From the NCBI GenBank assembly GCA_963850165.1, contig CAWKKK010000010.1:56799-120798 (forward strand): a DNA stretch of 64,000 bases, written 5' to 3'. The translations under genes were made by a program, and so were the position numbers. The DNA comes from an uncultured Acidobacteriaceae bacterium (GTDB taxonomy: Bacteria; Acidobacteriota; Terriglobia; Terriglobales; Acidobacteriaceae). Shown piece after piece: positions 1 to 64,000 of this stretch (its first letter is position 1; each line of letters starts with the position of its first letter). The notes below the pieces were generated by a model. It ran no database searches, was not told where the DNA came from, and worked only from the letters and a program-made list of their open reading frames with translations.

Positions 1-1016
1 GTGATGCCGAAAGCAGCGCGCTCGAACTCGACTTGCTTCTCGTGCGATGCGTGCGGGGCGTGGTCGGTGGCGATCGCGTCCACGGTGCCGTCGGCGAGCG
101 CGACCAGAATGGCTTCGCGGTCGGTCGCCGAGCGCAGCGGCGGGTTCATCTTGAAATTCGTGTCGTACTCGCCTACGTCTTCGTCGAGCAGAGTAAAGTG
201 GTGCGGCGTGACCTCGCAAGTGACGCGAACCTTGCCGCGTTTGCCGCGGCGCACCGCCTTGAGCGCGTCGGAAGTGGAAAGATGCGCCACATGCAGTCGC
301 GATTCGCGAATCTGTTGCGCGAGATTAACGTCGCGGTCCACGATTTCGGCTTCGGCGGCGGCCGGCATGCCGCGCAAGCCAAGACGAAAACTGGTCGGGC
401 CTTCGTGCATGGAGCAGTGCTCCGTGAGCCGCGTATCTTCGGCGTGCTGCACCACCGGCAGATTCAATTCGGCGCCAAGGCGCAGCGCGGCGCGCATCAC
501 TTCGTCGTCAAGAATCGGTTTGCCGTCGTCGGTAACAGCCACTGCGCCCGCCCGCTGCAGGGCCGCAAAATCAGTGAGTGCCGCACCGCGCGAGCTGCGC
601 GTGGCGGCGGCGATGGGGAAGACGTTCACCACGGCGCCGCGCTCAGGATGCCGCAACCACGCGACCCATTCGTCGGTGTCGACCACGGGCATGGTATTCG
701 GCATGGTGCAGACCGAGGTAAAACCTCCGGCGGCGGCAGCGGTGGTGCCGGTAGCGATCGTTTCCTTGTAGCTTTGTCCCGGCTCGCGCAGGTGAACGTG
801 CAGATCGATGAATCCCGGGGCAACGATCAGCCCGCGCGCGTCGAACTTCTCGTCACCTCCGCCACGCACCTTGCCGGGCAGCGCTACCTCGGCGACGCGG
901 CCATCGCGCAGCAGCACATCCATAGGCGCGTTGATCTTCGCCGCGGGATCGATCACATGCCCGCCTTTGATCAGCAGGCTCGCGCTTTCTCGTCGTTGGC
1001 TCTTAGCACTCAGCAT
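1..1016 (-). CDS. pyrC: dihydroorotase, N-terminal ~338 codons (3' end beyond the left window edge)
   Basis: Absent from the ORF track because it runs off the edge. My reverse translation from ATG at 1016 reads MLSAKSQRRESASLLIKGGHVIDP..GLIVAPGFIDLHVHLREPGQSYKETI..VTPHHFTL..DAIATDHAPH. These are the classic dihydroorotase metal-binding motifs. Lies directly downstream of pyrB. Confidence 0.85.
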   Translation of the reverse strand, partial: MLSAKSQRRESASLLIKGGHVIDPAAKINAPMDVLLRDGRVAEVALPGKVRGGGDEKFDARGLIVAPGFIDLHVHLREPGQSYKETIATGTTAAAAGGFTSVCTMPNTMPVVDTDEWVAWLRHPERGAVVNVFPIAAATRSSRGAALTDFAALQRAGAVAVTDDGKPILDDEVMRAALRLGAELNLPVVQHAEDTRLTEHCSMHEGPTSFRLGLRGMPAAAEAEIVDRDVNLAQQIRESRLHVAHLSTSDALKAVRRGKRGKVRVTCEVTPHHFTLLDEDVGEYDTNFKMNPPLRSATDREAILVALADGTVDAIATDHAPHASHEKQVEFERAAFGI

Positions 1017-1053
1017 TCAGCCAGCTCCGTGTTGATCCGTGCAAATCCGTGGC

Positions 1054-1968
1054 TCATTTACCTTTCCCCAACGCCCGCGCCAGAATCGCCATGCGTGTGG
1101 GGACACCATTGTGAACTTCGTCGATGATCACCGATTGCGGACCGTCAGCCACTTCAGCAGTCAACTCCAGTCCGCGAATAATCGGTCCAGGATGCATGAC
1201 GATGGCATCGCGCCGGGCCAGCTTCAGCCGCGCCACCGTCATCTGGTAGCGCGAGACGTAGTCCTGCAGGCGAATCTTCAGACCGGCGAGGCGTTCTTTC
1301 TGCAGGCGCAATAGCATGACCACATCCGCCCCACGCAACGCCTCTTCAATATGCCGCGTGACCCGCAGACCGGGGGCGAGCGTTGCGGCAACCTCAGGCA
1401 CAAACTCAAGTGGACCACACAACGTCACCTTCACTCCAAACTTCGACAGCAGATGGCAGGCCGAGCGCGCAACGCGGCTGTGGAAGATGTCCCCGATGAT
1501 CGCCACCTGCAAACCTTTGAACGATTTCTTGTGTTTCAGGATGGTGAAAGCATCGAGCAAGGCCTGCGAAGGATGCTCATGCATTCCGTCGCCCGCATTG
1601 ATGACGGGAATATCCAGGTGCTTCGCCATCAGGTGAGGTGCTCCCGCACAAGGATGCCGGATCACGATGGCGTCTGCGCCCACCGCGCGCAGAGTGTAGC
1701 CGGTGTCGAGCAGGGATTCGCCTTTCTCGATGCTCGATCCCGAAGATTGCACCAGGGTAGTGATGGCGCCCAGCGACTTGGCGGCGATCTCGAAAGAAGA
1801 GCGCGTGCGCGTGGACGCTTCATAAAACAGCAGCACGATGCGTTTGTTGCGCAACAGCGGACGCGCCTTGAGCGGATTCATCCGCCGGGCCAGCTTCAGC
1901 AGGCCCAGGATTTCCTTGTCCTCGAGGTGCTCGATGCCGAGCAGTGAACCGCGTGCCGGCTTGTTCAT
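1054..1968 (-). CDS. pyrB: aspartate carbamoyltransferase catalytic subunit
   Basis: 304-aa ORF with the STRTR carbamoyl-phosphate motif, HPSQ and the overall ATCase layout. Followed by pyrC. Confidence 0.95.
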   Translation of the reverse strand: MNKPARGSLLGIEHLEDKEILGLLKLARRMNPLKARPLLRNKRIVLLFYEASTRTRSSFEIAAKSLGAITTLVQSSGSSIEKGESLLDTGYTLRAVGADAIVIRHPCAGAPHLMAKHLDIPVINAGDGMHEHPSQALLDAFTILKHKKSFKGLQVAIIGDIFHSRVARSACHLLSKFGVKVTLCGPLEFVPEVAATLAPGLRVTRHIEEALRGADVVMLLRLQKERLAGLKIRLQDYVSRYQMTVARLKLARRDAIVMHPGPIIRGLELTAEVADGPQSVIIDEVHNGVPTRMAILARALGKGK

Positions 1969-1978
1969 CGTATAAAGC

Positions 1979-2004
1979 TCATCGCGTAAGGTTCATCGCG
2001 TAAG
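1979..2004. repeat. two copies of TCATCGCGTAAG (period 14) in the pyrB 5' leader
   Basis: Exact 12-nt direct repeat at 1979-1990 and 1993-2004, 10-36 nt upstream of the pyrB start at 1968. Confidence 0.6.
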
Positions 2005-2125
2005 AATTCAAACGGTGCATCATACGCGGCCAGCGCGGCCCCGGCAAGGCGGGGTCCAGCCGTTGGTCACACCGCAGAAATGCGGGATCGGTCGCTTCGG
2101 GCGATAGGCTAGGGAAGGCAACAGC

Positions 2126-2812
2126 TTACGGCCGGTTCCGGCGGCCGAAAAACGCGCCAGTCAGGGCCCCACCGATGCTGCCTGCGGCAACGGAGATCAG
2201 GAACAAACCTACCATCCCGAGGCTCAATTTGGCGGCCAGGCCTTCTGGCTTGCTTAGAAGGTCAAGGACGGCTTGCACTTGCGGGTCATGCGAGCGAGCG
2301 GCAACCTGCTGCAGAGCTTCGATCATCTCCTGGCGAACCTGCCCGCCGGATTGCAGCACTGCCAGAAAGATGACAAAGAAAATGCCGAATACCGCCGACG
2401 AGAGAATACCGGTCACCGCGCCCAGTTGCGCTCCAGAGCGGGCGTCGATTCCCCTGGTTGGGTTTCGGCGCTGGTAAAAAATGACTGCCAAACATCCAGC
2501 GCCCAACGTGGCCAACGGCGGAACCATCAGCCGCAGGAACATCACTGCGAGCGAGATCAAGGCGGCAATCGCGCAAGCGCGAAACGCCCGCCGCCAGTCG
2601 ATCCCGGCAGAAAGCGTGGGAACACTCAGAGGCGCTGAAACGCCAGGCGGGTCCAGGGAGAAAACGGGCGGGTCATTTAATGGAACATTCCCCGCGACGG
2701 GCGCTACCGCCGGCTCCGGCATGGCCACGCGAATCTGCGGCGCTCCGCACTGCAGGCAGAAGGGTTTGCCGTCTTCGGTGTTGTGCCCGCACTTGTAGCA
2801 GGGATGGTCCAT
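2126..2812 (-). CDS. zinc-ribbon membrane protein (hypothetical)
   Basis: ORF 2126-2896. The likely start is the internal ATG at 2812 (MDHPCYKCGHNTEDGKPFCLQCGAPQ, a CxxC..CxxC ribbon). About four hydrophobic helices follow. Confidence 0.6.
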   Translation of the reverse strand: MDHPCYKCGHNTEDGKPFCLQCGAPQIRVAMPEPAVAPVAGNVPLNDPPVFSLDPPGVSAPLSVPTLSAGIDWRRAFRACAIAALISLAVMFLRLMVPPLATLGAGCLAVIFYQRRNPTRGIDARSGAQLGAVTGILSSAVFGIFFVIFLAVLQSGGQVRQEMIEALQQVAARSHDPQVQAVLDLLSKPEGLAAKLSLGMVGLFLISVAAGSIGGALTGAFFGRRNRP

Positions 2813-2850
2813 CGGAGTCTGGAGCAGGGCTAGCCTGAAGGTATCGCACG

Positions 2851-4956
2851 ATGAGCGGCAGGCGCAAGGCGGAGCCAAAAGCCCGGCGCACAGCAAGATC
2901 GATCATTCCCGAGATCGATCATTCCGCCATTGCGTTGCGCCGCATCTCCTGCTTAAATGTGGGCTCCGATTCAAAATACATGGTTGGAGCCGATCCCGCG
3001 ATGCGGTGGTACTTCGGATTCTTCTTCGTATCGGGTTTTTGCAGCATCCTCTACGAGATCATCTGGGTTCGGCTGGCGATGGCCCAGTTCGGTGTCACCA
3101 CCGCGCTGGTCTCCATTGTGCTTTCAGCGTTCATGGTTGGCCTGGGCCTCGGCTCCTGGGGTTCTGGATACTTAACGCGCAGATACGGGGACAGGATCCA
3201 CTTTCCTGCACTGCGTCTTTATGCAGCCACGGAACTGCTGATCGGCGTCTCGGCTGTGATCGTGCCCCACCAGCTGTCGGCAGGACGCGAGCTGATTCAG
3301 CAAAACATCAGCCCGATGGCTTTGTCATCTTCCGGATATTACTTGTCGGCCGGCCTGTGGATTGCCCTGACCTTGATCCCATGGTGCGCATGCATGGGAG
3401 CGACTTTCCCCTTTGCCATGCTCGCCATCAAGGGCAACGCTCCGCCAGACAGCGGCCGGTCTTTCAGCTATCTTTACGTGGCGAACGTATTGGGAGCGGT
3501 CTCGGGCGCTGTTGTTCCTCTGCTCCTGATTGAACTGCTTGGCTTTCACCGGACGCTCTATGTGGGAGCAACCCTGAATTTCCTGCTGGCCTGTTGCGCC
3601 TTCACGTTGTCGTTGGGTACGCCGGCTGCGGTCAGACACCAGATCGTCCCGCGCTCAGAGCAAAACATCAAGACGAATTCGACCGAGCCCGCTTCGGTCG
3701 AGAGCGCGCGAAGCAAGTCGGAAAAGAAGCTGCTGTGGTTGCTGCTGGCCACCGGCCTCACCAGCATGGGTGTGGAGATCGTTTGGATAAGAATGTATGC
3801 CCCATCTCTGGGCACGGTGGTCTATGCGTTCGCAGCGATCCTCGCCTCCTACCTCGGTACGACCTATCTCGGATCCTGGGCCTACCGCTTGAAGCGCAAC
3901 CAGCTCAGCCTGGACAACAGCTTTCTCTGGACTCTGCTCGGATTCTGCGTTTTGTTCCCGTTTCTCACGGCCGATCCCAGGGTGCCGCTGCCGGCGCTGC
4001 TGCGGCTGGTGCTGGGCGTCGCGCCGTTCTCAGGCCTGGTCGGGTTCCTGACCCCAATGATTGTGGATCAATACTCCCACGGTGATCCCGATCGTGCCGG
4101 CAGTGCATACGCCGTGAACATCGTGGGCTGCGTGCTTGGTCCGCTGATCTCAGGCTTTGTGTTGCTGCCATGGATTGGCGAGCGCTTGGCTCTCTGCGCG
4201 TTTGCGCTTCCGTGGTTCGCGGTCGGTTTGCTCTTCGCTCCCCGGTCCATTCGCGAATCTTCGCGAAGCCTGGTGGTGGCGTCGATGCTGGTCCTCGGTT
4301 CGCTGGCTTTGGTGGTCTCCACGAAAGGATATGAGGAACAGTACACACCGCGCGAGGTCCGCCGCGACAGCACGGCAACAGTCGTCGCAACCGGTTCTGG
4401 CTTCGGCAGGCGGCTCTTGATCAATGGCCAGGGGATCACCACCTTGTCGCCGGTGACCAAAATGATGATTCACCTGCCACTGGCGTTTCGGCCAGGGCCG
4501 CCGGAAAATGTGCTCATCATCTGTTTTGGAATGGGGACCACGTACCGCTCGGCGCTTTCCTGGCACGTCCCGTCAACCGCCGTTGAGTTAGTCCCGAGCG
4601 TGCCGCCTCTGTTTTCCTTCTTCCATCACGACGCGCCCAGCCTGGATGCCCACCTGTCGCGCATCGTGATCGATGACGGGCGCTCCTTTCTGGAACGCTC
4701 CCGGGAACAGTACGACGCGATTGCGATCGACCCGCCTCCGCCCGTACAAGCCGCCGGCTCCAGTTTGCTCTACTCCAAGGAGTTTTACGCAATCGCGAAT
4801 GCACACCTGCGAGCCGGAGGGATTCTTGCGCAGTGGCTCCCTGATGGAGATCGTGCGACCCGCGCATCGGTAGCCCGCGCCCTGCAGGAATCGTTTCTTA
4901 CGTCCGCGCCTTCGGATCCGTGGAGGGTTCCGGCATCCATTTTCTGGCGAGCATGA
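2851..4956 (+). CDS. fused polytopic membrane / spermidine synthase-like protein; reading frame breaks near 4897
   Basis: Many N-terminal TM helices, then a class I MTase/spermidine-synthase-like block (VLIICFGMGTTY..IVIDDGRSFL..YDAIAIDPPPP..LYSKEFY). An alternative start is ATG 2980 (MVGADPAMRWYFGFFF). The last 20 codons look out of frame. Confidence 0.75.
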   Translation: MSGRRKAEPKARRTARSIIPEIDHSAIALRRISCLNVGSDSKYMVGADPAMRWYFGFFFVSGFCSILYEIIWVRLAMAQFGVTTALVSIVLSAFMVGLGLGSWGSGYLTRRYGDRIHFPALRLYAATELLIGVSAVIVPHQLSAGRELIQQNISPMALSSSGYYLSAGLWIALTLIPWCACMGATFPFAMLAIKGNAPPDSGRSFSYLYVANVLGAVSGAVVPLLLIELLGFHRTLYVGATLNFLLACCAFTLSLGTPAAVRHQIVPRSEQNIKTNSTEPASVESARSKSEKKLLWLLLATGLTSMGVEIVWIRMYAPSLGTVVYAFAAILASYLGTTYLGSWAYRLKRNQLSLDNSFLWTLLGFCVLFPFLTADPRVPLPALLRLVLGVAPFSGLVGFLTPMIVDQYSHGDPDRAGSAYAVNIVGCVLGPLISGFVLLPWIGERLALCAFALPWFAVGLLFAPRSIRESSRSLVVASMLVLGSLALVVSTKGYEEQYTPREVRRDSTATVVATGSGFGRRLLINGQGITTLSPVTKMMIHLPLAFRPGPPENVLIICFGMGTTYRSALSWHVPSTAVELVPSVPPLFSFFHHDAPSLDAHLSRIVIDDGRSFLERSREQYDAIAIDPPPPVQAAGSSLLYSKEFYAIANAHLRAGGILAQWLPDGDRATRASVARALQESFLTSAPSDPWRVPASIFWRA

Positions 4957-5240
4957 GCCCCATCCCGCAGGAATCCGCTTCGCAACTGGCTGAGCGCCTG
5001 CCCGCAGGCGCTGCCGCTGACTTGGTCGAGTGGGGGCCTGCGTCTTCCCCGGAGCAGATGTTCAAGGTTGTTTTAGACAGCGAGATGTCGTTGGCCGGGA
5101 TTATTCAGGAAGACCCCGAAGCTCCCGCCCTGCGCGACGATCGCCCGGTCAACGAATACTTTCTGGTTCGAAGGCTCCGCGATCCCCGCTTTCTACAAAC
5201 CATCGCGCAGCGTCTGTTTAATCGCAAAGAATATTTCTGA
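4899..5240 (+). CDS. C-terminal continuation of the spermidine synthase-like gene in another frame
   Basis: The frame containing ORF 4920-5240 reads YVRAFGSVEGSGIHFLASMSPIP.., the expected continuation after ..ARALQESF. One base appears to be missing at 4897-4898. Confidence 0.55.
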   Translation, partial: YVRAFGSVEGSGIHFLASMSPIPQESASQLAERLPAGAAADLVEWGPASSPEQMFKVVLDSEMSLAGIIQEDPEAPALRDDRPVNEYFLVRRLRDPRFLQTIAQRLFNRKEYF

Positions 5241-5263
5241 AAGTTGTCTGCGGCACAATCAGA

Positions 5264-5318
5264 TCACGCCAACAGCTCGGCGGCGTCTTTGGCGTAGTGG
5301 GTCAAGATGATACTGGCC
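5264..5318 (-). pseudogene. relic copy of the hemB 3' end (last 17 codons plus stop)
   Basis: Reverse translation is ASIILTHYAKDAAELLA*, against the hemB C-terminus [17 protein letters not shown] at 7030-7084. By my hand alignment 44 of 55 nt are identical. Confidence 0.7.
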
Positions 5319-5507
5319 TTCTTCGGCCAGCTCAATTCGTTCAGCTACAGCAGTTTCTGTAACGAAACCCGAACAGTCCGAAGAACCAACGGCGTCAAAT
5401 TCATGCCCCAAGATGTGTGCAATTCTGAACAGACGGGGCTGACGAACCTTCGATACTCTTCCGATATATGTAGGGCCATGTGTGAAGGGGCAGAAAGCTG
5501 TTTGCGT

Positions 5508-6332
5508 ATGCCTAAAGTTTTACTGGCCGAGGACGATGATGCTGTCCGCGATATGTTGCGGGCGGCGCTGGAGCGTGATGATTTCGAGGTCGTTGCCGTC
5601 GCGAACGTATGCGAAGCGCTTAGCCGCATCGCCGTGGAGAGCTTTGATGTGTTGCTCTCTGACCTGCACATGCCGCTAGCCGGAGATGGCTTCACGGTGG
5701 TCAGCGCCATGCGCCACACCCATCCCCACGCTGTCACGCTGGTGCTTAGCGGTTACCCAGAGCTGGACGAAGCCTTGGCGGCCATCCGCCTACAGGCTGA
5801 CGAAGTGCTTGTGAAACCGATCGAGATCGCCTCACTCCGGAAAATTATCCGCGAAAAGCTCAAGAACCCGGTAACTCGTCCGCGGCTTCCCGCAAAGAGC
5901 GTGGCCTCAATACTGGAGCAGGACCTCGAGGCTACGGTTCACGCCTGGATGGCCCTGGTGGAGCGCGACCAAGAGCTGACCTGCATCGCTTTGAACTTTG
6001 AAGATCGTACGGGCCATCTTCCCAACCTGCTTGCCGATTTGATTTACCGCTTGCGCCTGCCTTCAACCGCGAAGGCCAACTTCTCCCTCGCCGCGCACGA
6101 GCACGGAAATCTGCGACGCCGTCAAGGCTACTCTGCGGCGATGACGGTCGAGGAATCGCGAATCCTGCAGGTCAGCATCTTTAACACGCTACAAAACAAT
6201 CTGTCCAGCGTGGACTTCAGCCAGGTTTTGCTTGACGTGATGACGATCGCAGACGAAGTTGACTCGCAACTGAAGCAGGCCATGCTCAGCTTCGTCCAGC
6301 CCGAACCCGGCACCGCCCGGCCGGCGGCCTAG
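5508..6332 (+). CDS. response regulator: receiver domain plus a C-terminal helical domain (possibly RsbRD_N-like)
   Basis: Start at ATG 5508 (MPKVLLAEDDDAVRDML..DVLLSDLHMP..VLSGY..KP), a typical REC fold. The C-terminal half has no DNA-binding motif that I recognise. ORF track gives 5307-6332. Confidence 0.8.
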   Translation: MPKVLLAEDDDAVRDMLRAALERDDFEVVAVANVCEALSRIAVESFDVLLSDLHMPLAGDGFTVVSAMRHTHPHAVTLVLSGYPELDEALAAIRLQADEVLVKPIEIASLRKIIREKLKNPVTRPRLPAKSVASILEQDLEATVHAWMALVERDQELTCIALNFEDRTGHLPNLLADLIYRLRLPSTAKANFSLAAHEHGNLRRRQGYSAAMTVEESRILQVSIFNTLQNNLSSVDFSQVLLDVMTIADEVDSQLKQAMLSFVQPEPGTARPAA

Positions 6333-6342
6333 AGCCTGAGTC

Positions 6343-6974
6343 TCAATTGGGCTGGTCGAGTAGCTTTCCCACTTCGGTGCTGAGGCGGGCCGGGTTGACG
6401 CACAACAGCAAACTGGGATCTGCTCCGTCGAGCTGATGCATCCAGAACGTGGGATGCGGTGGTTGCTGTCCGTCCCAGGTAATTCCCGGCTTGTAAATCA
6501 GGTACACGTCCCAAGCGATCTCGTGGAGATCGAGAGTTGCCCCGAAAAGCTTGCCAACATCGCGACTGCTATCCCAGCCCTGCGAGATGCGAGCATCCCG
6601 AACCGTTTCAGCTTGCTTGGCAGCGGCCGCGGGGCTGTCGCCGTCACGCATCGGCTCCCATACCAAAAGCGCTTGCAGCTTGGGCGACGGGAACTTCTTG
6701 AGAATGCCGCCCACGATCGCGTGCCCGACTGACAATCTGAGCAGGTGGGAGAAAGAAGAGCGACGATACGAATTCTCTGGTTCGAAGCGTTGAACTCCTT
6801 ACGCAGGTCCTGTGTGCTGAGTAAGGACAGGGGAGCAGCGGGCGTGCTCGTACGAGCGGCAGGTTGTTCGGTTCTGTGGGCAGAAGAGTGGCAGCAGTCC
6901 TGAGGAGCAGCCGAAGCACAAGTCCATCCCAGGGTGAGAACTACGGCCGCGAAAAGTGAACGGAGTTTTCGCAT
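6343..6974 (-). CDS. secreted thioredoxin-fold protein with a CSDC motif; frameshifted near 6721-6735
   Basis: AAGGAGG RBS precedes ATG 6974. It encodes signal peptide MRKLRSLFAAVVLTLGWTCASA and ..IVALLSPTCSDC (track ORF 6498-7022). The sequence then continues in another frame as VGHAIVGGILKKFPSPKLQALLVWEPM.. (track ORF 6343-6735). Confidence 0.6.
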
Positions 6975-7029
6975 CGGCTTTACCTCCTTCAGCGTGCTCC
7001 TGCTTACGGCCGCGCCCTCCACAGTGCGC

Positions 7030-8160
7030 CTATGCCAACAGCTTGGCGGCGTCCTTGGCGTAATAGGTCAGAATAATGCTGGCCCCAGCCCGCCGGATGC
7101 TCTGCAGAGATTCCATCATGACGCGGTCGCGCTCGATCCAGCCGTTGCGGGCGGCGGCTTCGATCATGGCGTATTCGCCGGAGACTTGATACGCGGCCAG
7201 CGGCACGTCGAAACGCAGACGGGCGGCGGCAATTACGTCGAGATAAGGCATCGCCGGCTTGACCATGATCATGTCGGCGCCTTCTTCGATATCGAGTTCG
7301 ATTTCGCGCATGGCCTCGCGCACGTTCGCTCCATCCATTTGATAAGAGCGGCGGTCGCCGAATTGCGGCGCGGAGTCGGCAGCCTCGCGGAACGGCCCGT
7401 AGAATCCCGAGGCGAACTTCGCAGCGTAGGAAAGAATCGGCGTGTTGATGAACCCAGCTTCGTCAAGAGCGCGCCGAATCGCGGCGACGCGGCCATCCAT
7501 CATGTCGGAAGGCGCGATGACGTCGATTCCGGCGCGAGTGAGCGAGACGGAAGTGCGGGCCAGAAGTTCGAGGCTGGCATCGTTGTCGATTTCGAACTTG
7601 GATTCAACCGCGCTGGCCACGATCGATGCCAGCTCGTCGATGACCTTCAACTTCTCCTCGTCGTTCTTGACGGCCACCGTTCTCGTTCCCCGCCTGGCAT
7701 GCAAAGCATCTCTGGCGGCTGCTCCCAGCGACATCGGCGTGGCCGCAGATTTCACGATCCCGCAGTGTCCGTGCGACATGTACTCGCAGAGGCAGACGTC
7801 GCCCATCAGAATCAGGCCGGGGACTTCGCGTTTCATGGCACGGGCAGCCTGCTGCACGATGCCGTCGTCGGCCCAGGCTCCCGAGGCCACATCATCCTTT
7901 TTGTCGGGAAGACCGAACAGAATCACCGCTGGCACGCCCAGGGAATGAACCTCCTGCGCCTCTTTCACCGCCTCATCCACCGAGAGGTTGAACACGCCTG
8001 GCATGGATCGAACTTCCTTGCGCACACCTTCCCCGGGGCAAACGAACATGGGGTAGACGAAGGCCTCGGGAGAGAGGCGGGTTTCACGCACCAAGTCACG
8101 AAGCTGCGCGGTGCGGCGGAGACGGCGAAGACGGGTAACAGGAAAGGCCATCGAAACCAC
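7030..8160 (-). CDS. hemB: porphobilinogen synthase (delta-aminolevulinate dehydratase)
   Basis: Motifs [58 protein letters not shown] and YQVSGEY. Carries about 45 extra residues after HGHCG. An alternative start is ATG 8151. Confidence 0.93.
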
Positions 8161-8319
8161 CTGGCAAGAATTAAGCGCCTTTCAACCCCTGATTCTAGCA
8201 GGAGTAGCGCAGCGTAAGGACCCAAGACCAAAGACCCGATTCCCCCAGGTGACGAAAGTAACCCGCGGCGCGGGAAGCAAGGCAAGAATCCCCGATCATG
8301 TCCATAAAATGGGAGGCGG

Positions 8320-10071
8320 ATGAGTCTGCTCCGCCGACATCGCTGGTTTGTGCTCGCGAGCGGGATAACGCTGGCGTTCGCCGTCGTGTCGCTGACGGTA
8401 CCGCGCGGTCCGGTCTTGACCGCGATTTTCGACATTGGCTATCTACTGCTCACGCTCGCCGTGGGCGGCGTCATGCTGGCCAATGCATGGTCGGCACAGG
8501 GCGCCAACCGCCGCTTTTGGGGCCTCATGGGATCGGGATGCATTCTCTGGGCTTGCAATCAGGCGGCATGGGTCTATTGCGAGGTCTTGCGCCACATAAG
8601 CTTTCCCGATCCGTCGATCATGGATGTGTTCTTGTTCCTCCACCTGGTTCCCATGATCGCGGCCGTAGGGCTGCGTCCGCATCGGAGCGAAGCCGGTCAG
8701 AAATTCCGCGTCGGAGCGCTGGACTTTCTCATGCTCGTGGTTTGGTGGGTGTTCCTCTACGCCTTCGTTGTGTTCCCGTCGCAATACGTGGCACTAAACG
8801 TGGCAGAGTACGACCGGAACTTCGGCCCGCTCTATATGGTCGAAAGCGGCGTGCTGGTGTTGGTGCTGGGCATCGCCTCCCGCGGCGCATCCACTGGGTG
8901 GAAGATGGTCTACCTGAATCTGATGGGGGCCAGTGCGCTCTACGCGCTCGATTCGCAGGCCGTGAACCTGGGACTCACGACCGGATCGTACTACACGGGA
9001 AGTCTCTACGACGTTCCCCTGCTGGGCGCAGTGAGTTGGATGTTGGCGACCGCTCTGGCCGCCCGCGCATCGCAACCCGAAGCCGCTCCGCCCAAAGTCG
9101 AAGACAAATGGAGTGCGATGGCGTTGCGGCTGGCAATGCTGGCGATCCTTTCCCTGCCGGCCCTCGGCCTGTGGGCCTATCGATGGGACGACTCCCCCAC
9201 CCTTGCCCGCACGTTTCGCCTCTTCACCATCCTGGCAGCGATGCTGGTGCTGGGCGCGTTCGTCTTCATGCGGCAGTATCTTCAGGATCAGGCCCTGATC
9301 CGTCTCCTTGAGGATTCGCGTCGCAGCTTCGACCACGAGCAACGCTTGCAGAGCCACCTGGTGCAAAGAGAGAAGCTCGCTTCCTTGGGCCAGTTGGTCG
9401 CAGGAGCGGCGCATGAGATCGACCATCCCCTCACGGCGATCATGGAGTATTCCGAGAAGCTATGGTCGAATGAGCGCCTCACCAGCGAGCAGGACGTGCT
9501 CGTGCGCAAGATTGTGAACCAGTCCCAGCGCACCCGCGAGCTGGTTTCGAACTTGCTGAGTTTCGCCCAGCAAGGTTCCGGAGAGAAGTCGATGGTGGAT
9601 TTGTGCACCCTTCTGCAGCGCAGCGTGCAAATGCGCGGGCTGCAACGGCACGATCAGAAAATCCGCATCGAATCCGCGATCACACCGGACCTGCCCAAGG
9701 TGTGGGGCGACGGCCACCAGTTGTTCCAGGTGTTCGCCCAGATCGTCGAGAACGCTTTCGACGCCCTCGAAGAAGCCGGCGGAGGCTTGCTCCACGTCAG
9801 CGCCCGCTTGCAGGCAGAAGAAGTCGTAATCCAGTTTTCCGATAATGGCCCAGGCGTAAAAGAGCCGCATCGCGTCTTCGATCCTTTCTATACCACCAAG
9901 CCCATCGGCAAAGGCACAGGTCTCGGCCTGAGCGCCGTCTACGGCGTGGTGCAGGACCATCGCGGACAAATCACCTGCCAGAACAAGCCCGAGGGCGGAG
10001 CCGTGTTCACGCTCCACCTGCCCGTGGCGAATCAAGCCGAATCCCACGCGCTGGCCGCGGCACAGTCATAG
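8320..10071 (+). CDS. membrane sensor histidine kinase
   Basis: Polytopic N-terminus, an H-box (AAHEIDHPLTAI), and HATPase_c N and G boxes (ENAFDA.., DNGPG.., GTGLGLSAVYG). Confidence 0.88.
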   Translation: MSLLRRHRWFVLASGITLAFAVVSLTVPRGPVLTAIFDIGYLLLTLAVGGVMLANAWSAQGANRRFWGLMGSGCILWACNQAAWVYCEVLRHISFPDPSIMDVFLFLHLVPMIAAVGLRPHRSEAGQKFRVGALDFLMLVVWWVFLYAFVVFPSQYVALNVAEYDRNFGPLYMVESGVLVLVLGIASRGASTGWKMVYLNLMGASALYALDSQAVNLGLTTGSYYTGSLYDVPLLGAVSWMLATALAARASQPEAAPPKVEDKWSAMALRLAMLAILSLPALGLWAYRWDDSPTLARTFRLFTILAAMLVLGAFVFMRQYLQDQALIRLLEDSRRSFDHEQRLQSHLVQREKLASLGQLVAGAAHEIDHPLTAIMEYSEKLWSNERLTSEQDVLVRKIVNQSQRTRELVSNLLSFAQQGSGEKSMVDLCTLLQRSVQMRGLQRHDQKIRIESAITPDLPKVWGDGHQLFQVFAQIVENAFDALEEAGGGLLHVSARLQAEEVVIQFSDNGPGVKEPHRVFDPFYTTKPIGKGTGLGLSAVYGVVQDHRGQITCQNKPEGGAVFTLHLPVANQAESHALAAAQS

Positions 10072-10130
10072 ACTGGTTTCAGCTTCGCGCTTCTCATCCC
10101 GCTCCCTGCCATTCCTGTACCATAAATTCA

Positions 10131-12651
10131 ATGCCTCAACCGCTAATCCACAACTCCACGCGCGTGCTGGAGTTCGACGCCCTGCGCGACCTGCTGCGCG
10201 GATACGCGTCCTCGCCGCCAGGCCAGGCAAGGATCGCGGCTCTTGCCTCTTCCACCGATTCCGTGTGGATCAGCGAGCAACAGGAACTGACCGCGGAACT
10301 GCGAGAGTTCCGCCGCGTAGGCGGGCGCTTCGATTTTTCCGGCCTGCTGGACGTCACAACTCTGGTAAAGAAGTCCCGAATCGCCGGCGCAGTGCTCGAA
10401 ACCACGGAGATCCGAGACGTAGTGCTGGTTGTGGACCGCGCCGCGGAATGGCGCGAGATCGCCTTTCATCCTCCCGCGAACATGCAGACGGAATGGCGCC
10501 GCACGCGAACGCTTTCAGAAAGCGTTCCCGACTTCACCGAGTTCCTCCGTTCTTTCCGCAACAAGATTCAGCCCGACGGCACGCTGGAAGACCGCGCGTC
10601 GCCCGAACTGGCGCGGATTCGCCGCGACATCGAAAAGCAGAGGCGCGGTGATTCAGGAATCGCTGCGCGGATATTTGCGGCGTCTGGCCGAGGGCGGCGC
10701 GGTGCAGGACGAATTAATCACCATCCGCGGTGAGCGCTTCGTCATCCCGGTGAAAATCGAGCAGAAACGGCGCGTCCAGGGCGTGGTGCATGGAGCGAGT
10801 TCGAGCGGCCAGACCGTGTTCGTAGAGCCGCTGGAAACCATCGAGCAGAACAACGAACTGGTCCGTCTGCTCGACGAGGAGCAGGCGGAGATACATCGCA
10901 TCCTGCTGGAAATGACGCGCCGCATCGGCGAGCAAGCCGAGGCAATTCTGGCGTCAGCCGAAGTGCTAAGCGAGTTGGAACTCCAGTTCGCCAAAGCCCG
11001 CTTCGCCGAAGACTATAACTGCGTGGCTGTGCAGTTAAGCACGCCTGCCGCAAGCCAGCAAGAATGTGGGGACGGCCGCCCTCCTGTCCTCGCGGCCGAA
11101 GCCCCGAGCGAAGCCGAGGGGGAAGCTCGCTTGCTCTTGCATAATGCGAGCCATCCCTTGCTGGAGAGGAACTTAAAGCTCAAGGGCGCAACTGTAATCC
11201 CGATCACCATAGAACTCGAAGGCGCCCGCCGCCAGCTGGTAATCACCGGACCCAACACCGGCGGAAAAACAGTAACGCTAAAAACGGTAGGTCTGCTGGC
11301 GCTAATGGCGCAGTCAGGAATCCCCGTTCCCGCCGACCGTGCCGAGATGCCGGTCTTCGACGCGGTGCTCGCCGATATCGGCGACTATCAATCGATCGAG
11401 CAGAATCTCTCCACTTTTTCCGCGCACGTCACCAACATCGATTTTGTCTCGCGAACCGCGACCGCCAACTCGCTTGTGCTGCTGGACGAGCTGGGTTCGG
11501 CAACCGATCCCGAGGAAGGTGCGGCGCTGGCGGTGGCGATTGCCGGCTACTTTGCCCGCATCGGCTGCATGACGGTAATTTCGACGCATCACACGTCGTT
11601 GAAGGTCTACGGAGCAAATACGCCGGGCGTGATCAACGCGTCGGTAGGCTTCAATGAGACGACACTGCAGCCGACGTACGAATTGAAGATGGGAGTGCCC
11701 GGCGCGTCGGCGGGAATCAACATCGCCCAGCGCCTGGGATTGAACCCAGCGATCATCCAGGCAGCACGGGCGCGGCTGGGAACGCAGGCTCGCGACGTGG
11801 GCGAATTTCTGGACAAGCTTCATGCCGGCCTGCGCGAGGCAGACAATGAGCGGTTCCGCCTGAAGGCGCTTGAGCAAGAACTGGATCACGAAAAGACCCG
11901 CCTGGCAGCCGAAGGCAAGAAAGAGCAGCAGGCCAAGGTCCGTGAAATGGAGAAGAAGCTGGAAAGCGTTCTGCGCGACTTTGAATACCACGCTCGCGAG
12001 GCGGTGAATGCGATCCAGGACAAGGCAGCGGCGCAGAAGCTTTCGAAAGACGCCGAGCGGCGCATTGCCAGGATGCGGCGGGAATTCCGCGAGCAGTTCG
12101 ATTCCACCGTGGTGGGGCATACGAGCGGAGCGGACCAAGGCGATCCGCATGCTCAACCGCAGGTCGTGAAGCATGTTTCTGAAGGCGACAGCGTCAAGCT
12201 GAAATCAACCGGCCGCGCAGCCACCGTCGTTCGCAAGTTGGATGACGATCACTTCGAAGTGGCGATGGGTGCAATGAAGATGAAGATAGCGCGCGACGAT
12301 ATCGCCGAAGTGTTTTCGAACGTGAGGGCCGGCAACTCCCCCGTGCAGGCAGCGCGAGCGAGGGGAATCTCGGTGTCGCTGAATAACGAAAACGAAGGCC
12401 AAAACGCGCCGTCTGAAATCAACGTGATCGGCTATAACGTGGACGACGCCACGCGTGCCGTGGAAAAATTCGTCGACCACGCCTTTCTAGCCGGACTCCC
12501 ACGCGTGCGAGTAGTCCACGGCAGCGGCATGGGCATCCTCCGCAAAGCGCTCCGGCAGGCCCTGCAGCAGCATCCTCACGTAGAATCAGTAGCCGAACCT
12601 CCGCAAAACGAAGGCGGCGGCGGGGCCACGGTAGCGGAGTTGCGGCTGTAG
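10131..12651 (+). CDS. mutS2: endonuclease MutS2 (Walker A GPNTGGKT, C-terminal Smr domain); frameshifted near 10640-10648
   Basis: Two overlapping track ORFs (10131-10733 and 10429-12651) join as ..ELARIRRDIEKQRR / AVIQESLRGYLRRL... The downstream part has GPNTGGKT, DELGSATDP and the Smr motif VVHGSGMGILR. Confidence 0.85.
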
Positions 12652-12835
12652 GTTTGTCATGCAGAGCATGACAGAAGAAAACGAATAAAGCCGGCTTTTT
12701 CCAAGGGCATCAACGGCATACCTGCTTATTCCACAGCTTCTCCACAACAATCCGAGTCCGGTATATTCCCATTAGCGGCACTCTAGCTCACAATCCCAAT
12801 GGAAGAACTGTTTGTCGCACCTAGCCCGCCCATCC

Positions 12836-14827
12836 ATGCCCACTGAAGATTTCAAAGAGACGGTCAAACAACAAGCAGACATCGTCCGCATCATCGGCGA
12901 CTACATCAAGCTGAAGAAGGCTGGGGCGCAGAACTATTCGGGGCTCTGTCCGTTTCACGGCGAGAAGACACCGTCGTTTTCGGTACATGCCACGCGCCAG
13001 TTTTATCACTGCTTCGGCTGCGGCGTCTCGGGAGATGTGTTCAGCTTCGTACAAAAGATCGAGAACATCACTTTTCCCGAGGCCGTCCGCGTCGTGGCGC
13101 AGAAGCTGGGCATTCCGCTGCCGAAAGCCACATATTCGAGCCCGGCGGAAGCCCGGGATGCCAAAGTGCGCGCGCAGTTGCTCGACATTCAGGAACGCGC
13201 CGCCGCATTTTTCCAGGAATGCCTGAGACGTCCCGAGGGAGCGCGGGCGCGCGAGTATCTGCAAGGACGCGGGCTGGATGCAGAGACGATAGAGCGCTTT
13301 CGCATCGGCTACGCGCCAGATTCCGGCTTCCTCCTACGCGACCGCGTAGCCGGCGAGTTCAGCGAAGAAGTGCTCCGAGAGAGTGGCTTGTTCTCATGGA
13401 AAGAGGGTGCCCCGTCCTCGTCCGTCCGCTCTTTGGACGGACAGGCCAGCCTTGAGCAAAGCCGAAGGGGCGGGGATCTTGATTCCGCGCCGGGTTCAGA
13501 GCCCGAAGCCCGAAGCCCGAAGCCCGAAGCCCGCATCTACTCCAAGTTCCGCAACCGCGTAATGTTCCCCATCACCAGCGACGCAGGAAGAATCATCGCG
13601 TTCACCGGACGCACGCTCGCCACCGACGAAAAGTCCGGTCCCAAGTACTTGAACTCACCCGAGACCGGGATCTATTCCAAAGGCCGCGTCCTATTTAACC
13701 TCGACAAAGCAAAAGAAGCGATCCGCAAGCTCGATTACGCCATCCTGGTCGAAGGTCAAATGGATTGCATTTCCGTCTACGCCGCCGGATTTCACAACGT
13801 CATCGCCAGCTCCGGCACGGCATTCACCGAGATCCAGGCGAAGTTGCTGGGCCGCTTCAGCAAGAACGCCGTGGTCAACTTCGATCCCGACACCGCCGGA
13901 GCCAAGGCCACCGAGCGCACCCTGGGTCTGCTGGTCGAAGAAGAATTTCAGATCAAAGTCCTGACGCTCGAGCCAGGCTTCGATCCCGATCTCTTCATCC
14001 GTCGCAAAGGCAAAGACGCGTACGGCGAAGCACTGCGAGGTTCGCAAAAGTATTTCGATTATCTGATCGACCGCGCGCGCAGTAATTTTCCGGTGCGAAC
14101 TCCCGAGGGCAAACAGAAGGCAGTGAACTATCTGTTGCCGCACATTCAACGCGTCCCCAGGCGCATCGTGCGCGACGAGTTGAGCCAGGAGATCGCCCAG
14201 AAGCTCGGAATCGACTCGGCGGTGTTGCGCCAGGAACTGCGCCACGTGGCGGCCGATCGCTCGGCGGCCACGGTGAAAGCCCCGCTAGAGGCCCAGGCAA
14301 CCGACGCCGAGCGCATCCTCATCCGCGCCCTCGCCTCAGCCCGCCAGATGCAGCCGGGAGCCAGCCATCTCTCCGCCCGCGACGGCGCTCGCGAGATTGT
14401 TAAGGAAGAAGCATTCGACCCCGCCCGCCAGGCGCAGTTCGCCTTCCAGAGTGAGGCCCTGCATCGCGGCCTCGCCACCGAATCGCTGGTCGAGGCCCTC
14501 CTCGATGCCGGAGCCGAAGTTGCCGATGTAATGGATGTATCGTGCTCTGAAACTGAGCGCCGCATGCTCGCTTCCATCCTTTTGAAAGAGGACGAAGAAC
14601 TCAGCCCCGAGCGCCTGGAAGGCGCGGTCCGAGCCCTGCGCCGCATTCACCTGCGTCGCCGGCTCGAACAAGTGCAGCGCCAACTAAACCAACCCGGCGT
14701 CGCTGCCGACAAGGTACTCAGGAACGAGTTGCTCCTCGAAAAAGATCGGCTAAGCCGCGCGCTGAGGGATCCCAGCCTCGCGGAAGACGGGCTTAGAACG
14801 GGTCCCGGAACCAAGAAAAGTGCCTGA
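12836..14827 (+). CDS. dnaG: DNA primase
   Basis: CHC2 zinc finger (CPFHGEKTPSFSV..YHCFGCG), a Toprim block (ILVEGQMDCIS) and a C-terminal helical domain. ATG 12836 is preferred over the TTG at 12812. Confidence 0.93.
   Translation: MPTEDFKETVKQQADIVRIIGDYIKLKKAGAQNYSGLCPFHGEKTPSFSVHATRQFYHCFGCGVSGDVFSFVQKIENITFPEAVRVVAQKLGIPLPKATYSSPAEARDAKVRAQLLDIQERAAAFFQECLRRPEGARAREYLQGRGLDAETIERFRIGYAPDSGFLLRDRVAGEFSEEVLRESGLFSWKEGAPSSSVRSLDGQASLEQSRRGGDLDSAPGSEPEARSPKPEARIYSKFRNRVMFPITSDAGRIIAFTGRTLATDEKSGPKYLNSPETGIYSKGRVLFNLDKAKEAIRKLDYAILVEGQMDCISVYAAGFHNVIASSGTAFTEIQAKLLGRFSKNAVVNFDPDTAGAKATERTLGLLVEEEFQIKVLTLEPGFDPDLFIRRKGKDAYGEALRGSQKYFDYLIDRARSNFPVRTPEGKQKAVNYLLPHIQRVPRRIVRDELSQEIAQKLGIDSAVLRQELRHVAADRSAATVKAPLEAQATDAERILIRALASARQMQPGASHLSARDGAREIVKEEAFDPARQAQFAFQSEALHRGLATESLVEALLDAGAEVADVMDVSCSETERRMLASILLKEDEELSPERLEGAVRALRRIHLRRRLEQVQRQLNQPGVAADKVLRNELLLEKDRLSRALRDPSLAEDGLRTGPGTKKSA
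13501..13534. repeat. GCCCGAA heptanucleotide tandem repeat (about 4.7 units) inside dnaG
   Basis: gcccgaa x4 followed by gcccgc. Translated in frame as EPEARSPKPEAR, within a low-complexity insertion of DnaG. Confidence 0.9.
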
Positions 14828-14911
14828 AACAAAATAGCGGTTAGAACCATCTAAGTATTTAGCAGAATTAGATTTAGCGGCGTCTGACCGGGAGATCAGC
14901 GGGGCAAGTGA

Positions 14912-14940
14912 TAGACGGAGCAGCACTTATGTGTTATAGT
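14912..14940 (+). promoter_or_regulatory. candidate sigma-70 promoter for rpoD (TAGACG, 17 nt spacer, TATAGT)
   Basis: Hexamers at 14912-14917 and 14935-14940 in an AT-rich spacer about 105 nt upstream of the rpoD start. Pattern match only. Confidence 0.3.
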
Positions 14941-15046
14941 CTGTAAGTTTGTGCTAGGGCACAACTCCGCGCTACCCCAGATTCCCACCTTAACAGGCCG
15001 CACCACACGCTCCGCGCGAGCGAATTGAAGAATTTGAGGAACACCT

Positions 15047-16738
<1,692 letters not shown>

Positions 16739-16776
16739 CAGAATCACGTGGGGACGACCGCCTCGGCCGTCCGAAA

Positions 16777-17402
16777 GCCGCGAAGCGGCGATAGAATGCA
16801 GCCCAAGGCGCAAGCCCTGGGTTTTCTTTCGAGGCGCGCAACCAAGCCCTGTAGGGGCGGAAGACGATCAATCCCAAATATACCGCTCGTCGTACGCAAC
16901 GTTGTTCTTCTTCAGAAACACCACAAACTCCTCCTGAAACGATCGATTCCGGTGATGCTCCTCCTGCGTCGCGATGTATTTTGTGACGGCTGGAACGCTT
17001 GACTCGCTAACACTGAATACACCATATCCAGCTTGCCACGCGAACTCTTTGTGGCCCTTCTTTCGAATCCATCCTGAGGAATTTGTCTTGACGATGCGTG
17101 CGATCTCGGCAATGGATTGTGCCGGGCGAATACGCATCAGCATATGGACGTGATCACAGGTTCCGTTAATGATCAACGCTGTACCGCGCAACTCCCGCAC
17201 AATGCCGCCCAGGTACGCAAAAAGGTCGGCGCGAATGCCTGACGCAATCAAAGGCTTACGCAGTTTGGTGCTGAAGATCAGGTGCACCACGACATTGCCG
17301 CAGGTCTGCGCCACGTATCTTTCGCCCTTTCAGGGCTTGTTTCCCGATTCACCTTTACCCAGGGCTTGCGCCCTGGGCTGCAATCTGTCGCCGCTTCGCG
17401 GC
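16777..17402. mobile_element. RAYT/IS200-like unit: transposase gene bracketed by about 80-nt inverted REP-type repeats
   Basis: 16777-16822 matches the reverse complement of 17357-17402 at 43 of 46 nt, each with a cccagggc-GCAA-gccctggg hairpin. Similarity continues to 16858 and from 17321. Confidence 0.8.
16868..17314 (-). CDS. REP-associated tyrosine transposase (Y1 HUH, IS200/IS605-like)
   Basis: 148 aa containing VVVHLIFSTK, the HUH motif CDHVHMLM and the catalytic Tyr region AGYGVFSVS. Confidence 0.85.
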   Translation of the reverse strand: MAQTCGNVVVHLIFSTKLRKPLIASGIRADLFAYLGGIVRELRGTALIINGTCDHVHMLMRIRPAQSIAEIARIVKTNSSGWIRKKGHKEFAWQAGYGVFSVSESSVPAVTKYIATQEEHHRNRSFQEEFVVFLKKNNVAYDERYIWD

Positions 17403-17677
17403 TGATCGATTGTGGTACCGATCGTTGCGGGAAGGATGTGACGGATATCACAATGTGCAGACAGGTATTTGTTCGTTCCCGAAACGGTGCGAGACCGACG
17501 ATTTGCATTTGTCCGCTACCGGAGCCATCCGTCTGCGTGCAACTGCCCGGCGACCTATCATAGTTGGTGTCTGGCAGACGGTGTTCAGTGCGGAAGCCCC
17601 GAGTGAATCTCGGGCTTTTGCTTTTGCGTTCGTGGCGCCCACCCTTCGAAAATCGCGAAGGGCCTCCCCCGTTGGTG

Positions 17678-18680
17678 TCAGGGCTTAAAGCCAAACTGCT
17701 CGTCAAGTACGATCTTTGACAGCTTAAAACCGTCGACAAGGGCAATGGGATTCTTGCCTTCTTCGCGTGGCCTCGTTGATCGCTGCTTTTGAGAAATGGC
17801 TGGTCGTGAGGACAGCGCGCCTAGCAAATGGTCCCAGGCTCCCGCGCAGCTCGGCGACTTCTTTCCTCCCAACTGAGTGCAGCCAGCGTTTCGCTTGTAC
17901 CTGGACTACCGTGTCCTCGAAGATCCAAATTCGGCCACCTGTTCTCGCGTTCACGTCGACGCCGCCGTCGGCGGTGAATCTCGTGACACAAACATCTCGA
18001 AAGCCACAATGGACAAGCAATTCCTTGACGAACACCTCGAAGCGCCTAGGCTCCATCGCCAAGAGCCTCCCACGAACTTCTTCGATTTGTTTGACATTTT
18101 CGGCCTGCGGCCGGCTGCCTCCATCGACGATCTCGTCATCGGCAGAATTGCTGGCGTCCTGAAGCCTGGACGCAGTGATTACCTGGCTCGCGACGGCCGC
18201 ATCGGCCGCGAGCGGGAGGACCTGTTGCTCGTCGTGAATCTTGAATTCGAAGAGCCAAACCTTCCGGACCTTGCCGTCCGCGTCGAGCTGAGTGTCCGGA
18301 TAGTGTCGGAGATACTCGAGCAATCCCAAATATTTCCAACGTTTTGCTCCGACAGACTTATCCCTTCTGCTGGCAATTAAGGAGAACCCGTGTATTGGGA
18401 AATTGAGGATCTTTTGCTCGATCAATCGGCTGTTTCCGCCAGCGAGCGTCTGTTGGCCAAGTTTTCCTGCCGCCGTGTAGGTCACGATGCCGCCCTCAAG
18501 TCTGTCGTGGTAGGGATTCTCACGGGCTCCGTGGAAGCTCTGATCGGAGGTCATAATCGTCGCTCTCAGAACCGCTTTGTCTGAGATTGAGAGGCGAATG
18601 CCGCCAGCATTCGACACTTTGAGAGATCTGAATATCTCGTCGTTTGAGTAAAGCTGTCCTACCGCCAATTCTTCGATCAT
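17678..18680 (-). CDS. Mrr-type restriction endonuclease with an N-terminal SRA/PUA-like domain; frameshifted near 17765
   Basis: The C-terminal half has a Mrr_cat-like core (FEVFVKELL..TADGGVDVNA..VVQVQAKRW..VGRKEVAELRG). The tail switches frame: ..SKAAINEATR then EEGKNPIALVDGFKLSKIVL.. (track ORFs 17724-18680 and 17678-17872). N-terminus: YTAAGKLGQQTLAGGNSRL. Confidence 0.7.
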
Positions 18681-18800
18681 CGACGCCCGCGACCTCCAAT
18701 GGGGCAGATGATTATAGAATACGGACTGGCGAATCGAGGGCAGTCCTAAGGGGCGCTCGATGCGCGTGCCTGGGGGAAGTCAGGAGAGCGGGGAGAACAC

Positions 18801-19067
18801 ATGGTAGCAAGCGAGGGCGGGAAGACCGCAGTCAGGCTGGGCGCGGATGGCGTGAGTACGATCGTTGCCGCACTCAGATTGTTCCAGAGAACCTATCAGG
18901 ATCGTGACGACGAGGCGCTCTCGCAGGACTTCCCAGAGATCTTTACGGCGCAGCACCTCCGCTTCGGCGTTGTTGTCGAGCCCGCTCCGCTGCGCGCTGA
19001 CGACATCGACGATCTATGTGAACGGTTGAACGGGTTGGACGAGCTAGAGTTGAAGGTAACTGAGTAA
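18801..19067 (+). CDS. small acidic hypothetical protein (88 aa)
   Basis: ATG preceded by GGGGAG. The sequence is D/E-rich with no motif I recognise. Its TAA stop overlaps the ATG at 19067 (TAATG). Confidence 0.5.
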   Translation: MVASEGGKTAVRLGADGVSTIVAALRLFQRTYQDRDDEALSQDFPEIFTAQHLRFGVVVEPAPLRADDIDDLCERLNGLDELELKVTE

Positions 19068-19745
19068 TGCGTTCGGCGGTTTGTCGCTGAAGAAGTCCCC
19101 ACGGATCGAGGCGTTTATCATCTGTTCCGGAATGGAGCCCTAGTCTACGTGGGAAAGGCTGACAACCTGAAGAACCGGCTGTCCGAACATCTCTCCAAGA
19201 TCATGGGGCGGCAAAACATCGAAGCTAGCGAGATGACTTTTACCTGCCTCACTGTGCATAAGAACTGGGCTGCACTAGCGCCCGAATCCACTCTCATCGC
19301 CTACTACAAAAAGCAGTCGGGCGGCCTCTGTGAGTGGAACGGGATCAGTTTCGGACCACACGACCCAGGCCGAGAGCGAGAAACGTCAGACAAACCGCCG
19401 GACGGATTCGACAGCCAGTTTCCCATCCACGCTGACTGGCCCTGCAGCAGCGTCACTGCGGGAAACTGGAACATCAGAGAATTGCTGATCTTGATGAAGG
19501 AGAAAATGCCCTTTGTCCTCAGATACGAAGCCGTGAAGAAAAATTATCGCCGGGGGCATCCGGACTACAACGACTTGACTGTCGTGGTGCCGCGCAGTGG
19601 AATGCCCGCGAACGAATTACTCCGGCTCATCACTGAGAAGATTCCGGGCTGGCAAGCCACTCAATTCCCGAGTCACATGATTCTATATAAGGAATCAAGG
19701 GATTATGTCCACGGGACTGTGATCTGGCGGCAGGCCCCATCCTGA
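19067..19745 (+). CDS. GIY-YIG nuclease, Eco29kI-like; the 5' end needs a 1-nt frame correction in the T-run 19080-19082
   Basis: The frame upstream of track ORF 19149-19745 stays open and encodes RGVYHLFRNGALVYVGKADNLKNRLSEH (GIY-YIG). Later comes WNGISFGPHDPGRERE. No in-frame ATG, GTG or TTG lies between the TAA at 19065 and the GIY motif. Confidence 0.65.
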
Positions 19746-19891
19746 TGGCCGCTTTTCCCATTTTGGGAATTGTTTTCCACTTTTTTCTTAGAATTTTCTT
19801 GCCTTCGTTTGCGGATGGCTATTGAATAAATAGATGGGGCGGCATTCGCGTGTTTTTCCCGAATGCCGCCTTTTTCGTTTTGAGGTTGGTC

Positions 19892-20389
19892 ATGAAGAAG
19901 CGGATACCTAAAGTGATTGGCAAGAAACTTCGCGGCGAGTGGACCGAGATGCGGTTCATGGTGCGCGTGGCAGAGCTTGGTTTGCCGATCAGCAACCCTT
20001 GGGGAGACTCCAGGAGTTTTGACTTTGTGGTGGGATGGCCGCGTCACTTCGTGGCAGTGCAGGTTAAATCCACCATCTTTGAACTGAACGAGGGTTGGAT
20101 GTGCACGGTGTGCAGCAGCGGCCATCCGTATCCGCCCGGGTCGTTCGACTTTCTGGCGGCCTACATTGTTTTCGAGGATGCCTGGTACATCATTCCCGAG
20201 GAGAAGATTCTGGGGATGAAGTCGGTTTCGCTGCATACGAAGTGCAACCAGTCCCGGTACGAAAAGTACAGGGAGAACTGGGACTTGCTGCAACGATCAG
20301 CCGGTGCGAAGCCGGAGGGCGAACCCGAGACGGGCCAGGTCGACGACATTCAGGGATGCGCGGAAGAAGTTTTCTTCAGCCTGGGCTGA
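19892..20389 (+). CDS. stand-alone PD-(D/E)XK endonuclease (PDDEXK_5-like)
   Basis: GAGG RBS plus ATG 19892. GEWTEMRFMVRVAELGLPISNPWGDSRSFDFVV..VAVQVKST..FDFLAAYIVFEDAWYIIP fits the D..(D/E)xK layout of this family. Confidence 0.7.
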   Translation: MKKRIPKVIGKKLRGEWTEMRFMVRVAELGLPISNPWGDSRSFDFVVGWPRHFVAVQVKSTIFELNEGWMCTVCSSGHPYPPGSFDFLAAYIVFEDAWYIIPEEKILGMKSVSLHTKCNQSRYEKYRENWDLLQRSAGAKPEGEPETGQVDDIQGCAEEVFFSLG

Positions 20390-20936
20390 ATGAGGGAGGC
20401 ACGGTTTCGGCCGTCCTGCTTGCGGCGCTATTTTCTTCACCGCGTCTAAGGTAAATCCCCTGCAACTTCCGGGTCGCTCTCCGCGATTTCTCCCACGGTT
20501 TTCCTCAGGGTTCCACAGGGAAGTACTATCGTCCACAGTTTCTGCACAAGCGGGAAATGTTTTTCTGTTGCGGCGCGAAACATTCCGGGCGAGAGTGGGT
20601 TCAGCGAATACGTGGCATTCTCAAAGCTTGCCAACGGATGATTGCGGTGACGGCGGTGGCAGACTGGCAATTCTCGAGGGTGAATTGCCAGGGGAAATTC
20701 GGAGACGCGCGAGAGTGCGTGCCGGTTGCCCGGGCATTGCGGCCTCCTCCTTCGGCCTGCTCCCTGAGTAAGGCTGGACCGTTGGTTACGGCAGGGGTTG
20801 CAGAGAAGTGATTCTTCGAATCACGTTTCTGCAGTCAGTACTGGTAAAAGTGGCACTCTGCGCGAGCGCTGTCGGACCAGTACCGTCGTCCCGTTGCACC
20901 TAGCGGCGGGAAGGCAAGACGAGAGATCCACGAACG

Positions 20937-20976
20937 ATGCGGCGCCGATGGCTGGTCGGCGCCGCATTTGTTTTGC
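20937..20976 (+). terminator. rho-independent terminator
   Basis: Perfect 12-bp stem atgcggcgccga / tcggcgccgcat with a 7-nt loop, followed by ttgttttgc. The T-tract is present only on the plus strand. Confidence 0.75.
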
Positions 20977-21123
20977 TGTCACAAATTCTTGCCACGGATT
21001 TTCGCGGATCTGCTCGGGAAAAACCTTCTCCTGTTTTTACTCGTAAGACTTTTCTGTTAAGGACGTGTTTTCGCGGGACTTCCACAAGATAACGGCTGGG
21101 TTCACAGCTTCTGCACAATTCAT

Positions 21124-21153
21124 TTGCCGCTTCGCTGTTTGTTCGCTTATGCT
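21124..21153 (+). promoter_or_regulatory. candidate dnaB promoter (TTGCCG, 17-18 nt spacer, TATGCT)
   Basis: Hexamer match 36-65 nt upstream of the dnaB ATG, immediately downstream of the CCACA-box module. Pattern match only. Confidence 0.3.
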
Positions 21154-21188
21154 AGGCGGGGGATTGGGGCAGAGTTCAGTTCGGAAAT

Positions 21189-22553
21189 ATGGCGACGACC
21201 GATTACAACATCAGCACTCTTCCGGCGAATGTAGAAGCGGAGCGCTCGATTCTGGGCGCGATTCTGCTGGATAACTTCTCTTACAACCAGGCTGCCGAGC
21301 ATTTGCGGATCGAGGATTTCTCGCTGGATTCGCACCGGCGGATTTATGGGCGGATGGTCGATCTGGCAGAGTCATCTCGTCCGATCGACATGATTACGTT
21401 GATCGAGGAGCTTGACCGGCACAAGGATTTGCAGGCGATCGGCGATGTGGGCTACGTGTCGAGTCTGCTGGATGGGGTTCCGGACCGGCCGAGCATCGAG
21501 CACTATGTCAAGATCGTGCGCGACAAGGCGCTGCTGCGCGGGCTGATTCATGCGGCTAATACGGCGATTGCGCGGGCGGCCGATCAATCGGATACTGCTG
21601 AGGAGGTGCTTAGCGATGCGGAGGCTGCGATCTTCCAGCTCTCGGAGAAGCGCATTGGCCGCGGATTCATGGGCGTGCAGGAGATTGTGCGTGAGTCGTT
21701 CGGGTCGGTGGATGCTTTGCTGCAACGCGGGCAACGCATCACAGGGCTGGCCACGCACTACGAAAATCTCGACGAGATGACCAGCGGATTGCAGCGCTCG
21801 GATCTGGTGATCATTGCGGCGCGGCCTTCGATGGGCAAGACCGCGTTCGCCATGAACATCGCCGAAAACGCGTCGATCAAAGATCAGCAGGTGGTGGGAG
21901 TGTTTTCCCTGGAAATGTCGCGCGAGGCGCTGCTGCTGCGCCTGCTGTGCTCGACGGCGGAGGTGGACGCGCACAAAATGCGCACCGGATCGCTATGGCA
22001 AGATGACACGCGCAAGGTGGTGCGCGCCATGGAGCAATTGGCACACGCGCCGATTTTTATCGATGACACGCCCGGCATTTCGTTGAGCGAGATGCGGGCG
22101 AAGGCGCGGCGGTTGAAGCAATCGCAGGGCAAGCTTGATTTGATCATCGTGGACTATCTGCAACTCATGTCGGGTGGAGGCAAGCGTTACGAAAACCGCA
22201 CGCAGGAAGTTTCGGCGATTTCGCGCGGGCTGAAGGGGCTGGCCAAGGAACTCAGTGTGCCGGTGGTTGCGCTCTCGCAGTTGAGTCGCGCTCCGGAGAG
22301 CCGGGGCGGCGACCATCGTCCGCAACTTTCCGATTTGCGCGAGTCAGGATCGATTGAGCAGGATGCCGATCTGGTGATGTTCATCTTTCGGGAGGAAGTC
22401 TACCGGCAAGACGATCCGGAGTTGCAGGGGAAGGCGGAGATCATCATATCGAAACAGCGAAACGGGCCGACGGGCAAGCTGATGCTGGCCTTCCGGAAGA
22501 ACTGCACCAGGTTCGAGATGATGGCCGAGGGCGGGATGGAGCCCGAGGAGTGA
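21189..22553 (+). CDS. dnaB: replicative DNA helicase
   Basis: N-terminal LPANVEAERSILGAILL, Walker A ARPSMGKTAF, LIIVDYLQLM, and RecA-like C-terminal motifs (SQLSR, RESGSIEQDAD). Confidence 0.95.
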   Translation: MATTDYNISTLPANVEAERSILGAILLDNFSYNQAAEHLRIEDFSLDSHRRIYGRMVDLAESSRPIDMITLIEELDRHKDLQAIGDVGYVSSLLDGVPDRPSIEHYVKIVRDKALLRGLIHAANTAIARAADQSDTAEEVLSDAEAAIFQLSEKRIGRGFMGVQEIVRESFGSVDALLQRGQRITGLATHYENLDEMTSGLQRSDLVIIAARPSMGKTAFAMNIAENASIKDQQVVGVFSLEMSREALLLRLLCSTAEVDAHKMRTGSLWQDDTRKVVRAMEQLAHAPIFIDDTPGISLSEMRAKARRLKQSQGKLDLIIVDYLQLMSGGGKRYENRTQEVSAISRGLKGLAKELSVPVVALSQLSRAPESRGGDHRPQLSDLRESGSIEQDADLVMFIFREEVYRQDDPELQGKAEIIISKQRNGPTGKLMLAFRKNCTRFEMMAEGGMEPEE

Positions 22554-22563
22554 GTCGTGGCGG

Positions 22564-22603
22564 TACAGGAATCCCTGTAATTTGGATTACAGGAATGCCT
22601 GTA
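22564..22603. promoter_or_regulatory. two tandem 16-bp palindromes TACAGGAAT(C/G)CCTGTA
   Basis: 22564-22579 and 22588-22603, separated by 8 nt, starting 11 nt after the dnaB stop. Each has 6-bp arms TACAGG/CCTGTA. Confidence 0.5.
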
Positions 22604-23022
22604 GTTTCAGCGGTTAAGTGGCTTAGGGGATTCGAGTTGTGCTTAGAGGTCGCGCTGTGGAAAAGCTTGTGGAATGCTGGCCGGGCCAGGAATTGCTAAC
22701 CAAAAAGAAGGTTTGAGCGATCTGGATTCCCCGGGCTTCTACTTCTTAAAGTCCTGAGTAGTAACCAGTTAGGCAATTCGCTCGGAATTAACATAGGGGG
22801 AACCAGCGGAAAACCGGGTTATTCCCGCTTTGGAGATTTGCACATTTTGCGCTCCCGATCTTCGAATTCCAGGTCTCTGAGCGGCCTAAAACCATCGTAA
22901 GGACTAACAGAAGCATTTTGGGCGTGGAAGAGGGGGTGACACTATAGCCCGGAGGTTCCTTGGGACGTGACTCCAAGGCCATCCGGCGGAGCGCTTCCGG
23001 TGGGAGCGGACTCGGATCGAGC

Positions 23023-23213
23023 ATGCTCATAGAAATCGGAAATGTGGAGGCGATCTTCCGGTATCCCGTGAAGTCCATGGGCGTCGAACCACTCGAGGCC
23101 GCCAACCTGGGCTGGCACGCCTCGATGGTGACAGACGCCTAGCATTGCGGCGGATGGATGACCGCAGCGGGTTGCCGTGGCCGCCCAACGCGGCGTTGAG
23201 GCGAGCAGGGTGA
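23023..23213 (+). pseudogene. truncated, frameshifted remnant of a MOSC-domain protein (N-terminal beta-barrel only)
   Basis: MLIEIGNVEAIFRYPVKSMGVEPLEAANLGWH, then after a frame change LDGDRRLALRRMDDRSGLPW.., ending after about 60 residues. Full-length MOSC proteins are much longer. Confidence 0.6.
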
Positions 23214-23241
23214 CGGGCTTGCCGGAAATTAATTCTTCTCT

Positions 23242-25050
23242 TCAATTACTGTCTTCGCCGACTTTCAGGACGGCTAGGAAGGCCTCCTGCGGAATATCGA
23301 CGCGACCGATCCGTTTCATTCGTTTCTTGCCTTCCTTCTGTTTTTCGAGCAGCTTGCGCTTGCGGGAAATGTCGCCGCCGTAGCACTTGGCGATGACGTT
23401 CTTACGGATGGCGGAGACGGTTTCGCGGGCGATGATTTTCGCGCCGATCGAGGCCTGGATCGCCACTTCGAACATTTGCCGGGGAATGAGCTGCCTCATT
23501 TTCGAGACCAGCAATTTGCCGCGCTCGTAGGCAAAATCGCGATGCACGATGATGGAGAGCGCATCGACCGGCTCGCCCGCCACGAGGATGTCGAGCTTGA
23601 CCATGGGCGACTCCCAGTAATCGGCCAGGTGATAATCGAGCGAAGCGTAGCCGCGCGAGACTGACTTCAGGCGATCGTAAAAATCAAGGACGATTTCATT
23701 CAGCGGTAACTCATAGTGCAACATCACGCGCGACGAGCTGACGTACTCGAAGGTCTTCTGCTTGCCGCGCTTGTCTTCGACCAGCTTCAGAATTCCTCCG
23801 ACATATTCTTCGTTGGTGAGGATTGTGGCGAGAATCACGGGCTCTTCGACTTTGGCGATCTCGCTAGGGTCGGGCCAGCGCGAGGGATTGTCGACCTCGA
23901 TCAGCACGCCATCGGTCTTGGTGATTTTGTATCGCACGCCGGGCGCGGTGGTGATGAGTTCGAGGGCGAACTCGCGCTCGAGGCGTTCCTGAATGATCTC
24001 CATGTGGAGCAAGCCGAGGAAGCCGCAACGGAAGCCGAAGCCGAGCGCGACGGAACTTTCCGGTTCGAAGAAGAATGACGAGTCATTCAGCCGAAGTTTC
24101 TCGAGGGCTTCGCGCAGACGCGTGTGCTCGTGCGCGTCGACGGTGTAGAGGCCGGCGAATACCATGGGCTTGATCTCTTCAAAGCCGGGAAGCGCTTCGA
24201 AGGCAGGGTTGGTGTCGTCGGTGATCGTGTCGCCGATTTTTGTGTCGGCTACATTCTTGATATTGGCGATAAGGAAGCCCACTTCGCCCGCTTTCAGTTC
24301 TTCGATCTCGACCGGCTTGGGGCTTTGCACTCCGAGAGTTTCCGCGTCGAAAGTTGTTCCGTTCGACCACAGGCGAATTCTCTGTCCCTTGCGCAGCGTG
24401 CCTTGGAAAACGCGGGTGAGTATGACAACGCCGCGGTAGGCATCGAACCAGGAATCGAAGACCAGTGCCTGAAGGCGGGCATCGGGATTGCCTTTCGGCG
24501 GGGGAATGCGCTTCACAATGGCTTCGAGCACGTCGGGCACGCCCTGGCCGGTTTTCGCGCTGATGAGCACGGCATCGGACGCGTCGAGGCCGACGGCGCT
24601 TTCGATCATCTCTTTGGTGCGCGGGATGTCGGCGCTTTGCAGGTCGATCTTGTTGATGACAGGAATGATTTCGAGGCCGTTGTTGATCGCAAGGTAAGCG
24701 TTGGCGAGGGTTTGCGCCTCCACGCCCTGGGAAGCGTCGACTATTAACAGCGCGCCTTCGCACGACGCCAGCGAGCGCGAGACCTCATAGGAAAAATCCA
24801 CGTGGCCGGGAGTGTCGATCAGATTGAGCTGGTAGGTCTGGCCGTCGTGAGCGGTGTACATCATTCGGACGGCGTGGGCTTTGATGGTGATGCCGCGCTC
24901 GCGCTCGAGGTCCATGGAGTCGAGGACCTGGGCTTGCATCTCGCGGGCGGTGAGCGATCCGGTGAGTTCCAGCAGGCGGTCTGCCAGCGTGGATTTACCG
25001 TGATCGATATGCGCGATGATCGCAAAGTTGCGGAGGAAGGCGGCGTCCAT
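23242..25050 (-). CDS. lepA: translation elongation factor 4
   Basis: 602 aa with [30 protein letters not shown] and the LepA-specific C-terminal domain. Confidence 0.96.
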
Positions 25051-25054
25051 AGTT

Positions 25055-25120
25055 CAGTTGTCAGTTGCCGGTTGCCAGTCGCCGGTAAAGCCTCGTCGAT
25101 GCTGACAAACTGGCAACTGC
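25055..25120. repeat. CAGTTGC-type heptamer array with a short inverted partner in the lepA leader
   Basis: cagttgt cagttgc cggttgc cagtcgc at 25055-25082, and the inverted gacaaactggcaactgc at 25104-25120. The array begins 5 nt upstream of the lepA start codon. Confidence 0.7.
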
Positions 25121-25268
25121 TTTTGAGAGTCGCGGGCTAATCTTTGATTTTAGCAGGCGGGGAGCAGTTCTCAATTGGCGCCACGATGCCGATCGACTCT
25201 GGAGCTTTCCGAACAAAATTTTCTTTTCTTCGGTAGAATCCTGCCCTGTGGTTATGAAAGGAAGAAAC

Positions 25269-26720
25269 ATGCGCAAACCTGTCGTTGCCATTCTCTTGGT
25301 GCTTGAGTGCTGTGTCGCTCTCGCGGCTCAAACTCTTTCACCCCAGGTGCGTGCCTTTGTGAAAGTGGATTCGCCTGTGGTGGCGTTGACCCACGTGCGC
25401 GTGATTGACGGCACGGGTGCCGTTGCGCGGGAAGATCAGACTGTCGTGATCTCCAGAGGGAAGATCGAGTCGGTTTCCGACGCCGCGTCGGCGAGTGTCC
25501 CCAAAGATGCGCTGGTGCTGGACCTGCACGGTTACAGCGTGATTCCCGGTCTCGTCGGCATGCATGATCACATGTTCTATCCCATGGGGAACGGCATCTT
25601 TGGCGAGATGGGGTTCAGCTTTCCGCGCTTGTATCTGGCCGGCGGCGTGACGACGATCCGCACTACAGGTGCGCTCGAGCCCTATACCGATCTCGAACTT
25701 AAGAAGCAGATTGATAAGGGCGAAACGCCCGGCCCGAAGATCCACGTTACGGGACCTTACCTTGAAGGAGCCGGCAGTTGGGCGCTGCAAATGCATCAGC
25801 TGACCGGACCTGACGACGCGACGAGGACGGTTAATTTCTGGTTAGACCAGGGCGTCGACAATTTCAAGGCGTATATGTTCATTACTCCGGCGGAGCTTTC
25901 CGCTGCCGTGGCCGCGGCTCACAAGCGCGGCGCGAAAGTTACCGGACATCTTTGTTCCATCGGTTTTCGGGAAGCGGCGGCGCTTGGAATCGACGATCTT
26001 GAGCACGGCCTGTTCGTCGATACTGAATTTCTTCCTGCTAAAAAGCCGGGCGAATGCCCGAGCCCGTCGGAGAGCCCCACTCTTATGGCCAAGCTTGATG
26101 TGAGTGCGGGGCCGCTGCACGAGATGATCGTTGACCTGGTACAGCACCACGTCGCGGTCACCTCGACGCTTCCGGTGTTTGAGATGGGGAGTTTTGCCGG
26201 ACGGCCGACGTTGGAGAAGCGCCTGCTCGATGCCCTTTCTCCCGATGCCCGCAGCGCGCTGCTTTGGAACCGAGTCCGCTCCAGTGACACCAGCGGGTTG
26301 CGACAGCAATATGGAAGCGACGTCTCGCCCTGGCCGGCGGCATTCCAGAAGGAGATGGAATTCGAACATGCTTTCGCGCAAGCCGGCGGCTTGCTGCTGG
26401 CTGGCCTCGATCCCACAGGTATGGGAGGCGTGATCGCGGGCTTTGGCGACCAGCGCGAGGTGGAGTTGCTGGTGGAGGCTGGATTTAGCCCGGTGGAGGC
26501 AATTCACATCGCAACCGCGAACGGCGCGCAGTTTCTTGGAGAACTAGACCGCGTGGGGACGATCGCTCCCGGCAAGGCGGCCGATTTGGTGGTGATCAAA
26601 GGCGACCCGTCGAAGAAGATCGAGGACATCGAAAATGTGGAGACCGTGTTCAAGGACGGCATCGGATACGATTCTGCGAAGCTGATTGAGTCCGTCCGCG
26701 GCGTGGTTGGGAGCCGGTGA
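25269..26720 (+). CDS. secreted amidohydrolase-family protein
   Basis: Signal peptide MRKPVVAILLVLECCVALAAQ, metal-binding GLVGMHDHMF, and an overall amidohydrolase-fold layout. The track start at 25248 is also possible. Confidence 0.75.
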   Translation: MRKPVVAILLVLECCVALAAQTLSPQVRAFVKVDSPVVALTHVRVIDGTGAVAREDQTVVISRGKIESVSDAASASVPKDALVLDLHGYSVIPGLVGMHDHMFYPMGNGIFGEMGFSFPRLYLAGGVTTIRTTGALEPYTDLELKKQIDKGETPGPKIHVTGPYLEGAGSWALQMHQLTGPDDATRTVNFWLDQGVDNFKAYMFITPAELSAAVAAAHKRGAKVTGHLCSIGFREAAALGIDDLEHGLFVDTEFLPAKKPGECPSPSESPTLMAKLDVSAGPLHEMIVDLVQHHVAVTSTLPVFEMGSFAGRPTLEKRLLDALSPDARSALLWNRVRSSDTSGLRQQYGSDVSPWPAAFQKEMEFEHAFAQAGGLLLAGLDPTGMGGVIAGFGDQREVELLVEAGFSPVEAIHIATANGAQFLGELDRVGTIAPGKAADLVVIKGDPSKKIEDIENVETVFKDGIGYDSAKLIESVRGVVGSR

Positions 26721-26724
26721 AGTG

Positions 26725-26794
26725 CAGTGGTCAGTGGTTAGTGGTTAGTGGTTAGTGGTTAGTGATCGGTGGTTAGTGGTCAGTGGTTAGTGGT
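26725..26794. repeat. tandem heptamer array (YAGTGGT, about 10 units)
   Basis: cagtggt cagtggt tagtggt x3 tagtgat cggtggt tagtggt cagtggt tagtggt, lying between the amidohydrolase stop and the maf start. Confidence 0.9.
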
Positions 26795-26812
26795 CGGCGG
26801 GACTTTTAGAAT

Positions 26813-27424
26813 TTGATTCGCATGCTCATTCTTGCTTCTGCTTCGCCTCGGCGTCAGGAGTTGCTGCGCTCCGCCGGGATTCCGTTTACGGTGCAGGCCG
26901 CCAACATTCACGAAACGCCGCTTGCGGGTGAATCTGCGCGAGATTGCGCGGAGCGGCTGGCGCGGGAGAAGGCGTTGGCGGTTTTTCAGAGCAATCCGCA
27001 GCAATGCGTGCTGGGCGCGGACACGATCGTTGTGGTCGATGACGTTGTTCTTGGGAAACCTCGCGATGCGGACGATGCTGCCCGCATGTTGCGATTGCTT
27101 TCCGGGCGCACGCATGCTGTGATCACTGGAGTGTGCGTGGTGGGGCCAGTGGCCAGTGGTCAGTCCGTGGCAGGTCGTCAGTGGTCTGTGGCCAGTAACA
27201 TCAAGAGCACTTCCGAGACTGCTTTGGTTACCATGTGCGAGATTTCCGAGGAGGAGATTCGCTGCTATATCGCTACCGGCGAGCCTATGGACAAGGCGGG
27301 GGCTTATGCGATCCAGGGCGTGGCTTCGCGGTGGATCCCGCGCATCGAAGGTGATTACAGCAATGTGGTGGGATTGCCCGTGGCACTGGTGTACTCGATG
27401 CTGCGGGAACGGGGGGCAGTTTGA
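26813..27424 (+). CDS. maf: Maf-like nucleoside triphosphate pyrophosphatase
   Basis: [49 protein letters not shown]. Contains an in-frame tract derived from the heptamer repeat. Confidence 0.9.
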
Positions 27425-27499
27425 ATGAAGGCGTTACGGTTAGGGCGATTGCTGGAGCAAGCGCGGGCGAGAGGAATTCAGAATAAACCGCGATCAGGC

Positions 27500-27703
27500 T
27501 TAGGACTTTTTTTCTTCTTCTTTTTCTTTTTCTTTCTCCTCCCCCTCAGGCTTTTCGGCGGGATCTTTCATCGCGGCTTTGAAGTTGCGGATGCCTTCGC
27601 CCATACCTTTGCCTAGCGCGGAGAACTTACTGGTGCCGAAGATCAGAAGAATGATCGCAATAATCAGAATCAAGTGCAGTGGCTGAAAAAGACCTTCACC
27701 CAT
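27500..27703 (-). CDS. tatA: twin-arginine translocase subunit TatA/E
   Basis: 67 aa. N-terminal TM helix plus amphipathic helix (LILIIAIILLIFGTSKFSALGKGMGEGIRNFK) and an acidic/Lys-rich tail. Confidence 0.9.
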   Translation of the reverse strand: MGEGLFQPLHLILIIAIILLIFGTSKFSALGKGMGEGIRNFKAAMKDPAEKPEGEEKEKEKEEEKKS

Positions 27704-27825
27704 AATTCCTCCACCGGGTTTTTCGAAGGCGCGCGGCGAATGCAGGGGCGGCCGTCCGAACTCCCTGCGGAAAGTCTAGGCCATGCCTACTTCGGAGTCA
27801 AAGCGCGTGGGCTTTGCAATCTACT

Positions 27826-28590
27826 ATGCGGCCGAAACCATCGGCTTACCAAGCCGTCCTCTCGAAGTCTATGCTTAGGGGCGTAGGCTGCAGGAGGGTT
27901 CTGGTGATTCTCATACGTCGTGTTTTAACGCTGGCGCTGCTGGTTTCGTGCCCGGCTCTGTCGCTTCTGTCCGCTCAAAGTCCTGCTCCTGCCCCGGCCG
28001 CTGCGCCGGGCGAACATCGCAAGACCAGCGAACCTTACACGGGAGATCTCTCCATTTTCGATTCGCCGGGGCGGGATGAACGCCTGCAGGTTAGTCGCGT
28101 CATGGACATTCTGGGCATCACGGCCGGAAAAACGGTAGCCGACATTGGAGCCGGATCAGGCTGGTTCACGGTGCGCGCGGCGCGGCGAGTGGGTGAAGGC
28201 GGCGTGGTTTATGCGGTGGATATTAATCCGGAATCGATTCGCTACATCGATGATCGCGCGCGGAAAGAGAAACTGCGCAACGTGAAGACGATTCTTGGCA
28301 AGGCGGACGATCCGCTTCTTCCTGCGGGGGCGGTGGATGCTGTGCTGCTGCTGAAGACTTATCACGAAGTTGCGAAGCCGGTGGCTCTGTTGCGGAACCT
28401 GCGGGCGTCGCTGCGGCCCGAAGCCAGAGTCGGAATCATCGATCGCAATGGGAATGGCGAGGATCACGGTGTGGGCCGGGACGTTGTGCTGCGTGAGGCT
28501 GCGCAGGCGGGTTACCGGTTGCTGGAACAGTATGACTTTGTGAAGGGCGACAAGATGGATTACTTTTTGGTTCTGGTTCCCATAGAGTAG
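27826..28590 (+). CDS. secreted class I SAM-dependent methyltransferase
   Basis: Motif I VADIGAGSGWFT, then a post-I acidic residue (VYAVDIN). A signal-like N-terminus is present. The start is ambiguous (TTG 27814, ATG 27826 or ATG 27871). Confidence 0.75.
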   Translation: MRPKPSAYQAVLSKSMLRGVGCRRVLVILIRRVLTLALLVSCPALSLLSAQSPAPAPAAAPGEHRKTSEPYTGDLSIFDSPGRDERLQVSRVMDILGITAGKTVADIGAGSGWFTVRAARRVGEGGVVYAVDINPESIRYIDDRARKEKLRNVKTILGKADDPLLPAGAVDAVLLLKTYHEVAKPVALLRNLRASLRPEARVGIIDRNGNGEDHGVGRDVVLREAAQAGYRLLEQYDFVKGDKMDYFLVLVPIE

Positions 28591-28594
28591 TCTT

Positions 28595-29776
28595 TCAAAC
28601 ACTCTCGATCATTCCCGCGAGTAGCAGCGCGCGCCTCGGCAATTCTGAAATGACGATGAATTCATGGACAGCGTGCGCACCGTCGCCCACACCGCCCATG
28701 CCGTCGAGCGTAGGAATTCCCATGCCGGCGGTGAAGTTTCCGTCGGAGCCGCCGCCCACGGATGCTTCTTCGAGCTTCCATCCTAGCTGGCGGGCGATCT
28801 CCTGGGCTTTCTTGTAGAGCGCGGCCACGCCGGCAGTTCGCTCCATCGGAAGGCGGTTGATGTTACCCGTCATCTCGAGTTTGCAGTGCTTATCGAAGGG
28901 TTTGAGAGAGCGCAGCTTGCGATCGATGCCGGCGGCCTGTTTCGCACGCTTGATTCGTACGTCGATGCCCACGGACGCCTGGGCTGCAATCACATTTGTG
29001 CGCGTTCCGCCTTGAATCACGCCGGGGTTCACTGACAAGCCCTGGCTCAAATTGTTCAGCTTTGCGACTACCGTGATTTGCCGCGCCAACTCCAGGATGG
29101 CGCTGTGGCCTTTGCCGGGGTCGAGTCCGGCATGGGCCGCGATGCCTTTCACGCGGAGCGTATATTCGCCTACGCCTTTGCGCGCGGTTTTAACGGCGCC
29201 TCGGAGACCGGCCGCGGGCTCGAGCACCAGCACTCCGGCGGATTGTTTCGCCAAGGCCTGGGTGATATTTCGCGAAGAGTGGCTGCCCACTTCTTCATCC
29301 GAAACCAGGAAAACCGTGACTGGCTGCGGCAGTGCCCCGTGCCATGCCTGCAGAGCTTCGATGGCATGAAGCATGAGCGCGATGCCTGACTTCATGTCGA
29401 GCACGCCTGGCCCGTGCAGGCGTCCGTTGTCGAGTCGGCACGGCATGGCCGCGAGCGTGCCCAGCGGATAAACGGTGTCGTAGTGGCCGAGCAGCAGAAC
29501 TGGCTTGCGACTGGTCTTGCCGGCGAAGTCGATCTGTAAACTGTCGCCGAATTCGCTGCTGTGATGGAGTTGAGTTCGTCCGCCGAGCGCTTCGAACTTG
29601 GGCGCCAGGAATGCGGCAATGCGGTCGACGGCCTGCTTGCTGTCGCTGGGGGATTCGATTTCGATCAGTTCGCGAATCGTGTTGACTATCTGGTCTTGAT
29701 GATCCGAGAAATAGCGCAGGCGCTCGGCCCACGCGGGCTGGGCAGCTATAGATTCTGTTGGCCTCTTAACAGACAC
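28595..29776 (-). CDS. M20-family metallopeptidase (carboxypeptidase G2-like)
   Basis: LLGHYDTVYP, GPGVLDMKSG, FLVSDEEVGS and the C-terminal GGGSDGN. I place the start at GTG 29776 (GAGGGA upstream), because the long track ORF to 30049 would overlap fabZ. Confidence 0.8.
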   Translation of the reverse strand: MSVKRPTESIAAQPAWAERLRYFSDHQDQIVNTIRELIEIESPSDSKQAVDRIAAFLAPKFEALGGRTQLHHSSEFGDSLQIDFAGKTSRKPVLLLGHYDTVYPLGTLAAMPCRLDNGRLHGPGVLDMKSGIALMLHAIEALQAWHGALPQPVTVFLVSDEEVGSHSSRNITQALAKQSAGVLVLEPAAGLRGAVKTARKGVGEYTLRVKGIAAHAGLDPGKGHSAILELARQITVVAKLNNLSQGLSVNPGVIQGGTRTNVIAAQASVGIDVRIKRAKQAAGIDRKLRSLKPFDKHCKLEMTGNINRLPMERTAGVAALYKKAQEIARQLGWKLEEASVGGGSDGNFTAGMGIPTLDGMGGVGDGAHAVHEFIVISELPRRALLLAGMIESV

Positions 29777-29857
29777 GATTCCCTCTCGCGGGTCGAGTTG
29801 CTCCGCCGCGAACGTAACGCGGTACAGTATAATCTTCAGGCTGATTGAGAATGAAGC

Positions 29858-30397
29858 ATGATTGAGAGCACTCCTCCCGTGATCGAAGCGGCCGCACCGA
29901 AGGCGGCGCTCGACATTCACGACATCCTGAAAATTCTGCCGCACCGCTATCCTCTTCTGCTTATTGACCGCGTGCTGGAGTTGAAACGCAAAGAGCGCAT
30001 CGTGGCCATCAAGAACGTCACCATCAACGAGCCTTTTTTCAACGGCCATTTCCCGGGATTGCCCATCATGCCAGGGGTGCTGATTGTGGAGGCCATCGCG
30101 CAGGCCGGCGGGGCGCTGCTGCTCACTGAGGTGGAAGACCGAACTGATAAGGTGATGGTTTTTACCGGGATTGAGCGGGCGAAGTTTCGGAAGCCGGTGA
30201 GCCCCGGCGACCAGTTGCGGATTGAGGTGGAAGTGAAGGGCTGGCGGGCCATTGCGCGCATGATCGCGGTGAGAATGCAGGGCGTGGCGTATGTTGATGG
30301 CAAGAAAGTGGCGGAGGCGATGGTGTCGTGCCAGCTCATCGACAGTTCGCGCGGGCGCGGCCAGGGTTCTGATGGCGGTGGCGAAGGCGCGGAGTGA
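29858..30397 (+). CDS. fabZ: 3-hydroxyacyl-ACP dehydratase
   Basis: LPHRYPLLLIDRV, NEPFFNGHFPG.PIMPGVLIVEA.AQ. Has a Gly-rich C-terminal extension. Confidence 0.93.
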   Translation: MIESTPPVIEAAAPKAALDIHDILKILPHRYPLLLIDRVLELKRKERIVAIKNVTINEPFFNGHFPGLPIMPGVLIVEAIAQAGGALLLTEVEDRTDKVMVFTGIERAKFRKPVSPGDQLRIEVEVKGWRAIARMIAVRMQGVAYVDGKKVAEAMVSCQLIDSSRGRGQGSDGGGEGAE

Positions 30398-30489
30398 AGC
30401 GGCGTCCGGCGTTCGGCTTCCGGCGCAATCAGTCGATCTTGCTGAGTTGATCTGCTGAGTCGATCTGTCGATGATTCAATGACCCGATC

Positions 30490-31266
30490 ATGAATGTTCA
30501 TCCCACCGCCATCATTGATGCGCGAGCGAGAGTGCCGGCATCGTGCCTGGTCGGCCCTTACTGCGTGATCGGAGCGGACGTCGAACTGGGTGAGCACTGT
30601 CGCCTGGTGTCGCACGTGGCTATCGAAGGGCCAACCAAAGTCGGCGCCGACAACGCCTTTTTTCCTTTCTGCGCCATCGGGATGGATCCTCAGGATGTTA
30701 CCTACAAAGGCGAACCGACGCGGCTGGAGATCGGCGACCACAACGAGATTCGTGAGTGCGTCACCATCACCCGCGGGACGGTAAAAGGCGGCGGGGCCAC
30801 TAAAGTTGGCAGCCATACGCTGATCATGGCCTATGCGCATATTGGGCACGACAGCGTGATCGGCGACCACTGCATGCTGGTGAACGGGGCGACGCTGGCC
30901 GGACATGTGACGGTGGAAGAATGGGCCGTGGTCGGCGCGCTTTGCCCGGTGCATCAGTTCGTGCGCATCGGCGCTCACTCCTACATTGGCGGCGGAACGA
31001 CTATCACGCAGGATGTTTTACCGTTTTCGATGACTTCGGCCGCGCGCGACACCCATGCGTATGGGATGAATAAAGTCGGCCTTGAGCGGCGCGGATTTTC
31101 GAAGGAGCGCATCCGCAAGATTCATCATGCTTACAAGACTCTGCTGGCCTCGAAGATGAACACGTCGCAGGCGCTGGAGAAGCTGAAGTCGGAACCCGAG
31201 CGCGGCGACGACGTAGAGATGCTGATCCGTTTCATCGAGGCGTCAGAGCGCGGAGTAATTAAGTAG
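30490..31266 (+). CDS. lpxA: acyl-ACP--UDP-N-acetylglucosamine O-acyltransferase
   Basis: Left-handed beta-helix hexapeptide repeats, IHPTAIID-type start, MAYAHIGHD, and the C-terminal helical domain. Adjacent to fabZ. Confidence 0.92.
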   Translation: MNVHPTAIIDARARVPASCLVGPYCVIGADVELGEHCRLVSHVAIEGPTKVGADNAFFPFCAIGMDPQDVTYKGEPTRLEIGDHNEIRECVTITRGTVKGGGATKVGSHTLIMAYAHIGHDSVIGDHCMLVNGATLAGHVTVEEWAVVGALCPVHQFVRIGAHSYIGGGTTITQDVLPFSMTSAARDTHAYGMNKVGLERRGFSKERIRKIHHAYKTLLASKMNTSQALEKLKSEPERGDDVEMLIRFIEASERGVIK

Positions 31267-31271
31267 CTGTC

Positions 31272-31335
31272 GTAGAGACGTAGCTTGCTACGTCATTTCT
31301 TGCCACCGCCAAGACGTTGCAAGCAACGTCTCTAC
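31272..31335. repeat. REP-like hairpin doublet (GTAGAGACGT..ACGTCTCTAC family)
   Basis: Hairpins gacgtagc-tt-gctacgtc and agacgttgc-aa-gcaacgtct. The 24-mer agacgttgcaagcaacgtctctac recurs exactly at 52001-52024. Confidence 0.8.
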
Positions 31336-31344
31336 CGAGTTACT

Positions 31345-32184
<840 letters not shown>

Positions 32185-32204
32185 TTCAGACGTGGGGTCG
32201 AGGG

Positions 32205-32519
32205 CTAGTCGGCTCCCGCCGAACGACGCCCTTCTCGCGAGGCTGCCGCCGGGCCTTTACGCATCCCGCGGAGAGCGCGCGTGAGGTCGTGCGCGGTCTG
32301 CAAATTCATCCAAAACTCGGCGGAGTTCTTGAAATAGCCAGCCAGAAGGAGGGCCGTCTCGGGCGTGACTCCTCGCTTTCCGCGCACCAGTTCATTCACT
32401 CGATTCAAGGGGATGCCAAGTGCCCTCGCCAGTTCTGCCTGGGTCAGGCCCATGGGATCGAGAAATTCCTGCAACAGGATTTGTCCGGGGTGAGTTGCGA
32501 TACGATGTCTTGGCAACAT
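32205..32519 (-). CDS. higA: HigA-family antitoxin (XRE helix-turn-helix)
   Basis: HPGQILLQEFLDPMGLTQAELARALGIPLNRVNELVRGKRGVTPETALLLA. Start at ATG 32519, 12 nt after the higB stop. Confidence 0.88.
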   Translation of the reverse strand: MLPRHRIATHPGQILLQEFLDPMGLTQAELARALGIPLNRVNELVRGKRGVTPETALLLAGYFKNSAEFWMNLQTAHDLTRALRGMRKGPAAASREGRRSAGAD

Positions 32520-32530
32520 TATTGTTCTCC

Positions 32531-32821
32531 TCAGTGGTAATCCGTACATCGCACGTCGATTGCCCCGCCGCTGACGAAGCGAAATACCACGCGGTACTGA
32601 TCGTTTACGCGCAGGCTGTAAAACCCTGCCCAATCACCCCGCAGTTTCTCCAGCCGGTTTGACGGCGGCACGCGGAGGTCTTCCAGCGTAGTGCTGGCGT
32701 TCAGCAAATCCAGCCTAGCCTGGACTCGCGTCCACAATACCTGCGAAATTCTCCGTGCGGCTTTTGTGTCATCGCCGTGGAAAATGTCTTCCGTCGTTTT
32801 GTCTCCAAAGGAGACAATCAT
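32531..32821 (-). CDS. higB: HigB-type toxin (RelE/ParE superfamily, plasmid maintenance killer)
   Basis: 96 aa: ..FGDKTTEDIFHG..LDLLNASTTLEDLRVPPSNRLEKLRGDWAGFYSLRVNDQYRVVFRF. The toxin-first order is typical of higBA. Confidence 0.88.
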   Translation of the reverse strand: MIVSFGDKTTEDIFHGDDTKAARRISQVLWTRVQARLDLLNASTTLEDLRVPPSNRLEKLRGDWAGFYSLRVNDQYRVVFRFVSGGAIDVRCTDYH

Positions 32822-32898
32822 CTCTTAGATTATACATGATTACCGTGTATGTGTAAATCTGTTGACTCGGTCCGCCTCAATCAGCGAAGTTAGGGATC

Positions 32899-33384
32899 AT
32901 GACCTCCCCAAACTCCGAACCTGCCCTGATTGCCGACCAGCTTCGCCGCGCCTTTGAAGGCGATGCCTGGCATGGACCGGCGCTGCTTGAACTGCTGCAC
33001 GTTATGGATGCCGCCACAGCCGCGGCGAGGCCTTTGCGTGATGTTCACAGCATTTGGGAACTTGTGCTGCACGTCTCTGCCTGGGACGGCGCTGCATACC
33101 GCAGGTTAGGCGGGGAGACGGTCCAGCTTACGGGCACGGCGAATTTTCCGGTGGCTCCCAAACCAACGCAAGCCGCGTGGCGCGAAGCTATCGCTCATGC
33201 GAAACACACGCACGATGTGCTGGTGAAGTCGGTTGCGGTCTTGCCCGAATCCCGTCTGCGCGAGCGGGTTCCGGGCAAGAGATACGATTTCTACTTCATG
33301 TTGCATGGAGTGGCGCAACACGCGCTGTATCATGCTGGGCAGATCGCCATCTTGAAGAAGGCGCAGGCTCGGCGCGAGAATTGA
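32899..33384 (+). CDS. DinB-family (four-helix bundle, metal-dependent) protein
   Basis: FEGDAWHGPAL..IWELVLH...HALYHAGQIAILKK, the conserved His triad pattern of DinB/YfiT-like proteins. Confidence 0.75.
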   Translation: MTSPNSEPALIADQLRRAFEGDAWHGPALLELLHVMDAATAAARPLRDVHSIWELVLHVSAWDGAAYRRLGGETVQLTGTANFPVAPKPTQAAWREAIAHAKHTHDVLVKSVAVLPESRLRERVPGKRYDFYFMLHGVAQHALYHAGQIAILKKAQARREN

Positions 33385-33415
33385 GTGATTGTGCGATCGA
33401 GTGATTGGGCAATTG
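33383..33415. repeat. left arm of the inverted heptamer-type repeat flanking the DUF486 gene
   Basis: The reverse complement caattgcccaatcactcgatcgcacaatcactc matches 33893-33925 at 29 of 33 nt. Confidence 0.75.
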
Positions 33416-33478
33416 AAACCTTGGAGCGGATACGCTTCAATCGCAAAATCTGCCGATTGCTTAATTGCTAAATTCCAC

Positions 33479-33808
33479 TCACCACTGCTTGAATATCACT
33501 GCTACTGCGGCGACGATCATCGCGAATCCTACGGCGTGGTTCCAGCGCACTGGTTGCTTGAGGTAGAGCACCGAGAACACGGAGAACACGATCAACGTAA
33601 TGACTTCCTGAATCGTCTTGAGTTGTGCCGCGCTGAACTCGTAGGACCCGATACGGTTGGCCGGCACCTGGAAGCAATACTCAAAGAAGGCGATCATCCA
33701 ACTGATCACGATTACCTTGAACAGCGGCACATCTCGATATTTCAGGTGGCCATACCAGGCGAAGGTCATGAAGATGTTGGAAACGGTAAGCAGCGCAATG
33801 GTTCGCAT
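33479..33808 (-). CDS. small DMT-superfamily membrane protein (DUF486-like)
   Basis: Start at ATG 33808: MRTIALLTVSNIFMTFAWYGHLKY.., with four predicted TM helices over 109 aa. Confidence 0.7.
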   Translation of the reverse strand: MRTIALLTVSNIFMTFAWYGHLKYRDVPLFKVIVISWMIAFFEYCFQVPANRIGSYEFSAAQLKTIQEVITLIVFSVFSVLYLKQPVRWNHAVGFAMIVAAVAVIFKQW

Positions 33809-33892
33809 TTTGTGAGACGCCCTCCTTACGAATTTGGCGATTTTGCGGTCGGGCCATTTGGCGATTGAAAACCTAACCGCATGAGGTCGTTC

Positions 33893-33929
33893 CAATTGCC
33901 CAATCGCCCGATCGCAAAATTACTCAATC
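33893..33929. repeat. right arm of the inverted heptamer-type repeat flanking the DUF486 gene
   Basis: caattgcccaatcgcccgatcgcaaaattactcaatc. AATC/GATC recurs with a 7-nt period. Confidence 0.75.
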
Positions 33930-34037
33930 TGTTCCAGATGCTCTTTCCTGGCTTTACGTTTACAATTTATCGTTCCTGTCTGGCAACCGGCCGGCCGAGA
34001 TTCCTTCCTGCAAACTGACAATCCGATTTCCGTCGCG

Positions 34038-35030
34038 GTGGTGGGGGTGGGCGTCTTTGGACGCAACCATGCTCGCGTCTACAAGGAACTGGAGCAGCAG
34101 GGCGAGCCGGTGCGACTGGTGGGAGTAGTCGATCCCAATCTTGACCGAGCCGACGCGGTCGCGCGCGAGTTCGGCTGCCGGGCTTTCGGTTCAGTCGAGC
34201 AGATGCTGACCACGCACAGCGAAGTCCGCGCGGCTTCGGTGGCAGCGCCGACGGTGCATCATCTGGCAGTTGCCCGCGCGCTCATGGAAGGCGGGGTCGA
34301 CGTGCTCATCGAGAAACCGATGGCCGCGTCGCTGGACGAGGCTGACGAGTTGGTACAACTGGCGGGCACTCACAAACGCATAGCGCAGGTTGGACATCTC
34401 GAGCGCTTCAACCCCGCGGTGCGTGCGACGATCCCGCTGCTGAGCCGGCCGATGTTTTTCGAAGTGCATCGTCTGAGCGTGTTCACGCCGCGCTCGCTCG
34501 ATGTCGATGTGGTCCTCGATCTGATGATCCACGACCTGGACATCGTGCTCTCTTTTGCCAATTCTCCGGTGAAAGAGGTTCGCGCCGTGGGTCTGCCAAT
34601 TCTTTCCGGCAAAGTGGACATCGCCAATGTGCGGCTGGAATTCGAATCGGGATGCGTGGCCAACTTCACCGCCAGCCGCGTTTCGACAGAGCGCGTGCGC
34701 AAGCTGCGTTTCTTTCAGCCGCAGCAGTATGTCTCGGTGGACTATGGACGCCAGGAAGTACTCGTCTTCACCGTTGGAGCCGACGCGGTGGCGGCCGGCG
34801 CTCCCACCGTCAACCCGCAGATCAAGGTGGCCAAGCCATCTGTGACTTCGGAAGAACCTTTGCATGCGGAATTGAAGTCGTTTCTTCACGCAGTACGGCA
34901 ACGCTCCGCGCCCGCGGTACCGCTTCTAGACGGCCGTCGCGCGCTTGCGCTTGCACTCGACATTGTGGCGTCGATCCGAGCGCACGGGAAGAAAGTCGGG
35001 CTTGGCAGCCTGGCCAAAGAAAAGCCCTGA
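34038..35030 (+). CDS. Gfo/Idh/MocA-family oxidoreductase
   Basis: Rossmann N-terminus VVGVGVFGRNHARVY.., with EKP and the typical C-terminal alpha/beta domain. GTG 34038 is the first canonical start in an otherwise open frame. Confidence 0.8.
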   Translation: MVGVGVFGRNHARVYKELEQQGEPVRLVGVVDPNLDRADAVAREFGCRAFGSVEQMLTTHSEVRAASVAAPTVHHLAVARALMEGGVDVLIEKPMAASLDEADELVQLAGTHKRIAQVGHLERFNPAVRATIPLLSRPMFFEVHRLSVFTPRSLDVDVVLDLMIHDLDIVLSFANSPVKEVRAVGLPILSGKVDIANVRLEFESGCVANFTASRVSTERVRKLRFFQPQQYVSVDYGRQEVLVFTVGADAVAAGAPTVNPQIKVAKPSVTSEEPLHAELKSFLHAVRQRSAPAVPLLDGRRALALALDIVASIRAHGKKVGLGSLAKEKP

Positions 35031-35269
35031 GCGCGCGCTACAATTCTCATCGCTGAAACTCATCCAAGTGCCGACATTTGCGTGTTTTACAAATGTTTAC
35101 ACACCCTGGTCCCTCTCCATCTGCGAATGAGCGGAATCCCTTGAAAGATGCGAAAATGGAGGTAGCTTGGCCGCGTCTGTTCGCTGGGTCATCCGATAGA
35201 AGGTCGGATGCAACAAAGCGACGGAAATGTGTGTCTAACGGACAGGCCCAGCTGGGACAAGCTTCGTTC

Positions 35270-36352
35270 ATGCCCATCACGCAAATTCCATTCCAGGACC
35301 CGGTGGCTCCTCCGGAAAAGCCGCAGCCGGAGCAGCTCGGGCTGTACGATGCGCAGGGATGGGAGACGGCCTACCGCGATGTGGATGACGATGCGGCGCG
35401 CGTGCCGCACCTGCTTATCCAGTTGCAGGACGATCTGGCGCGGTCGCGCCGCCGCGAAGCTGCGTGGATTTCCATTATTGTTCACATGATTCTCATCCTT
35501 TTCATCTTTAATATGGAGAGGTTTGAGAAATACCTGCCCTGGCACCCGGCCGTGGTGGCGAAGAACTTGAACAACCTCAAGGATGCGACCTTCCTGGAGC
35601 TGCCGCCGGACTTGCAGAAAGTGCCGCACAAGACCAGCAACGTCATCTCCGATAAGGACCGGACGGCGATGACGCGGCATCCTCAACTGGATGTCAAGGA
35701 GTTGCGCAAGATTCTGGCGACCCCGCCTCCGGGAGCGCCGGGGGCGAGCGGGCCCCAGATGGCGCAGCAAGCGCCGCCTCAGCCACCGGCCAGAGCGGAG
35801 CAAAATCAGCCCGCGCCCGATCCTCAGATCGCGCAGTTGCAAACTCCCAAGCCAGACATCAGGAAAGAATTCAGCAAGTACGGCGGATCCATGTCCGCGG
35901 GCGACCAGATTCAGGAGGCGGCCCGGGCTGCCAAACGGGGCGGCGGAGGCCAGGGCAGCGGAGGCGACTTTGGATTAGGCACAGGCGCGCACGGACGCCC
36001 GGTGGGCAATCTTGAGATCCTCAGCGACACCATGGGCGTGGACTTCGGCCCCTACCTGCAGCGCGTGCTGCATGACGTGAAGCAGAACTGGTATAACGCG
36101 ATTCCCGAATCCGCGGAGTTTAAACACGGAAACCTGATCATCGAATTCGCGATTACCAAAGATGGAAAAGTCGCAGGCATGAAGCTGGTAGCCACTTCCG
36201 GAGACGTTCCGCTGGATCGCGCGGCCTGGGCGGGGATCACGGGCTCGGACCCATTTCCGGCGTTGCCCAGCGAATTCGGCGGAGAATATCTCGCGCTTCG
36301 CTTCCGTTTCTACTACAACCCCACCAAAGAAGAACGAGAAGGTCTGGAATAG
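35270..36352 (+). CDS. TonB-family energy transducer-like protein
   Basis: ATG 35270, one TM helix (AAWISIIVHMILILFIF), a Pro-rich linker (PPPGAPGASGPQMAQQAPPQPP) and a TonB C-terminal domain (GNLIIEFAITKDGKV..LDRAAW..FPALP). Confidence 0.75.
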   Translation: MPITQIPFQDPVAPPEKPQPEQLGLYDAQGWETAYRDVDDDAARVPHLLIQLQDDLARSRRREAAWISIIVHMILILFIFNMERFEKYLPWHPAVVAKNLNNLKDATFLELPPDLQKVPHKTSNVISDKDRTAMTRHPQLDVKELRKILATPPPGAPGASGPQMAQQAPPQPPARAEQNQPAPDPQIAQLQTPKPDIRKEFSKYGGSMSAGDQIQEAARAAKRGGGGQGSGGDFGLGTGAHGRPVGNLEILSDTMGVDFGPYLQRVLHDVKQNWYNAIPESAEFKHGNLIIEFAITKDGKVAGMKLVATSGDVPLDRAAWAGITGSDPFPALPSEFGGEYLALRFRFYYNPTKEEREGLE

Positions 36353-36436
36353 TTCCTCTAAAATCACTGACACGCACGTCCGCTCTCCACCAACAAATTC
36401 CATCTATCAGGTATCTTCTTCTACCCGATCTTTCTT

Positions 36437-38476
36437 CTACCAAACCCGGCAACGGTTCTGATTTACCATCGGCGATCCCGCCTTGCAGTGAAACGCCTCC
36501 TGGAATTCTGGCATGTTCGAAACCACTCCATTGGTGCGGTATTTCTCCGGCGAGTGCGGGTCGACCGTGGCGCGCAGGCGCTTGGTTTCGTCGCGAGTTT
36601 CGCCGCACCAGCTTTGCCCGTAGCCCACGAAGAATCTCTGTTCGGGAGTGAGGCCGTCGAGCGGCTGCAGCGTCTCTCCCTTGGTGTCGGCCTGCCATGC
36701 CATATAAGCCAGAATCAGCCCGCCCAGGTCGGCGGTATCCTCGCCCAGCGTTAGCTTGCCGTTGATCTTGATGTCATCGATGATCGTGTAAGTTGAATAT
36801 TGATCTGAGATGCAACTGGCGCGCTTCACAAATTCTTTCTCATCGTCCGCGGTCCACCAGTCGCGCAGGTTGCCCTGAGCGTCGAACTGGCGGCCTTCAT
36901 CGTCGAAGCCGTGGGTGAGTTCGTGGCCGATGGTCCCGCCGGTGTCGCCGTAGTTTGGCGCCGCATCGGATTTGGGATCGAACGCCGGCGGCTGCAGCAC
37001 TCCCGCTGGAAAGTTGATGTCGTTCAGCTGCGGGTCGTAGTACGCATTCACGGTGGGCGGAGTCATGCCCCACTCGCCGCGGTCCACGGGCTTGCCGATT
37101 TTGGCGAGTTCCCGGTTAAATTCGAATTGCCGAGATCGCTCCACATTGCCCAGTTCATCTCCACGCACGATTTCCAGCTTGCTGTAGTCGCGCCATTTAT
37201 CGGGATAGCCGATCTTGTTGGCCATTCCATGCAGCTTTACCAGCGCCTGCTGCTTGGTCGCCGCTGACATCCACGGCAAAGAATTAATGTCTTGCTCCAT
37301 CGCCGCCTGAATTTCCTTCACCATCTTCAATGCTTCCTGTTTGGCCGCTGGACCGAAATATTTCTCCACGTACACCTGGCCCAGCGCTTCTCCCAGGTCG
37401 CCGTCCACGTACTGCGTGCAGCGCTTCCAGCGCGGCTGCAATTCCTGCTGGCCGCGCAAGGTCTTGCCGTAGAAAGCGAAGTTTTCGTTTAGAAACGTTG
37501 AAGAAAGAAACGGCGCATCCGCATGCACCAGGTGCCAGCGCAGATAAATCTTCCAATCTGCCAGGCTTTCCTTGTCGAGTTCTTCATTCATCGCCTTGAA
37601 GAAGCCGGGGGACGCCACATTCAGCGAGGCCAGCGACGGCAGCCCCACCTTGGTGAAATAAACCTGCCACGGAAAATCGGGGCTGATCTTTTCCAGCTCG
37701 CCGCTGGTCATCTTGTGATCCAGATTCTTAGGTTCGCGCCGTTCTACCCTCGTCATCGAACCTTTGGCCAGCGCGGTTTCGATGCGCATCACGGTCTGCG
37801 CTTCCGCGGAGGTCGCGGCCGGTTGATCTCCCAGCAACTCGAACATCTTCTGCACGTGCGCCACATAGGCCTTGCGCAGCTCTACTGACTTCGCGTCGTC
37901 TTTAAAGTAGTAATCGCGGTCGGGCAGGCCCAGGCCCCCCTGGTCCGCTTCCGCGATGACTTGCGAAGCGTCTCTGAAGTCCTGGGTAGAATCGAAACGA
38001 AACAGGACGTTGTCATCCACCATGGCCGCGGCCAAGTCGGCGATCTCTGCCTTTGAATTAATCTTCGCGATGCGCTCCAGATCTGGCTTGAGCGGCGCCG
38101 CGCCGTTGGCCTCGATGGCCTTCTCGTCGGTGCAAGAAGCATAGTAATCGCCAATCTTCTGCGTAGCCGCGTTACGCTTAGCGTCTGGCGCGGCGGCAGC
38201 TTCCAAAATCCCGCGCAGCCTCACGCGATTCTCATCCTGCATCTTCGCGTAGAGGCTCCAGGAAGACTGGTCGGGAGGAATCGGATTGTTCTTTAGCCAT
38301 CCGCCGCAGGAATATTGGAAAAAGTCCACACAAGGATCTGCGCTTCGATCCATCGAGGTAACATCCAGTGCCGGCTCATACTTCGAGGCGGTGGGTGCGG
38401 GCTGTTGTTGGGCGCTCGCCATTGAGACCAGGGAAATAACCGCAAGCGCAATTACGTGTGTACGCAGAATTACCAT
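36437..38476 (-). CDS. M13-family zinc metallopeptidase (PepO/neprilysin-like)
   Basis: 679 aa with a signal peptide, GGTIGHELTHGFDD (HExxH), and downstream ENIADLGG-like GEDTADLGG. Confidence 0.9.
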   Translation of the reverse strand: MVILRTHVIALAVISLVSMASAQQQPAPTASKYEPALDVTSMDRSADPCVDFFQYSCGGWLKNNPIPPDQSSWSLYAKMQDENRVRLRGILEAAAAPDAKRNAATQKIGDYYASCTDEKAIEANGAAPLKPDLERIAKINSKAEIADLAAAMVDDNVLFRFDSTQDFRDASQVIAEADQGGLGLPDRDYYFKDDAKSVELRKAYVAHVQKMFELLGDQPAATSAEAQTVMRIETALAKGSMTRVERREPKNLDHKMTSGELEKISPDFPWQVYFTKVGLPSLASLNVASPGFFKAMNEELDKESLADWKIYLRWHLVHADAPFLSSTFLNENFAFYGKTLRGQQELQPRWKRCTQYVDGDLGEALGQVYVEKYFGPAAKQEALKMVKEIQAAMEQDINSLPWMSAATKQQALVKLHGMANKIGYPDKWRDYSKLEIVRGDELGNVERSRQFEFNRELAKIGKPVDRGEWGMTPPTVNAYYDPQLNDINFPAGVLQPPAFDPKSDAAPNYGDTGGTIGHELTHGFDDEGRQFDAQGNLRDWWTADDEKEFVKRASCISDQYSTYTIIDDIKINGKLTLGEDTADLGGLILAYMAWQADTKGETLQPLDGLTPEQRFFVGYGQSWCGETRDETKRLRATVDPHSPEKYRTNGVVSNMPEFQEAFHCKAGSPMVNQNRCRVW

Positions 38477-38602
38477 GAAAGGTCCTCTTCCGTTGGATTT
38501 GAAGCCTTGGAGCCAAAAAGTACAAGGCTTGGCTCAGGCCTTGTTCGGAAAACCGCGCTCGAAGTGTGTGGCCAGTCGCCGAAGACCGGACGCCGAATTC
38601 GC

Positions 38603-39418
38603 CTAGCTCTTCCGCAGCCGGATCGAGCCATCCCCGGTATGAATCACCAGCAGATTTCCGCCGCCGTTCAGCTTGCCGCGGACCTCCCCTTCGCGAATCT
38701 TACCTTCGGTCGTGACCGGCATTTCCAGATCAATGTGGCCGTCTCCGGTATGCAAATCGACGTCTGCCGCCAGGTTCGCCGGCACCTCGAGAGTCACCGT
38801 GCCATCGCCGGTTTCGAGCTTCCAGCCCGTGGCCAGCGCCGATCCGGCCGTCGCCCGCGCGTCCACCCGTCCATCTCCCGTCTTGAGGTCGAGTTCGTCA
38901 AAGCGGCCATTAGCGTGGATATGGCCATCCCCGGTCAGCGCCCGCAGTTTGCCGTCTACGCCGTCAATCTCCTCCGAGCCATCTCCGGTGTGCAACAGCA
39001 TCTCGCCTTTGAAGTTGCCCAGTTCGATCTTGCCGTCGCCGGTGCGCAAGTCTACGCGTCCCTCGCGCGGCATGTGAATGTTAATGTCGACGCGATGATT
39101 GGCCCAGCCGATGGTAACGCCGTGATGCGGGAACCGTACCTCGATCTCGACCGCGTCCCCCGTCTGATGCTCCTCGATCCGAATGCCATCGGCGCCGATC
39201 TTGTAGCCGGTGGTCGTCACCTTGGCTTCGATCGTTTTCTGGTCCCAGGTGGAGACGTGAATGTCCGCGTCGGATGTGGCCACACGCAGATCGGGCTTGC
39301 CAGCAAGAGAATAAGTTTTCGCCCATTCGTCAGCCCGCGCCGGCATTGCGGCCCATGAGCAAACCAAACCACCGACAAGCAGAAACATGAATAACCGTTC
39401 AAAACCCATGCGTTTCAT
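38603..39418 (-). CDS. DUF4097-like beta-strand repeat protein (putative adhesin), secreted
   Basis: GGAGGA RBS plus ATG 39418, a signal peptide, and repeated TGDG.I.L strands (TGDGHIDLEMP, TGDGSIRL, and so on). Confidence 0.7.
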   Translation of the reverse strand: MKRMGFERLFMFLLVGGLVCSWAAMPARADEWAKTYSLAGKPDLRVATSDADIHVSTWDQKTIEAKVTTTGYKIGADGIRIEEHQTGDAVEIEVRFPHHGVTIGWANHRVDINIHMPREGRVDLRTGDGKIELGNFKGEMLLHTGDGSEEIDGVDGKLRALTGDGHIHANGRFDELDLKTGDGRVDARATAGSALATGWKLETGDGTVTLEVPANLAADVDLHTGDGHIDLEMPVTTEGKIREGEVRGKLNGGGNLLVIHTGDGSIRLRKS

Positions 39419-39559
39419 AAAAATCCTCCGCCGGGCACACAACATCCCCAGCCTCTTAGACGAGATTACGCGCGTTTCGTGAGTTTGGTTCCATGGAAAA
39501 ATACGCGGAGACAGCTGAGTTCCTGCGTCCAACAGTTAATCGTAAAATCACTCGAAACC

Positions 39560-40528
39560 TTACTCGTAAACCCAGATGTCCAGAGCTTTCCCGTTTGCGC
39601 TGCTCAACCAGAGTTTGCCGCCAACGACGCCGCTGCCGGTGAACGGACGCTCGGCCGACACAGGGACGGACTGCGCGGTGTTCACATTCCAAATGGACCT
39701 GTGGTCCGGTTTTTTCCCGTCGACATCGAAATAGTTGATCATTGCCTGACCATCGGATCCGAACGTGCGTATCAGTTCAACCACGTCTGCATCTTTGGCG
39801 AGCTTGTGAAGCTCGGCGCCGGTCGAGGAATTAAGCACCGTGATGTGATCATCCGGGCCGCCAACCAAAGCGCGCTTACCATCGGTCGTGAAGGCCACGG
39901 CGAAACTCTCAAGCGTCAGGCCGCGATACTCATGCAGCATCTTCCAGGTCGAGGTGTCGTAGAAGCGGATCACGGTGTCGCCGTCGGCAGTGACCAGCAG
40001 ATTTCCGTCCGGGCTGAAACTGCACGCGATCAACCCGGCAAAATCGGAGTGCAACGTTGCCACTTGTTTCGGCGTTCCGCGAAGGTCCCAAATCTGTCCG
40101 GGGCGGTCTGACGCAGACACGACAATTCCGCTGGAGTCGGGCAGGAACTCCAGGGCTTCGATGCCGCGCGTATCGCTCTTCCAGCGCTTGGCTTCGCCCG
40201 TTCCCGAGGAGGGCAAAACTTCTACGGTGCCGTCACCGAAACCCACGGCAAACCAGCGGCCGTCCTGCGAATAGTAGCCCGCAGAGACCCGAGGCTCCGG
40301 GCCGAAGGTGCGCGCGGTTGTTCCCGAGTGAACATCCACCAATCGCACGGTGTGATCGCTGCACCACACGGCAACCTGATTTCCCAAGGGCGAAATCCTC
40401 TCCGCGCGGGACTCACACGGCATGGGAACTGACGCTACCGGCTTTAACCCAGCGCCAGCGGCAGGTTGGGCAAAAGAAGCGATCACAAGCAGCAGAATCG
40501 AGGACGACAGCATGATTTTCGTCGGCAT
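39560..40528 (-). CDS. secreted beta-propeller (WD40/PQQ-like) repeat protein
   Basis: A signal peptide followed by about 7 repeats of the pattern ..SPDG..LA..DG.V.L(W)D.. Its start overlaps the upstream stop (TGATG). Confidence 0.6.
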   Translation of the reverse strand: MPTKIMLSSSILLLVIASFAQPAAGAGLKPVASVPMPCESRAERISPLGNQVAVWCSDHTVRLVDVHSGTTARTFGPEPRVSAGYYSQDGRWFAVGFGDGTVEVLPSSGTGEAKRWKSDTRGIEALEFLPDSSGIVVSASDRPGQIWDLRGTPKQVATLHSDFAGLIACSFSPDGNLLVTADGDTVIRFYDTSTWKMLHEYRGLTLESFAVAFTTDGKRALVGGPDDHITVLNSSTGAELHKLAKDADVVELIRTFGSDGQAMINYFDVDGKKPDHRSIWNVNTAQSVPVSAERPFTGSGVVGGKLWLSSANGKALDIWVYE

Positions 40529-41154
40529 CAGGCTTTCTCCAGAACGATGTCGAAGGTCACAGCCGCCACCACCTGTTGCGGGTCGCCCTTGAGAACGACG
40601 GGGCGCACCAGTTCGCGGCTTGTGATCAGCGGGTCGCGGGAAAAATTCTTATCGGGATCGCCATCGAACACCGGATCGCTCGCGAAGTAGAGCTGCGTGG
40701 TCAGCGGCTTGTGTCCGGGCGCAGTCACCAGGTAGTGAATGTGCTGGCACACGCGCTGGGGATAGTGTCCCGGAAGAACGCTCTCGAAGCCGTACTTGCT
40801 TTTCGAGTCGGGCTCAAGGACCGAGCGGTAGTGATAGCCCGCGTTGTCGTAGTGGCCGAAGTGATCCGTCTGCCAGATTTCGACCTTCGCGTTGGGAAGA
40901 ATCTCTCCGTTGACGCTATACACAACTCCCGCAACCGAAAGAGGCATCCCGGGATCACCGGGCGCGCGCAACATCGACATATGCGGCGCATCGCGCTTGT
41001 AGAACGGGCCGAGTTCGTTGAATGGTGTGGGCTGGCGTTTGGTTTCAGCCGCGTCCCAGGCTCTGGCGATGGCCGACAGCGAAGCGGAAGTCGCAAGCGT
41101 CACCGCTCCCAGCGCAACGCACTTCTCCAACATTTCCCTGCGGGTTTGACTCAT
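40528..41154 (-). CDS. intradiol ring-cleavage dioxygenase-like protein with a Tat signal
   Basis: MSQTRREMLEKCVALGAV (twin-Arg), then LSVAGVVYS..AKVEIWQTDHFGHY...GHYPQRVCQHIHY, the Fe-ligand pattern of this fold. Confidence 0.75.
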   Translation of the reverse strand: MSQTRREMLEKCVALGAVTLATSASLSAIARAWDAAETKRQPTPFNELGPFYKRDAPHMSMLRAPGDPGMPLSVAGVVYSVNGEILPNAKVEIWQTDHFGHYDNAGYHYRSVLEPDSKSKYGFESVLPGHYPQRVCQHIHYLVTAPGHKPLTTQLYFASDPVFDGDPDKNFSRDPLITSRELVRPVVLKGDPQQVVAAVTFDIVLEKA

Positions 41155-41406
41155 GAGCACCTCTCTCAGGCGCACCGAGTATAGACCAAATTTAGCTGGA
41201 CGGGGAATCTGAACCGGCGCCCACAGTTTCGGCGCGGCGTACAATAAAGTCGTGGTTCGCGCTCGACGCCAGAACGATTCCCACAAGCACCAGCGGCACG
41301 CGATTTATGCCTCGGAAACTTCAGGCCTGCTGCTGATCGGCTTTCTGCTGCTCGCCCTCACTCTGATTCGCTACTGGCACACCATTCACTGGAGCGTGCG
41401 CTGACA

Positions 41407-42366
41407 GTGCCTTCGGCGCAGCCTGAACCGCTGCTGGTGGTTGTGCTGGGCCCCACAGCCAGCGGAAAGACGGCGCTTTCTCTTGCGCTTGCCGAGCGCT
41501 TCCACGGCGAAATCGTCAATTGCGATTCGGTCGCCATGTACCGCGAATTTGAAATCGGCACGGCCAAGCCCACAGCATCCGAACGATCCCGAGCCCCGCA
41601 TCATTTGCTCGATTGCGTCGCGCCCACCAGCGACATCACGGCCGGCAAATATGCCCGCCAGGCGCGGCAAGCGCTCGAGGAGATCAAGGCGCGCGGACAT
41701 CTACCCATCGTTGTCGGCGGCACGGGCCTCTACTTGCGCGCCCTGCTCGAAGGATTTTTCCCCGGTCCGCAGCGGTCTGAAGAATTGCGTGTGCGTTTAC
41801 GCGCACGAGCGGAAAGTCGCGGCTCCAGTTATCTTCATCGCATTCTGCGGCACCTGGATCACGCAGCCGCGGAGAAGATCCATGCCAACGACATGCCGAA
41901 GCTCATCCGCGCCATCGAAGTTTGCCTGGCCTCGCGGCAGAAGATGACAGAACTCTGGCTGCAGCGCGGACGCGATCCCCTGCCCGGTTTCCGGATTCTT
42001 CGCTTCGGTCTCGATCCCGATCGGCAGGCTCTTTATGACCGAATCAACCGCCGCGCGCAACGGATGTTCGAAGCGGGCTTGATCGAAGAGACGCAACATC
42101 TGCTTAAGAAATACGGCGACGCCGCGGGACCGCTGTCCTCGCTCGGGTACAAGCAGGCAGTGCAATTCCTTCGTGGAGAACTCACGCGCGAACAGGCGCT
42201 GCAAGCCGCTCAGCAGGCTCACCGCAATTACGCCAAGCGCCAGATGACCTGGTTTCGCCGCGAGCCGGACGTCACCTGGCTGAACGGCTTCGGGGATGAT
42301 GAGCATATTCAGCGCGAGGCCTCGGCCAGGGCAGACGCTTCACTCGCCACGGATTTTCGCGGATGA
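41407..42366 (+). CDS. miaA: tRNA dimethylallyltransferase
   Basis: P-loop LGPTASGKTALS, NCDSVAMYREFEIGTAKP, HHLLD, PIVVGGTGLY, QAHRNYAKRQMTWFR. Confidence 0.93.
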   Translation: MPSAQPEPLLVVVLGPTASGKTALSLALAERFHGEIVNCDSVAMYREFEIGTAKPTASERSRAPHHLLDCVAPTSDITAGKYARQARQALEEIKARGHLPIVVGGTGLYLRALLEGFFPGPQRSEELRVRLRARAESRGSSYLHRILRHLDHAAAEKIHANDMPKLIRAIEVCLASRQKMTELWLQRGRDPLPGFRILRFGLDPDRQALYDRINRRAQRMFEAGLIEETQHLLKKYGDAAGPLSSLGYKQAVQFLRGELTREQALQAAQQAHRNYAKRQMTWFRREPDVTWLNGFGDDEHIQREASARADASLATDFRG

Positions 42367-42422
42367 TCGCGGATAAACCAGCAGCACGTCCGCGTCCTGC
42401 GATTTCTGCTATCGTTCTCTTC

Positions 42423-44321
42423 ATGCATCGCAGACTCGTTCTCTTATCACTGGTCGCTCTTTTTTCCGCCACAGCAGCCCTCGCGAGGGACAAGGACAAA
42501 TATCAGCGCCCGGGCCCCATTCACTTAACTCCGGCAGGCGAAAAATGGGCCCAGAAGACGTTGCACAAGCTGACTCTCGAAGAAAAAGTCGGACAGGTGT
42601 TCATGATCTGGTGCCGCGCCAGCTTTCTCAACGTTGAAAATCCCGAATACCTGGAATGGCGCGAGGACATGCAGAAGTATCACGTCGGCTCGTTTGCCAT
42701 GACCGTCCATGTGGACGGTCCGTACCTTCTGCGCAGCGAACCTTACGAAGCCGCGGAACTTCTCAACCGGCTGCAGAGCGAGTCGAAGCTGCCCCTGCTG
42801 TTCGCCGCCGATTTTGAACGCGGCGTCCCCATGCGCCTGATGGGAGCCACGGTCTTTCCGCACGCCATGGCTTTCGGTGGAGATGGCAAAGCGGAAGATG
42901 CCGAGATGTTCGGCCGCATCACCGCCGATGAGGCGCGCGCCATCGGCATTCACTGGAATTTTTTTCCCGACGCCGACGTGAACTCGAACCCCGCCAATCC
43001 CATCATCAACACGCGCTCCTTCGGAGAAGATCCCAAACAGGTCGGCGATCTGGTCACGGCCTACATCAAAGGCGCGCATGAAGGCGGGATGCTGACCACG
43101 GTCAAACATTTTCCCGGTCACGGGGACACTGCCACCGACTCGCATCTCGGCGTGGCCAGCGTCAACGTGGACCGCGCCCACCTCGACTCCATCGAACTGC
43201 CGCCTTTCCGCGAGGCGATTGCGGCGGGGGTCGACGCGGTCATGGTGGCGCACGTGACGGTGCCCGCGCTCGATCCCGATCCGAACCACGTGGCTACGAT
43301 TTCGCCGGTTATTGTCTCCGACCTGCTGGAAAAACAGCTTGGCTTCAAAGGCATCATCGTCACCGATGCGCTCGACATGGCCGGCCTGACTCACCTTTTC
43401 TCGAACAACATCGGCCGGGCCGCGGTCGAGGCATTCAAGGCCGGCAACGACTTGTTGCTCATCCCCGCCGACTTTCCCGCCTCGTATAACGCCATGCTGA
43501 AGGCGGTGCAGTCGGGCGAGATTTCCCGCGAACGGCTCGATCTCTCTGTGCTCAAGATCCTGAAGGCAAAGGCGTCTCTCGGCCTGCAGGACGCCCGCCT
43601 GGTGGATATAAGCGCTGTCGCCAACCTGGTGGCCAAGCCGGCGAACCTGGCTTTCGGACAGCAGGTGGCCGATGCCGCGGTTACGCTGGTGCGCGACAAT
43701 GGCAAGGTTCTGCCGCTTAAATCTTCGCTTAAGAATGGGGGAACCGCAAAGGGCGCACTTCCGTATACCACAACAGAGGAGACGCACAATGACGTGGTTG
43801 CGGTGCTCTTCTCCGAAGACGTCCGGACGGAATCCGGGCGAGCTTTGGGCCGGGAATTTCGCGCTCGCATCCCTGATGCGCATGTGATTTACGTGGATCC
43901 TCGCATCGCGGCTGGCATGAGCGACGAGGTGCTGAAGGCAGTGGATGAAGCGAAGACTGTGGTAGCCGCGGTTTACGTGGTTCCGACCGCGGGCAAAGTC
44001 GGCAACACGGTCGCGATGGCCGATGCCGCCGGCGCGCTGCTGCAGCAAGTGCTCGATCACGCGGCGGAACGGACTGCGGTCGTCGCCATGGGAAATCCGT
44101 ACCTTGCTGCGGACTTCCCCAAGATTGAGAATTACATGTGTACGTTTTCCAATGCGACGGTGTCAGAGTTAAGCGCGGTCAAGGCGTTATTCGGGGAAAT
44201 CGCCATTCGCGGCCATCTTCCGGTGAGCATTCCGAATATCGCTCAGCGGGGCGCCGGCATTGAACGTCCGGTCCATCCGGTCCATGTTGCCAGTGGAGGT
44301 TCTCATGATGCGCAACAATAA
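42423..44321 (+). CDS. glycoside hydrolase family 3 (beta-N-acetylhexosaminidase-like), secreted
   Basis: Signal MHRRLVLLSLVALFSATAALA; motifs KHFPGHGDTATDSHLG and GIIVTDALDM, plus a C-terminal alpha/beta domain. Track start is 42363. Confidence 0.88.
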   Translation: MHRRLVLLSLVALFSATAALARDKDKYQRPGPIHLTPAGEKWAQKTLHKLTLEEKVGQVFMIWCRASFLNVENPEYLEWREDMQKYHVGSFAMTVHVDGPYLLRSEPYEAAELLNRLQSESKLPLLFAADFERGVPMRLMGATVFPHAMAFGGDGKAEDAEMFGRITADEARAIGIHWNFFPDADVNSNPANPIINTRSFGEDPKQVGDLVTAYIKGAHEGGMLTTVKHFPGHGDTATDSHLGVASVNVDRAHLDSIELPPFREAIAAGVDAVMVAHVTVPALDPDPNHVATISPVIVSDLLEKQLGFKGIIVTDALDMAGLTHLFSNNIGRAAVEAFKAGNDLLLIPADFPASYNAMLKAVQSGEISRERLDLSVLKILKAKASLGLQDARLVDISAVANLVAKPANLAFGQQVADAAVTLVRDNGKVLPLKSSLKNGGTAKGALPYTTTEETHNDVVAVLFSEDVRTESGRALGREFRARIPDAHVIYVDPRIAAGMSDEVLKAVDEAKTVVAAVYVVPTAGKVGNTVAMADAAGALLQQVLDHAAERTAVVAMGNPYLAADFPKIENYMCTFSNATVSELSAVKALFGEIAIRGHLPVSIPNIAQRGAGIERPVHPVHVASGGSHDAQQ

Positions 44322-44889
44322 ATTCTGTGCATTTGTGATAGCCGCAGCCAGCCTCGCGGCGCTGCTGCTCCTGCCCTCGTGCAGCGTGAATGTGAAGAAA
44401 GAGGCTAACGGGCAGGACAAGCAGGTGGATATCAACACGCCCGTCGGCGGAGTCCACGTCAGCAAGCAGGCGGACGTCTCCGACGTGGGCCTGGCGGTTT
44501 ACCCAGGCGCGCGGGTGAAAGAAAAAGATTCCCGCGGCAGCGATAAGAGCGCTAATGTGAATATCTCCGGCTTCGGTTACGGCTTGAAGGTCGTGGCCCT
44601 CGAATACCAGTCCGATGATGCGCCCGCAAAGATTCTAGCTTTCTACAAAGAACAACTGAAAAAATATGGAAACGTTCTCGAATGCCACACTTCCAGCGGG
44701 AACTGGAACGTGAACATGCGAAAAAAAGGTTCGAACGAGTTGACCTGCGAGGGCAGCGGGGGCGCAGACATCGAACTCAAGGTTGGCACGCAAGATGATC
44801 AGCACATTGTGGCCGTCGAGTCAGAAGGTAAGGGAACAAGCTTCTCGCTGGTTTACGTGCGCACCCACGGCAAAGATGCCGATATTTAG
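44305..44889 (+). CDS. lipoprotein, unknown family (paralog of 45065-45652)
   Basis: GGAGG RBS plus ATG 44305, and lipobox LLLLPSC. Shares VYPGAR, YQSDDAP.KI..FYK..LKKYG.VLECHTS, ELKVGT.D.QH.VA and LVYV.T.GK.ADI with the next gene. Confidence 0.65.
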   Translation: MMRNNKFCAFVIAAASLAALLLLPSCSVNVKKEANGQDKQVDINTPVGGVHVSKQADVSDVGLAVYPGARVKEKDSRGSDKSANVNISGFGYGLKVVALEYQSDDAPAKILAFYKEQLKKYGNVLECHTSSGNWNVNMRKKGSNELTCEGSGGADIELKVGTQDDQHIVAVESEGKGTSFSLVYVRTHGKDADI

Positions 44890-44976
44890 GATGCGCGTTT
44901 TCACAGGCTGCGGAAGGAATCGACCTCGCACTTGATGTTGGGTGGCGCAGCTCCTCAGCGCTGCGATCATTGGCGA

Positions 44977-45045
44977 GGGTGGAGCAGGCCTTCAGGCCTG
45001 CATCAAAGCATCGCCAATAAATTCGCGGGCATTAGCCCCTGGGGG
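44977..45045. repeat. REP-like element (GCAGGCCTGGAAGGCCTGCTCCACC family), inverted copy
   Basis: gggtggagcaggccttcaggcctgc.. is the reverse complement of the cores at 51940-51964 and 52816-52840. Confidence 0.75.
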
Positions 45046-45064
45046 AACCTCCTTAAGGAGATTT

Positions 45065-45652
45065 ATGATTCAATCGATCTTTTTCCGTTCCATCGTCGCT
45101 ACGGCATTCGCCATAGCTATGGCGATTCCCAGCTTCGCCCAGTCTCAAAAATCAGACAGCGATCAGAACAAGCATCTCGATGTCCAAAGCTCTGTGGGCG
45201 ATCTGCACCTTGGCAACGACGCCGACGCTCGCAAAGCCGGGCTGCCGCTCTATCCCGGAGCGCGCCCACGCCACGACAAGGAAGATAGCGATCCCGTCAA
45301 TCTCGGCCTTCTCACCGAAGCCTTCGGCATGAAATTGGTGGTGGCGAAATACGAATCCGACGACGCGCCCGGCAAAGTCATTGACTTCTATCGCGATCGC
45401 CTCAAGAAATACGGCAAGGTTCTCGAATGCCATACCTCTGAGCACGGAGGCGATGCCCACGCCAACATCGACGACGACCAACATTCCAAACAACTCAAGT
45501 GCGACGGCGACAACACCGGCCCCGTCACCGAACTGAAAGTTGGCACGGAAGACAATCAGCACGTCGTCGCCATCGAACCGCGCGACGGCCGCAGCGGCTC
45601 AATCTTCGCCCTGGTCTACGTTTACACGCGCGGCAAGCAAGGCGACATCTGA
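45065..45652 (+). CDS. secreted protein, unknown family (paralog of 44305-44889)
   Basis: AAGGAG RBS plus ATG 45065 and a signal peptide. Same conserved blocks and the same two Cys as its upstream neighbour. Confidence 0.65.
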   Translation: MIQSIFFRSIVATAFAIAMAIPSFAQSQKSDSDQNKHLDVQSSVGDLHLGNDADARKAGLPLYPGARPRHDKEDSDPVNLGLLTEAFGMKLVVAKYESDDAPGKVIDFYRDRLKKYGKVLECHTSEHGGDAHANIDDDQHSKQLKCDGDNTGPVTELKVGTEDNQHVVAIEPRDGRSGSIFALVYVYTRGKQGDI

Positions 45653-45866
45653 GCGTGTGGAATTGACTTGAGGGTGCCCCACTCTTGCGCGTTCTTTGCG
45701 CAAGGGTGGGACTTCGCGGCCTATCCCTCTACGGTTTGGACTGCTTGCAGCCACGAATCGTGTGGAGCGGAGACCCTGTCCGCTGCTCTTGACCTTGAAT
45801 TGAAGGGCCAGCCGATTCTTGCAACCCGGCGCCTGATCCCGGGTTCTAATCCGGAAGGAGGGCGTT

Positions 45867-46289
45867 ATGGCAAAGCTCCGGCTTGCGCTCTTTTCTCTCG
45901 CTCTGGTTCTGGCTGCGTCGTTTGCGCTGTCCTGCGGGGCAAGATCACAGAGTCAGGATCCACTCCAGACCATCACGCTAAGCCCGGCAACCGCCGACGC
46001 ACAGGATTACCCCAACGGGCGAGTGCAGTTCGTCGCTACCGGCTATTACACTGATCCGTCCCACACGGTCACTCCACTATCGGCCATGTGGGGTACCTGC
46101 TACCAGGACGCGTCCACGAGTGAAATATCCGTGACCGCCGGAGGCGTGGCTCAATGTGCGCCGGGAGCGGTCGGCACCTACACGATCTGGGCAGACGACC
46201 CTCCGCTGTCCAACGTGGCATGCCTCGCAATCACGGCCTGCGGCGGAGGATGTTTTGTCGCAGGTACCGCGCAACTCACCTGCCCCTAG
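45867..46289 (+). CDS. lipoprotein with an Ig-like (Big-type) domain, hypothetical
   Basis: GGAAGGAGG RBS, lipobox FALSCG, and 140 aa rich in beta-strand pattern and Cys. Confidence 0.6.
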   Translation: MAKLRLALFSLALVLAASFALSCGARSQSQDPLQTITLSPATADAQDYPNGRVQFVATGYYTDPSHTVTPLSAMWGTCYQDASTSEISVTAGGVAQCAPGAVGTYTIWADDPPLSNVACLAITACGGGCFVAGTAQLTCP

Positions 46290-46583
46290 GCAATCCACTC
46301 TCGCCAACGGCAACCAGGCGACCGCATTGAAATCTTGGTGTGCCCGCGGACGAAAAGAGGAGTTCCGTCCTGCAAGTCTATGTAATTGGCAATCTCCGCC
46401 ACCAAGTGCCAGGATCGAGACTCGATCTTCAACGCTTTTTCTTCGTCCTGTGTCTTTTTTACTACGTTTTCCGGCGCGTCCGCTAACTCAAACCGCCTCA
46501 GTCATTTGCCGCCAGTCAACTATAGCTTTAAGGTGGTTTTCCGGGTTTTCCGCGATTTCCACAGTGTTCCGGTAAAAACGCTT

Positions 46584-46676
46584 ATATGTTCCAGTTGGAG
46601 CATTTTGTACATACAATCGCAAACCGCTGATATGTTCCAGTTGGAACATTCAAGCGATATGTTCCGGTTGGAACAC
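46584..46676. repeat. three direct copies of ATATGTTCC(A/G)GTTGGA(A/G)CA(T/C), each an internal palindrome TGTTCCAGTTGGAACA
   Basis: Copies at 46584-46603, 46630-46649 and 46657-46676, in an AT-richer spacer between convergent genes. Confidence 0.8.
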
Positions 46677-46684
46677 TCGAGCGC

Positions 46685-47269
46685 CTACGCCCCCGCGCTC
46701 TGCCCCTGGAACTTTACCTCGACCAGCTTGCGGTCCTCGTCGGAGACCTGGAACATGGCGCGCGGTTTCAGGCTCATGAAGGTGGCCACAAACACTTCGG
46801 GGATCTGGCCGATGCGTGTGTTGTAGGTGTTGACGTCGTCGTTGAAGAACTCGCGGCGGTCTGCGATGCGCTCCTCGAGTTCGCTGATGCGCGTCTGCAG
46901 CTTGAGAAAGTTTTCGTTGGCCTTGAGTTGCGGATAGTTTTCCGCCACGGCGAACAGGCCGCGCAACGCGCCCGTCATCATTAAATCAGCCGTCGCCTTC
47001 TGCCCGATGCTGGCCGCGTTCATCGAGGCGGCACGCGCCTGCGTCACCGCCCTCAGCGTCTGCTGTTCGTGCTGCATGTATCCCTTCACGGTCTCCACCA
47101 GGTTGGGAATCTCGTCGTGACGCTGCTTGAGCAGCACGTCAATGTTGGCCCAGGCGCGGTCGTTGTCGTTGCGCAGGCGCACCAGTTCGTTATAGAGGAT
47201 GACTACGTAGACGAGCACTCCCACTACGAACACCAGGAACGCCGCCCCTTGGATCACGCTTCCGCCCAT
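46685..47269 (-). CDS. lemA: LemA-family membrane protein
   Basis: ATG 47269, one TM helix, then YNELVRLRN..AWANIDVLLKQRHDEIPNLVETVKGY..E..TL..VT.AR.. and ENYPQLKANENF, which are LemA hallmarks. Confidence 0.88.
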   Translation of the reverse strand: MGGSVIQGAAFLVFVVGVLVYVVILYNELVRLRNDNDRAWANIDVLLKQRHDEIPNLVETVKGYMQHEQQTLRAVTQARAASMNAASIGQKATADLMMTGALRGLFAVAENYPQLKANENFLKLQTRISELEERIADRREFFNDDVNTYNTRIGQIPEVFVATFMSLKPRAMFQVSDEDRKLVEVKFQGQSAGA

Positions 47270-47487
47270 TGAATTAGACCTCGACCTCGCCTGCAGGAAT
47301 GATCCCAGTGAAACGCAGACCGGGCAGGAACCTAAGTAACTTAGGAGGCAGCGTCCAAGGTCACCGAAGGCATGCGAGGAAATAGCTGGTCGCCGAATGC
47401 AAAAAGGGCTGAGCCCGGCGGCCCAGCCCTTCAGAATGCTGACCACTAATGATTCCTATTCGAGCGCGCCTTCCACTTCACTCGCGC

Positions 47488-48117
47488 TCAGGGCCTATGG
47501 GGAGTCAGATCGCACTGGTGTTTTACTTCGTCCAGGTTCAGGCCTGCGGGCGAGAACTCGACGATCTTGTAACCAGTCCTAGTTCTGACCTCCACGTTGA
47601 ACACCTGGGCTCCCATCGCGCCGCGAATAGTACCCTTGTCCATGGAGAGGAATCGGCCTTGCACCCAGTTCCAGCCCTTGTGGTCATGGCTTCCATCAAT
47701 GCGCACCATGACTTCCATCTTCGGCTGGCCCCAGAAGCCCGGATAGTCGGGCCTTCCCAGCCGGGCACCCGGATCGAACTCGGCGCGCTCATACTTGCCA
47801 TTGCTGCAGTAGAGTTCGACTCGCGGTTTGTAGTCCGGGTCTTCCTTAAAATAGTTGTTCGAAAGCAACTCGAAGCGGACTCTCTTGGCGCCGGTCATCT
47901 TGTCATCCGACTGGAACTCCAGCCACTTGCCGCCGGCGCTGACGCCGTCTTTTTCGTCCTGGTAAGGGCTCATGGCGCCCTGTTGGGCCCGAGCCGACAC
48001 GGCCGCCGCAGCCACCAGAAGAAAGGCCGCCAACACTGCCGCCGGGTTGTAAAGATTCTTATTGCGAAGCAAAGGCAATAATTTCAAGGTTTTCCTCCCG
48101 TACAAACGCACCTGCAC
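47488..48117 (-). CDS. secreted hypothetical protein
   Basis: A 209-aa ORF with a signal-like segment (AAVLAAFLLVAAAAVSARAQQ) and non-repetitive composition. The opposite-strand ORF looks like a GC shadow. Confidence 0.5.
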   Translation of the reverse strand: MQVRLYGRKTLKLLPLLRNKNLYNPAAVLAAFLLVAAAAVSARAQQGAMSPYQDEKDGVSAGGKWLEFQSDDKMTGAKRVRFELLSNNYFKEDPDYKPRVELYCSNGKYERAEFDPGARLGRPDYPGFWGQPKMEVMVRIDGSHDHKGWNWVQGRFLSMDKGTIRGAMGAQVFNVEVRTRTGYKIVEFSPAGLNLDEVKHQCDLTPHRP

Positions 48118-48184
48118 CTATTGAACACTGGAGTCCGCCAAAAGTTGCATGGCAAAGTGCCACTTTTCACCTGCCGGACGAGTA

Positions 48185-48568
48185 TCACCGGGCATCGCTC
48201 TTGACGGCGTCGATCTTGAGATCGATGTAGACCTGGGGACGATCGTCGAACTGGCTGACGGATTTGGTATCGCTCTTATGGCCGTTGTACTGAGCGTAAA
48301 CTTCGTAATCCACGGTCGAGAGTCCCGGGAAGCGATAGGTGCCCTCCTGGCCGACGATGTAGGTCTTCACCGCGTGGGTGCGCATGTTGGTCAGATAAAC
48401 GATCGCATTGACCACCGGATTATCCTGCTGGTCGAGCACTTTACCGTAGAGCAGGCGGCCCTGGGTTTTATCTTTTTTGTCGGGGGCGGCATGGGCCGCG
48501 ACGGTAATCATTAGAAGGAACGTGGCGACGATGAAGCAGGCGTTCTTGAGAGCCAGGGTCCGAGTCAT
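48185..48568 (-). CDS. carboxypeptidase-regulatory-like (CarboxypepD_reg) domain protein, secreted
   Basis: Signal peptide followed by GKVLDQQDNPVVNAIVYLTN..TDEGTYRFPGL..YEV-type pattern. Confidence 0.65.
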   Translation of the reverse strand: MTRTLALKNACFIVATFLLMITVAAHAAPDKKDKTQGRLLYGKVLDQQDNPVVNAIVYLTNMRTHAVKTYIVGQEGTYRFPGLSTVDYEVYAQYNGHKSDTKSVSQFDDRPQVYIDLKIDAVKSDAR

Positions 48569-48655
48569 GCGAGTCTTAATCCCTCTTCCTTTTTACTCAA
48601 CTGGTCTTTACTCAACTGCTCCACTCCGTCTCGTCTACTCAATCTCTCCGATTGA

Positions 48656-49096
48656 TTAGTGCGTCAAGTGCAAACCAATATCCACACGTTCGTCATACTC
48701 TACGTGGACAGGCACCTCTTCCGCCAGATGCAATGATTGGCCGTCTTTGGTTTTCACACCCTTGAGATCGGCCCACACCACATAGTCGGCCTTGCCGGCG
48801 GGGACGCGCTGGGCGAATTCGCCGGAATGATCGGAATAGAGTTCCCACTTGGGCTTCTTATCGGGCAGGCGGCGAATCTTAACCGTGATGCCATAGACGG
48901 CGCGATTGTCGGGACCCCAGACCGTGCCGAAAATGAGGGCGTATGGATCGCTCGGTTTCAGCTTGTTAGTTGCGGGAGAGGCACTGGCCGCCGGCAAGAC
49001 GCGCGGGCCGAGCGCAGCGAGGAAGAGAAAAAGCAGCAGGCAGAAGGAAGACAAGCGCGCAAGCAGAAGGGCGTGCCCAAGTCTACGAGTCGTCAC
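48656..49096 (-). CDS. carboxypeptidase-regulatory-like domain protein, secreted
   Basis: Signal peptide followed by IFGTVWGPDNRAVYGITVKIRR..SDHSGEFAQRVPAG..YVVWA. Overlaps the upstream lysW-like gene by 14 nt. Confidence 0.6.
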   Translation of the reverse strand: MTTRRLGHALLLARLSSFCLLLFLFLAALGPRVLPAASASPATNKLKPSDPYALIFGTVWGPDNRAVYGITVKIRRLPDKKPKWELYSDHSGEFAQRVPAGKADYVVWADLKGVKTKDGQSLHLAEEVPVHVEYDERVDIGLHLTH

Positions 49097-49280
49097 CGTC
49101 TTCGGTCTCCACTTCTTCGTCCTCTTCCACGTAGCCGGCCTCGACCGCCTTCAACTCCAGCGGACTGGTAGTCACCACTTCGAAGTCCGTGCCACACTCT
49201 GGGCAAGAGACGATCTCGCCCTCGTCGACCTCTTCCTCTTCCACATCCAGATCCGTTTCGCATTCAGGACAAAGAACCAT
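49083..49280 (-). CDS. LysW-like zinc-ribbon acidic protein
   Basis: GGAGGA RBS plus ATG 49280: MVLCPECETDLDVEEEEVDEGEIVSCPECGTDFEVV.. closely follows the LysW ribbon. The tail ends ..EDGDDS, not the EDWGE I recall for the carrier. Confidence 0.65.
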   Translation of the reverse strand: MVLCPECETDLDVEEEEVDEGEIVSCPECGTDFEVVTTSPLELKAVEAGYVEEDEEVETEDGDDS

Positions 49281-49330
49281 GATTCCTCCGCTTGCTAATG
49301 GTGCAGTTTGGTAAGGAAGCGAGCCAAACG

Positions 49331-49420
49331 CGCGATTATTGTGTCGCAAAGAACGCGACACATCGCGCGGCTCGCCCAGATCCTTCGCTGCGCAAAGAAC
49401 GCTTGCTCAGGATGACAATC
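49331..49420. repeat. REP-like element (GTCGCAAAGAACGCGAC .. GATCCTTC .. CAGGATGACA family)
   Basis: Near-collinear match to 55993-56084. Both contain the hairpin g(t/c)gtcgc-aaagaa-gcgac(a/g)c. Confidence 0.75.
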
Positions 49421-49580
49421 AAACTGCGCCCCGCTTCCATTCGATGCCACTTTCTTAGATCCGCTTGATAATATTTAGATTCTCCTCCGCCGCAGGTCAA
49501 GGGGCGGGGGCGGTAAAGACCAAATTTTTTGCCCGGCCGTAACCAGCCGTGCCCTTGACATTTCTTATGCGGGAGCCTAC

Positions 49581-50987
49581 ATGATTTCCTCTTTGAAGAA
49601 AAGACCGTGGATTGCCTCCGTCGGGCTGGCGCTGGCCTTAAGCAGCGCGGCGCTGGCACAGAGCCAGCCAAGCTCTGCTGCGGCGGAACCGATGGCTGTC
49701 GACAGCCGCATCTCAGCCGCGCTGCAGCAGGTCTCAGCGGAGCGCATTCGGGCGAATATCCAGAAGCTGGCGAGCTTTGGAACGCGCTCGACGCTTTCAG
49801 CGCAGGACCCGGCCGCTATTGCGACGGGACGCGGGATTGGCGCCGCCCGGGAGTGGATCAAATCAGAGTTCGAACGCTACACCAAGGATTGCGGCGGGTG
49901 CCTGGAGGTGAAAACCGACAGCTTCATTGAACCAGCCGCCGACCGAATCCCCCAGCCTACCGAAATCACCAATGTTTATGCGGTCTTGAAGGGGACGGAG
50001 GTGGAGAATGCAAAGCGCATCGTGCTGGTGACTGGGCACTACGATTCGCGAAACAGCGATAATTCAAACACGACGGACGATGCTCCGGGCGCGAACGACG
50101 ACGGCAGCGGAACGGCCGTCAGCCTGGAATGTGCGCGAGTTTTGAGCAAGCTGAAGTTTCCGGCAACGATTGTTTTTTTGACAGTCGCAGGCGAAGAGCA
50201 GGGACTGAACGGCAGCCATCATTTTGCGAAGATGGCGAAGGACCAGGGATGGAGTCTCGAGGCCGTGCTCAATAATGACATCGTGGGCGGAGACAAGAGC
50301 GCAGAGCAGGATCACTCTGTAGTGCGCGTGTTTTCCGAGGGATTGCCGGCCGCGGCCACGGAGCAGGAGGTCCGGCGGATTCGCGGGTTGGGCGGTGAGA
50401 ACGATTCTGGGTCGCGACAATTGGCGCGCTATGTTGCCGATGTGGGCCGGGCTTATAAGGATGACGTGGCGGTGAAGCCGATGCTGGTCTTTCGGCTGGA
50501 CCGGTATTTGCGGGGCGGCGACCACTACTCGTTCAACCAGCAGGGATTTGCAGCGGTACGCTTCACGGAATTTCGCGAAGACTTTCACCACCAGCATCAG
50601 AACGTCCGCACCGAGAACGGCGTTGAATATGGCGATCTGGCGAAGTTTGTGGACTTCGATTATGTGGCTCGGGTGGCGCGGCTGAATGCGGCGACGCTGG
50701 CATCGCTGGCATCGGCACCGGCGCCTCCGGCGAATGTGCGCTTGTTGACCAAGGATCTGGAAAACGATTCGACGCTGACCTGGGAGGCTTCGCCCGGAGG
50801 ATTGGCTTCAGGCTACGAGATTCTTTGGCGAGCGACGAGCAGCCCAGAATGGGAACACGTGCAAAAGTGTGGCAACGTCAATCGCGCCACGCTGAAACTT
50901 TCCAAAGACAATGTCATCTTTGCGGTGAGGGCTGTCGATGCCGAGGGGCGCCGCAGCTTGCCGGTCGTGCCCTTGCCGGAACGCTAA
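49581..50987 (+). CDS. M28-family aminopeptidase with a C-terminal FN3-like domain, secreted
   Basis: Signal peptide; motifs VLVTGHYDS, APGANDDGSGTAV and VAGEEQGLNGS (the M28 zinc ligands). Confidence 0.88.
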   Translation: MISSLKKRPWIASVGLALALSSAALAQSQPSSAAAEPMAVDSRISAALQQVSAERIRANIQKLASFGTRSTLSAQDPAAIATGRGIGAAREWIKSEFERYTKDCGGCLEVKTDSFIEPAADRIPQPTEITNVYAVLKGTEVENAKRIVLVTGHYDSRNSDNSNTTDDAPGANDDGSGTAVSLECARVLSKLKFPATIVFLTVAGEEQGLNGSHHFAKMAKDQGWSLEAVLNNDIVGGDKSAEQDHSVVRVFSEGLPAAATEQEVRRIRGLGGENDSGSRQLARYVADVGRAYKDDVAVKPMLVFRLDRYLRGGDHYSFNQQGFAAVRFTEFREDFHHQHQNVRTENGVEYGDLAKFVDFDYVARVARLNAATLASLASAPAPPANVRLLTKDLENDSTLTWEASPGGLASGYEILWRATSSPEWEHVQKCGNVNRATLKLSKDNVIFAVRAVDAEGRRSLPVVPLPER

Positions 50988-51075
50988 GTTTGGGTATCTA
51001 CTGCTAAGAAGAAGCAGCGCTAAGAAGAGCGTGTGGCAAGAGGAGCGTGTAACCTTGCGCAGTCGCGGACGAGAG

Positions 51076-51897
51076 ATGACGTTGAGCTTTCCGCCGTTTA
51101 CCCGGGCGGTGATCTGGCTGCTAGGGATCAATACCGCGGTGTTCCTGGGTTTGGAGGCCTTCGGCACGCGGGAGGTCATCAATTGGGTGTTTGCGAATCT
51201 CGGCCTCGTTCCGAGGACCGTGGTCTTTCACTTCGCGATCTGGCAAATCGTCACCTACAGCTTTGTCCATGTGGGCTTCTGGCATTGGTTCGGGAACATG
51301 CTTGGCATCTGGATGTTTGGCGCGACGTTTGAAAGCTCCTGGGGCATGCGGCGATTTCTGGAGCTGTTTTTTGTGGGAGTGATTGGGGCTGCGCTGACCA
51401 CGATCATTCTTTCTTTCGCGCATATCCTGATTAACCCGGACGTCCCGACGGTAGGGGCTTCCGGCGGCGTGTTTGCCATCCTGATGGCTTTCGGCCTGGT
51501 TTTTGGGGAAAACGAAATCATGATGATTCCGTTTCCCTTCATGATCAAGGCAAAATATTTCGTGCTGATCCTGATCGTCGTGACCGTGGCGTTTGCCATC
51601 AGCGGAGGAGGAACCACAGCCTACCTGGCTCATCTGGGTGGTCTGCTCTTTGGATACCTCTACGTGAAGTTTGTGCCGGCGCGTGGAATGTCGGGGAAGT
51701 TCTCGTTGTCGGAGTGGTGGTACGGATTGAACAACTCTTATTACCGCTGGAGGCGGCGGCGGGCGGCAAAGAAGTTTGAAGTCTACATGCGCAAGCACGA
51801 CCGCGACGTCCATTTCGACGAGCACGGCAACTATGTGCCGCCGGATGACGATCCACGCAAGGGGAATGGCGGGTCGAAATCGGGCTGGGTGAACTGA
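51076..51897 (+). CDS. rhomboid-family intramembrane serine protease
   Basis: ATG 51076, six TM helices, WQ..TY.F.H, catalytic GASGGVFA and HLGGLLFG. Confidence 0.88.
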   Translation: MTLSFPPFTRAVIWLLGINTAVFLGLEAFGTREVINWVFANLGLVPRTVVFHFAIWQIVTYSFVHVGFWHWFGNMLGIWMFGATFESSWGMRRFLELFFVGVIGAALTTIILSFAHILINPDVPTVGASGGVFAILMAFGLVFGENEIMMIPFPFMIKAKYFVLILIVVTVAFAISGGGTTAYLAHLGGLLFGYLYVKFVPARGMSGKFSLSEWWYGLNNSYYRWRRRRAAKKFEVYMRKHDRDVHFDEHGNYVPPDDDPRKGNGGSKSGWVN

Positions 51898-51904
51898 AAA
51901 ATCA

Positions 51905-51964
51905 CCTCAGGGCTAAACCCCGCGCTTTGCCTCTCAGCGCAGGCCTGGAAGGCCTGCTCCACCC
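51905..51964. repeat. REP-like element (CCTCAGGGCT .. GCAGGCCTGGAAGGCCTGCTCCACCC)
   Basis: Same ends and core hairpin gcaggcc-tggaa-ggcctgc as 52776-52840, in the same orientation. Confidence 0.8.
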
Positions 51965-52000
51965 TGCTCTGATAGAGATTGAGATCTGTTCAGATGGCTT

Positions 52001-52024
52001 AGACGTTGCAAGCAACGTCTCTAC
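52001..52024. repeat. REP hairpin AGACGTTGCAAGCAACGTCTCTAC
   Basis: Exact 24-nt match to 31312-31335. Overlaps the stop codon of the hydrolase gene. Confidence 0.85.
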
Positions 52025-52770
52025 GACTGAAAGAAGTTCTTAAATTCCATGAAGGCTGCTTCGGGCAATTCTTTTCGATTTGATTTTCCTTTGAATCCTA
52101 AATCGTGACCGGCTCCTTCGACGGGCATAAGCGCGGTCTTTGCGGGGATTAGCTTTAGGGCGTGTTCGATTTCCGCGATGGAGCCGAAAGGATCGCGTGT
52201 GCCTTGCACAAAGAGACTCGGGGTATGCAGATGGAAAAAATGCTGGGTGCGGAGCTGGTCGGGTTTGCGGGGAGGATGCAGAGGATAAGAGAGCAGGAGC
52301 AGTCCCGCAACTTCATCCGCAGCTTTTTCCGGTGAAAGCTCGGCGCAAAGCATGCTCGATTGCCGTCCGCCGTAGGAGTGGCCGCCGAGAAAGACGTGGC
52401 CCGTGGCCAGATTCTTCACGGCGGCGACTGCATTCTTCAGTCCGGCGCGATCGCGCTTGCCGTCGTAAGGTCCCGGAGGACCGTAGGGCCGATCCTGACG
52501 ATAGGGCAGATCGCAGCGCAGCACTACGAAACCGGCGCCAGAAAAAGTCTCTGCCAAAGCAATCAGCAGAGGAGCCTGGCAGTTCGATCCGGCACCGTGA
52601 GTCAGAACAAGGCCGCTGCCGTTGGGATTGGCCGGGCGATGCAGAAGGCCGCGCACGAATGGGTCCACCGTGACATCGGTGAAGACTTGCAGGCTGGATT
52701 CGGCGGGCATGGATGGCGGCTTCTTGTTCTTGCTTTTTAGACCATGCAGGCTGCCAAGAAAATTCCGCAT
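52021..52770 (-). CDS. alpha/beta hydrolase (dienelactone hydrolase / KANL3-Tex30-like)
   Basis: Start at ATG 52770. GLVLTHGAGSN, nucleophile elbow GGHSYGG, and LFVQGTRDPFG..GAGHDL. The longer track ORF reads into a REP element. Confidence 0.8.
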   Translation of the reverse strand: MRNFLGSLHGLKSKNKKPPSMPAESSLQVFTDVTVDPFVRGLLHRPANPNGSGLVLTHGAGSNCQAPLLIALAETFSGAGFVVLRCDLPYRQDRPYGPPGPYDGKRDRAGLKNAVAAVKNLATGHVFLGGHSYGGRQSSMLCAELSPEKAADEVAGLLLLSYPLHPPRKPDQLRTQHFFHLHTPSLFVQGTRDPFGSIAEIEHALKLIPAKTALMPVEGAGHDLGFKGKSNRKELPEAAFMEFKNFFQS

Positions 52771-52775
52771 AAGTA

Positions 52776-52840
52776 CCTCAGGGCTGAAGCCCAATCCTAA
52801 ATGCCGCCTTTGACGCAGGCCTGGAAGGCCTGCTCCACCC
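52776..52840. repeat. REP-like element (CCTCAGGGCT .. GCAGGCCTGGAAGGCCTGCTCCACCC)
   Basis: Second direct copy. Together with 51905-51964 it brackets the hydrolase gene. Confidence 0.8.
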
Positions 52841-52983
52841 GCTTGCTCTCCTCGAGATCCCAGCCACTGCGCCTCGCTGCGCTCGGCTGGACCCTTCGAC
52901 TTCCCCCTCGGCTTCGCTCGGGGCTTCGGCAAAACAGGGCAGGCTCACGAGGCGGCTGTCCCCACATGTTCGTGCTTGTAGTC

Positions 52984-53274
52984 TCACACTCCTACTTCTT
53001 CCAGCTTCTCGTACACTTTCACGATTTGAATCTCGTTCCCCAACCTTGCCCAGCAGCGCAGCAGTTCGGGATCCTCCTGGGCGGCGCTGCGGGCGTGCTC
53101 GGAGTTCCAGTAGCGAAGCAGCACGTAGTGAGAATCGCCGCTGCGGTAAAGAAGATCGCGGCCGTATCCTTTCTTCGAGACGATGGCGTTGAGTTCGCGA
53201 ATGGTCGCGAGCGCAGCGGCCTCCATGCCCGGCAGAGGCTCCCAGATGGCGACCGATAAAAATTCCTGGGACAT
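52984..53274 (-). CDS. small ferredoxin-fold protein, ABM/Dabb-like (putative monooxygenase domain)
   Basis: 96 aa: ..VAIWEPLPG.EAA....YVLLRYWNSEHARSAA.. resembles an ABM domain. Starts 10 nt after the pyk stop. Confidence 0.5.
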   Translation of the reverse strand: MSQEFLSVAIWEPLPGMEAAALATIRELNAIVSKKGYGRDLLYRSGDSHYVLLRYWNSEHARSAAQEDPELLRCWARLGNEIQIVKVYEKLEEVGV

Positions 53275-53283
53275 ACTCAGCGA

Positions 53284-54840
53284 TTATAGCTTCTGGCGTG
53301 TGGCGCTGCGTTTAGGTTTGGCGTGCGCGGCGGCGGCCTCTTCGTTGGTGACCACGTGCAGGCGCATGAAGTTGGTGGAACCGGAAGCCTGGCGCGTGCC
53401 TGCGACCACTCCGAGCACGTCTGTGGCTCTTAGTAATCCTCGACTCAACAGCTCGTACTCAGCCACATCCACCATGCTGTCGCTGGAGAGACCCTGGCCG
53501 CACTTCATGGGCTGCACGCCCCAGTACAGGTTGGTGCGCTGGGCAACGGTCGAGTTGTAAGTAAACGCGTAGATGGCGGCCTGCGGGCGGTATTTGGAAA
53601 TCATGCGGGCAGTGTTGCCGGTCTCGGTGAAAACGGCGATAGCGCCCATGGGCAGATCTTCGGCGGCGTGCGCGATCGATTCACAAATGGTCTCTGCAAC
53701 GGAGAGACCGTGCCGGTCGCGGCGGCGGCGGGGCAGGGTAAACTCTCCCATGTTGCTTTCAGCTTCGATCACGATACGCGACATCATGGCGACTGCTTCG
53801 CGCGGATAGCGGCCGCTGGCGGTTTCCGCGGATAGCATGACCGAGTCGGAGCCGTCGAAAATGGCATTGGCGACGTCGCTGGCCTCGGCGCGCGTGGGGC
53901 GCGGGTTTTCGATCATCGACTCGAGCATTTGCGTGGCCGTGATTACCGGCTTGCGCCACACGGCGGCACGGCGGATCACATGCTTCTGGATGACGGGAAC
54001 TTTCTCCGGGGCCATCTCGACGCCGAGATCGCCGCGAGCGACCATGACGCCATCGGAAGCTTCGAGGATTTCTTCGAGGTGGTCGATGGCCTGCGGCTTT
54101 TCGAGTTTGGCAATCAATGGAGTGTCGCTGCCGTGGCCGGTTACGATTTGCTTAACCATGTTTACGTCGGCGGCAGAGCGCACGAAGGAGAGCGCAACCG
54201 CGTCCACTCCGTGTTTCAGGCCGAACTCGAGATCCTTGCGATCTTTTTCGGTCAGGGCCGGGATGGACAGCGCAGTGCCGGGAAGATTGATGCCTTGATG
54301 CTCACCCAGAGTTCCGCCGTTCAAAACTTCGCAGACTACATCCTTGCCGCGGACGGTGCGCACGCGCAATTCGATCAGACCGTCGCGCAGAAGAATGCGC
54401 GCGCCAGTGGTGACTTCGCGGGCGAGATCGGGAAAAGTGGTGGAGATGCGCGTGGGAGTGCCGGCGACTTCGCGCGGAGTGATGATTACAGTCGAGCCGC
54501 TTTTCAGTAGGATCGGTTCGTGGCGCTCCAGGCGTCCAGTGCGGATCTTGGGGCCTTGCAGGTCTTGCAGGATGCAGATGGTGCGGTCTTCTTTTTCAGC
54601 AGCCTTGCGCAGGCGCTCGATGTTGCGGGCGTGATCTTCGTGCGAGCCGTGGGAGAAGTTGAGGCGGGCTACGTCCATGCCGAGGCGAAGCAGATCGCGC
54701 ATTGCGGCTTCGGAGTGGCAGGCGGGGCCGATGGTGCAGATAATCTTGGCGCGGCGGGGGACGGAGGTTACGTGAGATGAAGCAGCGGCCTCCGGGGTGA
54801 GTGGGGTTTCCGTCGCGAGTTCTGGCTTGCTGGGCTTCAT
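53284..54840 (-). CDS. pyk: pyruvate kinase
   Basis: RRAKIICTIGPA, ARLNFSHG, LQDLQGPKIRTG, MVARGDLGVE, ATQMLESM, plus the C-terminal regulatory domain. Confidence 0.95.
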   Translation of the reverse strand: MKPSKPELATETPLTPEAAASSHVTSVPRRAKIICTIGPACHSEAAMRDLLRLGMDVARLNFSHGSHEDHARNIERLRKAAEKEDRTICILQDLQGPKIRTGRLERHEPILLKSGSTVIITPREVAGTPTRISTTFPDLAREVTTGARILLRDGLIELRVRTVRGKDVVCEVLNGGTLGEHQGINLPGTALSIPALTEKDRKDLEFGLKHGVDAVALSFVRSAADVNMVKQIVTGHGSDTPLIAKLEKPQAIDHLEEILEASDGVMVARGDLGVEMAPEKVPVIQKHVIRRAAVWRKPVITATQMLESMIENPRPTRAEASDVANAIFDGSDSVMLSAETASGRYPREAVAMMSRIVIEAESNMGEFTLPRRRRDRHGLSVAETICESIAHAAEDLPMGAIAVFTETGNTARMISKYRPQAAIYAFTYNSTVAQRTNLYWGVQPMKCGQGLSSDSMVDVAEYELLSRGLLRATDVLGVVAGTRQASGSTNFMRLHVVTNEEAAAAHAKPKRSATRQKL

Positions 54841-54893
54841 TTCTTCTCTTCCCTACCATCTTCCTCTTGATCGGCCGACCTTGTCGTCCCGAT

Positions 54894-54971
54894 CGAAGCG
54901 AGGGATCTTGGTTCTTGTTTGCGCCATCACATCTCAGTCACTACAGGCAGAAACCAAGATCCCTCACTTCG
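54894..54971. repeat. 20-bp inverted repeat (CGAAGCGAGGGATCTTGGTT .. AACCAAGATCCCTCACTTCG)
   Basis: The arms at 54894-54913 and 54952-54971 have one mismatch and enclose a 38-nt loop. Lies in the pyk upstream spacer. Confidence 0.8.
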
Positions 54972-55007
54972 CTCGGGATGAAGACGAATAGCTTTCGACA
55001 CGGAGTA

Positions 55008-55973
55008 CTATTTCGCCGCTTTGTGGCCGTTGATCGCCGTCAACTCTTTTCCCAGCATGGCTCGCGGGAACAGCATGGCGTTGAATTCCGCGCCCACGAG
55101 GATGACCAGGGAAACCATGTACATCCAGACCAGCAGCGCGACGCCGGCGCCGAGCGAGCCATAAATAATGCTGTAGTCGGCGTAGTGCTTCAGATAAAAA
55201 CCAAATAGCAGCGTCGCCGAGAACCACATGGCCGTAGCGAGCGTAGCGCCTGGGATTACGCTATGCCAGGGCTGAGTGCGTGGAACCGCATTGTGATAGA
55301 TGAGAGCGATTACCGCGATGCTGGTGAGGGTGGCAATCAGCCAGCGGATGGAGGTCCACATCAGCAGAATGTATGGGCTGAATTCACGCGCGGTGTAGAA
55401 GAGGATGTCGGTTTCGATTTTGCTGCCGAAGGCGACCAGCAAAGTGGCGAATGTCATGGGAAGAAGAGCGAAGATGACGAGAAGGAATGAGATCCACCGC
55501 TCCTGAACCAGTCCCCAGATTTTTGGCAGCTCGTAACAGCGGCGGAAGCCTTCCATCCAGGAAATCATTACGCCGGAGGCGGTCCACAGTGTCAGCAGGG
55601 AAGCGGTGATGAGCAGGCCCACGGGGCGCTGCGCCGCACCCCGCAGGAAATTCATCGCGGCGCCGCTACCGGCGGGAAGGATGCGGGACAGCGCGTAGGA
55701 GATCTCACGGATGTAAGGGGCGCCTTTGCGCCAGGTCGCGAGCACCGAGCCCACCACCAGCAGCGCTGGGAAGAAAGTGAGAATGGAGGAGTAGGCGGAA
55801 GCTTTGGCGATGGAAAAAGCATCGTGCTGGAAGGCACGCCAGAGAGCCAACCGCAGAAGGCGCAGAAAACGGAGCATGGCCAGTCCCAGCTTAGGGCCGG
55901 AAGGCGCGGGTTGCAACGAAGGAAGCGGGCCAGGTTCCTCGATCGTCATGAGCTTTGGATTTGCGTGCATCAA
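55008..55973 (-). CDS. YihY/BrkB-family inner membrane protein
   Basis: Six TM helices; SIAKASAYSSILTFFPALLVV and the C-terminal YGSLGAGVALLVWMY pattern typical of the family. Confidence 0.8.
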   Translation of the reverse strand: MMHANPKLMTIEEPGPLPSLQPAPSGPKLGLAMLRFLRLLRLALWRAFQHDAFSIAKASAYSSILTFFPALLVVGSVLATWRKGAPYIREISYALSRILPAGSGAAMNFLRGAAQRPVGLLITASLLTLWTASGVMISWMEGFRRCYELPKIWGLVQERWISFLLVIFALLPMTFATLLVAFGSKIETDILFYTAREFSPYILLMWTSIRWLIATLTSIAVIALIYHNAVPRTQPWHSVIPGATLATAMWFSATLLFGFYLKHYADYSIIYGSLGAGVALLVWMYMVSLVILVGAEFNAMLFPRAMLGKELTAINGHKAAK

Positions 55974-55992
55974 TAAAAGGAAACGAGCCTAA

Positions 55993-56084
55993 CGCACGAT
56001 TGTTGCGTCGCAAAGAACGCGACGCGTCGCGCAGCTCACCAGATCCTTCAGCGACGAAAACCTTGTCGCTTCAGGATGACAAAC
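55993..56084. repeat. REP-like element, second copy of the 49331-49420 family
   Basis: cgcacgattgttgcgtcgcaaagaacgcgacgcgtcgcgcagctcaccagatccttc..caggatgacaaac. Confidence 0.75.
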
Positions 56085-56112
56085 AAGTTCGGGGGCGAAC
56101 TGGTTCGCCCCC
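56078..56112 (-). terminator. rho-independent terminator after rpoC
   Basis: On the minus strand, gggggcgaac-cag-ttcgccccc is followed by gaacttgtttgt, starting 22 nt after the rpoC stop. Confidence 0.7.
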
Positions 56113-56133
56113 GATCTCGATTGTAGTTTCGCC

Positions 56134-60321
<4,188 letters not shown>

Positions 60322-60349
60322 GGTGTTCCTCCGCTTCCTGCTCTCAGGA

Positions 60350-60506
60350 CAGTGGCCAGTGATCAGTGGTCGGTGATCAGTGGCCAGTTTTTTATGTTTC
60401 GCGGTTGCCGAGAGCCTTTGCCCCGCGAAACGTTCCTTCAAAATTCTTGGGTGGCGTTGCGGCCAGCGTCAGCGCCTTACTGGCCACTGATCACTGACCA
60501 CTGACC
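60350..60506. repeat. inverted pair of CAGTGGY heptamer arrays in the rpoB-rpoC spacer
   Basis: Arm 60350-60388 (cagtggc cagtgat cagtggt cggtgat cagtggc cagt) pairs with arm 60479-60506 at about 26 of 28 positions. A 10-bp inner hairpin gtttcgcgg..ccgcgaaac lies between them. Confidence 0.85.
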
Positions 60507-60512
60507 CTGCTC

Positions 60513-64000
<3,488 letters not shown>

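Follow-up and report, generated by a model that had tools for sequence, protein, structure and literature searches.

The question raised by this locus is how a restriction-type nuclease gene comes to stand in a genome with no methyltransferase gene beside it. An active orphan restriction nuclease that lacks its methyltransferase would be lethal, and the one described here turned out to be beheaded. In the window, by which we mean the whole 64-kb stretch of DNA that was analysed, the nuclease reading frame lies directly behind a small acidic gene (small88), and the first-pass annotation had read the two as a possible two-gene defence or addiction module. Here, we argue for another origin: the span 18801-19745 is likely to be the junction of a cassette, which consists of a Type IV restriction gene (Mrr) and small88, with the 3' five-sixths of a nuclease gene (R2) from a former Vsr/C5-methyltransferase/R2 Type II system. 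The features discussed are collected in Table 1.

Table 1. Features of the cassette and of the nuclease remnant in the window.
Feature	Position	Strand	Description and basis
MspJI/AspBHI-like modification-dependent (Type IV) restriction gene, Mrr	17681-18680	-	main ORF 17724-18680, 318 aa
Near-invariant 19-nt element GGCAGATGATTATAGAATA	18703-18721		between the divergent Mrr and small88 starts; alignment of 10 loci
small88	18801-19067	+	88 aa, acidic; second gene of the Mrr cassette
Junction segment	19068-19091	+	from the small88 stop to the start of clear R2 homology; comparison of 13 loci and alignment with intact L004
R2 remnant, 5'-truncated	19092-19745	+	codons ~38 to end; tblastn, alignment A1, Pfam, PDB profile search

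The reading frame downstream of small88 carries a GIY-YIG core, as had been recognised from the letters: the Pfam GIY-YIG profile (PF01541) matched residues 19-82 of the 225-aa post-TAA translation with 29.9 bits, above the cut-off of 22.6. The motifs GVY, YVG (VYVG), R..EH (NRLSEH), APE and WNG are still readable, and in alignment A1 they are invariant or nearly so; by analogy, GVY, VYVG, NRLSEH, APE and WNG would be the catalytic residues of the GIY-YIG fold. Among the highly conserved R2 positions, 3 of 66 are changed in the window remnant. GIY-YIG Type II restriction endonucleases include R.Eco29kI (PF09517; PDB 3NIC/3MX1; PMC1952068). R2 is like this enzyme in having the GIY-YIG core together with a segment of the WNG..FG.HDPGR.RE type, which the Eco29kI profile matches; its intact homologues, too, are partnered with a C5 methyltransferase (and Vsr). 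It is unlike R.Eco29kI in its PF09517 scores, which stay under the cut-off of 30.8 bits both for the window (28.8 bits) and for the intact homologue P0006 (30.7 bits), and in the PDB profile search, where the R2 family found the UvrC GIY-YIG domain 1yd6 with E 3.7e-5 and Eco29kI only with E 0.02; moreover, the window gene has lost its 5' end and stands without a methyltransferase. The earlier description of an Eco29kI-like, restriction-type nuclease is therefore sound, while the PF09517 scores lie just below the cut-off. Most intact R2 homologues bear a precomputed PF09517 match, and for true Eco29kI-type genes, those of L003 and L031, this profile gives 144-198 bits. Judging from these profile comparisons, the R2 family appears to be a distant sister of Eco29kI and not Eco29kI proper; in L003 and L039, the R2 type and the Eco29kI type occur together in one system.

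What is left of the window gene begins inside its coding sequence. In tblastn searches with the intact proteins P0006 and P0004, residues 38-253 could be aligned to the window at 71% identity, and no frame of the window DNA encodes the 37 N-terminal residues that should precede them. Between the TAA at 19065 and a GTG at 19149 there is no start codon (ATG, GTG or TTG) in the remnant frame, and the same holds for locus L001. This GTG, the first in-frame start after the TAA, sits inside the YVG motif; together with ATG 19203 and ATG 19233 it is a possible internal start of the remnant. On reading the sequence, no good ribosome-binding site was seen ahead of the window's internal ATGs.

That the nuclease has no methyltransferase partner was confirmed. 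No C5 DNA methyltransferase was found by tblastn in the 64-kb window, nor were stubs of vsr or of a methyltransferase gene found within it; the only SAM methyltransferase, ORF 27814-28590, is a generic class-I enzyme located 8 kb off and has no PF00145 match. The suggestion of a methyltransferase-free two-gene module fails at this point, since every intact homologue examined has a C5 methyltransferase, together with Vsr, beside it. Intact R2 is a protein of ~250 aa (240-270 aa in 100 of the 120 best matches), and its gene adjoins a PF00145 C5 methyltransferase gene and vsr in 5 of 5 independent divergent systems (L002, L003, L004-8, L037/38 and L039/40). Because of this constant neighbourhood of the intact genes, the window copy has to be regarded as a decayed restriction-modification remnant.

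In ~15 related loci, a cassette of ~1.5 kb, with Mrr and small88 divergently oriented, sits where the methyltransferase gene (M) and the 5' end of R2 belong. In L016 it replaces exactly positions 6823-8124 of L004, that is all of M and ~41 R2 codons, and both flanks are homologous between the two loci, with 87% and 93% nucleotide identity. Other loci retain more of the former system: L009 keeps vsr 1-136 and M codons 1-120 beside the cassette, while vsr is retained to ~codon 70 in L010, L013, L014/15 and L021, and to codon 123 in L018 and L042. Damage to the N-terminal part of the remnant is of a different kind from locus to locus: it bears an extra stop in L010 and frameshifts in L009 and L013, and deletions of this part reach YVGK, GRRNI, FKIMG, MSFSC or CEWNG (in L012, L018/19/41, L021, L022 and L014/15, respectively); in most sister loci the catalytic motifs are deleted or frameshifted. 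These comparisons show that the cassette stands where the methyltransferase gene, part of vsr and the first ~37 R2 codons, start codon included, used to be. It is this replacement of M and of the 5' end of R2 that leaves a nuclease ORF without a methyltransferase partner and without a usable start before GIY. No terminal direct or inverted repeats, which would be a sign of a transposon, are common to the loci at the cassette ends. The same Mrr clade has invaded two different types of Eco29kI-like system.

The Mrr gene presumably encodes a 5-methylcytosine-dependent Type IV enzyme. In Pfam it matched Mrr_cat with 63.5 bits and RE_AspBHI_N only with E 0.09; the QAK motif is present as ..VQVQAKRW.. 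(PD-(D/E)XK, D...(Q/E)xK). It has 1188 homologues, typically of 333 aa, and dN/dS between loci is 0.06-0.1. A 1-nt frameshift near 17764-17769 places the last ~28 codons (..EEGKNPIALVDGFKLSKIVLDEQFGFKP) in the other frame, at 17681-17764 (tblastn with P0257 and P0274), so that the window cassette may itself be decaying. The AF2 model of P0257, a protein 87% identical to the window Mrr, had its best Foldseek matches in MspJI (4f0q, E 3e-12) and AspBHI (4oc8, E 9e-12); the alignments span ~380-400 columns, and the model is of low confidence (pLDDT 57.6), with most of its N-terminal half, the candidate SRA-like 5mC-binding domain, below 50. Genes of the MspJI family are known within loci composed of vsr and a 5mC methyltransferase gene (PMC2938202). 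The window Mrr resembles them in lying inside the remains of a vsr/C5-methyltransferase/R system, and it has the Mrr catalytic domain with the QAK motif and, in the model, a beta-rich N-terminal domain. Unlike in the MspJI-family loci, the methyltransferase gene is here deleted or truncated instead of being retained, a remnant of a GIY-YIG gene is left, and a conserved 88-aa gene accompanies Mrr, a partner of which we found no description in the literature. Between the divergent starts of Mrr and small88, the 19-nt element shows TATAAT when read on the minus strand and TATAGAAT when read on the plus strand, and it might be a shared or overlapping promoter or operator; a sigma-70 consensus scan between the two genes, this element included, called no promoter.

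The 88-aa ORF, rich in D and E as first described (D+E 18 versus K+R 9, computed pI 4.4), is a real gene and not a chance ORF, because its relatives form 22 protein clusters, all of 86-97 aa and with 57-80% identity, and because its dN/dS between loci is 0.13-0.5. None of the Pfam, PADLOC and NCBIfam families matched it, in keeping with the first impression that it has no recognisable motif; some members of its family have PHROGs matches, all of unknown function. A small88 profile search collected 113 representative proteins of 59-417 aa, and small88 is a stand-alone member of an undescribed domain family with the core ..TIVAALRLFQRTY..DFPEIF..PAPL..DDIDDLCE.LN. The domain also occurs in mobile-element proteins, once beside a Lar-like domain. 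Tblastn with a member of the family gave no match in phages and one match in plasmids, which lies among arrayed small hypothetical genes of a conjugative Methylobacterium plasmid. The AF2 model of small88 has a pLDDT of 66, and a PDB fold search with it gave no match below E 1.

Mrr adjoins small88 in every locus with enough sequence (~15), even where Mrr is inverted (L018, L042). The 88-aa ORF does co-occur with homologous nucleases where these are 5'-truncated, but it was never found beside an intact R2 and is absent from all intact R2 loci; none of the nuclease homologues carries a small88 domain. BLAST alignments stretching to 80% query coverage had given rise to the idea that the small88 C-terminus (DDIDDLCERLNGLDEL) is a derivative of the R2 N-terminal helix (FEIDIISALAEQL..). 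This was rejected, since the DDID.LCE.LN motif is found within the small88 domain of distant non-nuclease proteins (L011, L024/25, P0146-P0213) and since R2 DNA homology starts only near the GEQGVY codons. In a second Mrr arrangement (L028, L031-36), Mrr is followed by an acidic ORF of 76-80 aa. We rejected it as a relative of small88 because neither blastp nor an ad hoc HMM, tested with 3821 decoy ORFs, showed any similarity; the same two methods also found none between this ORF and the N-terminal domain that is fused to small88-like domains in larger proteins.

The TAA of small88 (19065-19067) does overlap an ATG at 19067 (TAATG), and the two ORFs do share a frame: the small88 frame runs on past the TAA as CVRRFVAEEVPTDRGVYHLFRNGALVYVGKADNLKNRLSEH...WNGISFGPHDPGRERE... 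to the stop at 19743-19745. This ATG, which one of the two earlier readings took as the start of the nuclease, opens a 7-codon ORF only (MRSAVCR*), out of frame with the remnant, and it is not conserved among the junctions compared across 13 loci. The small88 stop itself lies at the same place or within a few codons in every independent locus, metagenomic or genomic, that spans the 3' end. Most loci share this stop together with the sequence that immediately follows it, and the junction carries a cassette-specific TGCG.T.. that was found 3' of the stop in several of them. Relative to small88, the remnant is in frame 0, +1 or +2, depending on the locus. The small88 stop codon is ancestral; given this and the variation of the remnant frame between loci, conserved readthrough or frameshifting is excluded. 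Both forms in which the first-pass annotation had joined the two ORFs, a single 314-aa protein interrupted by the TAA and the use of ATG 19067 with a 1-nt slip, were rejected on these grounds. The TAA is a plain small88 stop, and its in-frame position with the remnant is a coincidence.

In Mantel comparisons, the synonymous divergence of Mrr correlated with that of small88 (r 0.59, p 0.02), the correlation between small88 and the remnant was weaker (r 0.46, p 0.03), and there was none between Mrr and the remnant (r 0.28, p 0.23). The window and L010 are syntenic (rpoD..dnaB..lepA); between them, Mrr (pS 0.45) and small88 (pS 0.40) have diverged much as host genes have (pS 0.47-0.57), and the remnant, with pS 0.80, is saturated. 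These values do not agree with a single insertion and subsequent vertical descent, since synonymous divergence is saturated in the remnant and not in the cassette. Because the remnants are so much more diverged synonymously than the cassette, recombination or gene conversion with intact restriction-modification copies, or repeated capture, must be added. At the same time, dN/dS of the remnant is as low as ~0.05-0.12 even between loci with a common derived truncation junction (0.05 for L018/L019, with the junction at GRRNI, and 0.12 for L010/L012), and only 0-8% of the highly conserved positions are changed in the remnants. The C-terminal two-thirds of the remnant look still selectively constrained, and the retained part has decayed less than would be expected of a pseudogene that died long ago. 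It is certain that the gene is a remnant; since dN/dS is low, few conserved positions are changed and several truncated versions have an ATG of their own, it is not certain that it is functionless.

It is possible, although we consider it rather unlikely, that the C-terminal ~170-200 residues of the remnant are translated from an internal start and form, without catalytic activity, a third part of the Mrr-small88 unit, which might, e.g., bind DNA sites, act as a regulatory subunit or poison related incoming nucleases in a dominant-negative way. The dN/dS values of the two pairs with a shared derived junction and the conserved positions kept by most remnants agree with such a co-option. So does a new or retained ATG near the M of '..EMTFTCLTV' in L041, P0095, P0026 and P0063, which in L041 is preceded by the G-rich, Shine-Dalgarno-like GGGGTGGGGGAA; secondary lesions are, furthermore, unevenly spread, with at least 8 among the 47 codons 38-84 and 5 among the 170 codons 85-254, a ~6x difference in density per codon. 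However, C-terminal lesions are found in five lineages (a stop in L013, frameshifts in L019, L021 and L022, a deletion in L014/15), a fragment whose start falls midway through the GIY-YIG core would probably not fold by itself, and the poor ribosome-binding context of the window's internal ATGs speaks against their use. Repeated overwriting from intact R2 by gene conversion would also give low dN/dS, and the decoupled synonymous divergence suggests that such overwriting took place. Co-option is compatible with an origin by cassette replacement and differs from it on present function only.

A small acidic ORF directly beside a nuclease ORF is the layout of nuclease/immunity and toxin-antitoxin pairs, e.g., colicin DNase-Im and barnase-barstar. 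We regard it as very improbable that small88 and the GIY-YIG ORF are such an inhibitor/nuclease or toxin-antitoxin pair, with the nuclease produced through translational coupling, a 1-nt slip or readthrough of the TAA. The R2-derived ORF is always directly downstream of small88, the latter is acidic, some truncated R2 ORFs overlap or closely trail its 3' end (P0063, L041), and its domain is shared with mobile-element proteins and was met beside the Lar-like domain. Yet the nuclease of the window has lost its N-terminal ~37 residues and its start codon, the catalytic motifs are destroyed in most sister loci, where frames differ as well, and the short ORF opened by ATG 19067 is not conserved. 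Unlike the members of the colicin or barnase pairs, small88 stands only beside a beheaded nuclease, its constant partner is Mrr, with which it co-varies as well as with the remnant, and the intact R2 relatives protect themselves by a methyltransferase, none of them having small88. It is scarcely conceivable that the whole arrangement is an artefact, in which the TAA or a nearby base would be a sequencing or assembly error and the true gene would encode 314 aa or an intact nuclease. The common frame of the two window ORFs would agree with an error of this kind, and the adjacent 1-nt frameshift of Mrr could itself come from assembly; but the stop recurs in all the independent loci and the 22 clusters keep to 86-97 aa, the nuclease homologues have no small88 domain, and the missing 37 residues are not in the DNA in any frame.

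Replacement of M and of the R2 5' end by the cassette, the reading that we prefer, has its closest parallels in the allelic substitution of restriction-modification systems (Furuta et al. 2010, PMC2853133) and in the conflict of methyl-specific nucleases with methyltransferases (Ishikawa et al. 2010, PMC2993543; for Mrr versus Type III Mod, PMC3152355). As in those cases, a restriction system of a different type was swapped in at the same place, and the Type IV enzyme and the methyltransferase are mutually exclusive. Unlike in allelic substitution, the swap occurred inside an operon, M and the 5' end of R were removed with recognisable vsr, M and R stubs left, and R2 alleles that differ strongly from one another adjoin one and the same cassette. 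If the methylated sites are cut by it, a 5mC-dependent nuclease would not be able to coexist with a 5mC methyltransferase; a Type II nuclease, in turn, would not survive the loss of its own methyltransferase. A single replacement that removes M and beheads R would settle both conflicts, and the full-length nuclease would therefore not be made; in related loci its catalytic N-terminal half is destroyed further. We tentatively infer that small88 is a functional partner of Mrr. As its domain recurs in mobile-element proteins, its likeliest role might be to bind the Type IV enzyme and restrain it, or to regulate it in some other way. A product of the C-terminal ~170 residues of the remnant may still be formed and have a use. 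A bolder version, which we think quite improbable, is that Mrr-small88 is a self-contained module that repeatedly supplants M and the R 5' end of Vsr/M/R systems, with small88 as an inhibitor or timer of its own, by means of which a 5mC-dependent nuclease could gain a foothold in a still-methylated genome, and with selection retaining the dead C-terminal nuclease fragment as a third component that binds DNA sites or regulates. If this were true, we would be dealing with a Type IV system exapted from a Type II system, with a small88 domain family that is otherwise borne by mobile elements.

As a constant companion of Mrr, small88 may regulate or inhibit a Type IV enzyme, and its domain may possibly serve mobile elements in anti-restriction. 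A fragment of a restriction gene looks selectively maintained after its catalytic half was lost. The loci represent a concrete evolutionary route, in which a Type IV gene physically displaced M and disarmed R, and this route addresses the long-noted and unexplained siting of MspJI-type 5mC-dependent enzymes in loci that resemble restriction-modification systems with vsr and a C5 methyltransferase.

The nuclease reading frame in the window is a 5'-truncated restriction gene. Re-reading of the sequence confirmed the layout proposed in the first-pass annotation, i.e., an 88-aa acidic ORF (small88) whose TAA overlaps an ATG at 19067, with a GIY-YIG frame downstream. Translation from this ATG yields only MRSAVCR before a stop. 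The small88 frame past the TAA reads CVRRFVAEEVPTDRGVYHLFRNGALVYVGKADNLKNRLSEH...WNGISFGPHDPGRERE... until the stop at 19743-19745, and its earliest canonical start is a GTG at 19149, within the YVG motif. In Pfam searches the nuclease ORF scored 29.9 bits for GIY-YIG (cut-off 22.6) and 28.8 bits for RE_Eco29kI (cut-off 30.8). A homologue search with the concatenated 314-aa translation gave 227 relatives, most of them aligning with the final two-thirds of the query alone, and among the 120 best matches 100 are 240-270 aa long. Because these relatives begin with MPFF.HFEIDII.AL.EQL...L.PG.L..E.L..VP.EQGVYHLF, the window nuclease is missing the start codon plus about 37 residues at the N-terminus in comparison to intact homologues, and tblastn alignments of intact members of this family (R2) to the window start at residue 38. 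True Eco29kI-type genes (R1) score 144-198 bits against PF09517, compared to ~30 bits for the R2 family, which in a PDB profile search matched the UvrC GIY-YIG domain (E 4e-5) and Eco29kI (E 0.02). Judged from sequence, the R2 family appears to be a distant sister of Eco29kI.

The absence of a methyltransferase partner was likewise confirmed, as a C5 DNA methyltransferase search of the window returned none. In the neighbourhoods examined, a PF00145 C5 DNA methyltransferase (M) and Vsr occur near intact R2 in all five divergent systems: M followed by R2, with vsr detected by tblastn (L002); Vsr, M, a true Eco29kI-type R1 and R2 (L003, Corallococcus); Vsr, M and R2, the last two overlapping (L004-L008); GmrSD, Vsr and R2, with M on the opposite strand (L037/38, Caballeronia); and R2, M, R1 and Vsr (L039/40). 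This marks the window gene as a decayed restriction-modification remnant and speaks against the uncharacterised nuclease-based module suggested earlier.

Genome and metagenome scans gathered ~15 loci, in all of which an Mrr-like Type IV restriction gene (Mrr), small88 and an R2-derived ORF occur in this order. Mrr is divergent from small88 in most of them; in L018 and L041/42 it is inverted, still adjoining small88. The intact system L004 and the cassette locus L016 share two flanks, one in vsr (87%), the other in R2 starting at about codon 42 (93%). The stretch that they enclose holds all of M and the first ~41 R2 codons in L004, and ~1.5 kb made up of Mrr and small88 in L016. Stubs are retained at other loci: vsr 1-136 with M codons 1-120, the M part frameshifted (L009), vsr to about codon 70 (L010, L013, L014/15, L021) or vsr to codon 123 (L018, L042); neither a vsr nor an M stub was found in the window and L001. 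Shared flanks and stubs therefore define the ancestral unit as vsr, M(C5) and R2. The Mrr-small88 cassette has displaced M, part of vsr and the R2 5' end. A search of the cassette ends found no terminal repeats shared between loci. An IS200-like Y1 transposase gene lies just past the Mrr 3' end in the window, at the site where sister loci retain vsr stubs.

Coordinates of features in the window and in compared loci (L-numbers)
Feature	Locus	Position (strand)	Remark
IS200-like Y1 transposase gene	window	16868-17314 (-)	PF01797, E 3e-21
Y1 transposase gene	L028	1854-2321	near second Mrr arrangement
Mrr-like gene	window	17681-18680 (-)
Out-of-frame ..NPIALVDGF.. region of Mrr	window	17681-17769 (-)
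GGCAGATGATTATAGAATA	window	18703-18721
small88	window	18801-19067 (+)
R2 remnant	window	19092-19745 (+)
GC-rich hairpin and T-run	window	~19837-19880
PD-(D/E)XK_5 gene	window	19892-20389 (+)	PF11645, E 4e-13
PD-(D/E)XK_5 gene	L010	7084-7551
PD-(D/E)XK_5 gene	L013	2617-3015
PD-(D/E)XK_5 gene	L028	3097-3558
PD-(D/E)XK_5 gene	L031-33
Generic class-I SAM methyltransferase ORF	window	27814-28590
Flank 1 (vsr)	L004 = L016	6398-6823 = 4366-4793
Flank 2 (R2)	L004 = L016	8124-8773 = 6320-6969
Constrained C-terminal R2 fragment	L018	1700-2092
Constrained C-terminal R2 fragment	L019	1055-1589
Constrained C-terminal R2 fragment	L041	453-965
Constrained C-terminal R2 fragment	L010, L012
small88 domain (larger acidic protein or plasmid array)	L024	101-973
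small88 domain (larger acidic protein or plasmid array)	L025	749-1600
small88 domain (larger acidic protein or plasmid array)	L011	about 5970-6459
small88 domain (larger acidic protein or plasmid array)	L027	6983-7294
Second Mrr arrangement	L028	4516-6002
Second Mrr arrangement	L031 (and L032-L036)	4462-6002

The damage to the R2-derived ORF behind small88 differs by locus. Relative to small88, the remnant lies in frame 0 in the window, +2 in L001 and +1 in L016. In L010 the GIY motif is degenerate and a further in-frame stop is present, L009 and L013 carry frameshifts, and other remnants are deleted up to YVGK..R (L012), GRRNI (L018, L019, L041), FKIMG (L021), MSFSC (L022) or CEWNG (L014/15), with more frameshifts or a stop in the body of L013, L019, L021 and L022. 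Such locus-specific lesions and differing frames are incompatible with conserved recoding, so the readthrough or slip product considered previously does not hold, and the in-frame position of the TAA in the window is a one-in-three coincidence. The small88 stop recurs between loci, with downstream bases (TAA TGCG.T...) common to several, although in L016 it is lost and the ORF extends five codons; small88 has therefore been a separate cistron all along. What was flagged as an orphan nuclease paired with an immunity protein has an ordinary explanation. Two Mrr-small88-remnant units were seen in one Acidobacteriaceae MAG (L009 and L010; contig CAWDXI010000002.1, ~1.77 Mb and 0.72 Mb), with unlike stubs (vsr plus M 1-120 and vsr 1-70, respectively) and remnants only ~76% identical.

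Preservation of the kept part of the remnant exceeds what an old pseudogene would show. Remnants compared with one another have a dN/dS of ~0.07-0.12, and over the C-terminal ~170 residues strong purifying selection is seen (~0.05-0.12), including between loci with a common derived truncation; for L018 and L019, which have the derived junction GRRNI in common, pN is 0.04-0.06 and pS 0.51-0.56. At positions at least 93% conserved in 100 intact R2 proteins, 0-8% are changed in remnants (3 of 66 in the window), compared to an intact mean of 1.8%. Truncated forms L041, P0026, P0063 and P0095 have their own ATG, preceded in L041 (..MTFACLTV) by a G-rich stretch. Either the remnants were refreshed repeatedly from intact genes, or a catalytically dead C-terminal fragment is kept for some function. 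Body lesions in five lineages argue that any function of this fragment is dispensable, and its present function is speculative.

The small ORF is a genuine gene, as the first-pass annotation had it: 22 clusters, each of 86-97 aa and 57-80% identical, contain the invariant core ..TIVAALRLFQ..Y...E....DFP..F......FG.V..P.PL....I..LC..L, and dN/dS across loci is 0.13-0.5. The protein is acidic (18 D+E, 9 K+R; pI 4.4). No match was obtained in family libraries or by fold search, and no Pfam family covers its domain. In a profile search, 113 representative proteins with lengths of 59-417 aa carried this domain. It frequently forms part of larger, very acidic proteins (160-417 aa), many of which have the N-terminal domain MEY.V.W.IEVDA.SP.EAA..AR in common; DUF3846, Lar-like or zinc-ribbon domains also occur in single members. 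The conjugative plasmid pMRAD02 of Methylobacterium radiotolerans has one homologue among ~17 small hypothetical genes that are arrayed in one orientation. This context suggests a role in conflicts between mobile elements and host nucleases. Our working hypothesis, speculative and drawn from context only, has small88 bind the Type IV enzyme and restrain or regulate it. In 10 loci, the interval separating the divergently oriented Mrr and small88 starts contains a nearly invariant GGCAGATGATTATAGAATA; it is a near-palindrome with TATAAT on the Mrr strand, and we infer a candidate shared promoter or operator.

In Pfam, Mrr matches Mrr_cat in its C-terminal part (63.5 bits) and, weakly, RE_AspBHI_N; it has 1188 homologues of a typical length of 333 aa. 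The low-confidence AF2 model of P0257, which is 87% identical to the window protein (pLDDT 57.6 overall, 70-84 in the C-terminal domain), best matched MspJI (4f0q, E 3e-12) and AspBHI (4oc8, E 9e-12) over ~380-400 aligned columns, with the ScoMcrA SRA domain and TagI as the next matches; every one of these is a modification-dependent enzyme. The window copy carries a 1-nt insertion near 17764-17769 (GCC ACG C GAA GAA GGC AAG near codon 305, against ..A S E E G K.. in relatives) that shifts the final ~28 codons, the conserved ..NPIALVDGF.. among them, into another frame. Its cause is either genuine decay or an assembly error. In a second arrangement of the clade (75-80% identical; L028, L031-36), Mrr directly follows a true Eco29kI-type R1 whose C-terminal part is gone (Pfam positions 3-129 of 164), the two genes overlapping by 4 nt in L031-L036, and no methyltransferase is present. 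A conserved 76-80-aa acidic ORF downstream of Mrr on the opposite strand is unrelated to small88. In L029/30, Mrr lacks both neighbours and a vsr stub is kept.

At synonymous sites, small88 diverges across loci in step with Mrr (Mantel r 0.59, p 0.02) and, less closely, with the remnant (r 0.46, p 0.03); no such tracking is seen between Mrr and the remnant (r 0.28, p 0.23). The window is syntenic (rpoD ... dnaB ... lepA) with L010, and between the two pS is 0.47-0.57 for host genes, 0.45 for Mrr, 0.40 for small88 and 0.80 (saturated) for the remnant. The L016 remnant differs from intact L004 R2 by a dS of only 0.33, while it is saturated against other remnants. Thus, the cassette co-evolves as one unit, small88 being a distinct gene under selection and linked to Mrr, and the remnants beside it have a different history. 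Candidate processes are gene conversion from intact R-M copies, exchange of flanks and repeated capture. Just 3' of the window remnant lies a PD-(D/E)XK_5 gene, matched by the PADLOC 'homing endonuclease' model (E 9e-9), which recurs next to these loci, where three different arrangements are represented. The gene conversion suggested by the decoupled flanks could be driven by a free-standing endonuclease of the homing type. The GC-rich hairpin (GGCGGCATTCG ... CGAATGCCGCC) between remnant and PD-(D/E)XK_5 gene looks like an intrinsic terminator; a terminator scan made no call there, probably owing to a loop of more than 8 nt.

Post-segregational killing is a known effect of Type II systems, and methyltransferases are in conflict with Type IV enzymes (PMC2993543, PMC3152355). 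Simultaneous removal of M and beheading of R would be the viable route by which a 5mC-dependent enzyme establishes itself at a locus of this kind, and later selection would favour more destruction of the nuclease catalytic half. Allelic substitution between restriction types and R-M decay are already known (PMC2853133), as is the association of MspJI with vsr and a methyltransferase; new are the intra-operon replacement leaving vsr, M and R stubs, the conserved small partner gene, whose domain family is undescribed, and a restriction-gene fragment that appears constrained. Zheng et al. found vsr and a C5 methyltransferase in the MspJI locus and 5mC methyltransferase genes adjoining about half of the MspJI family, an association they called intriguing (PMC2938202). 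The cassette loci represent one possible origin of this association.
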